IMG/VR virus record: IMGVR_UViG_2690316348_000005 | DNA length: 8,265 nt | Origin: a virus | Taxonomy: Duplodnaviria > Heunggongvirae > Uroviricota > Caudoviricetes | Direction: 5' to 3' (one strand) | Part shown: in pieces, positions 1 to 8,265 of the stretch | How positions within the stretch are numbered: the stretch's first letter is position 1 | How the letters are laid out: each line of letters starts with the position of its first letter | Made by a program: the position numbers and the translations under genes | The notes under the pieces: generated by a model | Told to the model about the DNA's origin: nothing | What the model saw: only the letters and a program-made list of their open reading frames with translations | Databases searched by the model: none

Positions 1-73
1 AGGGAAAAATATCATCAGATGGCTGCTTAAAAAAAGAACAAATGGTAGTGTCCGCTATTGCCAGTACACCTCA
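1..73. repeat. Left arm of a 73-bp perfect terminal inverted repeat; reverse complement of 8193..8265
   Basis: Base-by-base comparison of 1..73 with the reverse complement of 8193..8265 gives 73/73 identity; the match ends at position 74 (t versus g). The arm contains the ATG of ORF 42..272. Confidence 0.9.
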
Positions 74-272
74 TCCATCACCGAAAAAAATTGGCTTTTA
101 CACCATTGGCGATAAAAGCATTTACCTGTATGACCTACGCCGCATGGATGAAATCATGGAGGCTCTTGATAATCGTTCGTCGATGGATTGGTGTGTTGCT
201 GTTCATGATATGAATGCAGGGTTTGATGAAAAGATTTTGTTCCCCTCATCAGTTGAAAGCACTGCGGGTTAA
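42..272 (+). CDS. Hypothetical protein, 76 aa; the reading frame is open back to the window start, so the gene may begin upstream
   Basis: ORF with ATG at 42 and TAA at 270..272. No Shine-Dalgarno sequence upstream of 42 and no in-frame stop between position 3 and 42. No family recognised. Confidence 0.3.
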   Translation: MVVSAIASTPHPSPKKIGFYTIGDKSIYLYDLRRMDEIMEALDNRSSMDWCVAVHDMNAGFDEKILFPSSVESTAG

Positions 273-282
273 GGAGTAACAC

Positions 283-450
283 ATGACCACTATTACCAAA
301 GAACGTATTGAATTGTTCATTAAAAACCCGCTTGAAAACGGGCTTACCCGTGGTGAACAAATGGAACTGGCACGGATTGCGCTGGCATCGCTGGAAGCAG
401 AGCCGGTTGTGTTCTGGTTTGAAAAATATCAAGAAGGGGCTACGGCATGA
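283..450 (+). CDS. Hypothetical small protein, 55 aa (not in the supplied ORF track because it is under 60 aa)
   Basis: ATG at 283 preceded by a consensus AAGGAG Shine-Dalgarno at optimal spacing. Stop TGA 448..450 overlaps the next ATG (ATGA). Shares an N-terminal MTTxT and an IAL(A/V)SL(E/A)AEP motif with the following ORF. Confidence 0.5.
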
Positions 451-791
451 CGACTTTTACCAGAGAGCAGTTAATAGCTCACGCAGAGGAGACTATTGAA
501 GCACAGAGACTGTGCATACCGGGCACAATCGACCATGACATCATCCGCACATATAAGATGGATATTGCTGTTCTGGAAATCGCACTGGTATCGCTGGCAG
601 CAGAGCCAGCCGGTAAATTGCATGAATACAAACCAGTGGGATATCAGCGTCTGGTCGATGAGTTAACCATGCTGGTAAAGCAGTTAACCTGGCAACTGAG
701 GAAAGCGAAGCCAGACTGCAAATTACCGGATAAGGCGATGAGTTATCTGGAGCGGAACGGACTGATAAGCGTGGAGGATATTTTACGATGA
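447..791 (+). CDS. Hypothetical protein, 114 aa; paralog-like to the 283..450 product
   Basis: ATG at 447 overlaps the upstream stop. Shared motifs with the preceding ORF. Position is typical of small nin-region genes in lambdoid phages. Confidence 0.5.
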
Positions 792-871
792 CCTGGCCTG
801 AAGCATTAACAACGGTAGGAATTGCGATGGCGGTGGCGCTGGTGGTGTATTCGATTTGCCGCTGGGGATAA
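788..871 (+). CDS. Possible 27-aa hydrophobic peptide ([27 protein letters not shown]), translationally coupled to the upstream gene
   Basis: ATG 788..790 overlaps the TGA 789..791 of the upstream ORF (ATGA). One predicted transmembrane-like hydrophobic stretch. Very short, so coding status is uncertain. Confidence 0.25.
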
Positions 872-1082
872 AAACGGTTTGCGGGAAAAGGAGAGTTAAG
901 TAGAATTGCAGCGGGTGCTTGAGGCTATCTGTCTCAGGCATGAACACCAAAAGGCAGATAGAGAAAAGCCCCAGTTAACATTACGCGTCCGGCAAGACGC
1001 TTAACATTAATCTGAGGCTCAATCTATGAACGGCAAATCTAGGTTAGCCTCTTACGTGCCGAAAGGCAAGGAGAAGCAGGCT

Positions 1083-1238
1083 ATGAAGCAGCAAAAGGCG
1101 ATGTTAATCGCCCTGATCGTCATCTGTTTAACCGTCATAGTGACGGCACTGGTAACGAGGAAAGACCTCTGCGAGGTACGAATTCGAACCGGCCAGACGG
1201 AGGTCGCTGTCTTCACAGCTTACGAACCTGAGGAGTAA
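1083..1238 (+). CDS. hokD: Hok/Gef-family type I toxin (HokD/RelF-like), 51 aa
   Basis: Translation MKQQKAMLIALIVICLTVIVTALVTRKDLCEVRIRTGQTEVAVFTAYEPEE matches my recollection of E. coli HokD. The ORF-track start at 1026 is an in-frame upstream extension. The gene is followed by a structured 3' region and a strong intrinsic terminator. Confidence 0.85.
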   Translation: MKQQKAMLIALIVICLTVIVTALVTRKDLCEVRIRTGQTEVAVFTAYEPEE

Positions 1239-1306
1239 GAGACCAGGCGGGGGAGAAATCCCTCGCCACCTCTGATGGGTCAGGCATCCTCAATGCACCC
1301 ACACTT

Positions 1307-1333
1307 AACCCGCTTCGGCGGGTTTTTGTTTTT
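1307..1333 (+). terminator. Rho-independent terminator downstream of hok
   Basis: Stem CCCGC (1309..1313), loop TTCG, stem GCGGG (1318..1322), followed by TTTTTGTTTTT. Confidence 0.75.
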
Positions 1334-1346
1334 ATTTTCAACGCGT

Positions 1347-1376
1347 TTGAAGTTTTAGATGGTGCCGGAATAGAAT
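1347..1376 (+). promoter_or_regulatory. Candidate sigma70 promoter upstream of the rem-like ORF
   Basis: -35 TTGAAG (1347..1352), 18-bp spacer, -10 TAGAAT (1371..1376). Sequence match only. Confidence 0.3.
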
Positions 1377-1458
1377 CAAAAATACTTAAGTAGCGCGCAG
1401 GGAGAAGAGGGATGGACCCCGAACAGGGGAGTGCTATTTATCTGGAAGGATTCTGTTG

Positions 1459-1740
1459 ATGAAAATCGAAGAATTACGTGAAATTTTTAGTGAAGATGGC
1501 CTCTATACTGTGCGCGTTGAGAATGGCGCTATTGTCAGCCACTGCCTTCCAGACTACACAATTCTGATAATTCAGCCGTCTTTGCCAGCAGGCACGGGCG
1601 GCGCTCTCACGCATTTAAATCTGATTGGTACCAGCATCCCCCATGCACTGAAGAACAGGCCGAATGGCTCATTCAGTGTTACCGCAGGCGCGGATGCGAG
1701 GTTAAAAAAGCCCTTAGCCTCGACTACCGTCACTGGATAA
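1459..1740 (+). CDS. Hypothetical protein, about 93 aa; Rem-like by position between hok and the DUF968 gene
   Basis: ORF with ATG at 1459 (the ORF track starts at TTG 1456) and an AAGGA-like ribosome-binding site upstream. The identity is from synteny with the Qin prophage order, not from sequence recognition. Confidence 0.4.
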   Translation: MKIEELREIFSEDGLYTVRVENGAIVSHCLPDYTILIIQPSLPAGTGGALTHLNLIGTSIPHALKNRPNGSFSVTAGADARLKKPLASTTVTG

Positions 1741-1815
1741 TCTCCGTCAGGCTCCCTTACTCCGAACGGCCAACGCGTCCGTCCCGCACATTCCAGCAAC
1801 GGATCTGGAGGTAAT

Positions 1816-2874
1816 GTGCGGGTATTACTTCGACCTGTTCTGGTACCGGAACTCGGTCTGGTTATCGTTAAGCCAGGCCGTGAATCAATGTCAGCATTCC
1901 ATAACGGCAGAATACTGGTGGAGCCGGAACCAAAAAGCATGCGTAATCTGCCGTCCGGGGTCGTTCCTGCCGCTCGCCAGCCGCTGGTGGAAGACAAAAC
2001 ATTGCTGCCGTTTTTCAGTAACGCACGGGTGATTCGTGCTGCTGGTGGTGCTGGTGCATTGTCTGACTGGCTGTTGCGCCATATTAAATCCTGCCAGTGG
2101 CCACACGGCGATTATCATCACAGCGAAACCGTCATTCACCGTTATGGTACCGGCGCAATGGTGTTGTGCTGGCACTGCGACAACCAGCTGCGTGACCAGA
2201 CATCCGAATCACTCGAGCAACTTGCTCATCAAAACCTGTCAGCATGGATGATTGACGTCATCGGTCACGCAATAAGCGGTACGCAGGAGCGTGAATTATC
2301 TCTGGCTGAATTATCCTGGTGGGCGGTCCGCAATCAGGTGGCGGACGCGCTACCGGAAGCGGTATTACGTCGTTCGCTGGGGTTGCGTGCGGAAAAAATT
2401 CGCTCTGTGTACAGTGAAAGCGACATCATACCGGGAGAGCAGACAGCCACCAGCATACTGAAGCAGCGCACAAAAAATATTGCGTTACTGCCTCACGTCC
2501 ACCAGCAACAGAACCCACCACAGGAAAAGACGGTGGTCAGCATTGCCGTTGATCCGGAGTCACCGGCTCAGTATCTCCAGCGCCAGAAATCACAACGGGA
2601 AGAGATGCCTGTATACACGCGCTGGGTAAAAACGCAGAAATGCATGACGTGTGGCAATCAGGCAGATGATCCGCATCACATCATTGGTCATGGACTGGGA
2701 GGGATGGGAACAAAGGCTGATGATTTGTTTGTTATTCCGTTATGCCGTAAATGCCGTAACGAACTACATGCCGGAGTAAAAGATTTTGAAGAGAAACACG
2801 GCAGTCAGCTGTTGTTGCTGATTCGTTTTTTAATGCACGCGAGAAATTCGGGTGTTCTGAAGTGGAAAGCATAA
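1816..2874 (+). CDS. DUF968/YdfU-like prophage protein with a C-terminal HNH-like Cys/His motif, 352 aa
   Basis: Long ORF with GTG start at 1816 and a GGAGG Shine-Dalgarno 4 nt upstream. C-terminal CMTCGNQADDPHHIIGHG...IPLCRKCRNELH resembles an HNH/zinc-finger motif. The stop is immediately followed by the rusA ATG. Start codon is uncertain; an internal ATG near 1888 is an alternative. Confidence 0.65.
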   Translation: MRVLLRPVLVPELGLVIVKPGRESMSAFHNGRILVEPEPKSMRNLPSGVVPAARQPLVEDKTLLPFFSNARVIRAAGGAGALSDWLLRHIKSCQWPHGDYHHSETVIHRYGTGAMVLCWHCDNQLRDQTSESLEQLAHQNLSAWMIDVIGHAISGTQERELSLAELSWWAVRNQVADALPEAVLRRSLGLRAEKIRSVYSESDIIPGEQTATSILKQRTKNIALLPHVHQQQNPPQEKTVVSIAVDPESPAQYLQRQKSQREEMPVYTRWVKTQKCMTCGNQADDPHHIIGHGLGGMGTKADDLFVIPLCRKCRNELHAGVKDFEEKHGSQLLLLIRFLMHARNSGVLKWKA

Positions 2875-3255
2875 ATGACCGAGCGCATAGAATTTGTTTT
2901 ACCTTACCCGCCGACGGTGAACACTTACTGGCGTCGTCGTGGCAGCACATATTTTGTATCAAAAGCCGGGGAGCGTTATCGCCGGGCAGTGGCGCTTATT
3001 GTTCGCCAGCAGCGGCTGAAATTAAGCCTGTCCGGAAGGTTGGCAATAAAAATTATTGCAGAACCACCGGATAAGCGCCGCCGTGACCTGGACAATATTC
3101 TGAAAGCGCCGCTGGATGCGCTGACGCATGCGGGGTTGCTAATGGACGATGAGCAGTTTGATGAAATCAATATCGTTCGTGCTCAGCCAGTATCTGGTGG
3201 ACGTCTGGGGGTGAAGATTTATCCCATAATGCTTGAAGGGCAGGTCAAAAAATGA
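2875..3255 (+). CDS. rusA: RusA-family Holliday junction resolvase, 126 aa
   Basis: Translation carries the RusA-like core ...PPDKRRRDLDNILKAPLDALTHAGLLMDDEQ... with conserved acidic residues, and the size matches RusA. Sits directly upstream of the Q-like gene, as in lambdoid nin regions. Confidence 0.88.
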   Translation: MTERIEFVLPYPPTVNTYWRRRGSTYFVSKAGERYRRAVALIVRQQRLKLSLSGRLAIKIIAEPPDKRRRDLDNILKAPLDALTHAGLLMDDEQFDEINIVRAQPVSGGRLGVKIYPIMLEGQVKK

Positions 3256-4073
3256 AACTGGAAGATTTACCGAAATACTACTCCCCAAAATCCCCCGGCC
3301 TGACTGATGCATCGGCCTCAACGTCGAAAGATGCGCTGAGTATCACTGATGTGATGGCCGCGCAGGGCATGACACAGAATCGGGCTGAGATGGGGGTTTC
3401 TGCGTTCCTTGGGAAAATGGGCATTAGTATGAATGACAGAGAGCGGGCAACAGAATTGCTGACAGAATATGCACTCAGTCGGTGTGATCGCGTGGCGGCG
3501 TTAAGAAAACTCCCGGCAGAAATAAAACCGGCAGTGATGCGTATTATGGCTTCGTATGCGTTTGAAGATTATGCCCGTAGCGCGGCGAGCAAAAAACAGT
3601 GCCCCTGCTGTCACGGAAAAAAATTTATTGAAAGCGAGGTTTTTACAAACAAGATCCAGTATCCGGATGGTAAGCCGCCGGTATGGGCAAAGTGTACGAA
3701 AGGTGTGTATCCGTCTTACTGGGAAGAATGGAAAAAAGTCAGGGAGGTGGTAAAAGTTGCCTGTCCGGAGTGTGGCGGAAAGGGTGAGGTTTCCACCGCC
3801 TGTAAGGATTGCCGTGGGCGTGGTGTCGCCATTCATCGTGAAGAGTCGGTAAAACGTGGTATGCCTGTTATCAGAGACTGCCAGCGTTGTGGTGGTCGTG
3901 GCTATGAAAGACTACCATCAACGGAGGCATTTAATGCTATATGCGAGGTGACAAACCAGATAACACGCGCGTCATGGGAAAAAACAGTTAAGAAATTTTA
4001 TGATGCGCTGGTGACCCGGTTTGATATTGAAGAAGCATGGGCTGAGCGGCAGTTAAAAAAGGTAACTAGGTAA
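3252..4073 (+). CDS. Putative late-gene antiterminator Q-like protein with four CxxCxGxG zinc-finger repeats, 273 aa
   Basis: ATG overlaps the rusA stop (ATGA). Contains CPCCHGKK, CPECGGKG, CKDCRGRG and CQRCGGRG repeats. Lies immediately upstream of a pR'-like promoter whose initial transcribed sequence is ACGATGGG. The Q assignment is by position and zinc motifs, not by a confirmed homology match. Confidence 0.6.
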   Translation: MKLEDLPKYYSPKSPGLTDASASTSKDALSITDVMAAQGMTQNRAEMGVSAFLGKMGISMNDRERATELLTEYALSRCDRVAALRKLPAEIKPAVMRIMASYAFEDYARSAASKKQCPCCHGKKFIESEVFTNKIQYPDGKPPVWAKCTKGVYPSYWEEWKKVREVVKVACPECGGKGEVSTACKDCRGRGVAIHREESVKRGMPVIRDCQRCGGRGYERLPSTEAFNAICEVTNQITRASWEKTVKKFYDALVTRFDIEEAWAERQLKKVTR

Positions 4074-4078
4074 CAAGG

Positions 4079-4114
4079 TTGATTTTTCCGGAATCTGTGG
4101 TAAATTCGTTATAA
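4079..4114 (+). promoter_or_regulatory. pR'-like late promoter with a likely qut region
   Basis: -35 TTGATT (4079..4084), 16-bp spacer, -10 TAAATT (4101..4106), then ACGATGGG. This closely resembles the lambda pR' -10 and initial transcribed sequence as I recall it. Confidence 0.6.
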
Positions 4115-4154
4115 CGATGGGCGTTTTATGCCTGACGTTAGAAGAGTTTCTACA

Positions 4155-4178
4155 ACCCGCCGCCGAGCGGGTTTTTTA
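4155..4178 (+). terminator. tR'-like intrinsic terminator, about 65 nt downstream of the putative late transcription start
   Basis: Stem CCCGC (4156..4160), loop CGCCGA, stem GCGGG (4167..4171), then TTTTTT (4172..4177). Confidence 0.65.
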
Positions 4179-4297
4179 TGACTGAAATCGCGTCAGTACA
4201 GTAAACGCGCTGGTGGCGGTGAATACCTGTCTTTCAGCTTGCTGGCTTTTTCGACAAGAGTTATTGGTGTGTCACGTTAACCGGAAAAGGAAAAGAC

Positions 4298-4495
4298 ATG
4301 CTAAAACAGCAGGATATGACAGAAACCGCCAGAGTGGTGTTTAATGAATTAAGCGTTACCGAACCGGCGACAGTCGGGGAGATAGCGCAGAATACTTACC
4401 TTTCACGCGAACGCTGCCAGTTAATACTGACCCAGCTGGTTATGGCGGGTCTGGCAGACTATCAGTTCGGTTGTTACAGACGCCTTCCGCAGTGA
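4298..4495 (+). CDS. Small putative winged-helix DNA-binding protein, 65 aa
   Basis: ATG at 4298 with an AAGGAAAAG ribosome-binding site upstream. The segment TVGEIAQNTYLSRERCQLILTQLVMAGL has a helix-turn-helix-like pattern. No specific family recognised. Confidence 0.45.
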   Translation: MLKQQDMTETARVVFNELSVTEPATVGEIAQNTYLSRERCQLILTQLVMAGLADYQFGCYRRLPQ

Positions 4496-4524
4496 AGGCT
4501 TTTTTATTTGTGGTAAATGGGCGG

Positions 4525-4551
4525 CTGGTGGGTGTTAGGGGCACCCACCAG
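4525..4551 (+). other. Perfect 10-bp stem hairpin (CTGGTGGGTG / CACCCACCAG, 7-nt loop) between the small wHTH gene and the methyltransferase
   Basis: Exact inverted repeat read from the sequence. Not followed by a T-run, so it is unlikely to be an intrinsic terminator. Confidence 0.4.
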
Positions 4552-4645
4552 CCATCTGCTCATGCGTTGGGTTCACAAGCAAACCTCAGGCCCACTGCTT
4601 TGCGCAAAAGCAGAATGAGCCTATCAGAGACAGGCTTAATGATCC

Positions 4646-5704
4646 ATGCTTAATACTGTAAAAATATCCAGTTGTGAGTTAATCAACGCCGACTGCCTGG
4701 AATTTATCCGGTCGTTACCCGAAAATTCTGTTGACCTGATAGTCACGGACCCGCCGTACTTTAAAGTGAAGCCTGAGGGCTGGGATAACCAGTGGAAGGG
4801 CGACGATGATTACCTGAAGTGGCTGGACCAGTGTCTGGCGCAGTTCTGGCGGGTGCTGAAACCTGCCGGAAGTCTTTACCTGTTCTGTGGTCATCGCCTG
4901 GCATCTGATATCGAAATCATGATGCGTGAACGCTTCAGTGTGCTGAACCATATTATCTGGGCGAAGCCGTCCGGACGCTGGAACGGATGCAACAAGGAAA
5001 GCCTGCGGGCGTATTTCCCCGCCACAGAGCGCATTCTGTTCGCGGAACATTATCAGGGGCCGTATCGTCCGAAAGATGCCGGGTATGCGGCGAAGGGCAG
5101 TGCACTGAAACAGCATGTGATGGCCCCGCTGATTTCTTACTTTCGTGATGCGCGAGCTGCCCTGGGGATAACGGCAAAACAGATTGCAGATGCCACAGGA
5201 AAGAAAAACATGGTGTCGCACTGGTTCAGTGCCGGTCAGTGGCAGTTGCCGAATGAAAGCGATTATCTGAAATTACAGGCGCTGTTTGCCCGGGTGGCAG
5301 AAGAGAAGCATCGGCGTGGTGAACTGGAAAAGCTCCACCACCAGCTGGTGGATACGTATACCTCACTGAACCGGCAGTATGCGGAGCTGCTGAGTGAATA
5401 TAAACATCTGCGGCGGTATTTTGGCGTGACGGTGCAGGTGCCGTATACCGATGTGTGGACGCATAAACCGGTGCAGTTCTATCCCGGGAAACATCCGTGC
5501 GAAAAACCGGCAGAAATGCTGCAGCAGATAATCAGCGCTAGCAGTCGTCCGGGTGACCTGATTGCAGATTTTTTCATGGGGTTGGGTTCGACAGTGAAAG
5601 CGGCACTGGCGCTCGGGCGTCGTGCAATTGGCGTTGAGCTGGAGACTGAACGTTTTGAGCAGACGGTTCGGGAAGTACAGGATTTAGTCAGCCAGAACGG
5701 ATGA
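4646..5704 (+). CDS. Orphan beta-class DNA methyltransferase (N6-adenine/N4-cytosine family, probably N6-adenine), 352 aa
   Basis: Catalytic motif IV DPPY (LIVTDPPYF) lies N-terminal to the SAM-binding motif I FxGxG (DLIADFFMGLGST), which is the beta-class order. No adjacent restriction endonuclease candidate is visible. Confidence 0.88.
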   Translation: MLNTVKISSCELINADCLEFIRSLPENSVDLIVTDPPYFKVKPEGWDNQWKGDDDYLKWLDQCLAQFWRVLKPAGSLYLFCGHRLASDIEIMMRERFSVLNHIIWAKPSGRWNGCNKESLRAYFPATERILFAEHYQGPYRPKDAGYAAKGSALKQHVMAPLISYFRDARAALGITAKQIADATGKKNMVSHWFSAGQWQLPNESDYLKLQALFARVAEEKHRRGELEKLHHQLVDTYTSLNRQYAELLSEYKHLRRYFGVTVQVPYTDVWTHKPVQFYPGKHPCEKPAEMLQQIISASSRPGDLIADFFMGLGSTVKAALALGRRAIGVELETERFEQTVREVQDLVSQNG

Positions 5705-5744
5705 TATTGAAGAATTAATTACGCGTCGTTATTATGCGGCTCCC

Positions 5745-5820
5745 GGCCCTTTAGCTCAGTGGTGAGAGCGAGCGACTCATAATCGCCAGGTCGCTGGTTC
5801 AAATCCAGCAAGGGCCACCA
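5745..5820 (+). tRNA. ileZ: tRNA-Ile2-like, anticodon CAT (presumed lysidine-modified, reads AUA)
   Basis: Manual cloverleaf: 7-bp acceptor GGCCCTT/AAGGGCC, D-arm with GG, anticodon loop CTCATAA, T-loop TTCAAAT, encoded CCA. Overall resemblance to E. coli ileX. The Ile-versus-Met call rests on that resemblance. Confidence 0.8.
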
Positions 5821-5827
5821 TCACATA

Positions 5828-5904
5828 CCGCCATTAGCTCATCAGGAAAGAGCGCCAGCCTTCGAAGCTGGCTGCGCGGGGTTCAAGTCCCCGATGGCGG
5901 TCCA
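5828..5904 (+). tRNA. argN: tRNA-Arg, anticodon TCG
   Basis: Manual cloverleaf: acceptor CCGCCAT/ATGGCGG (C1-G72), anticodon stem CCAGC/GCTGG, loop CTTCGAA, T-loop TTCAAGT, encoded CCA. The gene symbol is by position in a 933W-like ileZ-argN-argO cluster and is tentative. Confidence 0.75.
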
Positions 5905-5917
5905 TTATCTGCATCAT

Positions 5918-5994
5918 GCGTTGTTAGCTCAGCCGGACAGAGCAATTGCCTTCTAAGCAATCGGTCACTGGTTCGAATCCAGTACAGCGCGCCA
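5918..5994 (+). tRNA. argO: tRNA-Arg, anticodon TCT (reads AGA)
   Basis: Manual cloverleaf: acceptor GCGTTGT/ACAGCGC with a U4-G69 wobble, anticodon stem ATTGC/GCAAT, loop CTTCTAA, T-loop TTCGAAT, encoded CCA. The gene symbol is by position and is tentative. Confidence 0.8.
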
Positions 5995-6128
5995 TATTCA
6001 TTCTTCCAGATTCCTTCCGGCAGAGCCTTATACTGAAATATACCTGGCTCAGGATATTGTTGAAAATATTTTATGTTTGTCAAAAATAAAAGTTCTGTTA
6101 AGTATTGATTGAGTGTTTGTTATACGGT

Positions 6129-6458
6129 CTAATGGTTTTTTCAGCATTAAATATTTATCATTCATATGGTGTGGGTAGAGTGAATATTGATGAGGCGTCG
6201 GGGTGTTTCATCCTTAGGCAGCGTATTGATATAGTCAATGCAGCACGAGCAAAGGCCTTCAGCCGTTTGACAGTTTTGTTCTGTACTCCTGATCGTCTTT
6301 CGGGAAGAGACGTTATTATTCTGAATAGTGATGCTATACAGAGGGTTTGCGATGAGTTCATGGTTGCTAATTCAGAATTATTTGCTCTTGTTCAGGAGTA
6401 CAACAGAATAGCCAGGACCTGTGGTATGGATGAACTTCGGATTACTCATCTGGGGTAG
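6129..6458 (+). CDS. Hypothetical protein (about 109 aa from ATG 6129; 117 aa from TTG 6105) in the segment inserted after the first tRNA cluster
   Basis: ORF beginning in an AT-rich stretch with a candidate promoter TTGATT (6105..6110), 17-bp spacer, TCTAAT. No clear Shine-Dalgarno and no recognised family. Confidence 0.3.
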   Translation, partial: LMVFSALNIYHSYGVGRVNIDEASGCFILRQRIDIVNAARAKAFSRLTVLFCTPDRLSGRDVIILNSDAIQRVCDEFMVANSELFALVQEYNRIARTCGMDELRITHLG

Positions 6459-6650
6459 ATACATATCTGGATTATCACCTGTTACGGTAAAAAGTGATTG
6501 CTTACTGTTTTTGTGAATGGCATTGCAGCAGCCGGATAATGTCAGTGCTGGCTGACGGTGTGCTGGTGGCGGGTGTGGTGGTTGTTGCTTTCCCGTTGCT
6601 GAAAAAGAAAACGCCAGACTGTTAGCCGGGTATCAGTTAGCGGGAGAAAT

Positions 6651-6855
6651 TTTTAAATACTTCACAATTCAGGCGGTTGACTGTTGTCTGGTTTGCGGGG
6701 AGTTTGTTAAAAGAAACTGGCATGGTGAATCCCCCTGTGCGGAGGGGCAATCAGCGAGTAGGTATATGGGATAATCGCGGATTCAGGTGCTGGTACTGAA
6801 TTCACCGGGAGGCACCCGGCACCATGCAATGGCACATAGCGCCACTCTCCAGCCC
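6651..6855 (+). repeat. Direct repeat B, copy 1 (about 205 bp), GC-rich and structured; truncated just before the terminator that ends copy 2
   Basis: Matches 7215..7419, identical over the last ~165 bp with about 6 mismatches in the first ~40 bp. Contains hairpins such as CCCCCTGTGCGGAGGGG. Confidence 0.85.
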
Positions 6856-6928
6856 AAAGTACAGGATTTAGTCAGCCAGAACGGATGATATTGAAGAATT
6901 AATTACGCGTCGTTATTATGCGGCTCCC

Positions 6929-7004
6929 GGCCCTTTAGCTCAGTGGTGAGAGCGAGCGACTCATAATCGCCAGGTCGCTGGTTCAAATCCAGCAAGGGCC
7001 ACCA
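6929..7004 (+). tRNA. ileZ: tRNA-Ile2-like, anticodon CAT, second copy
   Basis: Identical to 5745..5820. Confidence 0.8.
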
Positions 7005-7011
7005 TCACATA

Positions 7012-7088
7012 CCGCCATTAGCTCATCAGGAAAGAGCGCCAGCCTTCGAAGCTGGCTGCGCGGGGTTCAAGTCCCCGATGGCGGTCCA
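7012..7088 (+). tRNA. argN: tRNA-Arg, anticodon TCG, second copy
   Basis: Identical to 5828..5904. Confidence 0.75.
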
Positions 7089-7101
7089 TTATCTGCATCA
7101 T

Positions 7102-7178
7102 GCGTTGTTAGCTCAGCCGGACAGAGCAATTGCCTTCTAAGCAATCGGTCACTGGTTCGAATCCAGTACAACGCGCCA
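7102..7178 (+). tRNA. argO: tRNA-Arg, anticodon TCT, second copy with a Watson-Crick U4-A69 pair
   Basis: Identical to 5918..5994 except G69 to A (position 7171), which converts the U4-G69 wobble into U-A. Confidence 0.8.
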
Positions 7179-7192
7179 CACTTATTTTCCCT

Positions 7193-7218
7193 GGCTCGCT
7201 TTTGCGGGCCTTTTTTTT
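7193..7218 (+). terminator. Intrinsic terminator immediately after the second tRNA cluster
   Basis: Stem GGCTCGC / GCGGGCC (one G-U pair), loop TTTT, followed by TTTTTTTT (7211..7218). There is no equivalent after the first tRNA cluster. Confidence 0.7.
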
Positions 7219-7419
7219 AAATGTCTCACAATTCAGACGGTTGACAGTTGTCTGTTTTGCGGGGAGTTTGTTAAAAGAAACTGGCATGGTGAATCCCCCT
7301 GTGCGGAGGGGCAATCAGCGAGTAGGTATATGGGATAATCGCGGATTCAGGTGCTGGTACTGAATTCACCGGGAGGCACCCGGCACCATGCAATGGCACA
7401 TAGCGCCACTCTCCAGCCC
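7215..7419 (+). repeat. Direct repeat B, copy 2 (about 205 bp)
   Basis: See copy 1. This copy begins with a perfect TTGACA (7242..7247) and is followed by a terminator. Confidence 0.85.
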
Positions 7420-7440
7420 CTCTCCGGAGGGGCTGTTTAT
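7415..7440 (+). terminator. Intrinsic terminator at the boundary between repeat B copy 2 and the AT-rich island
   Basis: Stem AGCCCCTC (7415..7422), loop TCCG, stem GAGGGGCT (7427..7434), followed by GTTTATATTGATTTT. Confidence 0.65.
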
Positions 7441-7469
7441 ATTGATTTTGTCAGATGTGAGTAAACTCC

Positions 7470-7805
7470 TTATGGACTTTGTTGTTTTAGTCCATAAGGA
7501 CATATTTGCAGAGTGCAACGGTTATTAAAGCATTCATTCAATACGTTATCTGTATTTGTAGGGCATTCCTGGCTATTTTTGATTGAATTCCAGAATGTTT
7601 TATTGAATGGTACTACGTTGTAAATGGTTACAGGTAGCACTTTGTTATTGAGCATGATGCCTGTGTGAGTCAGTGTAAATATACTTTCAGGAGGTAAGAA
7701 AGCATCCGATTGATACCAGATTATTAATTTTATTTTACTCCATATGACTGAAAAAGATATTCCGCATGATGGCTGGATAACTGTATCAATCACAATCCAC
7801 TTCAT
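7470..7805 (-). CDS. Hypothetical protein, 111 aa, in the AT-rich island; the only credible minus-strand gene in the window
   Basis: ATG (complement of 7803..7805) preceded on the minus strand by AAGGAAA with 6-nt spacing. Candidate promoter TTTACA-15-TATACT further upstream on the minus strand. The 3' end overlaps a 12-bp perfect hairpin (7467..7500). No family recognised. Confidence 0.4.
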
Positions 7806-8065
7806 TTAGTTTCCTTGTTTATGCCTTGCTGGTGATGTTCTGAAAAGTATAAATGATATTTTTGAATGTAAACCATAGAGCAGAATTATTTTTCTGATGT
7901 TGTTTATTGTTTATTTAAATGCAGGGTGGTTTATATCTCGTCTTGTAGTTTATCCATGCATATCTGCTTGATAATCAGGTTTTTATTTAAGGTATGGTTT
8001 TGTGTTTTTTCTGTATTACATGTCAGGTATTTTAAAGAATTATTTTTCAGATGGTGGAAAGAACC

Positions 8066-8239
8066 ATGGCATTTAAACACTATGATGTTGTCAGGGCGGC
8101 GCCGCCGTCAGATCTTGCGGAAAAGCTGACACATAAACTGAAAGAGGGCTGGCAGCCGTTTGGTAGTCCGGTGGCCATAACCCCTTATACCCTGAGGTGT
8201 ACTGGCAATAGCGGACACTACCATTTGTTCTTTTTTTAA
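8066..8239 (+). CDS. Small hypothetical protein, 57 aa (62 aa from the alternative ATG at 8051); possibly DUF1737-like
   Basis: ORF with a GGTGGA-like ribosome-binding site before ATG 8066. The EGWQPFG motif reminds me of small prophage proteins found upstream of lysis genes, but this is a weak recollection. The last 47 nt of the CDS lie inside the right terminal inverted repeat. Confidence 0.4.
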   Translation: MAFKHYDVVRAAPPSDLAEKLTHKLKEGWQPFGSPVAITPYTLRCTGNSGHYHLFFF

Positions 8240-8265
8240 GCAGCCATCTGATGATATTTTTCCCT
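8193..8265. repeat. Right arm of the 73-bp perfect terminal inverted repeat
   Basis: Reverse complement equals 1..73 exactly. Contains the C-terminal codons and 3' flank of the 8066..8239 ORF. Confidence 0.9.

Follow-up and report, generated by a model that had tools for sequence, protein, structure and literature searches.

Why should a short stretch of prophage DNA start and finish with the same sequence in opposite orientation? The window, by which we mean the whole stretch of 8,265 nucleotides analysed here, opens with 73 nt (positions 1-73) that are the exact reverse complement of its last 73 nt (positions 8193-8265). As an earlier note on this DNA had reported, the repeats are perfect and sit at both window edges: a comparison of the window with itself found 100% complementarity over 73 nt, ending exactly at 73/74 and 8192/8193. 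We calculate that (8265^2/2)/4^73, about 4e-37, perfect inverted pairs of 73 nt would be expected by chance in 8.3 kb. From sequence comparison we consider it highly probable (roughly 0.93) that each repeat is the tip of a copy of the insertion sequence IS600, the two copies lying in opposite orientation and being cut by a draft-assembly break. The feature is ordinary and already well understood in Shigella and E. coli genomes, and is not a new element.

Both ends of the window are IS600 sequence

The left arm (1-73, plus strand) is the right-hand tip of IS600. Its first 30 nt close the transposase gene orfB, whose stop codon TAA occupies 28-30, and the remaining 43 nt are the right end of the element, finishing in CA. 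The right arm (8193-8265, minus strand) matches the same 73-mer and is the right-hand tip of a second, inverted copy. Among 5,426 finished E. coli genomes, 2,833 carry 100% matches to the 73-mer under features of IS600 or IS3-family transposases, with up to 43 copies per genome. The matches are annotated as 'IS3-like element IS600 family transposase' at 100% over 73 nt, and in one annotated IS600 copy the end of the coding sequence falls at the position equal to window position 30.

The 73-mer also matches, without any difference, the final 73 nt of an IS600 element that was delimited in one locus (L003), with the transposase stop codon and the CA end among them. The full element there is 1,264 bp long, starts with TG, ends with CA and is present as two identical copies (start TGAGGTAG, end ACACCTCA). 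The alignment of its left and right inverted repeats, IRL and IRR, is imperfect and extends over about 27 nt. The end of the element that faces into the window reads ...CCTCA at position 73.

The earlier note had argued that a transposon was not supported, as no transposase is encoded inside the window. This argument does not hold, since the arms are the termini of a transposable element and its transposase gene continues outside the window; only the last 30 nt of the two-part transposase lie inside, at positions 1-30. In the finished loci, the transposase genes adjoining both junctions carry the HTH_Tnp_1 (Pfam: PF01527) and rve (Pfam: PF00665/PF13683) domains and are annotated either as a 385-aa fusion or as ORFs of 100 aa and 272 aa.

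Compared with a typical IS600 of the IS3 family, the window holds just 73 nt of each copy, and the usual 3-bp target-site duplication is absent at both window junctions (inner TCC... and ...CCC; outer ...TTT and CTA...). The absence does not speak against the identity of the arms. From the flanking sequences, it indicates that the two junction copies probably underwent later recombination between IS copies. A TCC target duplication is present at the right IS600 of the related locus A in L003.

Position of the junctions and the likely origin of the contig ends

Both exact junctions are found in finished Shigella sonnei chromosomes, including CP000038 (strain Ss046), HE616528 (strain 53G) and CP019689 (strain 75/02), and each of them is joined to a full-length IS600 of 1,264 bp; for the right junction this was seen in four finished S. 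sonnei loci (L013, L016, L031 and L034). The earlier note had suspected that the repeat reaches beyond the window, as it does, for 1,264 bp in finished genomes; the second prophage that it expected there is an IS instead. Past the IS600 copies lie unrelated flanks, ...AATTTT and CTAATC.... Across public assemblies the left junction is on record in 795 blocks and the right junction in 888, each adjoining different unique sequence, and neither occurs in any of the 5,426 finished E. coli genomes. Each junction belongs to one chromosomal context in S. sonnei, save for IS-mediated exchange of flanks. The two junctions lie at different loci in all of the approximately 50 finished S. sonnei chromosomes that were read, and in CP022457.1 they are 734,401 bp apart, in different prophage remnants. 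Two other draft contigs carry both junctions, with different crossover points.

We infer that the window corresponds to a complete contig and that the number 73 is the word length of the assembler. The contig would stem from a short-read draft assembly of S. sonnei or a very close relative, and each of its ends would enter an IS600 copy, the two copies lying in opposite orientation with their right ends facing inward. Because many identical IS600 copies are present, the assembler could not continue and would have stopped inside the repeat, keeping a fixed word-length of 73 nt at each end. Such a fixed stretch of the repeat would turn the two ends into perfect reverse complements of each other and put them right at the edges of the window. 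Beyond the window, the real chromosome would have a complete 1,264-bp IS600, with its own transposase, as the continuation of each arm. Five IS are expanded in all Shigella, IS600 among them, and a median of 286 IS insertions was detected per S. sonnei chromosome (PMC7373316).

The equal length of the arms is set by the assembler. Other draft contigs with the same junctions end 32, 37, 51, 125, 146 or 148 nt into IS600, and one contig (L023) has 107 nt of IS600 at both ends and so displays a 107-nt terminal inverted repeat. These tip lengths do not serve as an argument for odd k-mer sizes, since one of them (32) is even and some of the loci may end short of the true end of their contig. The window resembles other repeat-induced contig breaks in that it stops at a fixed distance into a multicopy repeat at both ends. 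It differs in that both ends hit the same IS end in opposite orientation, which mimics a terminal inverted repeat.

A mosaic prophage interior

The sequence between the arms (74-8192, plus strand) is a lambdoid prophage late-regulatory region, as judged from the Pfam families recorded on identical genes and from colinear prophages. It contains the sok RNA (913-1088), hok (1026-1238), a DUF968/HNH gene (1816-2874), RusA (2875-3255), antiterminator Q (3252-4073), a DNA methyltransferase (4646-5704), a tRNA trio (5745-5994), a 117-aa ORF (6105-6458), DUF3927 (6494-6625) and, on the minus strand, an IraM/PmrD-like gene (7470-7805). Positions 74-8195 are colinear with an ordinary lambdoid prophage in about 496 finished E. 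coli genomes, which have no IS600 at either end and are 94-98% identical to the window interior. The order hok-DUF968-RusA-Q-methylase-tRNAs-DUF3927-IraM-DUF1737 is that of the known late-control regions (PPompW-like, Stx-phage-like). In contrast to these, the window has an extra 564-nt unit with a second tRNA trio and is truncated by IS600 at both ends.

The truncations explain the two ORFs that overlap the arms, which are chimeras of a truncated phage gene and IS sequence. The earlier note had correctly placed the beginning of the first ORF (42..272) in the left arm and the end of the second (8051/8066..8239) in the right arm. It had also taken the left arm for an inverted fragment of the right-hand gene, which encodes DUF1737; the two arms are instead the same IS600 tip. 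ORF 42..272 (plus strand) takes its ATG from the IS600 tip and continues, in the native frame, into what the IS600 truncation has left of a small prophage gene, its 3' part. Window positions 74-272 align to positions 4001-4199 of a locus with the intact gene (L001), where they cover the 3' part of a hypothetical gene of 87 aa (3936-4199); 795 blocks of public assemblies have the exact 76-aa product on record. At the other end, the IS600-truncated DUF1737 gene (8051..8239, plus strand; Pfam: PF08410 on the identical product) has its tail read from the IS tip, whereas the uninterrupted gene in L001 goes on as ...TATACCC^TGATGCAGG.

Base-level mapping traced the interior to two prophage remnants of S. 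sonnei, A and B, of which it is a mosaic, with an additional junction at 6856. The 564-nt extra unit (6856..7419, plus strand), delimited by the same mapping and by the repeats D1 and D2, is made up of ~33 nt from the end of the methylase gene, another, identical tRNA trio (6929-7178) and the 5' portion of the second D2/STnc100 copy. An abrupt junction, J (...CTCTCCAGCCC-A-AAGTACAGG...), links it to the D2 copy before it. J is absent from the 5,426 finished E. coli genomes, IMG/VR, the GTDB representative genomes and the JGI metagenomes. In this search a 200-nt query gave misleading two-piece matches, in which the normal methylase-tRNA-D2 order was joined, and a 60-nt query resolved them. The ORFs that span the first locus switch (5883..6083, minus strand) and J (6787..6888) are not on record. 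Two STnc100-like sRNAs (Rfam: RF02076) are predicted on the plus strand. The first (6691..6842, 102 bits) is cut by J before its terminator hairpin and no terminator follows, and the second (7255..7444, 133.6 bits) is complete, with its terminator at 7414-7435.

Is this mosaic a real chromosomal segment? If the arms are IS600 tips and the 8.1-kb interior is nevertheless truly contiguous, the window would represent a hybrid prophage remnant between two inverted full-length IS600 copies, a reading that we regard as possible, if doubtful. The two paralogous loci could have produced such a hybrid through gene conversion, with the Q or tRNA stretch that they share as the left anchor and IS600 as the right one. 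J would then stem from a 564-nt duplication specific to the strain, and recombination between the IS600 copies could invert the segment. Part of the unusual interior must indeed exist in the sequenced DNA, since J is unique and neither a k-mer nor an overlap assembler could create it from the two reference loci, and since the first locus switch, from the A-specific base 5917 to the B-specific base 5987, takes place within just 71 nt, fewer than 73. Further points in favour of contiguity are that the order tRNA_A-S1-X is natural in other E. coli prophages (at 99.4%), that the gene order minus the 564-nt unit is the common natural one, and that both junctions also occur together on the two other draft contigs. 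However, those contigs differ in their crossover points, and the junctions are at separate loci in the finished S. sonnei chromosomes. Several draft contigs have varied internal re-runs that are unseen in finished genomes, which is the pattern of a tangled assembly, and the last locus switch lies within a 130-nt exact repeat, exceeding 73 nt.

Since the two remnants that make up the mosaic are separated by 734 kb in a finished genome, the source chromosome probably does not hold the whole contig path in one piece, and the contig may be partly mis-joined. The full version of the contiguous reading, a hybrid late-control region bracketed by inverted full-length IS600 copies, with a strain-specific 564-nt duplication and able to flip, appears unlikely to us. 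If the interior were contiguous, the duplication would have provided a second rare-codon tRNA trio and a copy of the STnc100 sRNA that lacks a terminator.

Rejected readings, IS600-mediated inversion and significance

Three further readings of the arms are very improbable. The earlier note had suggested, as an example, that they might belong to a prophage late region present in two long copies of opposite orientation, between which the segment flips. This model draws solely on the fact that the repeat touches the window edges, and we give it hardly any credence: the arms are IS600 rather than prophage sequence, and the IS600 outside is followed by unrelated flanks. Perfect terminal inverted repeats are also what software flags as an 'ITR' genome, so that the window might be taken for a complete 8.3-kb transposon or a linear phage or plasmid genome with its own terminal repeats. 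That is hardly tenable, as no transposase, replication or structural genes are encoded inside, the interior consisting of regulatory and accessory prophage genes. Moreover, each arm is a piece from within a 1,264-bp IS, the true end of that IS is the ...CA facing inward, and the whole unit is found in no other genome. A foldback (hairpin) artefact, in which one contig end is copied in reverse to the other, would give equally perfect inverted ends and is extremely unlikely, given that the junctions are independently widespread and each lies beside different unique sequence. Thus the artefact alternative of the earlier note does not hold as a foldback, while the edge placement and the equal arm length do come from the assembly, through an assembler stopping in a repeat.

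Two known arrangements were also considered and rejected. The geometry of two inverted IS copies around a non-IS segment is shared with the composite transposons Tn10 and Tn5. In contrast to these, the IS pair of the window is 734 kb apart in a finished genome (CP022457.1), the unit occurs at no second insertion site and no target duplication is shared outside the pair. In a related 6.4-kb pair in L003 the right IS has its own TCC duplication, which argues for an independent insertion. An invertible segment of the Hin/Gin/Cin type was rejected, the window having no recombinase ORF and the repeats being IS600 ends.

Homologous recombination between the two repeat copies, which the earlier note had suggested, is plausible, and direct evidence for it comes from CP045932.1. 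In this chromosome the outer flanks of the two junction copies of IS600 are swapped, which is the hallmark of an inversion between IS copies in opposite orientation. If the exchange were a simple reciprocal inversion, the outer flank of the right junction would be ...AAAATTAAAGGG, the reverse complement of the usual flank of the left copy. What inverted here is the chromosomal region of ~734 kb between the copies, and not an 8-kb switch. For the related 6.4-kb IS600-bracketed segment of locus A, no inversion was seen in the ten finished loci shown. IS-mediated inversion is real and already known; for S. sonnei, IS-flanked inversions confirmed by long reads have been reported (PMC12795559).

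No new biology is implied by the window. It is a caution that a perfect terminal inverted repeat on a short contig can be two tips of a multicopy IS at an assembly stop, and tools calling a 'complete genome with ITR' or a 'new transposon' from such ends would be misled. It illustrates how IS600 and paralogous prophage remnants fragment and tangle draft assemblies of Shigella sonnei, and it provides a concrete case in which two specific IS600 copies recombined, inverting about 734 kb of the chromosome.

IS600 at both ends of the window

Positions 8193-8265 are the exact reverse complement of positions 1-73 and the complementarity ends at 73/74, as the earlier note had described. This inverted repeat is real, since by our own arithmetic a perfect 73-nt inverted pair has a chance expectation of ~4e-37. 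Of 5,426 finished E. coli genomes, 2,833 contain the 73-mer at 100% identity, in as many as 43 places each, and the matches lie in features annotated as 'IS3-like element IS600 family transposase'. In one annotated IS600 copy the transposase CDS terminates at the position equivalent to window 30. Therefore positions 1-30 (+ strand, stop codon TAA at 28-30) are the end of the transposase gene and positions 31-73 (+ strand) are the non-coding right end of IS600. Two IS600 copies in the finished chromosome locus L003 share an identical stretch of exactly 1,264 bp, with the 5' start TGAGGTAG, the 3' end ACACCTCA and imperfect terminal repeats. Each arm corresponds to the last 73 nt of this 1,264-bp element, with the true IS end (...CA) directed inward on both sides. 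Thus the window lies between two opposite IS600 copies, of which only the tips are inside. Judged by sequence, the arms are IS600, with which every sequence-based test agreed.

The ORF 42..272 begins within the left arm and the ORF 8051/8066..8239 ends within the right arm, a placement which had been recognised correctly (for the second ORF as 8066..8239). The left arm had also been taken for an inverted fragment of the right-hand gene, which is not the case, as neither arm derives from the gene of the other side. Window 74-272 corresponds to the 3' portion of a short phage gene (positions 3936-4199 in L001, a prophage with an uninterrupted DUF1737 gene), and the ORF 42..272 is the native frame of this truncated gene with an ATG supplied by the IS tip. 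On the right, the DUF1737 gene is interrupted at 8192 and its reading frame continues into the IS tip.

The exact left or right junction was found in none of the finished E. coli genomes searched. Using the two chimeric ORFs as exact-match probes for the junctions in public assemblies, we found the left ORF in 795 blocks and the right one in 888, including dozens of chromosomes of >1 Mb. Among the carriers are CP000038 (S. sonnei Ss046), HE616528 (53G) and CP019689 (75/02). A full-length IS600 with the HTH_Tnp_1 and rve transposase domains adjoins each junction in finished genomes. The repeat does extend outward, as had been proposed, but in finished genomes as a 1,264 bp IS followed by unrelated flanks. 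In 53G (HE616528.1; ~10128-12168 of locus L033), an IS1 is nested within the right-junction IS600; its genes occupy 10330-11027, and the IS600 sequence (positions 1-1126) is found again from 11043 to 12168.

A mosaic of two S. sonnei prophage loci

Without the arms, window 74-8195 is matched by ~496 finished E. coli genomes, colinear and with 94-98% identity, none of which has an IS at either end. The interior is an ordinary lambdoid prophage late-control region with sok/hok, DUF968, RusA, antiterminator Q, DNA methyltransferase, a tRNA trio, DUF3927, IraM/PmrD-like and DUF1737. The hok/sok genes are a type I toxin-antitoxin module at 913-1238, composed of the sok RNA (Rfam: RF01794, 913-1088) and a Hok-family ORF (1026-1238).

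In finished S. sonnei genomes the left and right junctions belong to different prophage remnants, here called loci A and B. Locus A has the order IS600(+), hok ... RusA-126, Q-273, methylase and tRNAs, often with a second, inverted IS600 after 6.4 kb. Locus B has the order IS21, RusA-124, Q-284, tRNAs, DUF3927, IraM and the truncated DUF1737 gene, followed by IS600(-). Both loci are on the same strand in CP022457.1, and the distance between the two IS600 copies, measured from inner end to inner end on the ranges of L007 and L034, is 734,401 bp. When compared base by base, the window switches back and forth between A and B: 1-5986 is locus A, 5918-6855 is locus B without differences, 6857-7385 is locus A and 7256-8265 is locus B. 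The only difference from locus A over the first 5,986 nt is at 4110, intergenic and after Q, where the window has T and every S. sonnei locus and IMG/VR contig compared has C; the T is a SNP private to the source strain.

Two of the switches fall within stretches where A and B are identical, of 69 nt (tRNA-Arg) and of 130 nt (the D2 element, a repeat carrying an STnc100-like sRNA). The third, J (6855-6857), is an abrupt, homology-free join (...CTCTCCAGCCC, A, AAGTACAGG...), which links D2 to the final ~33 nt of the methylase gene. It yields an extra unit of 564 nt (6856-7419) that carries another tRNA trio (Met/Ile-CAT, Arg-TCG, Arg-TCT), identical to the first. J was not found in the 5,426 finished E. 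coli genomes, IMG/VR, the GTDB representative genomes or the JGI metagenomes, and the ORF across it has no record in the gene index. The STnc100 sRNA (Rfam: RF02076) is present twice downstream of the prophage tRNAs. The first (6691-6842) is without a terminator because it is cut by J, and the second (7255-7444) is complete, with a terminator at 7414-7435.

Contiguity and contig ends

The path of the contig is probably not fully contiguous in the chromosome. We consider it rather unlikely that the interior is truly contiguous in the source strain, in which case it could have arisen by gene conversion between A and B, anchored on the left in a shared stretch and on the right in IS600, plus a strain-specific duplication. 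J is not inventable by an assembler, and the first switch spans only 71 nt, with an order that is natural in other E. coli prophages, so part of the odd structure exists in the sequenced DNA. Against contiguity, the contig L023 joins the left of A to the right of B elsewhere, at a 343-nt shared stretch in Q, and UViG_2693429621_000002 (8,160 nt) has both junctions without J and the Q 3' region twice. Further, different re-runs occur in the drafts L050 and L062, and none of these structures is present in any finished chromosome examined. J and the 564-nt unit may be real, as a duplication specific to this strain, or may belong to a tangled assembly; J with the duplicated tRNA trio is the sole unexplained item.

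Internal modules are re-run with differing breakpoints in the IMG/VR drafts L029 and L042 (UViG_2693429621_000002), L050, L062, L025 and L030, with Q 3' twice, methylase-tRNA twice and RusA-Q three times. In L030 a 61-nt tip of IS600 lies in mid-contig. These cases suggest that assemblers repeatedly go astray in this prophage region.

Other drafts that carry these junctions retain 32, 37, 51, 125, 146 or 148 nt of IS600, and L023 (6,236 nt), with both junctions, has 107 nt at each end and thus a 107-nt terminal inverted repeat. The retained IS length therefore depends on the assembly, and within one assembly the two ends retain the same length. This is what graph assemblers are expected to do: where a contig stops in a repeat, they leave a stretch of one word length of that repeat. 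We infer that the window represents a complete contig, for which the assembler used a word length of ~73. IS600 belongs to a group of five IS that have expanded in all Shigella, and S. sonnei chromosomes had a median of 286 detected IS insertions (PMC7373316), so such contig breaks are routine.

Recombination between IS600 copies

The sole IS600 feature lacking at the arms is the target duplication, an absence that recombination would explain. A 3-bp target duplication (TCC) flanks the other IS600 of locus A and is absent from both junction IS600 copies, which points to past recombination between IS copies. In CP045932.1 (L011, 8744-8768) the outer flank of the left-junction IS600 is AATCAAGACTGGCTAAGCTGATTAG, and five other finished genomes (L013, L016, L031, L034 and L037) have exactly the reverse complement of this sequence just outside their right-junction IS600. 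The gene flanks are concordant, with the block of 203-aa ... Dam ... resolvase ... MAPEG on the other side. This exchange of flanks is the signature of inverting the whole region between two inverted IS600 copies, and is direct evidence that the two copies recombined in CP045932.1, which implies an inversion of ~734 kb. The inversion by homologous recombination proposed in the earlier note was therefore right in kind, but in finished genomes it takes place between IS copies over ~734 kb and is not an 8-kb switch. Long reads have confirmed IS-flanked inversions of this species in work already in print (PMC12795559), on S. sonnei.

In S. sonnei L003 (6612-10032), the early genes DUF977 and DUF4014 by the left IS600 are inverted versus the normal prophage order (L001, 1685-4199) and adjoin ompW. 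Within the PPompW-like prophage of S. sonnei there has been an older inversion mediated by IS.

The window failed the tests for an independent element bounded by terminal repeats of its own, and a composite transposon is rejected, there being neither a shared outer duplication nor a second insertion site. An invertase switch, which the earlier note had not supported either, is likewise rejected, since no recombinase is present. With the tests for IS600 passed and those for these alternatives failed, the finding comes down to biology that is already known, together with an effect of assembly.

Follow-up and report, generated by a model that had tools for sequence, protein, structure and literature searches.

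Three short open reading frames (ORFs) follow one another on the + strand of the viral DNA analysed here, at positions 283–450, 447–791 and 788–871, and encode proteins of 55, 114 and 27 amino acids, respectively. The window (the whole stretch of DNA that was analysed, 8,265 nucleotides) is part of a lambdoid (lambda-like) prophage of E. coli. The stop codon of each of the first two ORFs overlaps the start codon of the next within the four bases ATGA (447–450 and 788–791, both + strand). The original prediction, which described these ORFs and both overlaps as they are found in the sequence and in the ORF list, read the trio as a toxin–antitoxin-like or superinfection-exclusion module: two paralog-like proteins followed by a membrane peptide. 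The question raised by this locus is whether the three genes form such a unit and, if they do not, what each of them is.

An identical stretch is present in E. coli MCJCHV-1, where it lies between the replication genes (YdaS/YdaT, a DnaT-like O protein, and P) and DUF968–RusA–Q, and where the trio is the tail of a chain of about 10 short, mostly overlapping genes. The gene order in phage vB_EcoS-689R5 matches that in MCJCHV-1. In the 3′ direction from the trio, the window continues with hok/sok, DUF968, RusA, the Q antiterminator, a DNA methyltransferase and two tRNA triplets. With the trio, a dense series of early accessory genes of the ea/nin type reaches its 3′ end; the region is ordinary phage accessory DNA. 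Farther along the window there are two copies of the tRNA triplet Met(CAT)-Arg(TCG)-Arg(TCT) (5745–5994 and 6929–7178), each followed by a match to the STnc100 sRNA (RF02076; 6691–6842 and 7255–7444), which implies that a block of about 1.2 kb has been duplicated 3′ of the methyltransferase gene.

The gene that precedes the trio encodes 76 amino acids (42–272, + strand, stop codon 270–272) and matches PHROG 1714. Its stop codon is overlapped by the Shine–Dalgarno sequence of the 55-residue ORF, AAGGAG (271–276, + strand, 6 nt before the ATG at 283), which had been recognised from the outset. An SD-like GAAGGGG (433–439, + strand) precedes the ATG at 447, and the Shine–Dalgarno sequence of the 27-residue ORF, GGAGG (773–777, + strand), is embedded in the last codons of the 114-residue gene. 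The tight coupling proposed for the three ORFs is supported by the stop/start overlaps. A scan of the + strand from 1 to 1346 gave no local promoter, and no promoter-like site was found in the scan near 700–900 on either strand. In RefSeq, PGAP annotates the genes for the 55-residue protein (hypothetical protein WP_000207997.1) and the 114-residue protein (WP_000206826.1) and omits the 27-residue ORF.

The toxin–antitoxin system that really exists at this locus had been overlooked: it is hok/sok, a type I locus (913–1238, + strand; Rfam RF01794, 112 bits; Pfam HOK_GEF, E = 3e-23; hokD in PGAP), which starts 42 nt downstream of the trio as a separate unit. Its parts, all on that strand, are the hok mRNA leader and sok region (913–1088, by the Rfam match), mok (1026–1238) and hok (1083–1238, by Pfam HOK_GEF), and the terminator scan placed a terminator 3′ of hok (1307–1324). 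A putative hok promoter, TTGCGG-16 nt-TAGAAT (879–906, + strand), begins 8 nt after the stop codon of the peptide gene; it was placed from the sequence and from the start of the Rfam model at 913, and lies below the threshold of the promoter scan. Hok/sok is a separate cassette with a putative promoter of its own. It and the peptide gene are frequent neighbours, each of which is also found without the other.

Mosaic structure of the two larger ORFs

The proteins encoded by the two larger ORFs share 33% identity across their N-terminal 54 residues (BLASTP, E = 1e-5), and both match PHROGs 60, 660, 3323 and 5117 (E = 1e-19 to 8e-43), the 55-residue protein being assigned by PHROGs 3323 and 60 and the 114-residue protein by PHROG 660 (E = 8e-43). 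A 29-nt direct repeat detected by a repeat search (376–404 and 579–607, both on the + strand, 86% identity) encodes the motif IAL(A/V)SL(E/A)AEP, which is common to both proteins. Judged by these comparisons, their likeness exceeds chance, and the pair had rightly been called paralog-like.

The PHROG matches and the alignment reveal in both ORFs an N-module of approximately 40–55 residues that ends in this motif, referred to here as the hinge; the hidden Markov model of the N-module recognises the 114-residue protein with E = 5e-22. The 238 homologs found for the 114-residue protein, some of which are called EaA or Eaa by their sources, align as an N-module, a variable middle (0 to about 120 residues), and a C-module that is strongly conserved and contains nearly all of the 24 invariant alignment columns in the family. 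The 114-residue protein is a minimal form, in which a variant N-module (residues 1–54) is joined directly to the conserved EaA C-module; this C-module is absent from the 55-residue ORF. DUF551 proteins, HNH endonucleases and MazG-like pyrophosphohydrolases also begin with the N-module, which agrees with the published picture of the Ea22 variants of Stx phages as block mosaics of exchangeable parts (PMC10834534).

The AF2 model of the 114-residue protein is all helical (mean pLDDT 74): the N-module is a helical hairpin modelled with confidence (pLDDT about 90), and the remainder consists of helices. A Foldseek comparison of the model with the PDB gave nothing with E below 1, a comparison of the protein sequence with the PDB gave no match, and neither of the larger ORFs matched Pfam-A or NCBIfam, including Ead_Ea22 and DUF551, at E values up to 1. 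Four ORFs that overlap the pair or lie antisense to it (154–432 on the − strand, 308–499, 471–623 on the − strand, and 496–666) have no PHROG match.

The 55-residue ORF is itself composite. Bases 283 to about 402 encode the EaA/Ea22 N-module, and bases 403–450 are the last 15–16 codons and the stop codon of an HNH-endonuclease gene: they are identical to the 3′ end of the gene for WP_001229296.1 in E. coli strain 48 (locus L095, 2504–2551). In strain 48, a 121-residue HNH-endonuclease gene fills the slot of the 55-residue ORF, before the same 114-residue gene. The identity of these nucleotides to the 3′ end of an HNH-endonuclease gene marks the 55-residue ORF as a recombination chimera, which may be a non-functional remnant.

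In P0050, a natural protein of 101 residues from E. coli and Shigella, the two genes of the window are joined exactly at the hinge repeat, precisely as a deletion between the 29-nt copies would leave them. On the strength of such junctions, the hinge is a site of recombination among members of the family. Taken together, the HNH-tailed chimera and the recombinant P0050 imply that the "paralog pair" captures one moment in the shuffling of modules. That such a pair can arise from shuffling at the hinge is a caution against reading function into tandem arrangements of this kind.

The 27-residue peptide gene

The product of the third ORF (788–871, + strand) has a hydrophobic segment of 18 residues (residues 7–24, Kyte–Doolittle mean 2.2), which bears out its description as essentially one transmembrane helix and predicts a single-pass membrane peptide. 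Its gene is widespread. Of 5426 complete E. coli genomes, 1631 (about 30%) carry it; their 3105 copies include 163 on plasmids, and a single genome has up to 7. It also occurs in 91 phage records (933W, VT2-Sakai, BP-4795 and the virulent phage Av-05 among them) and in at least 535 IMG/VR loci; Stx2 II is a reference Shiga-toxin phage that carries it. Beyond Escherichia, Shigella and Salmonella, the peptide was not found in species-representative genomes or in the protein collection (queried with two peptide variants joined into 54 residues). In the species-representative genomes, matches were confined to E. coli, Shigella and a contig of 431 bp labelled Xanthomonas (L090, NZ_JPLE01000323.1, Xanthomonas pisi DSM 18956), which carries the peptide ORF of the 933W haplotype together with the hok promoter and is most likely E. 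coli or phage contamination. Another unexpected host label is that of PP818812.1 (Actinobacillus phage vB_Apl-pPE4), in which the block of peptide plus hok is 96.7% identical to that of the present prophage.

The ORF is unannotated, leaving a gap of 80 nt, in the RefSeq/PGAP and reference phage records inspected; a few submitters label the product as "prophage protein" or hypothetical protein. In a large protein collection the peptide clusters with DUF551 proteins of 185 residues, which is an artefact of clustering and naming, because those proteins do not contain the peptide. The peptide sequence is in no paper of the searchable literature, and it was not found in the supplements of the Sakai small-gene Ribo-seq study.

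Sensitive blastn comparisons delimit the gene precisely. Stx phages of the 933W type match from exactly 788 onward; BP-4795, JLK-2012, POCJ13 and 18-1-2 match 787–872 only, without the 114-residue gene or hok; Stx2_EH2011 matches 740–872, without hok; and Tritos, Evi and Rac-SA53 carry hok without the peptide. Since the homology blocks end at the start and stop codons, these 84 bases behave as a cassette of their own. The proteins encoded upstream of the peptide elsewhere are of the DUF551, 933W L0139 and MazG-like types, among others, and the 3′ neighbour in other contexts is an intrinsic terminator or a gene that starts a few bases on.

At the 5′ border, at least four unrelated upstream C-termini are found (…ISVEDILR; …PEPPQEVNQ in DUF551; …NIEQEVNR in 933W L0139; …KKKGMNQ). 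The upstream stop codon overlaps the peptide start codon in the form ATGA in nearly all contexts (TGATG or TAATG in two), and all 25 distinct junctions read ATGA at the peptide start. GGAGG is present in 19 of the 25 distinct junctions from other contexts, with partial SD-like matches in the rest.

Conservation of the frame in homologous regions had been set beforehand as the point on which the peptide should stand or fall, and the frame is kept. Variant peptides with an intact frame are 59–96% identical (933W, BP-4795, JLK-2012, 18-1-2, Av-05, a P1-like plasmid, and others), and of the first 87 loci taken, 85 have it intact. Residues W3, P4, E5, A6, R25 and W26 are invariant among the intact full-length variants examined, and V10 and the final G are nearly so. 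The 16 variable sites among 19 close haplotypes are distributed 1/1/14 over the three codon positions (binomial p = 1.2e-5). All pairwise dN/dS values (NG86) are below 1, ranging from 0.04 to 0.8 with many at 0.04–0.15; those between distant groups reach 0.5–0.8, which implies only loose constraint on the transmembrane core. Read in the sense direction, the same DNA yields 9 distinct peptides, as against 34 distinct antisense translations, most of which contain stops. The diverged copies keep frame, start codon, stop codon and Shine–Dalgarno sequence, together with an excess of synonymous change. By this pattern of substitution, 788–871 is a genuine protein-coding gene under purifying selection.

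An antisense ORF (783–950, − strand, 55 codons) with matches to PHROGs 7511 and 19126 was rejected as a gene, as it contains stops in most haplotypes. These two PHROGs derive from Stx-phage records in which ORFs are annotated on both strands, and are probably built on non-genes.

Several irregular copies of the peptide gene were observed. In phage vB_EcoS-689R5 (L001, 4714–4824), codon 2 has a 1-nt deletion and the annotators called a wrong-frame ORF of 36 residues; in POCJ13 (L005, 1501–1584) the copy is disrupted, W3 being a TAG stop codon; and some database entries of the peptide are frameshifted. The disrupted and frameshifted copies suggest that the peptide is dispensable. The length of the transmembrane core also varies, from 27 up to 35 amino acids, by in-frame expansion of a hexanucleotide repeat encoding AM/AV (GCGATG/GCGGTG; entries P0165, P0170, P0178, P0182, P0183, P0184 and P0140), and P0140 (42 amino acids) has a duplication of 15 residues. 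Other variants have differing, often basic, C-terminal tails after RWG.

Possible roles of the peptide

The locus is probably best described as a mosaic EaA/Ea22 pair with a coupled membrane-peptide gene and a separate hok/sok, in which the peptide would act as a small-protein modulator. The peptide would be transcribed with the early (pR/pL-type) operon after induction or infection, having no promoter of its own. At the ATGA overlap, ribosomes that end translation of the upstream gene would re-initiate, or would bind at the embedded GGAGG. The peptide would then insert into the inner membrane with its N-terminus out and its C-terminus in (E5 outside, R25 inside), and would act there during lytic growth by helix–helix contact with a membrane protein of the host or phage. 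The contact surface may be the face of small residues (G11/A13/A15/A17) together with the conserved WPEA and RWG ends. Carriage of the gene by the virulent phage Av-05 (Avunavirus) fits a role in lytic growth.

Perhaps the peptide damages the membrane instead. It would then be a kil- or holin-like toxin with an action like that of type I toxins, made only upon induction and without a dedicated antitoxin, which depolarises or permeabilises the inner membrane for host shut-off or for the timing of lysis. The size and composition of the peptide do resemble those of small hydrophobic toxins, and the gene lacks its own promoter and resides in operons that are normally repressed in lysogens, so that up to 7 silent copies could be borne without harm. 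Against this, the gene is coupled by strong Shine–Dalgarno sequences inside early operons and is also carried by a virulent phage, and a potent depolariser expressed early and at a high level would lower the phage yield. The peptide has no homology to any toxin family in PADLOC, Pfam or NCBIfam; and polymorphism in the length of its transmembrane core (27 to 35 amino acids, in frame) is tolerated. A toxin is thus unlikely, and the strong Shine–Dalgarno sequences in early operons, the presence in a virulent phage and the tolerated expansion of the helix tilt the balance weakly from a pore-forming toxin towards a modulator of a membrane protein.

A more specific suggestion, and quite an improbable one, is that diverse early proteins of the Ea22, EaA and DUF551 types share the peptide as their membrane partner, or tether. 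Coupled to the last gene of the cluster, it would be made in step with the product of that gene and could recruit this protein to the inner membrane. If true, this would be the first mechanistic handle on the accessory proteins of the ea/exo–xis region that bias the choice between lysis and lysogeny in Stx phages.

The view of the trio as one toxin–antitoxin-like or superinfection-exclusion module, with the peptide as effector and the paralogs as regulators, can draw on the coupling of the three ORFs by ATGA overlaps and on the presence of the exact trio in 331 complete E. coli genomes; however, these genomes carry near-identical DNA (at least about 98% among the matches listed) and are not independent evidence. 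The genes do not travel as a three-gene unit: DUF551, L0139-type, MazG-like and other proteins precede the peptide in places where both paralogs are absent, an HNH endonuclease replaces the 55-residue ORF in sister prophages, and the paralogs recombine into a single gene in nature (P0050). The scan gave no promoter for expression in the lysogen, no antisense-RNA signal was seen in or around the peptide ORF (Rfam, promoter scan), none of the three proteins matches PADLOC, Pfam or NCBIfam above threshold, and in these resources no component has homology to type II toxin–antitoxin, defence or exclusion systems; nor are the three genes inherited jointly. Thus, the proposed module is very improbable, having already been largely refuted by the independent assortment of its three genes.

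It is equally hard to sustain that 788–871 is non-coding, i.e., a recombination boundary or linker between phage modules, or an upstream regulatory part of hok/sok. The block does sit exactly at mosaic junctions and often adjoins the hok promoter, and its first five codons, TGGCCTGAAGCATT, scarcely vary, even at synonymous sites. Yet the variation is synonymous and concentrated at third codon positions, the ATG, stop codon, Shine–Dalgarno sequence and frame are retained in every context, and the block without hok and hok without the block both occur. At the level of RNA, the region 770–880 has no unusual folding (z = +0.84), and the Rfam scan matched no family to 788–871.

That the hydrophobic segment serves only as the C-terminal anchor of the upstream protein, reached by programmed −1 frameshifting with no free peptide, is exceedingly improbable: the peptide frame is indeed −1 with respect to the gene before it and has no stop codon in at least the 12 codons that precede its start, and read-through fusion entries after a frameshift exist (P0030, P0156, P0169), but no slippery heptamer (X XXY YYZ) precedes the stop codon at the EaA-type or the DUF551-type junction, an ATG and Shine–Dalgarno sequence at the correct distance are conserved in all junctions, and the fusion entries, which are rare, are singletons that come mostly from automated assemblies.

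Returning to the peptide as a candidate modulator, it belongs to an uncharacterised and largely unannotated family of small membrane proteins, and its two larger neighbours are of already-known kinds. Recording the gene would fix a systematic gap in annotation, including that of reference Shiga-toxin phages, and would add to the list of phage-encoded small membrane proteins a candidate that is clean, widespread and present in Stx phages. The practical gain is modest until a function of the peptide is shown.

Comparison with known systems

The two larger ORFs are related to the lambda Ea22 and P22 EaA proteins (InterPro Ead_Ea22; PHROGs 60, 660 and 3323), whose N-module (MTTxTKE…) is common to both, and whose EaA C-module is carried by the 114-residue ORF. 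Typical members of that family have about 170–300 residues, whereas both proteins encoded here are much shorter and lack the central and DUF551 domains, and the 55-residue ORF differs further in its HNH-endonuclease tail. The position also differs: Ea22/EaA genes lie between exo and xis, but the present pair lies in a nin-like region downstream of the replication genes.

The peptide shares with the Hok/Gef toxins that it is small, hydrophobic, membrane-bound by prediction and prophage-borne, and it adjoins hok here and in phages of the 933W type; as a small hydrophobic membrane peptide it resembles the products of type I toxin genes in general. Unlike Hok/Gef, it has no similarity to Hok, and its gene was found to have no promoter of its own, structured leader, mok-like overlapping frame or cis-encoded antisense RNA, and assorts independently of hok.

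KdpF, AcrZ, MgtS and MgrB are small single-pass proteins of the E. coli inner membrane that modulate larger membrane proteins. The only similarities found for the peptide lie below threshold, to KdpF (E = 0.12) and to DUF883_C (E = 0.029). In its build the peptide is like this class: it has 27 residues, a single transmembrane helix, conserved interfacial residues and a face of small residues, and, like members of the class, it has been overlooked by annotation pipelines because of its size. It is unlike them in being phage-borne and translationally coupled to unrelated upstream genes.

Follow-up and report, generated by a model that had tools for sequence, protein, structure and literature searches.

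The locus studied here raises the question of whether a DUF968 gene that runs directly into the gene of the Holliday-junction resolvase RusA encodes a nuclease or zinc-finger protein with a role in recombination or DNA processing, as an earlier note on this DNA had suggested. The window, i.e., the whole stretch of DNA that was analysed, comprises 8,265 nucleotides of a Caudoviricetes virus record (IMGVR_UViG_2690316348_000005), and all features described below lie on its plus strand. The DUF968/YdfU-family gene (1816..2874) encodes 352 amino acids, with a GTG start and a TAA stop, and represents the Shigella sonnei allele. The GTG start is correct, since it is the same as that of a 95%-identical homologue in RefSeq and residues 1-20 are conserved throughout the family. 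DUF968, rusA, and Q point in the same direction and lie close together: the DUF968 TAA codon (2872-2874) abuts the rusA ATG at 2875, as the note had described, and the TGA of rusA and the ATG of Q share the sequence ATGA (3252-3255). The rusA gene (2875..3255, 126 aa) was identified by Pfam (PF05866, E 1.5e-16, 61.6 bits versus a cut-off of 22.8). Its product shows 41% identity to K-12 RusA and retains the Asp and Lys residues D71, D73, K77, and D92, which align with the catalytic residues D70, D72, K76, and D91 of the K-12 protein. The Q-type antiterminator gene (3252..4073, 273 aa; Pfam Antiterm PF03589, E 1.6e-53) also encodes a DnaJ-type CXXCXGXG zinc finger. Upstream, a small conserved gene (phrog_1212, 1542..1814) is separated from the DUF968 start by a gap of 1 nt; this copy is 5'-truncated and has CTG as its sole start. 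Two terminator-like hairpins followed by T-runs were found, one 3' of hokD and upstream of the DUF968-rusA-Q block (1307..1334) and one just 3' of Q (4154..4183); the latter is a candidate Q-modified late terminator.

The element that carries these genes is a decayed, IS-riddled lambdoid Shigella sonnei prophage located beside ompW. The exact window protein bears the name "DUF968 domain-containing protein [Shigella sonnei]" and was found on at least 1000 contigs. Among 5426 complete E. coli genomes, 4543 contain a match to the DUF968-rusA stretch. The DUF968-rusA-Q segment is an ordinary, previously catalogued block of lambda-like prophages. The closest named relative is YdfU (b1560, PF06147) from the K-12 cryptic prophage Qin, which is 78% identical over 348 residues and has the same two-domain layout. 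Its context resembles that of the window, with hokD and rem upstream and Q downstream, but rusA is absent between ydfU and Q. Thousands of genomes of E. coli and Shigella carry genes of the YdfU type, which are still "y-genes".

The presence of a DUF968 protein with an HNH-like motif was verified by profile searches, one of the checks that the note had suggested. Pfam DUF968 (PF06147) matched residues 160-344 with an E-value of 2.6e-62 (210.3 bits, cut-off 27.8), HNHc_6 (PF16784) matched residues 261-328 with 28.0 bits, just past its cut-off of 26.6, and PHROG 96 ("HNH endonuclease") spanned residues 1-349 of 352 (E 1e-162). The Pfam and PHROG scores of DUF968 and its neighbours are far beyond chance. 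The motif reads C276-x2-C279 ... H287-H288 ... D303 ... C310-x2-C313-R314-x3-H318 and lies within the C-terminal domain, which makes up about the last 110 residues (2551..2871). All four cysteines of the predicted structural zinc site (CxxC...CxxC/H) are present: C276 (2641-2643), C279 (2650-2652), C310 (2743-2745), and C313 (2752-2754). The predicted active-site positions are H287/H288 (2674-2679), D303 (2722-2724), R314 (2755-2757), and H318 (2767-2769). In the AlphaFold model, strands at residues 285-288 and 306-309 and a helix at 311-319 form this region with a pLDDT of 95-98. The top Foldseek matches in the PDB, Cas5-HNH, IscB, Cap5, and Gme HNH, are all HNH domains, at a non-significant level (E 0.75 or worse). 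A moderate match to YbcO (PDB 3g27) was obtained with hhalign (probability 81%, E 1.2e-5), in which H288, D303, and the position of H314 of the family are paired with the His, the Asp, and the "CSACH" His of YbcO. YbcO/3g27 was also the best and sole match of the C-domain profile among PDB sequences (E 0.09); searches of the PDB sequences with the single sequence and with the full-length profile yielded nothing meaningful. Taken together with the conservation described below, the profile matches and the predicted structure show the C-terminal domain as a putative zinc-stabilised His-Me (HNH) finger related to YbcO. The family motif can accordingly be read as an H-H pair providing a metal ligand and the predicted general base, an Asp at the "N" position of HNH, and an H-x3-H providing putative metal ligands.

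YbcO, the DUF1364 protein of DLP12 and phage 82 annotated as a "putative nuclease", appears to share its His-Me finger core with DUF968, and both families were placed in His-Me group 7 (PMC5714182). With 96 aa, YbcO consists of the finger alone, lacks the 245-residue N-terminal part of DUF968, and possesses three of the four zinc cysteines. Its gene in DLP12 overlaps rusA directly 3', with Q further downstream, after ylcG. The spacing HH(102/103)-x14-N118-x8-H127-x3-H131 of the colicin E9 DNase, read straight off both sequences after the E9 sequence had been verified, parallels HH-x14-D-x10-H-x3-H of DUF968. The hhalign comparison of the C-domain profile with the colicin E9 motif was not significant, so this comparison rests on motif spacing; moreover, DUF968 has a Cys4 zinc site whereas the colicins have none. 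The likeness is a mechanistic analogy only. The C-terminal finger of the window protein narrowly passed the cut-off of HNHc_6 (PF16784), to which the Orf-HNH proteins of Listeria and Staphylococcus phages belong. In those proteins the N-terminal domain is Orf(NinB)-like (PMC4118853), as it is in the Gram-positive "DUF968" (Curtis et al., 2014); the N-terminal domain of the enterobacterial DUF968 proteins showed no similarity to lambda Orf or YbcN. In the searched literature, no experimental characterisation of the DUF968 family and no biochemistry of any DUF968 or DUF1364 protein was found (a search for "YbcO" returned superconductor papers only), which agrees with the note's view that the function is poorly defined. 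For this reason, nuclease activity and substrate are inferred throughout.

The neighbourhood of the gene was surveyed at 80 DUF968 loci from different Enterobacterales species, which were collected in a genome scan with an 11-sequence alignment. The near-constant neighbour of DUF968 is Q: in 72 of 79 loci the gene directly downstream encodes a Q-type antiterminator or DUF1133, and these Q neighbours span four unrelated Q families. At 60 of the 80 loci RusA was found within about 2.2 kb of DUF968; the gene order varied, and the two genes were directly adjacent at 22 loci. The count of 60 was obtained with an iterated HMM and Pfam, tblastn alone giving an undercount of 49/80. Co-occurrence of DUF968 and rusA, which the note had listed as a check, holds for 60/80 species-level loci, and the order DUF968-rusA-Q for 78 of 80 viral contigs with the window's RusA type, but rusA is lacking at 20 loci as well as in K-12 Qin, so DUF968 and RusA are not obligate partners. 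The abutting DUF968-rusA order, from which a recombination role had been suggested, is limited to 3/80 species-level loci, all from the Escherichia/Shigella clade. Outside this clade rusA lies upstream of DUF968, usually with an antirepressor gene in between. In E. coli and Shigella prophages the order DUF968-rusA-Q is fixed, as judged by the 78 of 80 contigs. Since nin regions are mosaics, adjacency is weak evidence for joint function, and that of DUF968 and rusA stems from the cassette structure no less than from functional coupling.

Lambda Rap (NinG) is a branch-specific HNH-type endonuclease with a His-Me finger, encoded a few genes upstream of Q, and its partner is NinB/Orf, not RusA. 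NinG or NinB was found at none of the 80 DUF968 loci; conversely, RusA or DUF968 was found at none of the 80 loci anchored on lambda NinG, a test confined to loci whose identity to lambda NinG was 98% or higher. At these loci NinB was present in 77/80 and the window's Q type in 28/80. In the loci examined, Rap/NinG thus never occurred with either DUF968 or RusA, and this mutual exclusivity makes Rap a plausible functional analogue. Homology to lambda NinG (PF05766) was tried and rejected, with an hhalign probability of 8% over 18 columns and no Pfam NinG match, and NinG was assigned to His-Me group 24, DUF968 to group 7 (PMC5714182). It has been described that rap or rusA occur as alternative resolvases in the nin region and that DUF968 domains are fused to RusA, Erf, and Rad52 (PMC4118853).

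Gene position also bears on a packaging function. Many phage HNH proteins act in association with the terminase, and the PHROG label "HNH endonuclease" would suit a protein that, like HK97 gp74, aids cos cleavage. The DUF968 gene, however, lies in the delayed-early nin region directly 5' of Q and not beside the terminase genes, no terminase was among the neighbours identified in the 80 loci, and the protein has a large additional N-terminal domain. A terminase-associated role is therefore disfavoured and appears very unlikely.

The constancy of Q as a neighbour could alternatively indicate a non-catalytic zinc-finger protein that binds DNA as a regulator, for instance a late-gene or antitermination accessory of Q in which the HNH scaffold serves for binding alone. 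Three members (P0200, P0205, and P0223) have lost both the HH pair and the helix His while keeping the cysteines, which is a hint of a catalysis-independent function; one homologue has been annotated as a phage transcriptional regulator (PMC5714182), and the S. sonnei R314 allele is intact and widespread. On the other hand, neighbours from four unrelated Q families speak for a conserved position rather than a specific partnership, and the persistence of R314 says little because the S. sonnei prophage genes are decaying. HH, D, and H are kept in nearly all members: H288 (with H287), at the general-base position, is near-invariant in the family, D303 is invariant across 32 homologues, and H288, D303, and H314 as a set are invariant or nearly so. 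Sub-lineages without the zinc cysteines retain HH..D..H, which indicates selection on catalysis and not on the fold alone. A purely regulatory role is thus regarded as improbable.

The N-terminal 200 residues (1816..2415), which lie outside the Pfam model, are shown to be a conserved domain in their own right, and this domain contains a second Cys/His cluster. This cluster comprises C93 (2092-2094), H101/H102, C118 (2167-2169), and W119-H120-C121-D122-N123; across 32 diverse homologues C93 and C118 never vary, and W119 and D122 hardly do. We infer that the cluster binds zinc. The AlphaFold models behind this domain are confident (pLDDT 86.6 and 89.0). Foldseek revealed no significant structural relatives of the N-domain model in the PDB or BFVD and no significant PDB match of the full-length model, and the N-domain profile matched no PDB sequence. 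The domain contains a beta-beta-alpha unit at residues 105-125, and the possibility of a degenerate second HNH finger that arose by internal duplication was considered. BLASTP gave a suggestive E-value of 0.045 (LCWHCDNQL versus LCRKCRNELH), but the domain-versus-domain profile comparison reached a probability of 1% and strand 1 of the N-domain lacks a conserved His; this idea was rejected as unsupported. An Orf/NinB-like domain was rejected as well (hhalign gave a probability of 0.1% for lambda Orf as well as for YbcN, both single-sequence templates of limited sensitivity). Finally, fusions of the N-domain to tail-fibre/tip proteins were dismissed as evidence of modularity, as they appear to be deletion chimeras of decayed prophages. 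A low-confidence linker (residues about 201-245, 2416..2550; pLDDT <50 at 224-240) connects the two domains. Upstream of residue 245 the protein is 80-88% identical to K-12 YdfU, and in the C-terminal domain only 60%, which indicates a mosaic whose boundary is marked by the linker region.

Considering all of these observations, we find it somewhat probable that the gene, as part of the delayed-early nin operon in a lambdoid prophage, codes for a YdfU-type phage nuclease that processes DNA, the window copy being probably weak or dead. Upon induction, N-type antitermination would take transcription past the upstream terminators, and DUF968, RusA, and Q would be made from a single message with translational coupling at the TAA|ATG and ATGA junctions. 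The N-terminal domain would place the HNH finger on phage DNA intermediates (branched, nicked, or D-loop), which the finger might nick, while true four-way junctions would be resolved by RusA. In this way the DUF968 protein and RusA may fill the slot occupied in lambda by NinB(Orf) and NinG(Rap). A more far-reaching version, which we regard as tentative and rather doubtful, is that YdfU-type proteins constitute distinct two-domain structure-specific phage nucleases, in which an undescribed zinc-binding N-terminal fold recognises branched or damaged DNA and delivers it to a minimal HNH finger. With RusA they would form a recombination and repair cassette in place of the Orf/Rap pair of lambda, and dead alleles (S. 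sonnei R314, the HH-less sub-lineage) would persist through an additional function for which DNA binding suffices.

In the uninduced prophage the block is expected to be silent. This view is supported by the terminators in the window, by the very strong Rho-dependent terminator upstream of ydfU in K-12 Qin (PMC9160355), and by the promoter insertions needed for expression of rusA in DLP12. The Qin terminator has been counted among those silencing "toxic prophage genes" (PMC9160355), HNH domains are frequent in toxins and defence systems (PMC5714182), and genes for a hok toxin and a DNA methylase are found near DUF968 in the window. These points would fit a nuclease, toxic when expressed, that is directed against the host or a competitor (host takeover, superinfection exclusion, or anti-defence). 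However, "toxic" was used generically in that study and not demonstrated for ydfU, the PADLOC defence models matched neither DUF968 nor RusA, an immunity-like partner is absent, and the steady companions, namely RusA, antirepressor, and Q, belong to recombination and regulation. Such an activity seems to us a minor possibility.

A recombination role had already been proposed by Jablonska et al. (2017; PMC5714182) for the His-Me finger group of DUF968 and DUF1364/YbcO with neighbours RusA and Q. Added here are the 80-locus survey, the NinB/NinG exclusion, the gene order in E. coli and Shigella, and the Arg314 allele of Shigella sonnei. Should YdfU act in the RusA cassette as a nuclease partner or as an alternative, the picture of recombination-intermediate processing in lambdoid phages would be completed and a new DNA-recognition domain gained.

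The earlier reading as a putative HNH-type nuclease or zinc-finger protein holds in so far as the domain appears to be a genuine His-Me finger, but the window copy may be inactive. The helix His directly after the second Cys pair is replaced by Arg (codon 314, 2755..2757, CGT instead of CAT/CAC), a lineage-specific change at a predicted metal-ligand position; H318 is kept. Arg was present in 6/6 S. sonnei-type loci (L002-L007), whereas His occupies this position in all 72 other loci with a readable motif, in 119/119 close cluster representatives, and in 72/75 viral contigs; the other three contigs have Arg and are 100% identical to the window protein. K-12 YdfU has H313-H314 where the window has C313-R314, and YbcO likewise carries His at the aligned position. 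Every other examined relative that has kept the active site has His at 314. Because R314 replaces a conserved metal-ligand His, the window copy is probably catalytically impaired. Judged by its sequence, the protein probably has little or no nuclease activity left and is a relic of a cryptic prophage that is itself silent. There is about an even chance that the gene in the window is a decaying relic with no current function, in a silent remnant block whose adjacency was inherited and not maintained. In S. sonnei-type chromosomes IS1 and IS3-family elements flank and interrupt this type of prophage, the upstream small gene is truncated as described, H314R is fixed in the lineage, and fragmentary or chimeric DUF968 ORFs are numerous in databases. 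Against this, none of the three ORFs (DUF968, rusA, and Q) is truncated, and the catalytic residues of RusA are intact. The relic interpretation concerns the window copy only and is compatible with a YdfU-type DNA-processing nuclease as the function of the family. For the window itself, the result is mainly one of annotation, namely a known block in a decayed Shigella prophage with a probable active-site knockout allele. The Arg at position 314, a His in the relatives, had been overlooked in the first reading of the sequence.

In the window, the DUF968 ORF (1816-2874, plus strand, 352 codons, GTG start) is followed with zero gap by the rusA ORF (2875-3255, plus strand, 126 codons), whose stop is overlapped by the start of the Q antiterminator ORF (3252-4073, plus strand, 273 codons). 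Pfam assigned the three products to DUF968 (E 2.6e-62, residues 160-344), RusA (1.5e-16) and Antiterm (1.6e-53), respectively, and the gene order described in the earlier note was thus borne out. The GTG start is shared with a RefSeq homologue 95% identical to the DUF968 protein, and residues 1-20 are kept even in distant homologues in the alignment. The complete order of hokD, a rem remnant, DUF968, rusA, Q, a small HTH gene, a DNA methylase and tRNA genes is that of the nin/late-regulation region of a Qin/PPompW-type lambdoid prophage. At residues ~160-220 the Q protein contains a CXXCXGXG zinc-finger repeat of the DnaJ type (Pfam DnaJ_CXXCXGXG 30.1 bits, slightly under the 32.7 cut-off; NCBIfam DnaJ and anti-TRAP matches weak). 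This repeat is common to 13 of the 14 Q proteins of the Antiterm type that are encoded after DUF968.

The HNH-like motif noted from the sequence was recovered by profile searches. The DUF968 protein passed the Pfam HNHc_6 threshold (28.0 bits versus a cut-off of 26.6, residues 261-328), and the PHROGs family phrog_96, annotated as HNH endonuclease, spans residues 1-349 (E 1e-162). An alignment of 32 full-length homologues (25-92% identity), from a search with 1270 matches at E <= 0.001 in 1.84 billion representative proteins, revealed two conserved blocks, the C-terminal one with the consensus WVKxQPCxxCGxxADDPHHxIGHGxGGMGxKAHDLFxxPLCRxxHxELH. In the homologue alignments C276 and D303 are invariant and H288 and H314 nearly so, as is H318 in the alignment of the C-terminal domain, while C279, C310 and C/H313 are present in most homologues. 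The AlphaFold model (mean pLDDT 86.6) folds this region into a beta-beta-alpha unit (strands 285-288 and 306-309, helix 311-319). The family profile matched YbcO, the small finger protein of prophage DLP12 (DUF1364; PDB 3g27), with 81% probability (E 1.2e-5), H288, D303 and H314 lining up with the His, Asp and "CSAC-H" His of YbcO, which was also the top PDB sequence match of the C-domain profile (E 0.09). A Foldseek search of the model against PDB gave no significant match; its top-ranked small-domain matches, all non-significant, were HNH domains (Cas5-HNH, IscB, Cap5 and Gme HNH). The spacing HH-x14-D-x10-H-x3-H, read by eye, resembles HH102/103-x14-N118-x8-H127-x3-H131 of colicin E9, the sequence of which was checked; a profile comparison with colicin E9 was not significant. 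We conclude that the motif very probably marks a true His-Me finger with a predicted Cys4 (or Cys3His) zinc site. By analogy, H288 would be the general base, with H287, H314 and H318 as likely metal ligands.

Two sub-lineages in alignments A1 and A5 of the homologues have lost opposite parts of this finger. The zinc cysteines are lost and HH..D..H is kept in P0175, P0186, P0219, P0229, P0240 and P0256, whereas P0200, P0205 and P0223 keep all four zinc cysteines, have lost HH and the helix His and are probably catalytically dead. Zinc site and active site thus evolve independently of each other.

The window protein itself has Arg at position 314 (codon CGT, 2755-2757, plus strand), where its relatives have His. 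The residue is His in 119/119 close cluster representatives, in 72/72 other loci with a readable motif and in K-12 YdfU (cryptic prophage Qin) and YbcO. Among viral contigs, 72 of 75 encode His314, and the remaining three encode an Arg314 protein with 100% identity to that of the window; Arg314 is also encoded at each of the six S. sonnei-type chromosomal loci. From this distribution Arg314 is therefore real and fixed in the S. sonnei-type lineage. The substitution removes the counterpart of the metal ligand on the helix of HNH enzymes, and we predict from the sequence that the protein would be a weak or dead nuclease, making the window copy a likely inactive relic.

At least 1000 contigs encode the exact 352-aa protein, under the name [quoted passage not shown], and its chromosomal copies adjoin ompW in a prophage remnant broken by IS1 and IS3-family elements. 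The best identity to 1816-3255 among complete E. coli genomes was at most 98.2%. K-12 YdfU is 78% identical to the window protein overall, with 80-88% identity as far as residue 245 but just 60% over the C-terminal domain; the gene is therefore a mosaic with its junction in the linker.

Residues 1-200 lie outside the Pfam model yet are conserved. Among the homologues, C93 and C118 do not vary and W119 and D122 hardly do, within the motif CQ...Y[CH]H...LCWH[HC]DN. Modelled by itself (pLDDT 89), this domain forms a small sheet, helices and a long helix (131-154), and a beta-hairpin-helix at 105-125 bears the Cys/His cluster. Structure searches against PDB and BFVD gave no match (best E 2.4 and 0.27, probabilities <= 0.1), nor did a search of PDB sequences. 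Neither a duplicate of the C-terminal finger (not detectable, 1% probability) nor an Orf/NinB-like domain (0.1% probability) was recovered; the Gram-positive proteins discussed by Curtis et al. (PMC4118853) are Orf/NinB-like, unlike this domain. We infer a second, uncharacterised zinc-binding domain. In P0146, P0174, P0176, P0226 and P0147 the N-terminal 150-225 residues continue in frame into tail-tip (J), tail-fibre, collar or glycine-rich domains, most likely as chimeric ORFs from large deletions linking the nin region to tail genes in decaying prophages.

The tight DUF968-rusA linkage stressed in the earlier note held as co-occurrence, whereas the abutting order proved to be a feature of one clade. 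In 80 DUF968 loci from different Enterobacterales species, RusA lay on the same strand within ~2.2 kb in 60 (iterated HMM; 11 divergent copies Pfam-confirmed) and was without a match in 20. In 19 loci it immediately preceded the DUF968 start or overlapped it, in 35 it lay upstream across a gap of 60-1300 nt and in three further upstream; it lay downstream in three, and among the 79 directly downstream ORFs only 3 were RusA (E. coli, S. flexneri and E. albertii). The other downstream ORFs included Phage_antitermQ (36), Antiterm (14), Phage_antiter_Q (9) and DUF1133 (13-17). The gap held a single ORF in 31 of 32 loci examined, mostly antirepressor-type (Rha+KilAC (/ANT) in 23 loci, KilA-N in seven), its 3' end typically overlapping the DUF968 start codon. 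Such an antirepressor-type gene, at ~3270-4004 of loci L029-L087, is present in most non-Escherichia loci. K-12 Qin lacks RusA (order rem-ydfU-ydfT), and in DLP12 YbcO overlaps rusA. Among E. coli/Shigella phage contigs with the window RusA type, 78/80 have DUF968 as the gene immediately preceding rusA and the window's Q type following it. NinG (Rap) and NinB (Orf) were found in 0/80 DUF968 loci. Conversely, 80 NinG-anchored contigs, a narrow sample with every NinG at least 98% identical to that of lambda, contained NinB in 77, the window's Q type in 28, and RusA, DUF968 or YbcO in none. Overall, DUF968 (or YbcO) makes up a cassette, in most cases together with RusA, that alternates with NinB plus NinG upstream of interchangeable Q modules. 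Enterobacterial-type DUF968 prophage segments, with 43-78% identity to the query, also occur in loci L013, L016, L028, L059 and L067, whose assemblies are labelled Veillonella parvula MAG, Geobacteraceae MAG, Caulobacter segnis MAG, Vagococcus sp. and Actinomycetes MAG; misbinning or contamination probably accounts for them.

The DUF968-rusA-Q arrangement is an ordinary gene block that has already been described. Jablonska et al. (2017; PMC5714182) assigned DUF968 and DUF1364/YbcO together to His-Me finger group 7, listed RusA, Q and antirepressor as neighbours and hypothesised a NinG-like recombination or repair role, with which the annotation and the suggested role in recombination or DNA processing agree. 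Curtis et al. (2014; PMC4118853) reported fusions of DUF968 domains with RusA, Erf and Rad52 and described rap and rusA as resolvases that alternate in the nin region. The earlier note called the family's function poorly defined; no experimental studies of YdfU or DUF968 turned up in the literature search. We lean slightly towards a family-level mechanism in which DUF968 would act as a structure-specific HNH nuclease of a phage recombination cassette. Our additions are modest: counts of the neighbouring genes (a Q gene nearly always follows, RusA accompanies 75% of loci, and NinB/NinG were never present), the lack of an Orf-like domain, an N-terminal domain without a structural relative in PDB/BFVD, and the Arg314 allele.

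Terminator-like hairpins follow hokD (1307-1324) and Q (4154-4173), and the TAA|ATG and ATGA junctions suggest translational coupling within the block. In K-12 a very strong Rho-dependent terminator was measured upstream of ydfU (PMC9160355), and DLP12 rusA expression requires promoter insertions (PMC4118853). In the lysogen the block probably stays silent.

Two frames overlap upstream of DUF968 (1456-1814). The Rem-like 94-aa ORF (1456-1740) begins MMKIEELREIF... like Rem, and past residue ~26 it is an out-of-frame reading of the DNA of phrog_1212, a conserved small gene. The phrog_1212 frame (1542-1814) has CTG as its sole start in the window, and ~156 nt present in locus L001 are absent between 1533 and 1549. 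This frame is conserved as protein in 22/80 loci, from other genera; the Rem-like frame occurs only in Escherichia-level DNA.

Between Q and the tRNA genes lies a 352-aa N6/N4 DNA methyltransferase (4646-5704; best PADLOC match the type II methyltransferase model PDLC03265, E 4.6e-163). No restriction gene adjoins it, and it is presumably an orphan methylase of the phage. Downstream, a three-tRNA block (CAT anticodon, tRNA-Arg TCG, tRNA-Arg TCT) is present in two 300-nt copies (5673-5972 and 6857-7156), 100% identical and 1184 nt apart, and a second repeat of 219 nt (6637-6855 and 7201-7419) is 95% identical, its copies 564 nt apart. These repeats look like a recent segmental duplication.

Follow-up and report, generated by a model that had tools for sequence, protein, structure and literature searches.

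The window analysed here, a stretch of 8,265 nt from a Caudoviricetes virus (IMG/VR record IMGVR_UViG_2690316348_000005), contains an open reading frame at the place where the late antiterminator Q is expected, and its 273-aa product carries four cysteine motifs resembling those of the DnaJ cysteine-rich domain. A sequence-only reading of this DNA suggested that the product may be a fusion or a Q protein of unusual type. We asked whether the protein is a Q antiterminator, to which family of Q proteins it belongs, and how its four motifs relate to those of lambda Q and of DnaJ.

The gene and its four cysteine motifs

The ATG start of the Q gene overlaps the rusA stop codon as ATGA (3252-3255), and the predicted N-terminus, MKLEDLPKYYSPKSP, agrees with the N-termini of all homologues and of lambda Q, indicating that the start of the gene is correct. 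The DUF968 and RusA genes lie upstream, as does a hok/sok module, and a lambda-pR'-like promoter, a pause element and a terminator follow directly downstream (Table 1). These neighbors confirm the Q position that the sequence-only reading had given the product. The four tandem CxxCxG(x)G/K motifs that it had described are also present, at residues 117, 171, 184 and 210. Motif 1 ends in K where CxxCxGxG has its last G. When 200,000 shuffles of the protein were searched with the pattern C..C.G.[GK], 199,031 contained no motif, 968 contained one, a single shuffle contained two, and none contained three or more. The four motifs of the Q protein far exceed chance expectation.

Table 1. Features of the Q locus, in coordinates of the window
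Feature	Position	Strand	Basis or remark
DUF968/HNH gene, YdfU-like	1816-2874		upstream of rusA
rusA	2875..3255	+	stop overlaps Q start
Q antiterminator gene, lambda-Q family, long (phi80/QuuQ-like) form	3252..4073	+	273 aa plus stop; ORF list
Residues 1-60, counterpart of the lambda torus-forming N-terminal segment	3252..3431	+	lambda Q alignment; role from PMC9388147
Residues 61-113, first half of helical body	3432..3590	+	alignment to lambda 61-113; AF2 helices 60-80, 92-108
Residues 114-181, 68-aa insertion, motifs 1 and 2 flanking a predicted beta-hairpin	3591..3794	+	unmatched in lambda Q
Motif 1, CPCCHGKK (C117, C120)	3600..3623	+	sequence read and motif search
Motif 2, CPECGGKG (C171, C174)	3762..3785	+	sequence read and motif search
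Residues 182-220, lambda-type zinc-ribbon arm with motifs 3 and 4	3795..3911	+	aligned to lambda Q 116-154
Motif 3, CKDCRGRG (C184, C187), equivalent to lambda C118/C121	3801..3824	+	alignment
Motif 4, CQRCGGRG (C210, C213), equivalent to lambda C144/C147	3879..3902	+	alignment
Residues 221-273, second half of body with helix-turn-helix	3912..4070	+	alignment to lambda Q 155-207; AF2 helices 223-233, 239-272
pR'-like late promoter	4079..4106	+	sequence read and alignment to lambda, phi80 and relatives
AACGAT, -10-like sigma-dependent pause element	4113..4118	+	inferred +1 to +6
Intrinsic terminator, tR'-like	4154..4180	+	terminator scan; about 60 nt after inferred start
Second intrinsic terminator	4482..4505	+	terminator scan; after a 65-aa ORF, before the methylase gene

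Assignment to the lambda-Q family

A Pfam scan of the protein matched PF03589 (Antitermination protein Q) with 179.2 bits against a cut-off of 26.7 (E 1.6e-53); lambda Q reaches 193.4 bits with this profile. Profile searches with the lambda, 82 and 21 types of Q and with DnaJ had been proposed in the sequence-only reading. The lambda-Q family was recovered, the Q21-type and Q82-type profiles were unmatched, and the DnaJ cut-off was not reached. At E <= 1, PF03589 was the sole antitermination family in the Pfam scan, and a search of PDB sequences returned lambda Q entries only and no Q21 entries. Membership in the Q21 or Q82 family, having neither a profile match nor a PDB match, was rejected. 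In PHROGs the protein was matched over its full length by phrog_127, "anti-termination protein Q-like". The best PDB sequence match (phmmer) was lambda Q (7UBM/7UBN, E 3.5e-41), and the alignment fell into two collinear blocks, in which residues 1-113 of the query correspond to lambda residues 1-113 and residues 182-273 to lambda residues 116-207. The assignment of the product as a Q antiterminator is borne out by these matches. The exact 273-aa protein is also catalogued publicly, as "MULTISPECIES: antitermination protein [Shigella]", and occurs on at least 1000 contigs.

We conclude that the protein is, very probably, a late-gene antiterminator of the lambda-Q family, of a long type shared with phi80 Q and QuuQ, which combines the lambda parts with an insertion at the junction of body and arm, following body helix 2, and would act by a lambda-like mechanism. 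The analysis directly supports its membership in the antiterminator family, the conservation of its motifs, the fold predicted for it, and the conservation of the promoter, pause element and terminator downstream.

Architecture and predicted fold compared with lambda Q

The first crystal structure of lambda Q is reportedly that of Vorobiev, from 2014. The N-terminal 60-residue segment of lambda Q refolds into a torus, or nozzle, in the RNA exit channel; the body consists of four helices with a helix-turn-helix (residues 61-113 and 153-207), and the arm (residues 114-152) is a zinc ribbon (PMC9388147). The two cysteine pairs of this ribbon, CRDCHGTG and CGRCKGVG (C118/C121/C144/C147), are already CxxCxGxG motifs.

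The protein in the window shares with lambda Q (207 aa; PDB 4MO1, 7UBJ-7UBN) the PF03589 family, the predicted fold and the spacing of the arm cysteines, and the N-terminal 113 and C-terminal 92 residues of lambda Q are collinear with it, at an identity of only about 40%. Lambda Q has a single zinc ribbon with two motifs, whereas the 273-aa protein has 68 additional residues (114-181) with two more motifs. In a four-way alignment, 17 columns within residues 1-55, G39 among them, are invariant across lambda Q, QuuQ and the long forms. In the arm, the 23-residue spacing from C187 to C210 equals that of lambda C121 to C144, a strand-helix-strand unit predicted at residues 192-209 corresponds to lambda B1-H3-B2, and the cysteines C184, C187, C210 and C213 are invariant in the family alignment, with zinc ligation assigned by homology. 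The helix-turn-helix is likewise placed in the C-terminal body after lambda Q (PMC9388147).

An AF2 model of the protein built from 108 homologues reached a mean pLDDT of 83.9, and the top eight PDB matches in a Foldseek search with this model were all lambda Q chains. The best of them, 7ubn_Q (probability 1.00, E 1e-13, TMt 0.76, target-normalised), is the full-length lambda Q chain of the NusA-containing engaged loading complex. Structure prediction, which the sequence-only reading had also proposed, therefore points to the lambda Q fold. Motifs 3 and 4 therefore have their counterpart in the normal zinc ribbon of lambda Q, and for this pair the view of the protein as an unusual variant fails.

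The insertion and the pairing of its motifs

The segment between motifs 1 and 2 is predicted to form a self-contained hairpin of two 12-residue strands (residues 125-136 and 159-170). Its length among homologues ranges from a few to about 50 residues with both motifs kept, and motifs 1 and 2 are jointly present or jointly absent across diverse homologues. The hairpin has a conserved base and a variable tip. With a cysteine knuckle on either side of its base, the hairpin is laid out like a zinc ribbon, and most likely motifs 1 and 2 close it around a second zinc ion to form a second ribbon. For a direct comparison of the two units we defined module A as motif 1, hairpin and motif 2, and module B as motif 3, arm and motif 4. 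The profiles of the two modules aligned in hhalign with a probability of 93.9% (E 1.5e-7), motif 1 falling on motif 3 and motif 2 on motif 4, a similarity that owes much to the Cys/Gly motifs themselves. From these observations together we interpret the protein as having two zinc ribbons in tandem, which plausibly derive from an internal duplication. Judging from secondary structure and spacing, the motifs are probably paired in tandem (1 with 2, 3 with 4) instead of nested, and we infer from the sequence that all four motifs bind zinc. A natural loss of a single motif pair was sought among 149 aligned sequences, and no informative case was found. Motif 3 is often CxC among homologues, including phi80 Q.

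In the DnaJ cysteine-rich domain the motifs are wired in a nested manner, 1 with 4 and 2 with 3, in a V-shaped hairpin within a hairpin. This domain (DnaJ/Hsp40, PF00684) has four CxxCxGxG-type repeats, as does the Q protein, and presumably binds two zinc ions; the Q protein differs in its predicted tandem arrangement, with a 50-residue hairpin between motifs 1 and 2. We considered whether the same Q protein could be wired in the DnaJ manner, with an outer zinc site made by motifs 1 and 4, an inner site made by motifs 2 and 3, and the insertion nested inside the lambda ribbon. The first lambda motif would then correspond to motif 1 of the 273-aa protein. The lambda motif CRDCHGTG (118-125) and CPCCHGKK (117-124) are almost equidistant from the conserved RSAA(T/S) and both read C..CHG, so this alternative register is possible; the match of Pfam DnaJ_CXXCXGXG over motifs 2-4, which in K-12 QuuQ passes the cut-off with 35.4 bits, and a weak Foldseek match of the model to DnaJA2 (E 0.8), the lone DnaJ match in that search, point the same way. 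However, motifs 3 and 4 agree exactly with the lambda arm in spacing and sequence, with a predicted strand-helix-strand between them, the segment between motifs 1 and 2 is predicted as a hairpin of its own, and module A aligns on module B in tandem order. Furthermore, the length of the 1-2 segment varies about tenfold among homologues while that of the 3-4 segment is fixed, and antiparallel pairing of the two segments would not tolerate such variation. We therefore regard the nested wiring as unlikely and retain the two tandem ribbons as the preferred reading.

Distribution of the long form and closest relatives

Four motifs were found in 28 of the 46 full-length family representatives at 50% identity (full length being 195-300 aa), three in six of them and two in another six. 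Homologues were present in 249 phage records, and in 131 of these a single place in the record covered at least 80% of the query, which we take as the mark of the long form. Examples assigned by this coverage are ES18, ST104, SfV, phiEt88 and Stx2c-converting phages; among the matches listed, lambda, P22, HK97 and HK620 match in two pieces, with 78% coverage. In an alignment of the query with 148 full-length homologues, 143 of the 149 sequences retain all eight cysteines. Of the other six, three seem to be frameshifted or truncated, two fall outside the aligned region, and one is a lambda-like protein of the short type, in which the insertion is absent. Of 5426 complete E. coli genomes, 2495 (46%) contain a DNA homologue of at least 80% identity. 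Homologues with 88-95% DNA identity are present in the sequenced phages mEp460_ev081, Evi and vB_EcoS-640R1 and in a Stx2a-converting phage; the mEp460_ev081 and Evi proteins are 92-96% identical to the query. In Stx2_EH1910, a 94%-identical gene lies upstream of a methylase gene, tRNAs and stx2A.

Two relatives in well-known genomes carry the full set of motifs. The Q protein of phi80 (gene 17, 269 aa; JX871397 41137-41946), annotated as a late (transcription) antitermination protein similar to lambda Q, is 41% identical over its full length, the insertion and the four motifs included. Its hairpin sequence is very similar to that of the 273-aa protein (FT.A.VFTNK..YP.GKPP.W.K), and its motif 3 is CxC, not CxxC. 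Downstream of the phi80 gene lie pR', whose spacer contains a Q site, then the pause-like sequence AACGCT and a terminator; the rusA/DUF968 context upstream is missing. The body and helix-turn-helix sequences of phi80 Q and its promoter spacer differ from those of the protein in the window, and its DNA specificity is therefore probably different. In E. coli K-12, QuuQ/YdfT (250 aa) of the Qin prophage is 44-45% identical and has the four motifs in the same order, with a hairpin between motifs 1 and 2 that is about 23 residues shorter. A DUF968 gene (ydfU) lies upstream of it, with no rusA between ydfU and ydfT, and the prophage is cryptic.

The suggestion of an unusual variant or a fusion does not hold, since phi80 Q, K-12 QuuQ/YdfT and the majority of family representatives also have four motifs. 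The two repeats additional to lambda Q are part of an insertion typical of the long branch, the larger one in the lambda-Q family. The outcome that the sequence-only reading had named as its refutation, repeats that make up the normal zinc-binding region of a known Q family, is thus essentially what was seen. The gene is appropriately named a Q antiterminator of the lambda family (phi80/QuuQ type). The literature on QuuQ/ydfT and on Q, zinc and DnaJ yielded no explicit account of a Q with four motifs, in a search that did not extend to the phi80 Q paper, and the papers on q genes of Stx phages contained no description of the protein architecture. A 2004 study by Guo and Roberts is said to concern phi80 Q and may address the second zinc module. 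Searches of PDB sequences and with Foldseek found no solved structure of any long-form Q; the known structures are of the short lambda form.

Late promoter, pause element and terminators

The pR'-like promoter downstream of the Q gene has a -35 hexamer TTGATT (4079-4084) and a -10 hexamer TAAATT (4101-4106), separated by a 16-nt spacer (4085-4100), TTTCCGGAATCTGTGG. A generic sigma70 promoter scan reported no site in 3900-4700; the pR'-like promoter matches the consensus at 8 of 12 positions. It can be aligned to the pR' promoters of lambda and phi80, and in mEp460_ev081, Evi and Stx2_EH1910 its sequence is almost unchanged. A candidate Q-binding element, TTCCGGAAT (4086-4094), lies inside the spacer, whose sequence differs from that of lambda. 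The phi80 record annotates a Q site, TCGCGGA, just after the -35 hexamer, and the spacer in the window resembles that placement. The sequence AACGATGGG (4113-4121) recurs unchanged in lambda pR' as its sigma70-dependent pause element, and in both cases six nucleotides separate it from the -10 hexamer. The hairpin of the first terminator was also seen in an RNA fold (-21.4 kcal/mol). Those three phages also share the whole unit of promoter, pause element and terminator almost without change. Its terminator and the transcribed part can be recognised after K-12 ydfT as well, where the homologous unit reads AACGATGGGC...GACGTTA...terminator. Beyond the second terminator follow a DNA methylase gene, a tRNA triplet and further genes; Stx2_EH1910 has the same downstream gene order, ending in stx2A.

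The condition of this locus bears on another reading, in which a defective prophage retains the gene as a relic that looks intact but has lost its antiterminator function in the host. The catalogued protein of identical sequence is from Shigella, the prophages of Shigella and K-12 are often degraded, the K-12 homologue belongs to the cryptic Qin prophage, and the tRNA/STnc100 block downstream of the Q gene is duplicated and rearranged. Nevertheless, the open reading frame is full length with every family-invariant residue present, its conserved promoter, pause element and terminator show no damage, and the homologues of 88-95% DNA identity named above reside in sequenced phages and in a Stx2a-converting phage. 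The prophage may be defective; a relic gene without antiterminator function is improbable in our judgment.

Relation to DnaJ

The likeness to DnaJ noted in the sequence-only reading stands at the level of the motif and does not extend to a domain: the Pfam DnaJ_CXXCXGXG profile (PF00684) scored 30.1 bits against a cut-off of 32.7. On the same profile lambda Q, with two motifs only, already scores 23.1 bits, and the insertion scanned alone scores 13.3 bits. TIGR02349 gave 27.9 bits against a cut-off of 377.2, and the DnaJ and anti-TRAP matches in NCBIfam were all far below threshold and confined to residues 163-218. No J domain, G/F region or C-terminal DnaJ substrate-binding domain was found in the protein by the Pfam and NCBIfam scans, and its context is that of a DNA- and RNA polymerase-binding antiterminator, unlike that of DnaJ/Hsp40. 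One Serratia homologue (P0029) carries the mistaken database label "chaperone protein DnaJ". These comparisons suggest that the likeness is confined to the zinc-knuckle motif.

A Q protein fused to a captured DnaJ cysteine-rich domain, with chaperone-like or holdase activity besides or instead of antitermination, would account for the four CxxCxGxG-like motifs, the sub-threshold DnaJ scores and the Serratia label, but it is hardly credible given the scores below cut-off, the missing DnaJ domains, the score reached by lambda Q alone, the low score of an insertion that resembles the protein's own arm, and an architecture common to the annotated antiterminator of phi80. A DnaJ fusion was rejected, every DnaJ profile match to the protein being sub-threshold and further DnaJ domains being absent. 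Since four cysteine motifs are normal in the lambda-Q family, they are no sign of such a fusion.

Proposed mechanism and role of the second ribbon

By analogy with lambda Q, from which each of the following steps is inferred, the Q protein would use its helix-turn-helix and arm to bind the candidate Q-binding element between the two hexamers of the pR'-like promoter, and would engage RNA polymerase paused by sigma70 at AACGAT. With NusA, the N-terminus of the protein would then form the nozzle of the RNA exit channel, and polymerase would be carried through both terminators into the methylase gene, the tRNAs and the late genes.

In lambda Q, residues 110-112, 117 and 122-126 contact the beta' zinc-binding domain, and Zn-proximal residues read positions 11-13 of the Q-binding element (PMC9388147). 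The insertion adjoins both sets of residues, and the second ribbon would consequently be well placed for added contact with DNA or polymerase, or for bracing of the arm. We speculate that it braces the base of the arm, or that it touches DNA or the beta' zinc-binding domain at additional points. A stronger proposal is that the second ribbon works as a "second arm", whose extra contact with DNA or RNA polymerase would give a loading pathway or promoter specificity unlike that of lambda Q; we put this forward tentatively and consider it doubtful.

The consequences for annotation are slight. This type of Q is very widespread, and DnaJ-like motif matches in Q proteins should not be taken for chaperone domains. 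A strictly conserved extra zinc module in the loading complex poses a modest structural question. If the second-arm reading is true, it would cover the long-form Q proteins in general, including that of Stx2_EH1910, which is encoded upstream of stx2A and presumably controls the late transcript that includes this gene.

Features flanking the Q gene

Features annotated in the window around the Q gene
Feature	Window position	Strand	Remarks
sok antitoxin RNA	913-1088		RF01794
hok/gef-type toxin	1026-1238		Complete; PF01848
DUF968/HNH protein	1816-2874		YdfU-like, 352 aa; upstream of rusA
ORF, 65 aa	4298-4495		Between terminators 4154-4180 and 4482-4505
N6/N4 DNA methylase	4646-5704		Next after 65-aa ORF
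tRNA triplet Met(cat)/Arg(tcg)/Arg(tct), copy 1	5745-5994
ORF, 117 aa	6105-6458	+	AT-rich stretch, GC 0.39
STnc100 (Rfam sRNA), copy 1	6691-6842
tRNA triplet Met(cat)/Arg(tcg)/Arg(tct), copy 2	6929-7178
STnc100 (Rfam sRNA), copy 2	7255-7444
ORF, 111 aa	7470-7805	-	AT-rich stretch, GC 0.33

The toxin and its sok antitoxin form a pair (window 913-1238) located in the nin-like region. By alignment, the -10-like pause element AACGAT (4113-4118) is AATGAT in phage mEp460_ev081, which is the sole difference inside the element and retains its -10-like character; the rest of the mEp460_ev081 promoter is nearly identical to that of the window. The 65-aa ORF between the two terminators, for which Pfam gives no match, is conserved at the same position in the Stx2a-converting phage Stx2_EH1910, where it is annotated as a hypothetical protein.

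Both tRNA triplets are located in the region of a 300-nt exact direct repeat (window 5673-5972 and 6857-7156), and a second repeat pair (6637-6855 and 7201-7419; 95% identical) matches the two copies of STnc100. Judged from these repeats, the tRNA and STnc100 block appears to have been duplicated in tandem, with the low-GC segment (0.39) that lies within its first copy apparently inserted there. Neither of the AT-rich ORFs of 117 and 111 aa has a Pfam match; they may represent cargo (moron) genes that occupy the site at which phage Stx2_EH1910 carries stx2A.

Misnamed homologues in databases

The homologues of the DUF968/HNH protein in phages mEp460_ev081 and Evi (positions 1568-2617 of both loci, L003 and L005) are labelled "Phage antitermination protein Q", and the records of both phages therefore contain two "Q" genes; this label looks like a propagated annotation error. 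The Q protein itself has a 258-aa homologue in Serratia quinivorans (P0029; 58% identical) that is named "chaperone protein DnaJ" at NCBI, presumably after its Cys motifs. That name is a misannotation, and it is the kind of error to which the sequence-only reading, which had likened the motifs to DnaJ and suggested an unusual Q or a fusion, would lead.

Follow-up and report, generated by a model that had tools for sequence, protein, structure and literature searches.

Positions 4079-4177 of the DNA analysed here, a stretch of 8,265 nucleotides referred to as the window, very probably constitute a late-gene cassette of the Q-lambda type, made up of a pR' promoter, a Q-binding element (QBE), a sigma-dependent pause element and a terminator tR', which is served by the Q protein encoded directly upstream and which also specifies a 5'-terminal RNA hairpin. 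The late switch is of the ordinary, textbook lambda-like kind, and in its layout it is closest to P-late/t-late of phage P22. The window itself is a segment of a lambdoid prophage, in which hok/sok, a DUF968 gene, rusA and a 273-aa Q gene follow one another from left to right, while a gene for a 65-aa protein, a DNA methylase gene, a tRNA triplet present twice and cargo lie to the right of the Q gene. The features discussed below are listed in Table 1.

Table 1 Features of the late cassette and its surroundings (positions in the window; +1 is A4113).
Feature	Position	Strand	Basis or detail
Q antiterminator gene, 273 aa, Q-lambda family	3252..4073	+	PF03589, E 1.6e-53
-35-like hexamer TTGATT	4079..4084	+	Read from sequence; begins six bases past the Q stop codon
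Promoter spacer TTTCCGGAATCTGTGG, 16 nt, putative QBE	4085..4100	+	Conservation across relatives
Extended -10 'TGn'	4098-4100	+	Spacer ends TGG
-10 hexamer TAAATT	4101..4106	+	Identical to lambda pR'
Discriminator CGTTAT	4107-4112	+	Read from sequence
Predicted transcription start (+1), first A of AACGAT	4113	+	Homology with the P22-pbi annotation
Sigma70-dependent pause element (predicted)	AACGAT 4113-4118 (+1 to +6); GGG 4119-4121 (+7 to +9)	+	AACGATGGG
5'-terminal RNA hairpin (predicted)	4113..4139	+	Outer AACG 4113-4116/CGTT 4136-4139; inner GGGCGT 4119-4124/ATGCCT 4128-4133
Intrinsic terminator tR'	Stem-loop 4154-4173; T-run 4172-4177	+	AACCCGC-CGCCGA-GCGGGTT; +42 to +65 from A4113
Downstream-module leader, ends in the ribosome-binding site of the 65-aa gene	4180..4297	+	Shared with Stx2-phage 'hypothetical protein + methylase' modules
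First late-transcript gene, 65 aa	4298..4495	+	Weak winged-helix (TrmB) similarity
Second intrinsic terminator-like hairpin and T-run, GCCTTCCGCAGTGAAGGC then TTTTTTATTT	4482..4505	+	Overlaps the stop codon of the 65-aa gene

By its sequence, the gene upstream of the cassette encodes a true Q-lambda homologue. The Q-like protein assumed at this place in an earlier sequence-only reading of the window is thus confirmed, both by the PF03589 match and by an end-to-end identity of 32% with lambda Q (full-length BLASTP, 4e-41). Lambda Q itself also matched PF03589 in the Pfam search. Q21 and Q82 proteins belong to separate families, PF06530 and PF06323 (PMC9388147), neither of which was matched by the window protein in the same search. 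The only PDB matches of the protein were 7UBM, 4MO1 and 7UBJ, all of them lambda Q structures, and its PHROG match was PHROG 127, 'anti-termination protein Q-like'. Compared with the 207-aa lambda Q, an insertion of about 66 residues with two extra CxxC pairs is present in the zinc-ribbon arm, the part that contacts DNA and sigma, so that the long arm of the window protein carries four CxxC motifs. This long version is the usual form in the Q-lambda family, and the 207-aa proteins of lambda and P22 are the short exception. Loci of the family were collected from phage records, from GTDB (one genome per species, scanned with an alignment of 8 Q sequences) and from IMG/VR, yielding about 170 loci in total.

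Lambda pR' reads TTGACT-17-TAAATT-TGACTC-AACGATGGG, and the -10 hexamer, the 6-nt gap and the 9-mer AACGATGGG at +1 to +9 are therefore the same in the window and in lambda. The promoter proposed in the sequence-only reading, TTGATT-16-TAAATT followed by a lambda-like start region, is in line with this comparison, and the coordinates given there proved to be off by no more than 1-2 nt. The arrangement seen in the window has its counterpart in the P22-pbi record, where P-late, qut and t-late are annotated and the 5' nucleotide of the RNA is assigned to the first A of AACGAT; on the grounds of this homology the start of transcription was placed at A4113. The equivalent of A4113 in lambda is the A at 44587, the lambda transcription start. 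By analogy with lambda, RNA polymerase is predicted to pause near +16/+17, i.e., at about 4128-4129.

The hexamers TTGATT and TAAATT match the consensus at 8 of 12 positions, and because the threshold of our generic promoter scan was 9, the late promoter is absent from the list produced by it. The scan as a whole returned 11 promoter-like sites in the window where 10.5 were expected, which is chance level and uninformative for the late promoter. Both observations would suit a reading in which there is no promoter at all, in which the hairpin at 4154-4177 just ends an early rightward transcript after Q and in which the lambda-like motifs are relics or arose by chance. We consider this very improbable. 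Given the below-threshold consensus match, the case for the promoter is based on homology and conservation and not on consensus strength. The two hexamers are conserved and are positionally homologous to those of pR' in lambda and P22. The pattern TAAATT-N7-ACGATGGG occurs a single time in the window, with 0.10 occurrences expected per shuffle when up to 2 mismatches are allowed, and by our own arithmetic an exact match to this 14-base lambda pattern is expected about 6e-5 times on 2 x 8265 positions. Furthermore, the -35 hexamer, the spacer, the -10 hexamer, A1, A2, A5 and T6 of the pause hexamer, the GGG and the T-tract are all conserved, whereas neighbouring bases vary, and the same architecture recurs in most of the sampled Q-lambda-family loci and has its annotated equivalent in P22.

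Conservation was quantified by counting variable columns for each element in 62 close relatives, which correspond to 32 distinct rows. Not a single variable column was found in the -35 hexamer (0/6), in the GGG (0/3) and at 4174-4179 (0/6). The spacer varied in 3 of 16 columns and TAAATT in 2 of 6, the latter in rare variants only. Variable columns amounted to 5 of 6 in the discriminator, 4 of 5 in the segment between the Q stop codon and the -35 hexamer, 42 of 93 in the last 93 nt of the Q gene and 10 of 32 in the leader at 4122-4153. In the close relatives, the pause hexamer appears as AACGAT, AATGAT, AAAGAT, AACTAT, AACAAT and AATAAT. Nearly all of this variation concerns positions 3 and 4, while A1, A2, A5 and T6 are held, with one rare variant at position 1. 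In the recognition of -10 elements, an A at position 2 and a T at position 6 are the critical bases. The variation in the hexamer thus follows the pattern that recognition of a -10-like element by sigma region 2 should leave behind, and the conservation of the whole region, taken element by element, fits a promoter, a Q-binding spacer, a sigma-dependent pause element and a terminator.

In more distant relatives, TTTACT or TTGCAA stands in the place of the -35 hexamer TTGATT. The spacer, TTTCC[CG][GT]AA[TA]CTGTG[GT], is almost unchanged where the Q protein is 54-97% identical to that of the window, and the adjacent 6-nt discriminator differs at every position across loci whose Q is only 54-60% identical. 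The lambda QBE is located between -35 and -10 (PMC4914094; PMC9388147), and a conserved spacer next to a variable discriminator suits a putative Q-binding element at 4085-4100. The spacer sequence is unlike that of lambda, as would be expected if the specificity of the Q protein is different, which we presume. When the lambda QBE and the window spacer are aligned by eye, they share GAAT...TGG; as the spacing of this motif to the -10 hexamer differs by 2-5 nt among relatives, homologous contacts are not claimed. With a different spacer sequence and a Q arm that is about 66 aa longer, the geometry of Q loading may differ from that in lambda.

The proposal of a terminator close to the promoter also stood up to analysis, in that the stem-loop and T-run of tR' together span +42 to +65 of the predicted transcript (Table 1). 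The stem-loop folds with -11.2 kcal/mol (z -2.6), and in relatives its variation is confined to the loop and to paired positions of the stem, with an invariant T-tract. Across an Enterobacterales-wide sampling of Q-lambda-family genes, covering many genera, the same layout is found in most of the approximately 170 loci: a -10-like hexamer, about 6 nt, AANNNT and usually GGG are encountered 25-70 nt past the Q stop codon. When the distinct leaders of the family are considered, 81 out of 84 begin with AA, 83 out of 84 have a T at position 6, and in 69 out of 84 a terminator-like hairpin ends no more than 80 nt from +1 (median 66). The lambda pR' leader, 6S RNA, has a length of 194 nt. The close-by terminator is therefore the family norm and lambda is the outlier. 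A typical leader would be a compact two-hairpin RNA of 53-76 nt.

The first of these two hairpins deserves separate consideration, as its 5' strand would be the RNA copy of the pause element. In the window, it folds with a minimum free energy of -9.3 kcal/mol (z -2.96). Throughout the family, nucleotides +1 to +4/5 of the transcript are complementary to a segment that ends at +22 to +29, and both sides change together. The helix takes in nucleotide +1 in nearly all leaders, and its stem has only 4-5 bp. The majority of leaders, including those of lambda and P22, have the pair class AACGA/TCGTT. The other classes are AACGG/CCGTT (leader L171), AACA/TGTT (ES18, ST104 and others), AACAA/TTGTT (L165, L220), AATGA/TCATT (L150, L160, L174, L178, L198), GATGA/TCATC (L145), AATT/AATT (L093), CATA/TATG (AH07) and AAGAA/TTCTT (L255). 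In this arrangement, the 5' sequence would be dictated by the pause element, to which the 3' strand adapts.

Covariation was assessed by an alignment-free test, in which the reverse complement of the first 4-mer of a leader was sought at +15 to +32 of the same leader and the 4-mers were then permuted among leaders. The own complement was present in 72 of 84 leaders compared with 40.9 +/- 3.1 after permutation, a value reached in 0 of 10,000 permutations. Leaders that do not begin with AACG contained their own complement in 20 of 29 cases (2.8 expected), and only 4 of them had kept CGTT. The excess persisted when the leaders were collapsed to 34 sequence clusters (27/34 versus 12.8 +/- 2.1; 0 of 20,000) and was seen again in an independent validation set from IMG/VR (21/34 versus 4.7 +/- 1.9; 0 of 20,000). 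The loci of this set were retrieved later, and their anchors were placed by a rule that took no account of pairing, except that five of them were adjusted manually. In covariance-model alignments, 89-91% of cells were paired, as opposed to 4-46% in slid controls, and two-sided changes affected 4 of 5 pairs in 7-11 cells, which was reached by 0-1 of 500 shuffles. Leaders detected by the covariance models were mostly of the AACG type, whereas the greater part of the AACA type escaped them, and a few spurious minus-strand hits appeared in the second search; pair counts from these models therefore understate the compensatory classes. A MAFFT alignment of leaders of equal length could not be used for pair counts because it was ungapped and left the 3' strand out of register. 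Variant pair classes are scattered over the Q tree, but how many independent events they represent is uncertain, as a leader can be exchanged by recombination without its Q. Note that a 4-bp complement was not found in L100 (AAAAAT), L110 (AAAGAT), L155 and the CACAGT/CATCGT classes of Pantoea-like phages, which reach at most 3 bp, and that no compensating change was seen for the recent position-3/4 pause variants in close E. coli relatives. Taken over the Q-lambda family, the comparisons argue firmly for a 5'-terminal hairpin that is conserved by compensatory change.

One could object that the covariation between +1 to +5 and about +19 to +28 does not reflect an RNA hairpin and instead arises from a boxA-like or other protein site or from templated correction of a DNA quasi-palindrome. 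The 3' strand with its context (GCYYTCGTTTAA, CTTTGTTAA) is indeed loosely boxA-like, the boxA consensus being GCTCTTTAACAA, and an inverted repeat can persist by templated mutation without any selection on RNA. However, every substitution in the pause hexamer (C3-G to U3-A, G4-C to A4-U, A1-U to G1-C, A5-U to G5-C and C3-G to G3-C) is mirrored in the 3' segment, even as the loop drifts in sequence and in length from 10 to 20 nt, which neither a protein site nor templated correction predicts. Q-dependent antitermination is, moreover, not known to rely on NusB/NusE-boxA. We thus regard such an origin of the covariation as improbable and adhere to the RNA hairpin.

In the searchable literature, which does not extend to the pre-1990 papers on lambda 6S RNA, we found no earlier description of the 5'-terminal hairpin; it may have been drawn before in those early papers. 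The hairpin cannot act on the pause at +16/+17 because its 3' strand is still unmade at that point. Its most likely role would be to ensure base pairing at the 5' terminus of the leader and the late mRNA, which would thereby be shielded from 5'-end-dependent decay. The nearest established precedent comes from studies of 1992, in which base pairing at the 5' terminus reportedly made E. coli RNAs less prone to decay by way of RppH and RNase E. Other possible roles are the insulation of the close-following terminator from the G-rich 5' end, participation in a trans-acting leader RNA and that of a stopper once the RNA has been threaded through the Q nozzle (for the nozzle, see PMC9388147). We tentatively suggest a dual nature of the pause element, fully aware that the idea may fail somewhat more readily than it holds: as DNA it would pause polymerase for the loading of Q, and as RNA it would provide the 5' strand of a functional, hitherto undescribed 5'-terminal hairpin that co-evolves with it.

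A further reading concerns the leader as a whole. The RNA of about 65 nt that runs from pR' to tR' and comprises the 5' hairpin, a small middle hairpin and the terminator with its U-tail might at the same time be a trans-acting regulatory sRNA in lysogens, similar to StxS. StxS demonstrates that prematurely terminated pR' transcripts can be Hfq-bound regulators, and short late-promoter RNAs without assigned function exist in lambda, 21, phi80, 82 and P22 (PMC7547250). Past the pause element, the leader is well conserved compared with the 3' coding region of Q (see the column counts above), parts of it (TATGCCTG.ACGTTA.AAGA) recur beside Q proteins that are only 38-45% identical, and folding of the leader in full gives z values of about -2.0 to -2.3. 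Against this stand the absence of any Rfam family match at 4074-4297, an RNA base-paired nearly throughout, so that little single-stranded seed is left, and the fact that StxS belongs to Q21-family cassettes and has only the terminator hairpin in common with the window leader. We judge a regulatory function in trans to be unlikely, if worth keeping in mind. In permissive mode, the Rfam search of 4074-4297 gave nothing other than a spurious Trp_leader match with 21.8 bits (gathering threshold 41) and E 0.84. This weak match could be cited in favour of the leader as a translational attenuator, as could an ORF of 22 codons that starts at ATG 4117 (MGVLCLTLEEFLQPAAERVFYD) and extends across the terminator in the window; AACGATGGG contains this ATG as a conserved feature, and ORFs starting at the same ATG stay open in the sequences of SfV and Kpn_R1. 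We rejected the small ORF as scarcely credible. Frames differ among relatives, as conserved bases shift frame (TTA TGC CTG ACG TTA in the window, T TAT GCC TGT GAC GTT A in FSL SP-016), the ORF shrinks to 2 codons in lambda and 6 in P22, it lacks a Shine-Dalgarno sequence, and the pause hexamer together with the GGG already accounts for the ATG.

Returning to the Q-lambda-type cassette, a comparison with characterized systems brings out what is shared and what is particular to the window. Lambda has in common with it the Q family PF03589, TAAATT, the 6-nt gap and AACGATGGG at +1 to +9, presumably also the position of the QBE between -35 and -10, and a constitutive, short terminated leader would be expected in both. 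The AACGA/TCGTT 5' stem is likewise present in lambda and ends at +23. The spacer has 16 nt in the window and 17 nt in lambda, with a different sequence and presumably a different QBE specificity; the extended -10 TGn is present in the window and absent in lambda; upstream of the pause element, lambda has the -35-like TTGACT where the window has a variable TCGTTA; and the terminator, at +42 to +65 in the window, is placed at about +194 in lambda. The P22 gene 23 cassette resembles the window in its Q-lambda-family antiterminator, in its start at the first A of AACGAT, in a terminator 30-58 nt downstream and in a short two-hairpin leader with the 5' stem AACGA/TCGTT. It differs in that gp23 is the short 207-aa form, the spacer is lambda-like (TTTTGAATAAAGTTGGG), GGA instead of GGG follows the pause hexamer, and the lysis genes come directly downstream without a methylase/tRNA/cargo module. 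The late cassettes of phages 21 and 82 pause polymerase at positions that also differ from those of the Q-lambda type. They are functionally equivalent in combining a Q gene, a promoter with QBE, a sigma-dependent pause element and a terminator, but their Q families (PF06530 and PF06323) are unrelated and their QBE architecture is different from the window type (PMC9388147).

StxS leaders of the Sp5, Sp15 and 933W type are similar to that of the window insofar as they lie directly after Q, arise from a constitutive pR' transcript terminated before the cargo and share the AACCCGCCG...CGGGTTTTTT hairpin; some Stx2 phages even share the whole downstream 'hypothetical protein - methylase - tRNA' module. 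StxS-type cassettes, however, encode a Q21-family Q (PF06530), and neither their promoter nor their initial transcribed region is related to that of the window. The leaders of Sp5 and Stx2_14040 begin with GTGG-N8-CCAC. StxS has 258 nt, is processed to 74 nt, uses a different terminator and is bound by Hfq (PMC7547250). The Sp5 leader aligned with the window at AACCCGCCG...CGGGTTTTTT only, with nothing upstream, and in Sp5 this hairpin is not the StxS terminator. By our own coordinate conversion, the homologous hairpin in Sp5 would be situated at about +23 to +48, closer to the start than in the window, and as dRNA-seq and Term-seq place the 3' end of the Sp5 pR' transcript at +258 (PMC7547250), it is thus read through there without Q, a point that counts against the proposed role of the window hairpin. 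The greater distance of the window hairpin from the start (+42 to +65) than in Sp5 is as in P22.

These comparisons also touch on the mosaic structure of the region. Phages resembling mEp460_ev081 match the window from the Q gene up to about 4179, beyond which they carry tRNA genes. Conversely, the 'hypothetical protein - methylase - tRNA - stx2' modules of Stx2 phages show homology to the window from about 4154 onward, and in Stx2_14040 and Sakai Sp5 the Q gene in front of this hairpin is of the Q21 family, its promoter region being unrelated to that of the window. The hairpin is common to Q-lambda and Q21 cassettes, so that the terminator forms the joint where unrelated Q cassettes are exchanged in front of one and the same downstream module.

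Downstream of tR', the 65-aa protein matched PF01978 with E 0.0026, which is under the Pfam cut-off, and PHROG 331 (function unknown) with E 1.4e-37. The terminator-like hairpin at 4482-4505 may back up tR'. With all downstream genes on the + strand and no fewer than two terminators separating pR' from the methylase gene, the layout is consistent with Q-dependent expression. To this extent the sequence-only reading, which had assigned the downstream genes and the tRNAs alike to Q-dependent late transcripts, agrees with our data. It goes too far in treating the tRNAs as purely Q-dependent units: sigma70-like TTGAAG-17-TATTAT sites precede each tRNA-Met by 10 nt (5707-5735 and 6891-6919), and the tRNAs of Stx phage Sp5 are driven by a primary start site mapped between tR' and stx (PMC7547250). 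Expression of the tRNAs in the window is therefore probably not under the sole control of Q, and they probably have a promoter of their own in addition.

By homology with lambda and P22, the cassette is expected to work as follows. Sigma70 RNA polymerase would start at A4113 from a promoter with weak hexamers and an extended -10. Sigma region 2 would then re-bind the non-template AACGAT(GGG) at +1 to +9 and hold polymerase near +16/+17. Without Q, polymerase would escape slowly and terminate at the hairpin and T-run (+42 to +65), releasing a leader RNA of roughly 65 nt. Once accumulated, Q would bind the spacer at 4085-4100 and load onto the paused complex, which should then resist tR' and later terminators (4482-4505 and beyond), such that the 65-aa gene, the methylase gene, the tRNA and cargo region and the lysis and structural genes would be transcribed. 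In all transcripts initiated in this way, the RNA copy of the pause element would form the 5' strand of the predicted hairpin at 4113-4139.

For annotation, the cassette would mark the point where Q-dependent transcription of the methylase/tRNA/cargo region begins in this type of prophage. As the same module carries stx2 in sister phages, the type of Q and pR' is relevant to levels of toxin expression. For the Q-lambda family as a whole, leaders of about 55-75 nt, and not the 194 nt of lambda, are the rule, and natural variation provides a mutational footprint of the sigma-dependent pause element, with A1, A2, A5, T6 and GGG held and positions 3 and 4 free. Finally, the covarying hairpin ties the pause element to the RNA and leads to a directly testable hypothesis on the stability of the late mRNA and its leader.

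One and the same terminator hairpin, AACCCGCCG...CGGGTTTTTT, is found 3' of Q in both Q-lambda-family and Q21-family cassettes. The Q gene preceding it belongs to the Q-lambda family in the window and in phage SfV, and to the Q21 family in Stx2_14040 and in Sakai Sp5. The shared hairpin thus marks a recombination joint at which Q cassettes are connected to the cargo module. In Sp5, where the hairpin occupies about +23 to +48, published Term-seq data indicate that transcription continues past it. The mEp460_ev081-type phages carry Q, pR' and tR' as in the window, followed directly by tRNA-Met(CAT) and tRNA-Arg(TCT), without the 65-aa gene or the methylase between tR' and the tRNAs.

Coordinates of features in the window and in related phage records (numbering of the respective record)
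Feature	Record	Position	Remark
hok/sok toxin-antitoxin locus	window	within 913-1328	sok 913-1088 by Rfam; Hok ORF 1026-1238
Intrinsic terminator	window	1307-1324	closes isrK-like stretch
Hairpin AACCCGCCG...CGGGTTTTTT	window	4154-4177	
Hairpin AACCCGCCG...CGGGTTTTTT	Stx2_14040 (L180)	1499-1526	
Hairpin AACCCGCCG...CGGGTTTTTT	Sakai Sp5 (L181)	868-896	
Hairpin AACCCGCCG...CGGGTTTTTT	SfV (L092)	about 1560-1595	
GTGG-N8-CCAC	Sakai Sp5 (L181)	846-866	Q21-family leader start
GTGG-N8-CCAC	Stx2_14040 (L180)	1473-1493	Q21-family leader start
tRNA-Met(CAT), tRNA-Arg(TCT)	mEp460_ev081-type phage (L003)	4018-4093, 4194-4270	
Sigma70-like TTGAAG-17-TATTAT	window	5707-5735, 6891-6919	10 nt 5' of each tRNA-Met
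117-aa ORF	window	6105-6458	between tRNA sets; PHROG 2873 match, function unknown
STnc100 sRNA, two copies	window	6691-6842, 7255-7444	Rfam match; correspond to 219-nt repeat

In the window, the tRNA-Met(CAT)/Arg(TCG)/Arg(TCT) triplet is present twice through a direct repeat of 300 nt, the copies of which (5673-5972 and 6857-7156, spacing 1184 nt) are 100% identical. A mapped primary start site drives the tRNAs of Stx phage Sp5, and this published site agrees with the sigma70-like site 5' of each tRNA-Met in the window (PMC7547250). Because of this match, the window tRNAs, which the sequence-only reading had counted among the Q-dependent late transcripts, are probably not solely dependent on Q. 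A second repeat of 219 nt (6637-6855 and 7201-7419) has copies that are 95% identical. In sister phages, stx2AB resides at the position 3' of the tRNAs.

Upstream of Q, a hok/sok locus is followed by an isrK-like Rfam match (1247-1328) that is sub-threshold (25.7 bits versus a threshold of 50). IsrK of Gifsy-1 is a small RNA linked to antitermination (mentioned in PMC7547250). The window Q itself (3252-4073) contains four CxxC motifs as opposed to two in lambda Q, and a DnaJ-like zinc domain (PF00684) scores 30.1 bits, under the cut-off of 32.7 bits. Such long forms of 250-283 aa make up the majority of the Q-lambda family, while the short Q proteins of lambda and P22 are the exception. A structure search with the window Q returned no long-arm Q from the PDB.

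Among near-identical E. coli prophages from IMG/VR (L005-L084), the pause hexamer is polymorphic at its third and fourth bases (window 4115-4116), with AACGAT, AATGAT, AAAGAT, AACTAT, AACAAT and AATAAT all occurring. None of these prophages with position 3/4 variants showed a compensating change in the 3' strand of the hairpin. One possible effect is an adjustment of how strong the pause is, AATAAT being nearer to the -10 consensus; alternatively, the variation may reflect drift in cryptic prophages.

In Sakai Sp5 and Stx2_14040, the Q21-family leader opens with GTGG-N8-CCAC, which lies near the published start site. Given these leader sequences, a 5'-terminal hairpin may be general to Q-dependent leaders, beyond the Q-lambda family.

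What the first reader, a model, noticed from the sequence alone, without database searches (positions are those of the whole stretch)
4298..5704. Orphan beta-class DNA methyltransferase in the late operon, paired with a small wHTH gene and a perfect intervening hairpin
The methyltransferase has motif IV (DPPY) before motif I (FxGxG), and no restriction endonuclease candidate is present. Late-expressed orphan methyltransferases can protect progeny phage DNA from host restriction. The upstream 65-aa wHTH-like protein and the 10-bp perfect hairpin at 4525..4551 resemble a controller-protein arrangement, which would be unusual for an orphan enzyme.
Basis: partly seen in the sequence, partly recalled or inferred. 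Interest (0 to 1): 0.5.

Follow-up and report, generated by a model that had tools for sequence, protein, structure and literature searches.

The report
Guarded non-specific phage adenine methylase
This is a prophage copy of an already characterised enzyme family that methylates adenines in any sequence context (M.EcoGII); it lies behind transcription stops, a conserved folded RNA leader and a small companion gene, which probably keep a toxic enzyme silent until the virus goes lytic.

Summary
ORF 4646-5704 is a beta-class N6-adenine methyltransferase (DPPY before FxGxG). ORF 4298-4495 is a real 65-aa winged-helix gene. The hairpin is real, but it has 12 bp (4523-4553), not 10.

The interpretation needs correcting. 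The enzyme is about 93% identical to M.EcoGII, the published non-specific adenine methyltransferase that is silent in lysogens and harmful when expressed constitutively. No target motif should be expected.

It is the first large gene after Q, a lambda-like pR' and terminator tR'. A second terminator follows the small gene.

The hairpin is not a controller operator. It is the first of two long hairpins in a ~140-nt leader. That leader is more conserved than either flanking gene. It sits directly 5' of the methylase gene in every locus where it was found, including 13 loci that lack the small gene. It shows compensatory changes and has no Rfam match. The methylase start lacks a Shine-Dalgarno sequence.

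The hairpin's 5' arm is a Chi site; the window holds 11 Chi sites.

The winged-helix gene forms a moron-like cassette and is not a C protein. Its role is unknown. The closest analogue is Mu com-mom.

This copy carries a rare Ser-to-Leu change in motif I.

The parts
3252..4073 (+). Q antiterminator gene (273 aa)
   Evidence: Pfam PF03589 Antiterm, E=1.6e-53. Annotated 'antitermination protein' in a close E. coli relative.
4079..4118 (+). Late promoter pR'-like: -35 TTGATT (4079-4084), extended -10 TGgTAAATT (4098-4106), and the -10-like pause element AACGAT (4113-4118, in context AACGATGGG)
   Evidence: Read directly from the sequence. The resemblance to lambda pR' (TAAATT ... AACGATGGG) is from my own knowledge. 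The consensus scan did not list it because only 8 of 12 positions match. Homology to phages with other Q types starts only at 4154, so this stretch varies with the Q type.
4154..4179 (+). tR'-like intrinsic terminator
   Evidence: 7-bp G+C-rich stem followed by TTTTTT. An equivalent terminator lies upstream of the module in nearly all aligned loci.
4209..4216 (+). Chi site (GCTGGTGG) between tR' and the small gene
4238..4275 (+). Conserved promoter-like or operator-like motif of the winged-helix cassette: CTTGCTG-N-CAAGAGTTA..TGTGTCAC. -35-like TTGCTG is at 4239-4244, the spacer is 17 nt, and -10-like TATTGG is at 4262-4267.
   Evidence: The motif CTTG[CA]T[GA]-N9-14-[CA]AGAG[CT]T[AT] lies within 120 nt upstream of the small gene in 59 of 63 loci. 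It is absent from all 16 loci without that gene. Promoter activity is inferred only; the -10-like hexamer lacks the usual final T.
4298..4495 (+). Small winged-helix protein gene (65 aa) with Shine-Dalgarno AAGGA at 4287-4291
   Evidence: (PHROG 331). The family is mostly acidic, with median pI 5.1. It is narrow: 84 clusters among 1.84 billion representatives, with no fusion to a methyltransferase apparent from hit lengths and matched stretches.
4482..4505 (+). Intrinsic terminator T1 overlapping the end of the small gene
   Evidence: Stem GCCTTC/GAAGGC followed by TTTTTT. In other loci the stem changes on both sides (GCCTCC/GGAGGC, GCTGCC/GGCAGT, and others).
4508..4645 (+). Conserved structured leader of the methylase mRNA: two long hairpins, no Shine-Dalgarno sequence
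   Evidence: Nucleotide identity of 76-81% across Enterobacteriaceae, against 60-77% for the flanking coding regions. Covariance model R1 finds one copy directly 5' of the methylase ATG in 62 of the 89 sources searched (about 65 distinct sequences carry the full-length form), including phages N15 and LLS. 93.7% of cells are paired, and 26 of 40 pairs show changes on both sides. No Rfam family matches. Fold z-score is -3.96.
4517..4563 (+). Leader hairpin A. Outer helix 4517-4522 / 4558-4563.
   Evidence: Frequent G-U pairs in relatives fit an RNA made from the + strand. N15 keeps the hairpin with a completely different stem sequence.
4524..4552 (.). Inverted pair of Chi sites inside hairpin A: + strand 4524-4531, - strand 4545-4552
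   Evidence: A + strand Chi is present in the leader of 123 of 162 loci. The - strand copy is present in only 45, mostly E. coli-like loci.
4564..4649 (+). Leader hairpin B: a long irregular stem-loop whose base pairs the nucleotides next to, and in this window including, the methylase AUG
   Evidence: Minimum-free-energy folds of the window and of relatives converge on this shape. Compensatory changes include AGGC/GCCU to AAGC/GCUU through G-U intermediates, and GCUUU/AAAGC to GCGAU/AUCGC in N15.
4646..5704 (+). M.EcoGII-family non-specific N6-adenine methyltransferase gene (352 aa). DPPY at nt 4748-4759. Motif I at nt 5573-5587, with Leu313 where the family has Ser.
   Evidence: Literature: PMC5778455, PMC11551740.
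5745..5994 (+). tRNA triplet (CAU anticodon annotated as Ile in relatives, Arg-UCG, Arg-UCU) directly downstream in the same late transcription unit

Best explanation
The region is the first stretch of the late (Q-dependent) transcription unit of a lambdoid prophage. Its main product is an M.EcoGII-family methyltransferase. Enzymes of this family methylate adenines in DNA with no sequence specificity, which protects progeny phage DNA from many restriction systems at once. They harm the cell if made constitutively.

Expression is probably gated in layers.
(1) Transcription starts at a constitutive pR'-like promoter (4079-4106) and normally stops at tR' (4154-4179). Only Q-modified polymerase reads on.
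(2) A second terminator (4482-4505) and a long hairpin (4517-4563) lie between the upstream small gene and the methylase. These block read-through from any upstream promoter.
(3) The methylase mRNA begins with a conserved ~140-nt leader of two long hairpins. It has no Shine-Dalgarno sequence, and the second hairpin closes on the start codon. Translation is therefore probably weak, or dependent on a factor or on RNA processing.

The 65-aa winged-helix gene is a separate cassette with its own conserved upstream motif, ribosome-binding site and terminator. It is linked to the methylase across Enterobacterales but is dispensable for the module. It most likely acts as an accessory regulator or partner of the methylase. 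In that respect it resembles the small com gene in front of Mu mom, but it uses a different fold.

The 5' arm of the hairpin also serves at the DNA level as a Chi site, one of a dense cluster of Chi sites.

Shown: gene identities, family membership by sequence, synteny, terminators, leader conservation and covariation, Chi counts.
Inferred: non-specific activity of this copy, Q dependence, translational repression by the leader, any role of the winged-helix protein.
For: Methylase identity
- 324 of 349 residues match the M.EcoGII sequence printed in the supplement of PMC11551740.
- 95% identity to the phage 1720a-02 enzyme, which PMC5778455 names as very similar to M.EcoGII.
- The published enzyme is non-specific, not expressed in the lysogen, and makes constitutive clones slow-growing and unstable. 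A 2025 review pairs it with Mu Mom as 'silent in lysogens and toxic'.

Late-operon position
- The gene order is Q, pR'-like promoter, tR', small gene, methylase, tRNAs, then holin and lysozyme in a close relative.
- The same order holds in Stx2 phages and phiP27.
- In N15 the methylase follows an annotated promoter plus terminator and precedes the holin.

Leader
- It is more conserved than the flanking coding sequence.
- It is present in 13 loci that lack the small gene.
- A single copy lies directly 5' of the ATG in every locus where the model finds it, 62 of the 89 sources searched.
- 60 compensatory cells were counted, against 9.0 in shuffles and 11-28 in slid controls.
- N15, which was not in the seed alignment, keeps the helices with different sequences.
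- A Shine-Dalgarno-like 4-mer occurs before the methylase ATG in 5 of 65 leaders, against 53 of 62 for the small gene.

Small gene
- Evidence comes from synteny, purifying selection, fold and the cassette motif.
- In every phage record listed in both searches, the small gene lies about 350 nt upstream of the methylase homologue.

Precedent for a small regulator
- In Aeromonas phage phiARM81ld a Com-family zinc ribbon (PF10122, 27.9 bits against a 22.9-bit cut-off) overlaps the start of a 55%-identical methylase.
- Mu-like prophages pair com with unrelated non-specific adenine methylases (PMC3299994).

Chi
- The window holds 11 sites against 0.27 expected.
- Across 80 related genome loci there are 322 sites on the + strand and 74 on the - strand.
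- Chi-rich lambdoid phages are described in PMC12315714, and their type phage LLS carries this methylase and leader.
Against: - No experiment was done on this copy.
- Its motif I carries Leu where 158 of 163 homologues have Ser, so it may be weakened or inactive.
- The covariation counts come from an alignment fitted to the proposed structure. Many pairs vary only between G-C and G-U.
- Predicted accessibility of the methylase start region (median unpaired probability 0.31) is no lower than that of the small gene (0.39). The folding calculation alone therefore does not show repression.
- The winged-helix protein is acidic in most members. This fits poorly with nucleic-acid binding.
- The winged-helix gene is absent from about one locus in six, so it cannot be required for methylase expression.
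- Its upstream motif lacks a good -10 hexamer.
Confidence: 0.6

Rival explanations
1. Controller-type transcriptional switch. The winged-helix protein binds DNA, at its own upstream motif and/or at the palindromes of the intergenic region. It thereby times or limits methylase transcription, as C proteins do in restriction-modification systems.
For: - The recognition helix (RCQLILTQL..AGL) and the upstream motif CTTGCTG...CAGAGTTA are both conserved from Escherichia to Xenorhabdus. This fits autoregulatory binding.
- The fold resembles MarR, IclR and ArsR DNA-binding domains.
- The leader contains near-palindromes such as GCTTTAGCGCTAAAGC.
Against: - It is not an Xre-type C protein, there is no C-box and there is no endonuclease gene.
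- A terminator lies between the two genes.
- No sigma-70-like promoter was detected between them.
- The leader and methylase persist unchanged without the gene in 13 loci.
- Only 9 of 61 loci share a 7-mer between the upstream motif and the leader.
- Most family members are acidic.
- G-U pairs point to an RNA-level rather than a DNA-level constraint on the leader.
Confidence: 0.12
2. The winged-helix gene is an autonomous moron with a job unrelated to the methylase, for example a lysogen-expressed accessory or anti-defence protein. Its neighbourhood with the methylase reflects only shared descent and a favoured insertion slot between tR' and the methylase leader.
For: - The cassette is self-contained: conserved upstream motif, ribosome-binding site and terminator.
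- The same slot holds unrelated ORFs, or nothing, in 16 loci.
- No fusion to a methyltransferase is apparent among 84 representative clusters.
- Its acidic character is common among anti-restriction and protein-binding factors (the last point is my own knowledge).
Against: - The family was found only next to this methylase: every phage record cross-checked, and 76 of 77 viral contigs.
- A distant homologue keeps the neighbourhood in N15.
- The linkage persists down to 39% identity of the small protein.
- Another branch of the methylase family has a different small regulator (Com) in the same place.
Confidence: 0.25
3. The hairpin matters only as DNA. It is a pair of Chi sites that tames RecBCD on replicating or packaged phage DNA. 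The surrounding conservation is hitch-hiking or some other DNA-level signal rather than an RNA leader.
For: - The 5' arm GCTGGTGGGTG is almost invariant while the 3' arm drifts.
- Chi is about 40-fold enriched in the window and strongly biased to the + strand in related loci.
- Right-end Chi clusters are documented in lambdoid phages.
Against: - Providencia (L066, L073) and N15 keep the hairpin without any Chi, through changes on both arms.
- The second hairpin has no Chi, yet it is equally conserved and covaries.
- G-U pairs are tolerated only on the + strand RNA.
- In Xenorhabdus the equivalent hairpin is followed by a T-run, like a terminator.
Confidence: 0.1
4. This particular copy is a decaying or attenuated allele. 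The Ser313Leu change in the AdoMet-binding motif I disables or weakens the enzyme, so the module here has no current protective function.
For: - Leu occurs only in the window and four loci with an identical protein. 158 of 163 homologues spanning 61-100% identity keep Ser.
- The change is a single TCG-to-TTG type substitution (sequence).
Against: - The ORF is intact and full length, and all other motifs are kept.
- The same allele occurs on at least four other contigs, so it is circulating.
- The FxGxG pattern is formally retained.
Confidence: 0.25

Closest known systems
M.EcoGII / M.EcoGI of E. coli O104:H4 C227-11 (Murray et al. 2018, PMC5778455)
   Same: - About 93% amino-acid identity, and the same length class (352 against 349 aa).
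- Beta-class motif order, with a central four-helix target-recognition region described in PMC11551740.
- Prophage location. Phage 1720a-02, named in that paper, is one of the best DNA matches to this window.
   Different: - This copy has Leu instead of the invariant Ser in motif I, plus a 3-residue longer C-terminus.
- Its activity has not been tested.
- The publications do not describe the upstream small gene or the leader.
Phage Mu com-mom operon
   Same: - A DNA-modifying enzyme that protects phage DNA broadly, is harmful to the host and is expressed only late.
- It is preceded by a small gene of about 60-70 aa and by mRNA structure at the start of the enzyme gene (PMC6483171, PMC3299994, PMC12707154).
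- One branch of this methylase family (Aeromonas phage phiARM81ld) has a true Com homologue in that position.
   Different: - Here the small protein is a winged helix, not a Com zinc ribbon. It does not overlap the enzyme gene and is separated from it by a terminator and about 150 nt.
- The enzyme is a methyltransferase, not Mom.
- No translational activation has been shown.
com plus non-specific adenine methyltransferases Hin1523 / Hia5 / Nme1821 of Mu-like prophages (PMC3299994)
   Same: Promiscuous adenine methylation, a late position in a temperate phage, silence in the lysogen, and a small regulator gene upstream.
   Different: A different methyltransferase family: that paper aligns those enzymes with M1.DpnII and Dam, while this one is beta class. 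The phage type is also different, and the regulator there is Com.
Controller (C) proteins of restriction-modification systems
   Same: A small helix-turn-helix-type gene just upstream of a modification-system gene.
   Different: - C proteins are Xre-type HTH dimers that bind C-boxes and control an endonuclease gene (my own knowledge).
- Here the fold is a winged helix, and there is no endonuclease and no C-box.
- A terminator separates the two genes.
Right-end Chi clusters of lambdoid phages such as LLS (PMC12315714)
   Same: Many Chi sites, mostly on the strand read by late transcription, lie near the Q-lysis end. LLS itself carries the homologous methylase and leader.
   Different: That paper does not mention palindromic or inverted Chi sites (term search). 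In the window the orientation bias is weaker: 7 on the + strand and 4 on the - strand.

Membership tests
Beta-class N6-adenine DNA methyltransferase, M.EcoGII family | Motif IV (DPPY) N-terminal to motif I (FxGxG), with a central target-recognition region | tested here: met
   DPPY at residues 35-38 and FMGLG at residues 310-314. PF01555 matches residues 29-340. Solved beta-class enzymes align in two blocks either side of residues ~115-280.
Beta-class N6-adenine DNA methyltransferase, M.EcoGII family | Close sequence identity to M.EcoGII over the full length | tested here: met
   324 of 349 residues identical (93%). The reference sequence was machine-read from a supplement, so the figure is approximate.
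Beta-class N6-adenine DNA methyltransferase, M.EcoGII family | Intact, family-typical AdoMet-binding motif I (FFMGSGS) | tested here: not met
   Leu313 replaces the Ser that 158 of 163 homologues keep. The FxGxG pattern itself is retained.
Beta-class N6-adenine DNA methyltransferase, M.EcoGII family | Sequence-independent adenine methylation; silent in the lysogen; harmful when constitutive | not testable with these tools
   Known for M.EcoGII only (PMC5778455).
Controller (C) protein system | Xre-type helix-turn-helix C protein | tested here: not met
   The AF2 model is H1-b-H2-H3-wing. The best fold matches are winged-helix domains. There is no HTH_3/Xre hit.
Controller (C) protein system | Cognate restriction endonuclease gene under C control | tested here: not met
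   No nuclease partner was found in the window or next to the methylase in the annotated relatives inspected. PhiP27's upstream GIY-YIG-family gene was not examined.
Controller (C) protein system | C-box operator upstream of the C gene | tested here: inconclusive
   A conserved motif exists upstream. It shows only weak dyad symmetry and does not resemble the GACT..AGTC C-box I recall.
Mu com-mom type translational control | Com zinc-ribbon protein (PF10122) encoded just upstream | tested here: not met
   The window protein has no Cys4 motif and no PF10122 hit. The feature is met in the Aeromonas phage relative.
Mu com-mom type translational control | mRNA stem-loop occluding the start region of the modification gene | tested here: inconclusive
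   A conserved hairpin closes next to or on the AUG, and there is no Shine-Dalgarno sequence. Computed accessibility is no lower than for the control gene.
Moron (autonomous promoter-gene-terminator insert in a late operon) | Own terminator; variable presence between otherwise conserved neighbours | tested here: met
   Terminator at 4482-4505. The slot is empty or holds other ORFs in 16 loci.
Moron (autonomous promoter-gene-terminator insert in a late operon) | Own promoter active in the lysogen | tested here: inconclusive
   The conserved -35-like TTGCTG, 17-nt spacer and -10-like TATTGG travel with the gene. The hexamer is poor and no expression data are available.
Chi recombination hotspot | Exact GCTGGTGG, enriched and orientation-biased | tested here: met
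   11 sites against 0.27 expected. Related loci hold 322 on the + strand and 74 on the - strand. Activity with RecBCD was not testable.
Any Rfam RNA family (for the leader) | Score at or above a family's gathering threshold | tested here: not met
   The best hit is P26 at 24.2 bits against a 36-bit threshold, on the opposite strand.

The most novel reading that the evidence does not exclude
The ~140-nt two-hairpin leader is an undescribed cis-regulatory RNA class dedicated to M.EcoGII-type methylases. Together with the acidic winged-helix protein it would form a safety switch for a promiscuous, self-toxic enzyme. The switch could be post-transcriptional and Com-like, or it could work by direct protein-protein inhibition in the manner of an antitoxin. 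The 5' arm of the first hairpin would be under double selection, as an RNA stem and as a Chi site.
Probability: 0.22. Interest if true: 0.6.

Novelty: new variant of a known kind. Interest (0 to 1): 0.4.

Why it matters
M.EcoGII is widely used as a tool for chromatin and RNA footprinting. It is also the archetype of a phage 'methylate everything' anti-restriction strategy. Homologous DNA is found in 3177 of 5426 complete E. coli genomes, including many Stx2 phages, where it lies between Q and the toxin genes.

How a cell-harming enzyme is kept silent and then released has not been described in the papers I could read. The conserved leader and the linked small gene define concrete, testable elements for that control. 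They may also affect transcription or processing of everything downstream in the late operon: tRNAs, stx in relatives, and lysis genes.

For annotation, the practical point is that no methylation motif should be expected from this gene. This allele may also be attenuated.

Tried and rejected
- Rfam search of the whole window and of 4180-4680 at permissive E-values: no family for the leader.
- Sequence search of solved structures with the winged-helix profile: only insignificant hits (E about 0.09) to N-terminal domains of small-molecule methyltransferases.
- Foldseek against PDB and viral models: generic winged-helix matches only, none with E below 1e-3.
- Search for a 'Rosetta stone' fusion of the small protein to a methyltransferase among 1.84 billion representatives: none apparent; all but two low-scoring, multi-stretch hits are 114 aa or shorter.
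- Shared operator between the small gene's upstream motif and the leader: a common 7-mer in only 9 of 61 loci.
- Sigma-70 promoter between the small gene and the methylase: none found by the scan.
- Coding potential of the overlapping ORF 4471-4653: rejected, because relatives differ by 1-nt indels across it.
- Base-pairing accessibility of the methylase start region as evidence of repression: not discriminating.
- Restriction-enzyme or defence partners in the window: none.
- Literature search for induction-dependent methylation or regulation of this module: nothing specific found.
Full report
**What the window is.** The 8265-nt window is the nin-to-late junction of a lambdoid prophage of E. 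coli. In order it holds:
- hok/sok (913-1238);
- a DUF968/HNH gene (1816-2874);
- rusA (2875-3255);
- a 273-aa Q antiterminator (3252-4073, PF03589, E=1.6e-53);
- the region of the finding;
- two copies of a tRNA triplet;
- two STnc100 sRNA matches;
- a DUF1737 gene.

A closely related, annotated E. coli prophage continues with holin, lysozyme and lysis genes. DNA similar to 4074-5744 occurs in 3177 of 5426 complete E. coli genomes and in 254 phage records, mostly Stx2 phages.

**Checking the observation.** ORF 4646-5704 is a 352-aa N6_N4_Mtase (PF01555, E=7.9e-42). DPPY is at residues 35-38 and F-M-G-L-G at residues 310-314, which is the beta-class order.

ORF 4298-4495 encodes a real 65-aa protein. 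Homologues of 63-67 aa lie just upstream of the methylase in most related loci from Escherichia to Xenorhabdus, Photorhabdus, Providencia and Morganella. Median dN/dS is 0.19. AlphaFold2 gives a confident winged helix (pLDDT 89.6).

The inverted repeat is perfect over 12 bp (4523-4534 / 4542-4553, 7-nt loop).

No restriction-enzyme candidate is found in the window.

**What the methylase is.** The M.EcoGII sequence is printed in the supplement of the SUPREM paper (PMC11551740). The window protein matches it at 324 of 349 residues (the reference was machine-read, so the figure is approximate). It is 95% identical to the enzyme of phage 1720a-02, which the M.EcoGII paper names as a very similar relative.

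M.EcoGII methylates adenine in any sequence context. It is not expressed in the lysogen, and it made constitutive clones slow-growing and unstable. [quoted passage not shown]

A target motif should not be expected, and methylome sequencing of the lysogen would show nothing.

One detail is specific to this copy. The Ser of motif I (FFMG-S-GS) is Leu here and in four loci with an identical protein, whereas 158 of 163 homologues keep Ser. The allele may be weakened.

**Transcriptional setting.** Directly after Q there is:
- a -35 TTGATT;
- an extended -10 TGgTAAATT;
- the sequence AACGATGGG, which I recall as the sigma-dependent pause element of lambda pR';
- a strong terminator at 4154-4179.

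Phages with other Q types share homology only from 4154 onward. This fits a Q-specific promoter and qut segment followed by a common module. In Stx phages pR' is constitutively active, and its transcript is terminated immediately downstream during lysogeny (abstract of PMC7547250).

A second terminator (4482-4505) overlaps the end of the small gene. Its stem changes on both sides in relatives. At least two terminators thus lie between pR' and the methylase. Only Q-modified polymerase would be expected to pass them; this step is inferred.

**The hairpin belongs to a conserved leader.** Across Enterobacteriaceae the 150-nt spacer between the two genes is 76-81% identical to the window. The small gene is 60-76% identical and the methylase gene 67-77%.

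In 13 loci that lack the small gene altogether, the same ~140-nt sequence still lies directly in front of the methylase ATG, preceded by a terminator.

A covariance model built from 65 distinct leaders finds one copy directly 5' of the methylase start in 62 of the 89 sources searched. These include phage LLS and, at 52.6 bits, the distantly related linear-plasmid phage N15. The one further match is a weak hit at the reporting threshold.

Single-sequence folds converge on two long hairpins.
- Hairpin B (4564-4649) closes next to, and in this window on, the start codon.

On the model-fitted alignment:
- 93.7% of cells pair;
- 26 of 40 pairs show changes on both sides;
- 60 cells are compensatory, against 9.0 in shuffles and 11-28 when partners are slid.

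That alignment leans towards the structure, so the counts are supportive rather than decisive. Three independent points add weight.
- N15 was not in the seed. It keeps the helices with different sequences, for example GCUGGUGGGUG/CACCC..CCAGC becomes CGCGGGACGAG/CUCAUCCCGCG, and GCUUU/AAAGC becomes GCGAU/AUCGC.
- One pair runs G-C, G-U, A-U across genera.
- G-U pairs are frequent, which fits an RNA from the + strand.

Single-nucleotide indels rule out a coding function for the overlapping ORF 4471-4653. No Rfam family matches.

The methylase start has a Shine-Dalgarno-like 4-mer in only 5 of 65 leaders, against 53 of 62 for the small gene. I infer that the leader limits or conditions translation, or is a processing site. 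My accessibility calculation did not discriminate, so this remains an inference.

In Xenorhabdus the equivalent of hairpin A is followed by a T-run, like a terminator. The hairpin may therefore also act in termination.

**Chi.** The 5' arm of the hairpin reads G-GCTGGTGG-GTG, which contains the Chi octamer. Because the stem is perfect in this window, Chi is also present on the other strand.

The window holds 11 Chi sites against 0.27 expected. A + strand Chi is present in the leader of 123 of 162 loci, and the - strand copy in only 45.

In alignments the 5' arm is almost invariant, while the 3' arm drifts into wobble pairs and a bulge. This suggests a second, DNA-level constraint on that arm.

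Across 80 related genome loci, Chi is 322 to 74 in favour of the late-transcription strand. Such right-end Chi clusters in lambdoid phages were described in 2025 (PMC12315714). The type phage LLS carries this methylase and leader.

Providencia loci and N15 keep the hairpin without Chi. The structure is therefore not merely a by-product of Chi.

**The small winged-helix gene.** It has its own conserved upstream motif, CTTGCTG, a 9-14-nt spacer, then CAGAGTTA (window 4238-4263). The motif is present in 59 of 63 loci with the gene and in none of 16 without it. The gene also has a good ribosome-binding site and its own terminator, so it looks like a moron cassette.

The motif has a -35-like TTGCTG and a 17-nt spacer, but only a poor -10-like hexamer. 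Promoter function is not established.

The family is narrow: 84 representative clusters among 1.84 billion proteins. All but two low-scoring hits are 114 aa or shorter, and I saw no sign of a fusion to a methyltransferase, though I did not inspect the two long proteins. It was found only beside this methylase: 76 of 77 viral contigs, every phage record I could cross-check, and a 28%-identical homologue in N15.

It is acidic in most members, with median pI 5.1. Fold searches return generic winged-helix domains, namely N-terminal domains of small-molecule methyltransferases, MarR, IclR and ArsR.

It is not a controller protein. The fold is wrong, there is no endonuclease and no C-box, a terminator lies between the genes, and the gene is dispensable for the module. 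Its function cannot be settled here.

The best analogue is the small com gene in front of Mu mom. In Aeromonas phage phiARM81ld a true Com zinc ribbon overlaps the start of a 55%-identical methylase. Mu-like prophages also pair com with unrelated non-specific adenine methylases that are likewise silent in lysogens (PMC3299994).

This shows that promiscuous phage DNA-modifying enzymes repeatedly acquire a small upstream companion. It does not show that the winged-helix protein works like Com.

**Verdict.** The methylase is a member of an already known and characterised family, in its usual genomic place. The controller-protein reading is not supported.

What is not described in the papers I could read is the conserved two-hairpin leader bound to this gene family, the fact that its first hairpin doubles as a Chi site, and the dedicated winged-helix cassette. 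Together these look like a new variant of the 'small gene plus structured leader plus toxic late modification enzyme' theme. Interest is moderate.

Noticed in passing
window 838, 1983, 2041, 4209, 4524, 5344, 6562 (+ strand); 2447, 2499, 4545, 5338 (- strand): There are eleven Chi octamers (GCTGGTGG) in 8.3 kb, against 0.27 expected from shuffles. Two pairs are palindromic: the hairpin at 4524-4552, and CCACCAGCTGGTGG at 5338-5351 inside the methylase gene. This matches the Chi-rich lambdoid phage class described in PMC12315714.
   Followed up: partly
window 5582-5584 (codon 313 of the methylase): TTG (Leu) replaces the Ser codon of motif I (FFMG-S-GS). Ser is kept in 158 of 163 homologues. 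Only four other loci, whose proteins are identical to this one, share the Leu. The allele may be hypomorphic.
   Followed up: partly
window 5673-5972 and 6857-7156; 6637-6855 and 7201-7419: A 300-nt segment is duplicated at 100% identity. It covers the last 32 nt of the methylase gene plus most of the three-tRNA cluster. A second repeat of 219 nt (95% identity) carries the STnc100 sRNA matches. The late region therefore contains a tandem rearrangement, and there is no stx gene where Stx phages carry one.
   Followed up: partly
window 4079-4179: The putative pR' promoter is followed by AACGATGGG, which I recall as identical to the lambda pR' pause-inducing element, and by terminator tR'. This predicts a short constitutive transcript of about 65 nt, analogous to lambda 6S RNA or to StxS of Stx phages.
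   Followed up: no
window 913-1238: A complete hok/sok type I toxin-antitoxin locus is present (Rfam sok 112 bits; Hok/Gef Pfam E=3e-23). A weak isrK-like match lies at 1247-1328 (25.7 bits, below threshold).
   Followed up: no
L163 (Aeromonas phage phiARM81ld) 1829-2044 and 1968-3023: A Com-family zinc-ribbon gene overlaps the start of a methylase that is 55% identical to the window enzyme, just before the holin. This branch of the family therefore uses a Mu com-type regulator where Enterobacterales phages have the winged-helix gene.
   Followed up: partly
L164 (phage N15) 1869-2018 and 2001-3089: The leader model matches N15 directly after its annotated late promoter and terminator. The protein match to the methylase begins at 2001. 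The annotated start of gene 52 (2235) is therefore probably too far downstream.
   Followed up: no
window 4643-4646, and the same position in relatives: A GATC (Dam) site lies immediately before the methylase ATG (TGATCCATG / TGATCTATG) and is almost invariant in the leader alignment. It forms the 3' side of the outer helix of hairpin B. Whether Dam methylation matters here, as it does for Mu mom transcription, is unknown.
   Followed up: no

Follow-up and report, generated by a model that had tools for sequence, protein, structure and literature searches.

The window, that is, the whole stretch of DNA analysed here (8,265 nucleotides), is on the evidence of its sequence matches a complete short-read contig of Shigella sonnei, consisting of a lambdoid prophage remnant between two inverted copies of IS600. 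Positions 1-73 and 8193-8265 form a perfect inverted repeat, with both ends matching the IS600 terminus (5'-TGAGGTG...) in inverted orientation, and 73 nt of each copy lie within the contig. The ideas that these 73-nt ends are a biological inverted repeat or reflect a polymorphism of IS600 were considered and rejected: IS600 copies are identical well past 73 nt, and the ends of the window are therefore contig ends. The left IS600/prophage junction is the one found in closed S. sonnei genomes (loci L023-L032) at the prophage site called locus 1 below. The methyltransferase is present in exact form in S. sonnei genomes, as are the 76-aa fusion ORF of the left end and the 62-aa one of the right end, the latter in 76 blocks of the collection. 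The genomes CP000038 (Ss046), HE616528 (53G) and CP019689 (75/02) are S. sonnei (PMC5447701). Within the window, Q (PF03589) and the methylase (PF01555) lie upstream of two clusters of tRNA genes; the features are collected in Table 1.

Table 1. Features of the window, in order of position.
Feature	Position	Strand	Evidence
IS600 (IS3 family), terminal 73 nt, left contig end	1..73	+	100% identical to annotated IS600 ends
N6/N4 DNA methyltransferase gene, locus 1	4646..5704	+	Pfam PF01555, E 7.9e-42; exact protein at locus 1, including 53G
Promoter-like site TTGAAG-17-TATTAT before cluster 1	5707..5735	+	Consensus scan, pattern match only
tRNA cluster 1: ileZ-type (CAT) 5745-5820, argN-type Arg(TCG) 5828-5904, argO-type Arg(TCT) 5918-5994, with G69	5745..5994	+	ARAGORN, Rfam
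First switch from locus 1 to locus 2, within argO, inside a 69-nt stretch common to both loci	5918..5986	+	Base-by-base comparison
Unit 1 cargo: orf117 6105-6458 (no family hit), DUF3927 gene 6494-6625	6105..6625	+	100% identical to locus 2
STnc100 copy 1, locus 2 type	6691..6855	+	Rfam RF02076, 102 bits at 6691-6842
Novel junction J, ...CTCTCCAGCCC / A / AAGTACAGG..., no microhomology, one filler base	6855..6857	+	Alignment
31-mer spanning junction J, GCCACTCTCCAGCCCAAAGTACAGGATTTAG			
Last 32 nt of methyltransferase including stop codon, repeated, locus 1 type	6857..6888	+	Alignment
Promoter-like site, second copy, before cluster 2	6891..6919	+	Consensus scan, pattern match only
tRNA cluster 2: Ile-type (CAT) 6929-7004, Arg(TCG) 7012-7088, Arg(TCT) 7102-7178, with A69	6929..7178	+	ARAGORN, Rfam
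Intrinsic terminator after cluster 2, GGCTCGC-TTTT-GCGGGCC then T8	7193..7218 (hairpin 7193-7210)	+	Scan; fold -13.8 kcal/mol, z = -3.7
STnc100 copy 2, with terminator hairpin 7414-7435 and T-rich tail (predicted)	7255..7444	+	Rfam, 133.6 bits; alignment; fold
iraM (anti-adapter protein), locus 2 type	7470..7805	-	ORF; homologue annotated IraM, WP_000871291.1; 100% identical to locus 2
DUF1737 gene cut by IS600, 62-aa fusion ORF	8051..8239	+	Truncation identical at locus 2 of S. sonnei Ss046 and 75/02
IS600 terminal 73 nt, right contig end	8193..8265	-	100% identical to annotated IS600 ends

ARAGORN finds six tRNAs in the window, in two sets with the anticodons CAT, TCG and TCT; with scores of 58-72.5 bits, all of them exceed the Rfam gathering threshold for tRNA. 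This bears out a first-pass annotation of the sequence, which had proposed two copies of the trio with these cloverleaf models and anticodons. The pattern of CAT, TCG and TCT in that order within about 250 bp occurs twice in the window by ARAGORN, and is found also in a Stx2a phage (L170) and in a further phage (L171). The CAT tRNA is labelled Met by ARAGORN, and the identical gene is annotated as tRNA-Ile or ileZ in RefSeq and GenBank; as annotated, it is a predicted isoleucine tRNA, which would read AUA by virtue of lysidine modification. Homologues of the cluster 1 genes are annotated tRNA-Ile/Arg/Arg and ileZ/argN/argO. No match for ileZ, argN or argO by name was found in the literature collection searched.

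The two clusters lie within longer direct repeats. Block A (5673-5994 and 6857-7178) is identical at 321 of 322 positions, its copies being 1,184 bp apart, and block B (6651-6855 and 7215-7419) at 199 of 205, with the 3' 164 nt exact and the copies 564 bp apart. The contig contains an exact internal repeat of 314 nt. Repeats as long as blocks A and B cannot be attributed to chance. Both blocks had been reported by the first-pass annotation and are found where it placed them. It had described block A as the 3' end of the methyltransferase plus three tRNAs; the tRNAs hold, while the repeated part of the methyltransferase amounts to only 32 nt, the original of which (5673-5704) is the start of block A. 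There is no sign that 5672/5673 is a homology boundary with respect to other methylase alleles or to locus 2. The lone difference within block A is 5987G versus 7171A, corresponding to position 69 of tRNA-Arg(TCT), which pairs with U4 to give U.G in one copy and U-A in the other; the folds of both versions have a full acceptor stem. The description of the units as mosaic and non-identical, with a terminator in the second, is likewise confirmed: between the blocks, unit 1 has about 650 bp with orf117 and DUF3927, whereas unit 2 has the intrinsic terminator only. Block B is the gene for the sRNA STnc100 (Rfam RF02076), its copies scoring 102 and 133.6 bits against a gathering threshold of 47 bits. 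Copy 1 is cut at 6855 within the 5' arm of its terminator hairpin, and hence has no terminator.

The origin of these units becomes clearer on comparison with two loci of S. sonnei. Locus 1 has the order IS600, hok, DUF968, rusA, Q, methyltransferase, three tRNAs, terminator and STnc100, with a second, diverged STnc100 further downstream in the same locus. Locus 2 has the order Q, two or three tRNAs, orf117, DUF3927, STnc100, iraM, truncated DUF1737 and IS600. Each of 42 related loci from about 40 genomes, including the closed S. sonnei genomes Ss046 and 53G, has one cluster only. By segment, the window matches locus 1 at 1-5986 (99.98% identity) and at 6857-7385 (100%), and locus 2 at 5918-6855 and at 7256-8265 (100% each); for the locus 2 segments, homologues in E. 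coli reach only 97.8-99.6% identity. From left to right, the contig thus runs from locus 1 to locus 2, back to locus 1 and again to locus 2. The stretches common to both loci are 87 nt in tRNA-Ile, 69 nt in argO and 130 nt in STnc100. The first switch falls in the second of these and the last in the third, such that STnc100 copy 2 has a 5' part of locus 1 type and a 3' part of locus 2 type, with the change lying within the identical stretch 7256-7385. The middle switch, from locus 2 to locus 1, is the junction at 6855/6857, called J here.

This composition bears directly on how the repeats arose. The first-pass annotation took them as a duplication of one locus, but the units are exact copies of two different S. 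sonnei loci: as judged by alignment, they are not duplicates of each other but pieces of two separate resident remnants. An in-place tandem duplication of one locus, followed by loss of the roughly 650-bp cargo from the second unit and by point divergence, would explain why the copies are direct and adjacent and why block A is near-identical. Adjacent direct copies are indeed present, but the two copies do not go back to a single progenitor locus. In unit 2, the terminator spacer and the 5' part of STnc100 match locus 1 at 100% and phage PhiR49_2 at 97.7% identity, and are not deletion derivatives of unit 1. The two loci already differ at the six block B positions and, with G/A, at argO position 69; G69/A69 separates module types as a standing polymorphism and is not a change that followed duplication. 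In-place duplication followed by deletion is rejected, as unit 2 matches locus 1 and the cargo of unit 1 matches locus 2, and we regard it as extremely improbable.

The alignments identify junction J as the sole truly novel sequence of the contig. Here the cut STnc100 terminator hairpin meets the repeated 32-nt end of the methyltransferase gene; the left side of the junction ends exactly at the base where locus 1 and locus 2 diverge, no k-mer is common to its two sides, and the breakpoint lies within a strong hairpin (-20.3 kcal/mol). The unique rearrangement junction is here, and not at the 3' end of tRNA-Arg(TCT), where it had been placed at first. The homology break at the 3' end of argO is an ordinary boundary, found across phages, between the tRNA module and alternative downstream cargo modules, these being stx2AB in Stx2a phages, orf117-DUF3927 in others, or nothing.

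Junction J was looked for widely. When 5,426 complete E. coli genomes were queried by megablast with the 2.1-kb region and with a 136-nt junction probe, the top matches listed were two non-collinear pieces from single-copy loci. In 50,697 phage records, no record covers at least 80% of the tandem region used as query. Exact-pattern scans of GTDB representatives, IMG/VR and JGI metagenomes gave 0 matches with 39- and 24-nt probes, and with 19- and 17-nt probes nothing beyond chance matches, some 20 nt long and in unrelated organisms. The tandem arrangement was not found in the 42 related loci of about 40 genomes, several closed S. sonnei chromosomes among them. A 33-aa ORF across junction J and a 66-aa antisense ORF across the argO switch are neither of them on record, and ORFs so small may never be called. 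Among all the collections searched there is no independent support for the duplication junction.

The most likely origin of the hybrid, to which we give about an even chance, is a strain-private event of replication-based template switching or ectopic recombination between the two resident remnants. The standard phage trio normally lies between the Q/methyltransferase module and a cargo slot closed by STnc100. In the proposed event, two prophage remnants that are resident at separate sites in every sequenced S. sonnei would have recombined into a hybrid by means of two homologous switches, within the 69 nt of argO and the 130 nt of STnc100, and a third, illegitimate switch at the STnc100 terminator hairpin, where a hairpin at the breakpoint would be a plausible stalling site. 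An IS600-mediated rearrangement between these very two loci, which counts in favour of a real event, is seen in the closed genome CP045932, where the usual right flank of locus 2 adjoins the left IS600 of locus 1.

A considerable chance, somewhat short of even, is given to the contig being an assembly chimera, in which an isolate with two normal, separate loci has yielded a wrong path through their common repeats, and in which 6855/6857 comes from chimeric reads, from scaffolding or gap-filling, or from the merging of contigs. In favour of this, all segments copy locus 1 or locus 2 exactly and change over within identical stretches; the left side of junction J ends at the point where the loci diverge, with one filler base and without microhomology; the contig comes from short reads and ends in IS600; the 314-nt exact internal repeat demands repeat resolution by the assembler; and the arrangement is seen in no other assembly searched. 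However, since there is no common k-mer across junction J, a de Bruijn graph could not create it without reads containing it. The 73-nt IS ends suggest an assembler K of about 73, which exceeds the 69-nt argO stretch; that stretch would then not be collapsed, and the passage from locus 1 to locus 2 in argO would likewise have to be backed by reads. Both novel links would, moreover, have to survive low-coverage filtering. Once junction J is given, the tandem pair of clusters is forced by the local graph.

Several observations were counted against a real event. The arrangement is unique and three template switches are required; junction J looks like two assembly-graph node ends butted together; and with K = 73 the chimeric argO link would rest on four 74-mers only.

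The function suggested at first for the repeat can also be considered, namely a selected tandem duplication that raises the dosage of tRNAs for AUA, AGA/AGG and CGA for the late or cargo genes of a 933W-like prophage. In general, tRNAs carried by phages are thought to compensate for differences in codon usage (PMC7946995, citing Bailly-Bechet 2007). The anticodons are as claimed, each cluster has its own promoter-like site, and the ORFs of the window are rich in AUA, AGA and AGG (17.1, 7.7 and 6.1 per 1000 codons). A role in late expression has no support: IS600 has truncated the remnant at both ends, and downstream the contig holds no late genes, only opposite-strand iraM and the truncated DUF1737. 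The arrangement is seen in this one contig only and has not spread, and its units stem from two different loci and not from one that was amplified, in a species that already has these tRNAs at two loci. Selection of this kind is very unlikely, and nothing suggests selection for the tandem arrangement.

None of the components is new, whether tRNAs, sRNA, cargo slot or IS600-bounded remnants, and what the contig presents is a one-off recombination in one strain or an assembly error, not a new biological device. If it is real, the strain would gain an extra ileZ-argN-argO set with its own promoter-like site, and transcription of the first STnc100 copy would read through into the second tRNA set. 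We suggest only tentatively, and with some doubt, that this is a real array in one S. sonnei lineage, produced by a single template-switching event, in which the terminator-less STnc100 reads into the second ileZ-argN-argO operon, which would alter in the host the dosage of rare-codon tRNAs as well as the formation of sRNA 3' ends. One more set of tRNAs carried by a dead prophage changes little and has little weight for biology; a real array would nonetheless be a neat natural case of ectopic template switching between prophage remnants. More generally, paralogous prophage modules of Shigella and E. coli have exact stretches of 70-300 nt in common, which can yield hybrid loci in the cell or in the assembler, and because of this, apparent tRNA duplications in draft contigs need a check against closed genomes and reads before any function is inferred.

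Complex duplications with inserts from paralogous templates, switches of mixed type and hairpin breakpoints are a feature of FoSTeS/MMBIR and of homology-facilitated illegitimate recombination. The window is similar in its paralogous inserted material, its combination of homologous and non-homologous switches and its hairpin breakpoint, a likeness that may serve as a lead; it differs in that its illegitimate junction has no microhomology. Compared with S. sonnei itself, every segment of the window is 99.98-100% identical to locus 1 (53G, HE616528, and many closed genomes) or locus 2 (Ss046, CP000038, and 75/02, CP019689), including both IS600 junctions; in those genomes the two loci are separate with one cluster each, whereas in the window they are joined in the order locus 1, locus 2, locus 1, locus 2, with one junction found nowhere else.

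[quoted passage not shown] In contrast, the two STnc100 copies of the window are only 564 bp apart, and copy 1 is without its terminator hairpin. STnc100 in the window adjoins the cargo/esterase region, which is its position also in Stx phages and S. sonnei. One published account gives the order Q, methylase, tRNA genes, stxAB (PMC3491183) and another the three tRNAs adjoining stx2a (PMC7946995), and the Stx2a phage AP012536 has methyltransferase, ileZ, argN, argO, stx2AB and then STnc100. Stx and lambdoid phages (AP012536, 933W-type; PhiR49_2; Nil3) have the same trio in the same order with the same anticodons, at 91-97% DNA identity, and likewise with Q and the DNA methylase upstream of it and the cargo slot downstream. 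They have one cluster, where the window has two, 1,184 bp apart, and the slot that holds stx2AB in Stx2a phages is occupied in the window by orf117 and DUF3927 in unit 1 and by a terminator only in unit 2.

ARAGORN predicts six tRNA genes in the window, arranged as two sets in identical order, and all six pass the Rfam tRNA threshold. The first-pass annotation, which had described two such clusters and two repeated blocks, was correct on both points: block A (5673-5994 and 6857-7178) is identical at 321 of 322 positions, the sole difference being 5987G/7171A, and block B (6651-6855 and 7215-7419) at 199 of 205, its 3'-most 164 nt being exact. Rfam identifies block B as STnc100 (RF02076), a prophage sRNA, at 102 bits (copy 1) and 133.6 bits (copy 2). 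A promoter-like TTGAAG-17-TATTAT is kept at each cluster (pattern match; 5707-5735 and 6891-6919).

Features of the two repeat units in the window
Feature	Position	Remark
CAT tRNA	5745-5820, 6929-7004	ARAGORN
Arg-TCG tRNA	5828-5904, 7012-7088	ARAGORN
Arg-TCT tRNA	5918-5994, 7102-7178	ARAGORN
orf117	6105-6458	unit 1, between blocks; no family match
DUF3927 gene	6494-6625	unit 1, between blocks
Intrinsic terminator	7193-7210 + T8	only element between blocks in unit 2

The single difference in block A is at position 69 of tRNA-Arg(TCT) (argO), facing U4 and giving U.G or U-A, and the acceptor stem is intact in the folds of both versions. The end of homology at the 3' end of argO had been taken as the duplication junction. 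It is instead a general module boundary seen across phages: the short-type continuation CACTTATTTTCCC is also present after argO in Stx2a phage, and the long-type continuation TATTCATTCTTCC in many E. coli prophages, with G and A at position 69 each found in both backgrounds.

In the retrieved genomes of Shigella sonnei, which include several closed chromosomes, there are two separate prophage remnants, here locus 1 and locus 2, and S. sonnei usually has five of these tRNAs across the two. Locus 1 runs IS600, a 76-aa ORF, hok, DUF968, rusA, Q (273 aa), methyltransferase, three tRNAs, terminator and STnc100, beyond which are about 190 bp and then either IS600 or directly a second, diverged STnc100 with a DUF1737/esterase gene. 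Locus 2 runs IS21, rusA, Q (284 aa), ileZ, a degenerate argN, argO, orf117, DUF3927 and STnc100, followed by iraM, a truncated DUF1737 and IS600. The window itself has a hok/sok module, DUF968, RusA, the Q antiterminator (273 aa), a small ORF, an N6/N4 DNA methyltransferase, the tRNAs, iraM (minus strand) and a truncated DUF1737 gene.

In a base-by-base comparison, 1-5986 matches locus 1 with a single mismatch in 5,986 nt, 5918-6855 matches locus 2, 6857-7385 locus 1 and 7256-8265 locus 2, the last three at 100%; identity of the locus-2 segments to their E. coli homologues reaches only 97.8-99.6%. Judged by these identities, the window is a hybrid of two resident S. sonnei loci. The exact methyltransferase protein, the 76-aa ORF fusing IS600 to the left end and the 62-aa DUF1737-IS600 fusion ORF of the right end are likewise all present in S. 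sonnei chromosomes (CP000038, HE616528 and CP019689 are strains Ss046, 53G and 75/02, respectively; PMC5447701). Two of the three switches are homologous, one inside argO (69 nt identical in both loci, 5918-5986) and one inside STnc100 (130 nt, 7256-7385). The third, at 6855/6857, reads ...CTCTCCAGCCC, then A, then AAGTACAGG..., and is the sole novel sequence in the window. The terminator hairpin of STnc100 (CAGCCCCTCTCCGGAGGGGCTG; folding energy -20.3 kcal/mol in copy 2) is broken within its 5' arm, exactly where locus 1 (AGCCC/TCTCC, the slash marking the cut) diverges from locus 2 (AGCCC/CTCTCC), and the sequence goes on, after one extra base and with no microhomology, into the final 32 nt of the methyltransferase gene. 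The junction also creates a 33-aa ORF (6787-6888), which runs from the STnc100 region in frame into the methyltransferase's final 11 codons (…LQPKVQDLVSQNG).

Positions 1-73 and 8193-8265 form a perfect inverted repeat, both being an IS600 terminus, and E. coli homology is confined to 74-8195. This 8.1-kb prophage fragment between inverted IS600 copies has the locus 1 junction on its left and that of locus 2 on its right. IS600 copies in closed genomes stay identical far past 73 nt, and the window ends are therefore contig ends, probably of a de Bruijn-type short-read assembly, with the 73-nt termini suggesting a K near 73.

The array arose either by recombination private to one strain or by misassembly. 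That it is an assembly chimera is a plausible though somewhat doubtful explanation: the arrangement is unique to the window, its path must switch three times between two paralogous loci, the breakpoint at the point of divergence with its filler base resembles two abutted graph nodes, the argO link would be carried by only four 74-mers at K = 73, and the assembler had to resolve a 314-nt exact internal repeat. However, no k-mer is common to the two sides of the junction, so that a de Bruijn assembler would need reads containing it; a K of about 73 would also keep the 69-nt stretch in argO from collapsing, and the link from the locus-1 argN to G5987 would then need reads too. Given the junction, block A (exact over 314 nt) and the 3' part of STnc100 (exact over 164 nt) would each be a 2-in/2-out repeat in the local graph, which should have tandem solutions only, the ambiguity being limited to the order of the two inserts. 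We regard it as an even bet that the array is a real, strain-private event. In its favour, S. sonnei rearranges between locus 1 and locus 2, as in CP045932. In that closed genome, a group of genes usually found on the right-hand side of the locus-2 IS600 (encoding a 203-aa ORF, Dam, resolvase, DUF72 and MAPEG) is instead found left of the locus-1 IS600 (L031 1-9000 vs L033 9394-16189, two retrieved loci), which indicates an inversion between the two IS600 copies. Among real events, the most economical would be a replicative template switch that ran from locus 1 to locus 2, back to locus 1 and again to locus 2, with stalling at the STnc100 terminator hairpin.

Against 5,426 complete E. coli genomes, the top matches listed for a 2.1-kb query collapse to single-copy loci of about 1.54 kb, and those listed for a junction probe align to it as two separated pieces. 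Among phage records, query coverage stayed below 80%, and exact-pattern searches of GTDB representatives, IMG/VR and JGI metagenomes did not find the junction elsewhere; what the 17-19-nt probes hit were chance matches of about 20 nt. Each of the 42 related loci retrieved (about 40 genomes) has a single cluster and lacks the junction, and no ORF specific to the chimeric links, the 33-aa ORF included, is on record as a called gene. The 62-aa ORF of the right end was likewise met on no contig 5-10 kb long.

Several other features deserve mention. The hok/sok type I toxin-antitoxin module (913-1238) comprises sok (913-1088; Rfam, 112 bits) and the Hok ORF (PF01848; 1026-1238). The Q antiterminator (3252-4073) is a long form of 273 aa that has two stretches matching PF03589 and, below the Pfam cut-off, a zinc-finger-like segment of the DnaJ type (CXXCXGXG); the DNA of its 284-aa relative in locus 2 is about 94% identical. 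Between Q and the methyltransferase is a conserved 65-aa ORF (4298-4495), annotated in E. coli as "hypothetical protein", with a weak TrmB-like helix-turn-helix match (E 0.0026, below cut-off). At 1546/1547 the window lacks 250 bp containing part of a Rem-family (PF27490) gene, which are present in 53G-type genomes (L005 652-901) and missing from many other S. sonnei genomes. Two same-orientation STnc100-family genes, about 80% alike, are native to locus 1 (L003 5426-5615 and 7159-7370; about 470 bp apart in 53G), the second just upstream of the DUF1737/SASA esterase gene, and in many strains an IS600 insertion separates them. Locus 2 and some E. coli prophages have a degenerate argN (Arg-TCG) gene (L022 4325-4424; L002 10240-10342) that neither ARAGORN nor Rfam detects, which leaves two tRNAs only.

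The window ORFs are rich in AUA, AGA and AGG (17.1, 7.7 and 6.1 per 1000 codons), which fits the usual rationale for phage tRNAs. The earlier proposal, that the duplication may raise rare-codon decoding in late expression, is nevertheless unsupported: the window is an IS600-truncated remnant with late genes absent downstream in the contig. A functional reading is further opposed by the lack of spread of the arrangement and by the tRNAs already in normal S. sonnei. The first-pass observation is confirmed, and its interpretation upheld in part. If real, the array would provide one extra tRNA set, into which the terminator-less STnc100 would read.

The components of the array are already known. 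Stx2a phage AP012536 is annotated with methylase, ileZ, argN, argO, stx2A and stx2B in that order and has STnc100 directly after stx2B, whereas phage PhiR49_2 has a truncated methylase gene, three tRNAs and STnc100 in succession, with cargo absent. These gene orders imply that a variable cargo slot lies between the tRNA trio and STnc100, a layout that agrees with the published order Q, methylase, tRNA genes, stxAB (PMC3491183) and with the three tRNAs that adjoin stx2a (PMC7946995).

Follow-up and report, generated by a model that had tools for sequence, protein, structure and literature searches.

The stx2AB genes of Shiga toxin phages such as Stx2a_WGPS6 and 933W form a moron, a cargo unit inside the late operon, which lies upstream of an STnc100-like stretch, the nanS-p/SASA esterase gene and the lysis genes. 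In the Stx2 phage WGPS6 the genes were found in the order Q, ileZ-argN-argO, stx2A, stx2B, STnc100-like stretch, esterase and holin, which accords with the published account, where the STnc100 small RNA is located 75 nt downstream of stx2 (PMC12370729). Different cargo occupies the same slot in phage JLK-2012, in which the tRNA genes (Asn, Thr and Gly) are followed by tciA and tciB, both named after genes of phage P1, and then by an STnc100-like stretch, yjhS and the holin gene. Other occupants of the slot were also observed: in the type II prophages described below it holds an intrinsic terminator only, followed by STnc100 and the esterase gene, and elsewhere it holds TolA-like and AraC-like genes together with a homologue of orf92, the gene with which most of this analysis is concerned.

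The segment under study, designated segment X, was located in the same slot of an 8,265-nt stretch of viral DNA, which was analysed in full and is referred to as the window. Segment X is likely a ready-made and widely circulating two-gene moron cassette of lambdoid prophages, consisting of a leader, orf92 and a gene for a DUF3927 peptide and placed in the slot between the tRNA genes and STnc100, with the second tRNA cluster of the window being the product of a contig join. Like stx2AB, it is a cargo unit inside the late operon; the two nevertheless have no sequence or family relation, as X consists of genes for products of 92 and 43 amino acids, and they differ in spacing, since in WGPS6 stx2A follows argO at a distance of about 90 nt whereas X directly abuts the CCA end of the tRNA. 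With JLK-2012 the C-terminus of the DUF3927 protein and the STnc100 region are shared, with 93.7% DNA identity from window position 6526 onwards; ahead of the small gene lies tciA in JLK-2012 and orf92 in X, and the tRNA sets of the two differ as well.

Layout of the window and position of segment X

The window represents the late-regulatory region of a lambdoid prophage. Its features are, in order, sok/hok (913–1088, Rfam), a DUF968 gene, the RusA gene, the gene of the Q antiterminator (3252–4073; PF03589, E 1.6e-53) and an N6/N4 DNA methyltransferase (MTase) gene (4646–5704). The first tRNA triplet, designated triplet A, occupies 5745–5994 on the plus strand and consists of tRNA-Ile2(CAT), tRNA-Arg(TCG) and tRNA-Arg(TCT), as detected by ARAGORN and Rfam; it bounds the cargo slot on the left. 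The tRNA-Ile2(CAT) gene is labelled as Met by ARAGORN, and the PGAP names for the equivalent genes are tRNA-Ile, Arg and Arg.

The tRNA-Arg(TCT) gene ends at 5994 and segment X starts at 5995, exactly at the CCA end, from where it extends on the plus strand over about 650 bp to about 6636–6650. When the two tRNA copies of the window (triplet A and the downstream triplet B) were compared, they were identical up to 5986, showed a mismatch at 5987 and lost their similarity from 5995, and the similarity between the two copies returned at 6637–6650, so that 5995–6650 is exactly the stretch found in copy A only. A first-pass annotation of this DNA had described about 650 bp of non-homologous sequence at the 3′ end of tRNA-Arg(TCT), AT-rich for its first 200 bp or so, and both descriptions agree with the comparison and with the base composition, the GC content being 0.33 at 6000–6199 as against 0.52–0.57 upstream.

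Three features were assigned to the segment, all on the plus strand: an AT-rich non-coding leader (5995–6179), orf92 (6180–6458; GTG start, phrog_2873) and the gene of a DUF3927/TciB-like protein of 43 amino acids (6494–6625; PF13064, phrog_1470). The right border of the slot is formed by the first copy of STnc100, located on the plus strand at 6691–6842 and recognized by Rfam family RF02076 with 102 bits against a gathering score of 47. A lone base at 6856, between a type I and a type II block, is followed on the plus strand by a second MTase 3′ tail of 72 nt with tRNA triplet B (6857–7178, identical to 5673–5986), an intrinsic terminator directly after the second argO copy (7193–7218; a 7-bp stem with six GC pairs, followed by T8) and a complete second STnc100 copy (7255–7444; Rfam 133.6 bits, model positions 1–206). 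The two STnc100 copies lie within a repeat pair of about 95% identity (6637–6855 and 7201–7419). A prophage homologue of IraM, a member of the anti-adaptor family, is encoded on the minus strand at 7470–7805 (phrog_4407 and PGAP name; NCBIfam NF007393 with 158 bits against a cutoff of 121), and the N-terminus of a DUF1737 protein is found at 8051–8239. The DUF3927 gene, the STnc100 small RNA and the second copy of the MTase tail and tRNA genes had been omitted from the first-pass annotation.

In natural loci the usual order on the 3′ side of X is STnc100, IraM, the SASA/DUF1737 esterase and the holin, and in the type I loci the cassette has IraM as its neighbour on this side. Segment X lies downstream of Q and of the tRNA genes on the same strand, argO and STnc100 enclose it in the window as they do in 1184 genomes, STnc100 is followed in natural loci by the esterase and the holin/lysis genes, and unrelated cargo is present within the conserved flanks of related phages. 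Judged by this gene order, the slot of X is equivalent to the stx slot, and the earlier proposal that the site behind the tRNA genes corresponds to the cargo hotspot of Stx phages is upheld by the order of WGPS6 and the position of X. The further statement that the open reading frame is unrelated to StxA was also confirmed, as no ORF in the segment had a Pfam match to the StxA RIP domain or to StxB at E values up to 0.1, and a sequence profile search of the PDB with orf92 recovered no Shiga toxin.

The occurrence of the segment behind the tRNA genes, for which the first-pass annotation had asked, was determined in complete E. coli genomes. The stretch 5995–6856 was present at a coverage of at least 80% in 1184 of the 5426 genomes, mostly with at least 99% identity, the shorter stretch 5995–6480 was present in 1183 complete E. 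coli genomes, and the left edge was invariant, lying at the CCA end of argO in all 93 of the 93 copies fetched. Carriers include strains of the O104:H4 outbreak and phage mEp460 (99.3%), record CP000038 contains a locus with 100% identity to the segment, and 178 IMG/VR contigs encode the orf92 protein. By these counts X ranks among the commonest occupants of the slot and is not a novel insertion. The words "inserted" and "unrecognised", which had been applied to the segment and its reading frame, therefore do not fit a common slot occupant that is identical in published genomes and already recorded as a PHROG and as a "hypothetical protein". Recombination within the homologous flanks, formed by the tRNA genes and STnc100, would serve to exchange the cassettes of the slot.

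The second tRNA cluster and the joint at 6856

The window can be partitioned exactly into blocks, each corresponding to one of two separate prophage loci, designated type I and type II. Positions 1646–5986 correspond to the type II locus of HE616528 (L096; 99.84% identity over 1646–6007), positions 5918–6855 are 100% identical to the type I locus of CP000038 (L107), the lone A at 6856 has no source, positions 6857–7385 are again type II (100%) and positions 7256–8265 again type I (100%). Judged by their accession numbers, HE616528 and CP000038 are probably both Shigella sonnei chromosomes, and the exact protein sequences of the window bear S. sonnei names in public records. The layout of copy B, with a terminator after argO, recurs in FDAARGOS_1059 and in type II loci. 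Since its block stops at 6855, the first STnc100 copy has no terminator hairpin, whereas in natural loci the STnc100 sequence continues into one; for the second copy the terminator scan placed it at 7414–7435.

Both switches from type II to type I lie inside identical stretches, of 69 nt in argO and of 130 nt in STnc100, and the switch from type I to type II, where 6855 and 6857 are separated by the lone A, shows no homology. No ORF spanning this joint is on record. Blocks of the same kinds are stacked in the IMG/VR loci L064 and L028, where each joint is marked by a single N; these loci are therefore contigs joined end to end. Over 3.2 kb, a block of L064 matches the window with 99.97% identity. 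The lone base resembles the joints of such N-joined scaffolds, so the joint at 6856 is probably an artefact, and the A, which occupies the very position expected of such an N, may be an N that was stored as A. Copy 1 extends 164 nt into the shared stretch, which leaves an explanation of the block ends by the k-mer logic of an assembly graph doubtful. On balance, the second tRNA cluster probably derives from two contigs of one genome that were joined at 6856 and is an artefact.

The tandem layout might instead belong to a real recombinant prophage, in which two resident prophages recombined and one illegitimate join was added, and the window does contain no N at all. The identical stretches of 69 and 130 nt could host true crossovers, and two complete genomes (L007 and L009) carry true remnants of the MTase tail together with three STnc100-like repeats, so that cargo modules can stack naturally and the joint at 6856 could be real. 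Such a recombinant is nonetheless rather unlikely, because the joint combines a lack of homology with one orphan base and was absent from the 5426 complete E. coli genomes, IMG/VR and the JGI metagenomes, because each block matches one or the other of two separate loci at 100% identity, and because the IMG/VR scaffolds built from like blocks bear a single N per joint. In addition, for none of the 76 collection blocks with the lineage-specific truncated DUF1737 protein does the longest carrying contig fall into the size class of the window (5–10 kb), all being under 5 kb or over 1 Mb. The joining of contigs thus remains the preferred reading. Segment X lies wholly inside a single block, for which a finished genome has the identical sequence, and the artefact question leaves it unaffected. 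The description of X as an insertion relative to the second tRNA cluster would lose its basis, as the copy used for comparison is probably a scaffolding artefact.

The leader, the orf92 gene and its product

A candidate promoter had been proposed in the leader, with TTGATT at 6105–6110 and TCTAAT at 6128–6133 separated by 17 nt. The proposed −10 hexamer overlaps the ATG at 6132 and is without the near-invariant A at its second position. In a consensus promoter scan this candidate was not reported, and promoter-like sites around X were not enriched, with 8 found as against 5.0 ± 2.2 expected. Of two diverged lineages, the −35 hexamer is kept in L007 and not in L008, and the homology to one diverged lineage starts at 6103, right at this hexamer. 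Having been missed by the scan and being kept at its −35 site in one of the two lineages, the candidate is not supported and represents a weak promoter at best, and an own promoter of X is possible. An RNA element in the AT-rich leader was considered as well and rejected, since folding of 5995–6179 gave no stable structure (z = −0.27) and an Rfam search at E values up to 1 matched no family.

The open frame spans 6105–6458 and contains an ATG at 6132, which the first-pass annotation had placed at 6129. The conserved coding sequence runs from the GTG at 6180 to 6458 and encodes 92 amino acids. Upstream of the conserved VNID(E/D) start, an in-frame stop is present in L008 and a frame change in L007, whereas the GTG start is maintained in three lineages and exactly the 92-aa coding sequence is called by PGAP in ETEC6333. 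Among the near-identical copies 92 of 93 are intact. Their variable sites occur at a higher density ahead of 6180 than within the coding core, and five of the six upstream sites would alter an amino acid in the ORF frame. The longer starts, TTG at 6105 and ATG at 6132, were rejected on account of the stop or frame change in the relatives and of these variable sites. The GTG is preceded by a weak Shine-Dalgarno sequence (TGGGTAGA).

Differential constraint was observed between the codon positions of orf92. Its relatives in other E. coli prophages have protein identities of 57–63%, and comparison with three lineages gave dN/dS values of 0.26–0.27 (pS 0.53–0.58, pN 0.21–0.25). Third codon positions vary at about twice the rate of the first or second, and the contrast in dN/dS vanishes in both shifted frames. 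By this pattern of substitution, orf92 is a genuine protein-coding gene under purifying selection. The ORF of about 110 amino acids at 6129..6458, as first described, is therefore a real gene (dN/dS of about 0.26) with a different start, the GTG at 6180, and a product of 92 amino acids. The relatives of orf92 are all 91–95 amino acids long, down to 33% identity, and this uniform length together with the purifying selection on the frame argues that orf92 is not a fragment of a larger gene. As to the possibility, raised in the first-pass annotation, that homologues would reveal a larger disrupted gene, the relatives found are of about the same size as orf92.

That orf92 is a chance ORF, and the segment only a non-coding spacer or a regulatory leader for DUF3927 and STnc100, is very improbable. 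This reading can draw on the annotation record, in which orf92 is left unannotated by PGAP in nearly all RefSeq genomes carrying it, nearly all of the complete genomes listed having no PGAP feature over the gene; on the GTG start with its weak ribosome-binding site; and on the lack of a Pfam or NCBIfam family. It is opposed by an excess of synonymous over non-synonymous changes of about 2.4-fold per site, which was obtained with three lineages and in this frame only, by the length of 91–95 amino acids kept down to 33% identity, including copies from Citrobacter and from plasmids that are annotated as coding sequences, by a confident AF2 model, and by the PGAP call in ETEC6333. We accordingly treat orf92 as a gene in what follows.

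Orf92 belongs to a catalogued family, phrog_2873, which is of unknown function in PHROGs v4. The product of the open frame matched this profile with an E value of 3.8e-70, residues 10–117 being aligned to positions 1–108 of the 108 profile positions. The family model uses the ATG start at 6132 and a length of 108 amino acids, whereas the comparative evidence for orf92 favours the GTG start and 92 amino acids. The earlier remark that the ORF shows no recognisable motifs is correct with regard to Pfam but not with regard to this full-length match. No match of orf92 was obtained in Pfam, NCBIfam or PADLOC, and among the defence models of PADLOC-DB 2.0 neither orf92 nor the DUF3927 and IraM proteins had a match at E values up to 0.1. 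The family is very small, with only 20 representatives recovered from 1.84 billion proteins in an exhaustive profile search, and the relatives with a named source come from Escherichia, Shigella and Citrobacter, all of them being designated "hypothetical".

The AF2 model of orf92, built on an alignment of four sequences, reached a pLDDT of 85.7 and a pTM of 0.72. The predicted fold consists of a helix (residues 3–35), a β-hairpin and a second helix (residues 50–81), with the β-hairpin bearing the most conserved motif of the protein (FSRLTVLFCTPDR). Profile and structure searches, which had been suggested for this product in the first-pass annotation, returned no informative neighbour. The best E value of the orf92 profile against all PDB sequences was 0.61, and Foldseek comparison of the model gave best E values of 0.26 in the PDB and 0.44 in BFVD, retrieving generic helical hairpins only. 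The topology of the model is shared with the β-type fold of prefoldin (TM-score of 0.70 to 2zdi_B), but the match to 2zdi_B has a non-significant E value of 1.4 and no sequence similarity, and generic helical hairpins score equally.

With a pI of 5.7 and a GRAVY of 0.13 the protein is acidic and mildly hydrophobic, and these two values, taken alone, do not suggest a membrane protein. The product is most likely a soluble, cytoplasmic protein and may work through partner binding or self-association rather than as an enzyme, although our confidence in this is low. More tentatively still, orf92 could be the founding member of a small helix-hairpin-helix family restricted to Enterobacteriaceae, made on induction from the stx slot, and serve as a factor of lysogenic conversion or phage competition that binds a protein of the host or of a rival phage. 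If this doubtful proposal were true, an accessory function would have been overlooked that is widespread, being present in about 22% of complete E. coli genomes, in a probable S. sonnei locus and in O104:H4.

The DUF3927 gene, expression of the cassette and significance

The product of 6494–6625 matched PF13064 (DUF3927) with 95.6 bits against a cutoff of 25 and phrog_1470, "TciB-like", with an E value of 7.8e-13, and PGAP routinely annotates a "DUF3927 family protein" at this position. With its 43 residues and a GRAVY of 0.95, the protein is hydrophobic and is predicted to be a small membrane peptide. Its last 28 residues are those of TciB of phage JLK-2012. A survey of the literature on the ileZ-argN-argO prophage and on DUF3927 yielded nothing informative.

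Since the DUF3927 gene is co-oriented with orf92, begins 35 nt after it and accompanies it in about 1180 genomes, the two may be suspected of forming a functional pair, by analogy with tciA-tciB of P1 and JLK-2012, in which the soluble protein would control or assist the membrane peptide, for example in membrane stress or phage exclusion. The same C-terminus of DUF3927 follows tciA in the same slot of JLK-2012, and a CFCDWWC remnant resembling the DUF3927 N-terminus lies about 80 nt after the orf92 homologue of L007, both of which are consistent with such a pair. The homology to JLK-2012, however, begins inside the DUF3927 gene (query position 532, window position 6526), which marks the pairing of the two genes as a mosaic joint, and neither protein matches a PADLOC model. 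Moreover, relatives of orf92 are found without DUF3927 (L008 and IncF plasmids) or standing alone (ETEC6333 and IncF plasmids), so that orf92 need not act with DUF3927; a functional pair is accordingly judged unlikely. The plasmid copies lie between IS elements and have no informative neighbour.

The position of X suggests how the cassette would be expressed. No terminator lies between argO and orf92 and the late operon is Q-dependent, so X, like stx2, is probably transcribed on induction, mainly within the Q-antiterminated late transcript that reads through from pR′. A terminator of its own ahead of STnc100 was not detected in X by the terminator scan. In lysogens, expression may be supplemented to some extent from a weak promoter within the cassette.

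The duplicated tRNA cluster of the window is a probable scaffolding artefact and should not be taken as biology, and segment X is ordinary cargo, already present in the databases as phrog_2873 or as a "hypothetical protein". The practical gain is a modest one, namely the corrected model of orf92, with 92 amino acids and a GTG start, and the evidence of selection on it. As lambdoid phages carry Shiga toxin in this slot, the other riders of the slot would share its induction logic, and they may affect host fitness or virulence; the remaining interest lies in an uncharacterised small protein, under selection, that occupies the stx slot in about one fifth of complete E. coli genomes.

Window ends and the repeated tRNA cluster

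The terminus of an IS600-like element (IS3 family) was observed at 1-73 and again, in inverted orientation and with 100% complementarity, at 8193-8265, so that in appearance the window is a contig or scaffold with IS copies as its bounds. The element cuts the esterase/DUF1737 gene at 8195, and the locus of record CP000038, which carries the AT-rich orf92 cassette in its cargo slot (between the tRNA cluster and the STnc100 sRNA gene), is interrupted at exactly the same place. The MTase tail and the tRNA cluster are present twice, 5673-5986 being equal to 6857-7170, with one orphan base at the joint (6855-6857), and two separate prophage loci, both presumably of S. sonnei, alternate along the window. 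The same stacking was observed in two IMG/VR loci, L064 and L028, with one N per joint. Acceptor-stem position 69 distinguishes the argO copies (5987 vs 7171): copy A, from the triplet at 5745-5994, has a G and hence a U4-G69 wobble, and copy B, from the triplet within 6857-7178, has an A and hence a U4-A69 pair; each was scored as a tRNA.

Terminator and neighbours of the cassette

Directly 3' of argO copy B lies a strong intrinsic terminator (7193-7218), with a 7-bp stem of 6 GC pairs followed by T8, and this terminator alone occupies the cargo slot of the type II prophages; no counterpart of it was found after argO copy A. The cassette is adjoined by a prophage-borne IraM homologue (7470-7805, minus strand; 158 bits in NCBIfam, where the cutoff is 121), which is convergent with STnc100; IraM family members are anti-adaptors protecting RpoS. 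Upstream in the prophage, the sok antisense RNA of a hok/sok-type toxin-antitoxin locus is located at 913-1088 (Rfam, 112 bits), and related loci have hokD annotated at the corresponding position. Among the promoter-like sites around the cassette, the one with the best match, TTGACA-16-AACAAT (10/12), is at 6083-6056 on the minus strand, opposite to the cassette and directed back into the tRNA cluster.

Relatives of orf92

The E. coli IncF plasmids L115 and L116 (locus 4001-4276) encode a 91-aa protein related to orf92 at about 34% identity; its gene is flanked by IS copies and has no DUF3927 with it. Weak similarity of orf92 was also observed by tblastn to an unannotated minus-strand frame lying between rem and the gene for the DUF968 protein in L001 (3999-4142) and L002 (1999-2139), with about 32-33% identity and E about 1e-3; this frame is possibly a distant orf92 paralogue, but the similarity may be due to chance. 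For orf92, a weak match to phrog_4827 was obtained as well (E 4e-5). The 90%-identity cluster of the 92-aa protein (6180-6455) also includes proteins of 149 aa under the name '50S ribosomal protein L9', apparently through an oddity of the clustering or the index and not for a biological reason.

Natural stacking of cargo

In two complete E. coli genomes, L007 and L009, the cargo is naturally stacked (locus coordinates about 690-4900) in the order MTase, tRNA-Ile, tRNA-Arg, TolA-like gene, MTase 3' remnant (150 nt, 80% to window 5549-5700), AraC-type regulator, orf92 homologue (without annotation), three STnc100-like repeats and esterase. The stacked region contains no Ns, indicating that modular accretion at the cargo slot does occur.

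Follow-up and report, generated by a model that had tools for sequence, protein, structure and literature searches.

What is the GC-rich element of about 205 bp that occurs twice in this stretch of prophage DNA, and what does it do? The window, i.e. the whole stretch of 8,265 nt that was analysed (IMG/VR record IMGVR_UViG_2690316348_000005, Caudoviricetes), had been described in an initial annotation as carrying a duplicated, structured module, a candidate non-coding RNA or regulatory module, at 6651-6855 (copy 1) and 7215-7419 (copy 2, plus strand). Base-by-base comparison confirmed the duplication: these two segments differ at 6 positions (97% identity), their GC content is 0.55-0.56, and the last 164 nt (6692-6855 and 7256-7419) contain no mismatch. 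A repeat search of the window gave slightly wider limits, 219 nt at 95% identity (6637-6855 and 7201-7419), with 12 mismatches on base-by-base comparison, all of them within 6639-6691.

The nature of the element was settled by a cmscan search against Rfam, one of the checks proposed beforehand. Copy 2 matches the STnc100 family (RF02076) over the complete model (7255-7444, plus strand; positions 1-206 of 206) with 133.6 bits and E = 4.5e-30, while copy 1 scores 102.0 bits at 6691-6842 and lacks the last 46 model positions (about 161-206); both values exceed the curated gathering score of 47 bits. The family structure, a closing helix enclosing hairpins that include CCCCU/AGGGG and CCGGG/CCCGG, is present, as is the family location in the late region of a lambdoid prophage between Q and the lysis genes. 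The 3' terminator (model about 161-206) is found in copy 2, at 7414-7443, and is missing from copy 1. The window carries two genes of this family, which is also known as EcOnc27 (O157 Sakai) and sRNA103 (EDL933), and the suspected non-coding RNA was real, both copies belonging to a curated sRNA family. The element is already known as a catalogued family and is not new, because near-identical copies sit in about half of the complete E. coli genomes (2,786 of 5,426, with up to 11 per genome). STnc100 was also found in 372 phage records, mostly of Stx phages, the majority of which carry it, and natural tandems exist elsewhere: E. albertii has a pair separated by 466 nt, and arrays of 3-5 copies occur in Superficieibacter and Leclercia.

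Copy 2 resembles STnc100/EcOnc27/sRNA103 in sequence, structure, late-region position, orientation and terminator, with nothing essential different; the differences lie in the surroundings. In Stx2 phages the element is located downstream of stx2B (PMC12370729, PMC12711010), 75 nt after that gene (PMC12370729), whereas the prophage studied here has no stx and its element follows the tRNA array which in Stx2 phages precedes stx. In contrast to Sakai there is no convergent anti-sRNA; its place is taken by a convergent iraM/PmrD-like gene. The family is among the most abundant annotated sRNA families (PMC9029176). In EDL933, 11 copies have an RNA-seq signal and one is northern-positive (PMC5331693), EcOnc27 was detected by Hfq cross-linking (PMC4104026, PMC12711010), also as Hfq-CRAC (PMC4104026, PMC7873438), and overexpression of sRNA103 is accompanied by a rise in fimZ and espA transcripts (PMC12711010, PMC7873438). 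In O157 genomes, haemolytic uraemic syndrome was reported to be predicted most strongly by sequence features that overlap STnc100 (PMC12711010). The importance of the family is indirect and comes from its abundance, its place beside Shiga-toxin genes and this association. The functional handles gained here are a covarying pseudoknot, a candidate promoter placing the start at the first helix, the status as a second unit beside pR'-tR' just before the lysis cassette, and the occurrence in a chromosomal pectin-utilisation leader.

The minimum-free-energy fold of copy 2 equals the STnc100 family structure. Its core comprises 108 nt (7284-7391, plus strand, as are all helices given here) and is closed by P1 (7284-7291/7384-7391), which encloses P2 (CCCCU..AGGGG, 7296-7300/7307-7311, loop GUGCGG), P3 (7343-7350/7360-7367) and P4 (CCGGG-AGGCA-CCCGG, 7369-7373/7379-7383, loop AGGCA). 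The two stable hairpins quoted in the initial annotation correspond to P2 (7296-7311) and P4 (7369-7383), the helices that the family conserves best. In copy 1 the core (6714-6831; P1 at 6720-6727/6820-6827) scores 99.6 bits with our core model R1 and is identical to that of copy 2. Covariation was assessed on 82 homologues from more than 20 enterobacterial genera by an approximate, shuffling-based test. Among the 78 distinct sequences 89.7% of cells were paired, as compared to 80.2% after shuffling, and none of 500 shuffles reached the observed value; compensatory changes affected 6 of 8 pairs in P1 and all 8 in P3. All four helices covary, which supports the STnc100 fold across the 82 homologues.

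An additional pairing, AUCAGCG/UGCUGGU, joins the segment just 3' of P2 (7314-7320) to the loop of P3 (7352-7358, both on the plus strand) and forms a pseudoknot. Since P3 and the pseudoknot were misregistered in a MAFFT alignment, a covariance-model alignment was used instead. Native sequences form on average 6.11 contiguous pairs in this register versus 4.38 ± 0.14 for permuted ones, with 0 of 2,000 permutations reaching the observed mean, and compensatory variants are many (CAGC/GCUG, CUGG/CCAG, AAGCCA/UGGCUU, GUCGA/UCGAC and others). Neither the pseudoknot nor the promoter register described below appears in the Rfam structure line returned by cmscan or in the published STnc100 descriptions that we examined. 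Across genera, the unpaired core positions (AAUC, the GCGG loop and the AGGCA loop) hardly vary; such constancy is not required of an ordinary base-pairing sRNA and counts against a trans-acting role. A CsrA-type GGA loop was also considered and dropped, the GGA of the P2 loop not being conserved (GCGGA/GCGGU/GCGGC).

Copy 2 is a complete unit, consisting of a candidate promoter, the 108-nt core, a 22-nt 3' linker and an intrinsic terminator. The candidate promoter region, read from the sequence, spans 7241-7277 on the plus strand and offers two registers. The perfect TTGACA -35 box noted previously does exist at 7241-7246 (its equivalent in copy 1 is TTGACT, 6677-6682), but it is probably not a working one, as the hexamer located 17 nt away, GAGTTT (7264-7269), is a poor -10. 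The second register combines TTGTCT (7248-7253), an 18-nt spacer and TAAAAG (7272-7277), the latter preceded by TG at 7269-7270 to give the extended -10 TGtTAAAAG (7269-7277), and predicts a start at G7284. Both -10 candidates are weak, TAAAAG lacking the final T. Because the 5' end of PasD1 mapped by RNA-seq is the G that opens helix P1, the evidence points to TTGTCT with the extended -10, and to G7284, as the likely working promoter and start. Homologues have promoter-like sites in the same place: at least 8 of 12 consensus matches were found directly upstream in 37 of 58 homologues (14% at control positions) and at least 9 of 12 in 28% (2.3% at control positions), the -10 most often ending 7 nt before UGGUG.

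Downstream of the core, the presumably single-stranded linker AAUGGCACAUAGCGCCACUCUC (7392-7413, plus strand), the variable part of the family and a candidate seed region, continues into the C/U-rich CAGCCCCUCUCC, which belongs to the 5' arm of the terminator. The latter was located by terminator search and folding at 7414-7443 on the plus strand (stem 7414-7422/7427-7435, loop UCCG) and has an interrupted U-tail, UUUAUAUU. An intrinsic terminator at the end of copy 2 had been predicted correctly, but it lies mostly beyond the end coordinate 7419, since only the first 6 nt of the stem's 5' arm fall within the repeat. A possible antiterminator pairing of the P2 3' arm GGAGGGGC with the terminator 5' arm GCCCCUCU was rejected, as by our reading of the homologues it occurs only in the E. 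coli allele and is not conserved in other lineages.

A close comparison is provided by PasD1 and PasD2 of EPEC E2348/69 (= EcOnc13), which occupy the same position (Q ... DUF3927 - sRNA - holin) and share with the window element the 5' end at GCAUGGUGAAUCC, predicted for the latter, and the core-linker-terminator layout. Their core, however, is degenerate (its P2 reads CCUCCUUGGAGGGG and its P4 is shortened; with R1 PasD1 scores 26.5 bits versus 99.6 bits for the window), and their 3' tail with the seed UGUGAG and the terminator GGCUGCGCAUGGCGCGGCC is absent from the window, where the tail is AAUGGCACAUAGCGCCACUCUCCAGCCCCUCUCCGGAGGGGCUG and the core canonical. The element is not a PasD; PasD/EcOnc13 is a degenerate STnc100 relative, and its relationship to STnc100 was also recognised by Zhu, Shabalina and Storz (bioRxiv 10.64898/2026.05.13.724894). 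PasD stability is Hfq-dependent and chimeras map to the PasD 3' end (PMC8550237), the RIL-seq chimeras of PasD1/2 and a predicted binding motif falling in the 3' 50 nt equivalent to the linker.

Taken as a whole, the reading that we favour, and hold to be somewhat better than evenly supported, is that of a prophage sRNA unit with its own promoter, acting in trans through Hfq, whose terminator additionally insulates the lysis genes. In a lysogen, transcription from its own sigma-70 promoter would run from about G7284 to about 7443 and yield an RNA of roughly 160 nt. This RNA would bind Hfq and act in trans via the variable C/U-rich linker, as RIL-seq indicates for PasD, and the invariant core would serve as a stabilising or factor-binding scaffold. 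The terminator would stop transcripts that are not Q-modified (tRNA, moron and own promoters) before the lysis genes and would be read through by Q-modified polymerase. An Hfq-bound, trans-acting sRNA with its seed in the 3' linker appears the most likely form of action. Counting against this reading, the -10 candidates of copy 2 are weak, the U-tail of its terminator is interrupted and no validated direct target of any STnc100 exists.

Copy 1, which comprises the upstream region and the complete core (6651-6855, plus strand), does not have a terminator, as it stops 6 nt into the stem. As claimed previously, it is fused to a duplicated methyltransferase fragment: 300 nt containing the methylase 3' end and tRNAs (5673-5972) recur with 100% identity at 6857-7156. 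The novel joint at 6855-6857 reads CCAGCCC, A6856, AAGTACAGG, with one filler base and no homology at the breakpoint. Beyond it lies, according to repeat and tRNA searches, a second copy of the methylase 3' end, of a tRNA promoter-like site (TTGAAG-17-TATTAT, 6891-6919) and of the tRNA-Ile(CAT)/Arg(TCG)/Arg(TCT) array (6857-7178), all on the plus strand. This array is closed by a terminator (GGCTCGCTTTTGCGGGCC then T8, 7193-7217, plus strand) situated directly before copy 2. Copy 1 has kept its promoter region and core intact and would have lost its terminator through illegitimate recombination, and its transcripts would extend across the second tRNA array as far as the terminator (7193-7210). 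With no terminator of its own and transcripts running into the tRNAs, copy 1 is therefore unlikely to give a normal sRNA.

It should be considered whether this duplication is biological at all. The source genome may hold a single STnc100, the order A-B-C-A'-C' having arisen from chimeric reads or a mis-resolved short-read repeat, and we regard this as unlikely, though it is the most serious of the alternatives. The joint was not found as one piece in the 5,426 complete E. coli genomes, in IMG/VR or in JGI metagenome contigs, an absence that fits an artefact, as do the single copy that the nearest relatives (S. sonnei, AREA_499) have, the IS copies at the contig ends, typical of a short-read draft, and the exact repeats of 300 nt and 164 nt, which are hard for short-read assembly. 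Against it, a breakpoint with no shared sequence demands, in a k-mer graph, reads that span the joint, and natural tandem STnc100 pairs and arrays exist, as in the species named above. Moreover, A-B-C and A'-C' each occur separately in real genomes, therefore recombination between two resident prophages is plausible. A fold-back or assembly artefact at the window ends was rejected, the 73-nt inverted termini being the ends of an IS3-family element, which truncates DUF1737 exactly as in Shigella sonnei genomes.

Alternatively, the pseudoknotted core could act in a riboswitch-like cis leader as an aptamer that recognises a small molecule or a protein, and binding would set read-through into the genes that follow (holin and endolysin, nanS-p esterase or kdgM-pel), the lysogen sRNA being the terminated leader; to this we give a low probability. 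Covarying helices around invariant junction and loop nucleotides together with a pseudoknot are aptamer-like, and the variable 3' part resembles an expression platform. In many loci same-strand genes follow within 100-450 nt, with holin and endolysin next in several prophages and the KdgM porin and pectate lyase next in 16 loci; in Klebsiella no promoter was seen between the core and the kdgM-linked gene. In about 19 genomes a chromosomal kdgM-pectate lyase operon has the core in its leader, an occurrence that looks cis-regulatory. Against this reading, the next gene is convergent here (iraM/PmrD-like, 7470-7805) and in many E. coli copies, and in Sakai it is a convergent anti-sRNA (PMC4104026). 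Furthermore, no conserved alternative antiterminator pairing was found (P2 and terminator being complementary, by our reading, in the E. coli allele alone), terminators do not stop the Q-modified polymerase of lytic growth, PasD has trans interactions and no ligand is known. Equally doubtful is the broader proposal that the core is a widespread enterobacterial aptamer, a pseudoknotted four-helix domain with the invariant loops UGGUGAAUCCCC, GCGG and AGGCA, whose ligand would be a metabolite or a host or phage protein and which would thereby control read-through, or the fate of the RNA, ahead of lysis, nanS-p esterase and chromosomal kdgM-pectate lyase genes. Such a role was not described in the STnc100 papers examined.

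Similarly improbable is an element that works mainly at the DNA or transcription level as an insulator, its terminator shielding the lysis genes from moron and tRNA read-through with the RNA as a by-product. The element does lie consistently between moron insertion sites and the lysis cassettes that directly follow it (PMC4104026), and most intact copies have a terminator. A terminator alone, however, leaves unexplained a covarying structure of 108 nt whose loops stay invariant in more than 20 genera, a dedicated promoter, the chromosomal kdgM-linked copies and the Hfq association of homologues (PMC4104026).

The wider setting bears on a further reading. The order in the window is Q, pR'-tR', methylase, tRNAs, STnc100, the iraM-like gene and, cut short by an IS, DUF1737. 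The Q gene (3252-4073) is immediately followed, 3.1 kb upstream of STnc100, by what we take, from its likeness to lambda pR', to be a pR'-tR' unit of the lambda type (4079-4180, plus strand), composed of TTGATT (4079-4084), TAAATT (4101-4106), an AACGAT-GGG pause (4113-4121) and tR' (4154-4173) with a T run. In related loci, STnc100 with its own promoter-like site, and then holin and endolysin, come after Q genes that belong to three Pfam families (PF03589, PF06323, PF06530), and six loci with PF03589-type Q have a lambda-like pR'/AACGAT/tR' unit between Q and STnc100. This comparison shows STnc100 as a self-contained transcription unit inside the lambdoid late operon, co-oriented with late transcription and placed downstream of Q, pR'-tR' and any morons (here a DNA methylase and three tRNAs, in Stx phages stx), just upstream of the lysis cassette. 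That the element is instead the late-gene leader RNA on which Q acts, comparable to the 6S-like pR'-tR' transcript or StxS, is very improbable. Its position between Q and the lysis genes with a promoter and terminator, at a distance of just 180-530 nt from Q in several prophages outside E. coli, would suit such a leader, but a separate pR'/AACGAT/tR' unit already stands upstream in the window and in the six related loci, therefore the element is not the late leader RNA. STnc100 neither starts at a Q-dependent promoter with a sigma-70 pause nor ends at tR', and the same RNA follows three unrelated Q families. In Stx2 phages it lies beyond stx2B (PMC12370729, PMC12711010), itself downstream of pR' in the late operon.

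Other known RNAs of this region are likewise distinct. Lambda 6S and StxS are also short RNAs made in lysogens from the prophage late region, with a terminator overridden by Q-modified polymerase, but they form a different unit, with no similarity to STnc100 in sequence or structure, and STnc100 has no Q-binding or pause element. StxS is reportedly a constitutive, Hfq-bound short RNA of the late region. IpeX, the porin 3'UTR RNA of DLP12/PA-2, presumably encoded downstream of nmpC/lc, was considered for its similar place relative to the moron and rejected: the nmpC region of K-12 DLP12 with its downstream UTR matched no Rfam family at E <= 0.01 and was not hit by R1 at E <= 0.001. Properties of the StxS and lambda 6S type of leader are also given in PMC7873438. 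AsxR and AgvB (RF02703 and RF02702) are also encoded in the moron-site region of lambdoid prophages, and those of Sakai pair up convergently with STnc100-type genes in 'dyads' (PMC4104026, PMC7873438), but their length is 51-60 nt, their strand is the opposite one and their sequence is unrelated to that of STnc100. A convergent partner of this type was rejected here, as neither family gave a match in the window at E <= 1.

Least credible of all is a small protein, such as MVNPPVRRGNQRVGIWDNRGFRCWY from ATG 7286 or 42-aa ORFs on the minus strand: the conserved A/GTG-GTG-AAT-CCC is readable as M/V-V-N-P-P, PGAP calls 'hypothetical proteins' over the element and ribosome footprints are reported on some EDL933 copies (PMC5331693), but there is no Shine-Dalgarno sequence, the predicted RNA start precedes the ATG by 2 nt, first, second and third codon positions of the conserved block are all invariant, and substitutions are compensated by their partners in the helices. 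No conserved ORF was found in the element, as the only frame beginning in conserved sequence (NTG-GTG-AAT-CCC) stops anywhere from codon 5 to codon 37 in 70 distinct homologues, without a conserved stop position, and the lengths of the core modulo 3 are spread 34/25/19 over all three classes. The earlier view that neither copy holds a convincing ORF withstood this search for a protein frame conserved across homologues, the finding that would have spoken against a non-coding element. The two overlapping ORFs at 7130-7363 and 7108-7314, taken for spurious from the start, indeed overlap tRNA-Arg (7102-7178).

The duplicated ~205-bp element (copy 1, 6651-6855; copy 2, 7215-7419), which the initial annotation had read as a candidate non-coding RNA or regulatory module, is a real repeat that belongs to a known small RNA family. 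A repeat search returned 219 nt at 95% identity, for which a chance match is ruled out. All 12 mismatches are confined to 6639-6691, which leaves the final 164 nt (6692-6855 and 7256-7419) without a mismatch and gives the ~205-bp blocks 97% identity. Both hairpins quoted at the outset are present. The Rfam search suggested there was run and supported the non-coding reading, as both copies matched RF02076, 'Gammaproteobacterial sRNA STnc100' (gathering score 47 bits). Copy 2 covers the model in full (7255-7444, 133.6 bits, E = 4.5e-30), while copy 1 (6691-6842, 102.0 bits) is missing the last 46 model positions, which correspond to the terminator. We consider the STnc100 identity of both copies nearly certain. 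The intrinsic terminator described for copy 2 was found at 7414-7435 plus UUUAUAUU, and copy 1 is indeed fused to the duplicated methylase fragment, the joint reading 6855/A/6857.

The element is a previously catalogued sRNA family and there is nothing new in its identity. Of 5,426 complete E. coli genomes, 2,786 contain the 168-nt RNA-coding part of copy 2 (at 99% identity or more in 1,929 of them, in a maximum of 11 places per genome), as do 372 phage records, mostly of Stx phages; together with the literature, these counts make it an already known element. In Stx2 phages, STnc100 lies 75 nt 3' of stx2B (PMC12370729), and it overlaps the Hfq-cross-linked sRNA EcOnc27 of O157 Sakai, equivalent to sRNA103 of EDL933 (PMC12711010, PMC7873438, PMC4104026). 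In strain EDL933, RNA-seq signal was seen for 11 copies, one of them confirmed by northern blot (PMC5331693). Overexpression of sRNA103 increased fimZ and espA transcripts (PMC12711010, PMC7873438), and a 2026 preprint derives the EPEC sRNA PasD and STnc100 from a common ancestor (10.64898/2026.05.13.724894). In RefSeq homologues of 7278-7445 (matches H109-H113; 8038-8163 in the homologous locus L001), PGAP places a 'hypothetical protein' or pseudogene CDS over STnc100, probably a spurious annotation of a non-coding gene.

Complete genomes hold two arrangements of this region, methylase-tRNAs-B-STnc100 (e.g. genome region AREA_499 and S. sonnei) and methylase-tRNAs-terminator-STnc100 (23 genomes). 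The window has both in series, at a joint without homology and with one filler base. The two tRNA-Arg(TCT) copies differ at 5979 and 7163 (G versus A in the 3' acceptor strand, giving a U-G versus a U-A pair). As this is the first mismatch past a 300-nt block of 100% identity (5673-5972 and 6857-7156), the arrays derive from distinct prophage variants rather than from a simple tandem duplication of recent date. No match to the joint was found in the complete E. coli genomes (5,426), in IMG/VR or in JGI metagenome contigs. Because no k-mers are shared at it, it must be present in the reads. We consider it probable that the duplication is real and arose when two prophage variants underwent illegitimate recombination; an artefact is unlikely. 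Tandem STnc100 copies exist in nature, with two copies 466 nt apart 3' of the same tRNA array in E. albertii and arrays of 3-5 copies in Superficieibacter and Leclercia. Tandem arrays at seven loci comprise 2-5 STnc100 units that have diverged, and every unit has flanks of its own.

The conservation of the core (7284-7391 in copy 2) is the sole part of the finding that merits follow-up. Searching for the two most conserved blocks, with one genome per species, gave 60 loci from Escherichia, Shigella, Klebsiella, Kosakonia, Citrobacter, Enterobacter, Leclercia, Phytobacter, Superficieibacter, Raoultella, Erwinia and other genera; all 18 loci tested against Rfam were STnc100. With a covariance model of the core, 82 copies were recovered from these loci, giving an alignment of 78 distinct sequences. 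The covariation analysis, also proposed initially, supported the helices: in this alignment (itself fitted to the structure), pairing in the four helices reaches 89.7% versus 80.2% after shuffling (0 of 500 shuffles as high), and sliding the partner column by 1-3 positions lowers pairing to 52% or less. Compensatory changes affect 6 of 8 pairs in P1 (7284-7291/7384-7391) and 8 of 8 in P3 (7343-7350/7360-7367); P2 (7296-7300/7307-7311) and P4 (7369-7373/7379-7383) are nearly invariant in sequence and their rare changes are compensated. The minimum-free-energy fold of copy 2 is exactly this four-helix structure.

In addition, a pseudoknot that is absent from the Rfam STnc100 structure line forms between the P3 loop (7352-7358, UGCUGGU) and the 5-8 nt that immediately follow P2 (7314-7320, AUCAGCG). 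Native pairing averages 6.11 contiguous pairs over 71 distinct combinations, versus 4.38 ± 0.14 when loops were permuted among sequences (0 of 2,000 permutations reach the native value), and compensatory variants are numerous. Unpaired yet strikingly invariant are UGGUGAAUCCCC, the P2-loop GCGG, the GCG before P3 and CACCGGGAGGCACCCGGCACC, also in 22 copies outside the search-pattern selection.

The core also occurs outside prophages. About 19 genomes (Klebsiella oxytoca group, Kosakonia, Enterobacter and Citrobacter amalonaticus) have it as part of the leader of a chromosomal operon whose products are a porin of the KdgM family (PF06178) and a periplasmic pectate lyase (PF06917). Between the end of the core and the start codon there are 83-225 nt, which include a conserved hairpin (alignment A3: locus L018, 1748-2073; locus L009, 2864-3297; 14 other loci). 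This leader position, the invariant loops and the pseudoknot would suit a riboswitch-like or protein-binding element. We find such a function quite improbable, as the gene after copy 2 in the window is convergent, no conserved alternative pairing was found and PasD acts in trans. The kdgM operon adjoins a divergent LuxR-family regulator; its leaders carry a conserved upstream block, TCTCAAAACATCATTTCATTTTGTGTAAAAGT, which we take to resemble a KdgR-type operator, and, along with the hairpin, a possible anti-SD (CCUUU) before the start codon.

Antiterminator Q (3252-4073, 273 aa, PF03589, E = 1.6e-53) is directly followed by a pR'-tR' unit (4079-4180) composed of TTGATT (4079-4084), TAAATT (4101-4106), AACGAT-GGG (4113-4121) and tR' (4154-4173 plus a T run), motifs that we assigned by their presumed likeness to lambda pR' and its sigma-70-dependent pause element. 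Six prophages from other genera with a PF03589-type Q likewise have a lambda-like pR' with AACGAT-GGG and a short tR', followed after 100-150 nt by promoter-STnc100-terminator. That STnc100 is the Q leader RNA is ruled out by this separate upstream unit, in the window and in the six prophages. STnc100 is therefore a second unit within the late operon, downstream of the insertion site of morons (methylase, tRNAs, stx) and the final element ahead of the lysis cassette. In those of the six prophages where downstream ORFs were checked, holin and endolysin lie 3' of it. Downstream of Q genes of two more Pfam families (PF06323, PF06530), STnc100 likewise has a promoter-like site of its own and precedes holin and endolysin. 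In EPEC prophage PP4, PasD1 sits between DUF3927 and holin, with Q farther upstream.

STnc100 constitutes a transcription unit of its own. The sequence directly 5' of the core is strongly enriched in sigma-70 promoter-like sites: 37 of 58 homologues have 8 or more of 12 consensus matches there (14% at control positions), and 28% have 9 or more (2.3% at controls). The -10 most commonly ends 7 nt before UGGUG, and the published 5' end of EPEC PasD1 (NC_011601:1060260) is exactly the G opening P1. Copy 2 would accordingly start near G7284, from a putative TTGTCT (7248-7253)-18-TAAAAG (7272-7277) with TG upstream. The TTGACA highlighted initially does exist (7241-7246), but its properly spaced -10 is merely GAGTTT. 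Most intact family members have an intrinsic terminator 25-60 nt past P1.

Beyond the observed family membership, fold with pseudoknot, late-operon position and terminator state of each copy, we moderately favour the following mechanism as a whole. A lysogen would transcribe STnc100 constitutively, yielding an RNA of ~160 nt that may act in trans, dependent on Hfq, through its variable, C/U-rich 3' linker (7392-7425). The core would be a stabilising or factor-binding scaffold, and the terminator an insulator shielding lysis genes from transcription that is not Q-modified. RIL-seq chimeras and a predicted target-binding motif of PasD fall in the equivalent 3' 50 nt. Copy 1 transcripts would run on into the duplicated tRNA array, and the predicted fold is disturbed by foreign 3' sequence; copy 1 is unlikely to be a normal sRNA gene. 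Seven loci form one multi-genus STnc100 subfamily with the near-identical terminator CCUGUUCGUCCGAGCAGG; several of these, and locus L033, have (U)ACCUGAU(A/U)U just 5' of the terminator, which could be a conserved seed distinct from E. coli alleles.

The window corresponds to the late regulatory region of a lambdoid prophage of E. coli/Shigella type, which is defective and no longer has its lysis cassette. Upstream of Q there are a hok/sok-type toxin-antitoxin RNA module (913-1088, Rfam sok, 112.4 bits) and ORFs of 352 aa (1816-2874) and 126 aa (2875-3255), in the positions of the DUF968 and RusA genes of homologous loci. Downstream lie a 352-aa ORF (4646-5704; DNA methyltransferase in L001), tRNA-Ile(CAT), tRNA-Arg(TCG) and tRNA-Arg(TCT) (5745-5994; the CAT tRNA is 'Met' by ARAGORN and tRNA-Ile in the RefSeq annotation of a homologue), a 117-aa ORF and a 43-aa ORF (6494-6625), counterpart of the DUF3927 gene in L001 and in another homologous locus, L066. 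The second copy of the methylase tail and tRNA array (6857-7178) has its own terminator (7193-7210). Convergent on STnc100 copy 2 is an iraM/PmrD-like 111-aa ORF (7470-7805, minus strand) without a match of its own in the Pfam scan; its homologue is anti-adapter protein IraM in RefSeq, with a PmrD family (PF11183) match on record. It fills the place of the convergent anti-sRNA carried by O157 prophages.

The window ends (1-73 and 8193-8265) are exact inverted 73-nt copies, the termini of an IS3-family element (HTH_Tnp_1 and rve ORFs in homologous loci) truncating the DUF1737 gene (8051-8239), so the window is a contig with IS copies in inverted orientation at its two ends. The truncated 62-aa DUF1737 protein and the identical IS junction are also found in Shigella sonnei chromosomes (Ss046 and related genomes), and 7214-8265 is 99.4% identical to Ss046. 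A weak, sub-threshold isrK-like match (1247-1328, 25.7 bits, gathering score 50) lies 3' of the hok/sok module, an arrangement upstream of Q that, as we presume, recalls isrK-anrP-antQ of Gifsy-1.

Follow-up and report, generated by a model that had tools for sequence, protein, structure and literature searches.

The window analysed here, an 8,265-nucleotide stretch of DNA from the Caudoviricetes record IMGVR_UViG_2690316348_000005, raises the question of what is encoded in its AT-rich island at 7441-8050, whose minus-strand open reading frame had been called unrecognisable in a first-pass annotation made from the letters alone. Judged by its gene content, the window covers the early-right and late-control part of a lambdoid prophage. 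A hok/sok type I toxin-antitoxin module (913-1238; Rfam sok, 112 bits; Pfam Hok/gef) comes first, upstream of the block formed by DUF968, rusA and the Q antiterminator, after which follow a short terminator-bearing leader, a DNA methylase and a tRNA triplet. Next come phrog_2873, a TciB-like ORF, a partial STnc100 and a second tRNA triplet, and the window ends with a full copy of the STnc100 sRNA (7255-7444), the gene under study on the opposite strand and a DUF1737 remnant (8051-8239). The island is very likely the iraL cassette, carried by a lambdoid prophage of the same type as the potB prophage of CFT073.

The base composition of the island is deviant, as had been claimed. GC content is 0.321 over 7441-8050 against 0.498 in the remaining window, and the lowest-GC 610-bp window of the whole stretch begins exactly at 7441 (mean 0.491 and standard deviation 0.045 over all 610-bp windows). 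The comparison of codon usage with the flanking genes, which had been proposed as a check, points the same way, with a GC3 of 0.33 for iraL and of 0.47-0.66 for the flanking phage genes.

The iraL coding sequence occupies 7470..7805 on the minus strand and specifies 111 aa, with an ATG start and a TAA stop at 7472-7470. Pairwise dN/dS values between iraL alleles of 0.10-0.28 are indicative of purifying selection, so that this ORF is kept as coding and the minus-strand gene of the first-pass annotation can be upheld. Its product is far from unrecognisable. The protein scores 162 bits on the NCBIfam model NF007393, "anti-adapter protein IraM" (cut-off 121), with residues 1-110 covered, and matches chain A of PDB 8twd (IraM) with E = 6e-31; the NCBI annotation pipeline (PGAP) names the gene in more than 1400 genomes, and all 20 of the protein homologue clusters (20/20) carry the name IraM. 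Our own Pfam-A scans (E <= 0.01 and E <= 10) gave no PmrD/IraM-family match to the protein, whereas precomputed tables list PF11183 for every homologue; the identification of the gene rests on NCBIfam, PDB and the literature.

Two homologues have been distinguished, iraM in K-12, located beside prophage e14, and iraL in uropathogenic CFT073, located on the "potB island", whose products are 58.9% identical (PMC4045071). The window gene is of the second kind. CFT073 IraL (WP_000871291.1; c1429, formerly ycgW; Hryckowian et al. 2014, mBio, PMC4045071) shares 110 of 111 residues with the window protein, and the island DNA is identical to the CFT073 locus at 605 of 610 bases, promoter included, with five differences. 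In the current CFT073 annotation the counterpart is C_RS06710, with c1429 as its old locus tag (PMC12890032). The gene thus falls within the allele group defined by at least 95% CDS identity to CFT073 iraL and at least 96% identity over the promoter/regulatory region, and it agrees with CFT073 in its start site, in its promoter region and in the gene order of the prophage. The differences include a C to T change at -1 of the start site, another C to T change in the 5' UTR and the substitution L74S (L74 in CFT073, S74 in the window), while at the level of the prophage the window adds the DNA methylase and a second tRNA triplet upstream. The iraL gene, its promoter and its mechanism are already known, as they were published in 2014 and the gene is annotated by the NCBI pipeline. 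The locus therefore serves as a calibration case, in which an "unrecognisable" AT-rich reverse-strand phage ORF is a characterised host-regulator gene.

IraM from K-12 (b1160) is a PhoP-dependent RssB anti-adaptor induced by Mg starvation, whose structure is available as PDB 8twd. It belongs to the same family, with a PmrD-like fold, and is identical to the window protein at 65 of 107 aa (61%). IraL differs from it by four extra C-terminal residues, QQSP, and by a 12-bp hairpin. An AlphaFold (AF2) model of the window protein was built from an alignment of 12 family sequences, which are 60-97% identical to that protein; the pLDDT of the model is 80-89 in residues 1-80 and falls below 50 in residues 84-111. 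In Foldseek comparisons, the model superimposes on 8twd_A with a TM of 0.90 and an rmsd of 1.2 A, and on PmrD (PDB 4hn7) with a TM of 0.74. Both routes that had been suggested for the product, remote homology and structure prediction, hence lead to IraM. In the model, the core of IraL (residues 1-78) is a PmrD-like antiparallel beta-barrel with a flanking helix, in line with the PmrD-like fold described in the literature, and a tail rich in cysteines follows. The connector protein PmrD shares this small beta-barrel fold, and both proteins bind the receiver domain of a response regulator. However, PmrD is only 14% identical to IraL and binds the phosphorylated receiver domain of PmrA, with protection from dephosphorylation as the outcome.

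The IraM residues that contact RssB are known from the crystal of the IraM-RssB complex (PMC10844676), and can be followed in the window protein by clusters. [quoted passage not shown] In cluster II, C14, F18 and W30 are identical and T13S and L75I are conservative, and in cluster III, I61, Y62 and P66 are identical while H63N and I64V differ; these four substitutions (T13S, L75I, H63N, I64V) are the contacts to the C-terminal domain or linker that have changed with respect to IraM. [quoted passage not shown] S74, where the rest of the family has leucine, adjoins residue 75, a contact of the RssB C-terminal domain.

The tail of IraL (residues 81-111; 7473-7565, minus strand) contains four cysteines, C81, C92, C97 and C102, which are invariant in 12/12 aligned IraL/IraM proteins and follow the pattern CP-x9/10-C-x4-C-x4-CP, while the remainder of the tail is variable. 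The tail was left out of the construct used for the only crystal structure, that of IraM, and the structure paper called it less conserved and flexible (PMC10844676). These four cysteines, for which no discussion was found in the searchable papers, may form a metal or redox site.

A function in anti-phage defence or anti-defence, with the effect on RpoS being secondary, is extremely unlikely for this gene. It would fit the location in a late-region hot spot for morons, where phages often carry accessory cargo, and PHROGs v4 lists the IraL family as phrog_4407 (E = 3e-72) with "unknown function". However, no PADLOC match was obtained at E <= 0.01, the RssB-contact residues are conserved, and the family is one with a solved RssB complex and genetic evidence of sigma-S stabilisation. 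Of the first-pass reading as a moron, a class said there to encode often defence, anti-defence or virulence functions, the moron part stands, given the gene's own start and its prophage slot; the defence part finds no support, and the known role is RpoS stabilisation.

Regulation of iraL can be approached through the published start site. The 5'-RACE sequence ACATCACCAGCAAGGCATAAACAAGGAAACCA (PMC4045071) matches the minus strand at 7838-7807 in 31 of 32 bases, which places the transcription start at 7838 and gives a leader of 33 nt (7806..7838), as published for CFT073. A Shine-Dalgarno motif, AAGGA, lies at 7816-7812, six bases ahead of the ATG; both the good ribosome-binding site and the plausible promoter that had been noticed beforehand are thereby corroborated. 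The promoter region, whose position is set by the published start, is found at 7839..7938 on the minus strand and corresponds to the -100 fragment used for complementation in CFT073, in a construct that spans -100 to +33 (PMC4045071). As judged from the sequence, the -10 element would be TATACT at 7851-7846 and the -35 element TTTACA at 7872-7867, separated by a 15-nt spacer that is short enough to explain why these hexamers are missing from the output of the consensus scan. The promoter is contained in an intergenic region with 28.6% GC (7806..8050), between the divergent iraL and DUF1737 genes, and this AT-rich region is probably bound by H-NS and may be subject to H-NS-type silencing.

Homology between iraL and K-12 iraM at the DNA level is confined to 7486-7807 (70% identity) and ends at the borders of the CDS, and no homology was found between the iraL promoter region and the K-12 iraM promoter. 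The PhoP-linked promoter of iraM is therefore not common to iraL, which fits the different conditions under which the two genes are expressed. K-12 iraM sits beside e14 and iraL in a lambdoid late region, with unrelated promoters and regulation. Derepression of iraL in a fur mutant has been reported, as has an increase of 1.6 log2 when the temperature is raised from 23 to 37 degrees C (PMC12890032).

That the allele in the window is decaying and no longer functional, as part of a defective prophage, is very unlikely. The neighbouring DUF1737/nanS-p gene is truncated, the tRNA/STnc100 segment is rearranged and duplicated, and S74 lies beside an interface residue, all of which point that way; against it, the ORF, Shine-Dalgarno motif, start site and -10 are all intact, purifying selection acts across alleles, and the same S74 protein recurs in 5 of 82 viral loci.

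[quoted passage not shown] RssB binding, the half-life effect and the start site were published for the allele of CFT073; with a single residue of difference between the two proteins, the window IraL is predicted to be an RssB anti-adaptor that stabilises host sigma-S, with a putative function in lysogenic conversion or fitness. In the lysogen, a sigma-70 promoter belonging to iraL itself (start 7838) would drive leftward transcription of the gene, against the phage late operon. The iraL product would bind the receiver (N-terminal) domain of the adaptor RssB, which would then no longer hand over sigma-S (RpoS) to the ClpXP protease; sigma-S would be stabilised even during exponential growth, and the general stress regulon would be raised. 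Upon induction, Q-antiterminated late transcription from the promoter after Q (4079-4106) might read antisense through iraL and shut it off.

The flanks of the island reveal how the gene is accommodated in the prophage. On the left side, the STnc100/PasD-family prophage sRNA (plus strand; Rfam RF02076, 133.6 bits, gathering score 47) ends with an intrinsic terminator at 7414-7435, in which the terminator scan found a stem followed by a T run; this is the terminator that had been noticed before the island, now recognised as the 3' end of the full STnc100 copy. STnc100 and iraL are convergent and about 25 nt apart, and an Rfam scan of the island at E <= 1 gave no match beyond STnc100. On the right side, the plus-strand DUF1737 ORF (8051..8239, 62 aa; Pfam PF08410, E = 1.5e-15) is an N-terminal remnant of the NanS-p-type esterase gene, which related phages carry ahead of the holin, and the CFT073 copy of the ORF is flagged as incomplete by PGAP. 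Homology to most iraL-bearing prophages ends at about 8195, with 5-8 of 80 loci continuing, so that the DUF1737 ORF finishes in a window-specific tail (8196-8265); position 8195 or thereabouts is a recombination junction inside a shortened nanS-p-type gene.

This arrangement is constant. In all 75 IMG/VR loci with enough flank (75/75), iraL has the 3' part of STnc100 on one side and the start of DUF1737 on the other, and the order Q, tRNAs, STnc100, iraL, DUF1737, holin and lysozyme is common to CFT073, STN0717-11 and phage vB_EcoS-640R1. Stx phages match only both flanks of the island, from which it follows that the island fills the cargo slot of stx and nanS-p. A search for an empty site that would define the borders of the cassette gave no precise junction: phage JLK-2012 shares only 7214-7400 and 8073-8195, with 170 unrelated bases between them.

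The iraL gene is thus a moron. It lies among prophage operon genes (in three annotated records and the 75 viral loci), on the opposite strand inside the late region, with a deviant composition that marks it as foreign and with its own promoter and mapped transcription start. As a candidate for its own terminator, there is a stable stem-loop over the stop codon, which lacks a U tract after it and was passed over by the terminator scan. The morons known from the lambdoid late region between Q and the lysis genes (stx1/stx2, tciAB and nanS-p) occupy the same slot as the island. Unlike these, iraL is read in the direction opposite to the late operon, and its promoter is not pR' but a constitutive-type one of its own; the gene encodes a regulator of host proteolysis rather than a toxin. 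In the searchable papers, no statement was found that puts iraL explicitly in the stx-type slot of the late region, that notes its fixed pairing with STnc100 or that describes an stx-adjacent allele. The additions made here to what was known are small ones: the stx-type slot between STnc100 and the DUF1737 remnant, the 75%-identical allele adjacent to stx2-like genes and the four invariant cysteines of the tail.

Island DNA (at least 90% identity) is present in 1446 of 5426 complete E. coli genomes, and among the matches listed every record annotates the gene as anti-adapter protein IraM. Relatives of IraL are encoded on 278 viral contigs, and a scan of GTDB genomes returned the family only in Escherichia and Shigella records; iraL has been reported to be enriched in UPEC and Shigella. 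An apparent relative with 32% identity (L019) was rejected, as it is a frameshifted locus of the K-12 iraM type. Within the more divergent alleles, an 88%-identical one is located after tciA/tciB, and a 75%-identical IraL-like allele (P0005) lies directly 3' of, and convergent to, stx2-like stxA/stxB. In L005 (3206-5105; also in L006 and L007), this gene is found about 330 bp 3' of stxA/stxB and ahead of nanS-p, with stxA/stxB showing about 89% nucleotide identity to stx2a/2c. The iraL part is absent from all 365 phage records that match the stx part of L005.

The 3' end of iraL overlaps a perfect 12-bp inverted repeat at 7467..7500 (arms 7467-7478 and 7489-7500, 12/12 pairs, 10-nt loop), which confirms the hairpin described in the first-pass annotation. 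By chance, a window should contain 0.006 perfect repeats of this length with a loop of 3-20 nt, and two were observed; of 500 composition-preserving block shuffles, 3 contained any such repeat. In the minus-strand RNA, that is the iraL mRNA, the hairpin folds with -20.4 kcal/mol (z -4.2). Its 5' arm there consists of the invariant C-P-Y-G-L codons, and its 3' arm of S-P-stop plus GGA, so that a terminating ribosome would cover the 3' arm. The hairpin forms the core of an extended imperfect palindrome of roughly 78 nt (7442..7518), in which 7442-7459 pairs with 7501-7518. As plus-strand RNA, the palindrome is more stable than on the mRNA strand (-29.4 kcal/mol, z -6.0), and the four G.U pairs of its outer stem exist only in that strand.

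Two simple descriptions of the hairpin were rejected. It is no dispersed repeat, as it occurs only alongside iraL (1492 places, versus 1608 for the island). Nor is 7467-7500 a canonical intrinsic terminator: 5 of the 12 stem pairs are G-C and the loop has 10 nt, the stem is followed by GUUUACUC in the minus-strand and by CAUAUUUG in the plus-strand orientation, there is no U tract, and the terminator scan is silent on either strand.

Variation was compared across 81 near-identical copies and three diverged alleles. Of the former, 37 are identical to the window across 7435-7525 and two differ in the loop only (T7482C), so the stem is perfect in 39/81. The commonest variant, T7491C (35/81), is synonymous (GGA to GGG) and leaves a G.U pair in minus-strand RNA and a C.A mismatch in plus-strand RNA; five copies combine T7491C with C7468G, by which the pair next to the stem base is lost, and two carry A7500G, which removes the terminal pair. 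Overall, the stem is intact or wobble-only in 76 of the 81. Among the diverged alleles, the 83%-identical L004 keeps 7 of the 12 pairs and L005 keeps 9, with the outer palindrome partly kept in L004 and lost in L005, while IraM-type genes that end four codons earlier (e.g. L008) have only a TATGGA/TCCATA remnant of the stem. No compensatory changes were seen in the three diverged alleles and the 81 near-identical copies, whose diversity is too low for a proper covariation test.

Stable stem-loops at the 3' end of an mRNA usually influence its decay, and the 12-bp stem-loop over the stop codon might, tentatively, mark or protect the 3' end of the iraL mRNA. The strand-specific stability of the palindrome has suggested a different role, as an element acting in STnc100 read-through or in the late transcript, for example in processing or stability. 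This is unlikely: the higher stability of the plus-strand RNA, its exclusive wobble pairs and the largely retained outer stem of L004 speak for it, but T7491C gives a mismatch in the plus-strand pairing and a G.U pair in the minus strand, L005 lacks the outer stem, covariation is absent, and one arm of the outer stem is constrained anyway by iraL codons. It is also possible, if somewhat doubtful, that the hairpin has no function and is a by-product of sequence history, such as quasi-palindrome template-switch correction of an ancestral TATGGA/TCCATA repeat, with the same event having created the IraL-specific QQSP extension. The shorter repeat in the IraM-type alleles would represent the starting point, only 7-9 of the 12 pairs persist in diverged iraL alleles without compensation, and the 5' arm is fixed by its CPYGL codons; yet the stem is strongly non-random and mostly preserved among the near-identical copies, and the usual effect of such 3' structures on decay also argues against a neutral remnant.

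A more elaborate model would combine these elements into a switch, in which the palindrome, the convergent STnc100 and the antisense late transcript keep IraL on in the lysogen and turn it off on induction, by antisense transcription or processing, with C81, C92, C97 and C102 forming a module that senses metal or redox state and thereby adjusts the inhibition of RssB. This combination is decidedly improbable; if true, it would tie sigma-S stabilisation to the state of the prophage.

Further observations concern the region between Q and the island. Directly after Q lies a likely late promoter (4079-4106; TTGATT, 16 nt, TGgTAAATT), and a strong terminator comes next, at 4154-4173. This segment (4079-4180) corresponds in position to the one from which Stx phages produce StxS, a short leader RNA that activates rpoS translation. 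A second AT-rich patch (GC about 0.38-0.41) harbours a 117-aa ORF at 6105-6458, which matches phrog_2873 (unknown function, E = 4e-70) and is intact in CFT073, where it has no PGAP annotation. The STnc100 copies, which belong to a prophage sRNA related to PasD, comprise a partial one at 6691-6842 besides the full one at 7255-7444. The tRNA triplet is duplicated as well (5745-5994 and 6929-7178); ARAGORN calls it Met(CAU)-Arg-Arg, and PGAP names the first tRNA Ile (ileZ-argN-argO type). As CFT073 has one triplet, 6856-7213 can be recognised as an extra segment with STnc100 5' parts on both sides, and it looks like the result of a tandem duplication or of recombination between prophages.
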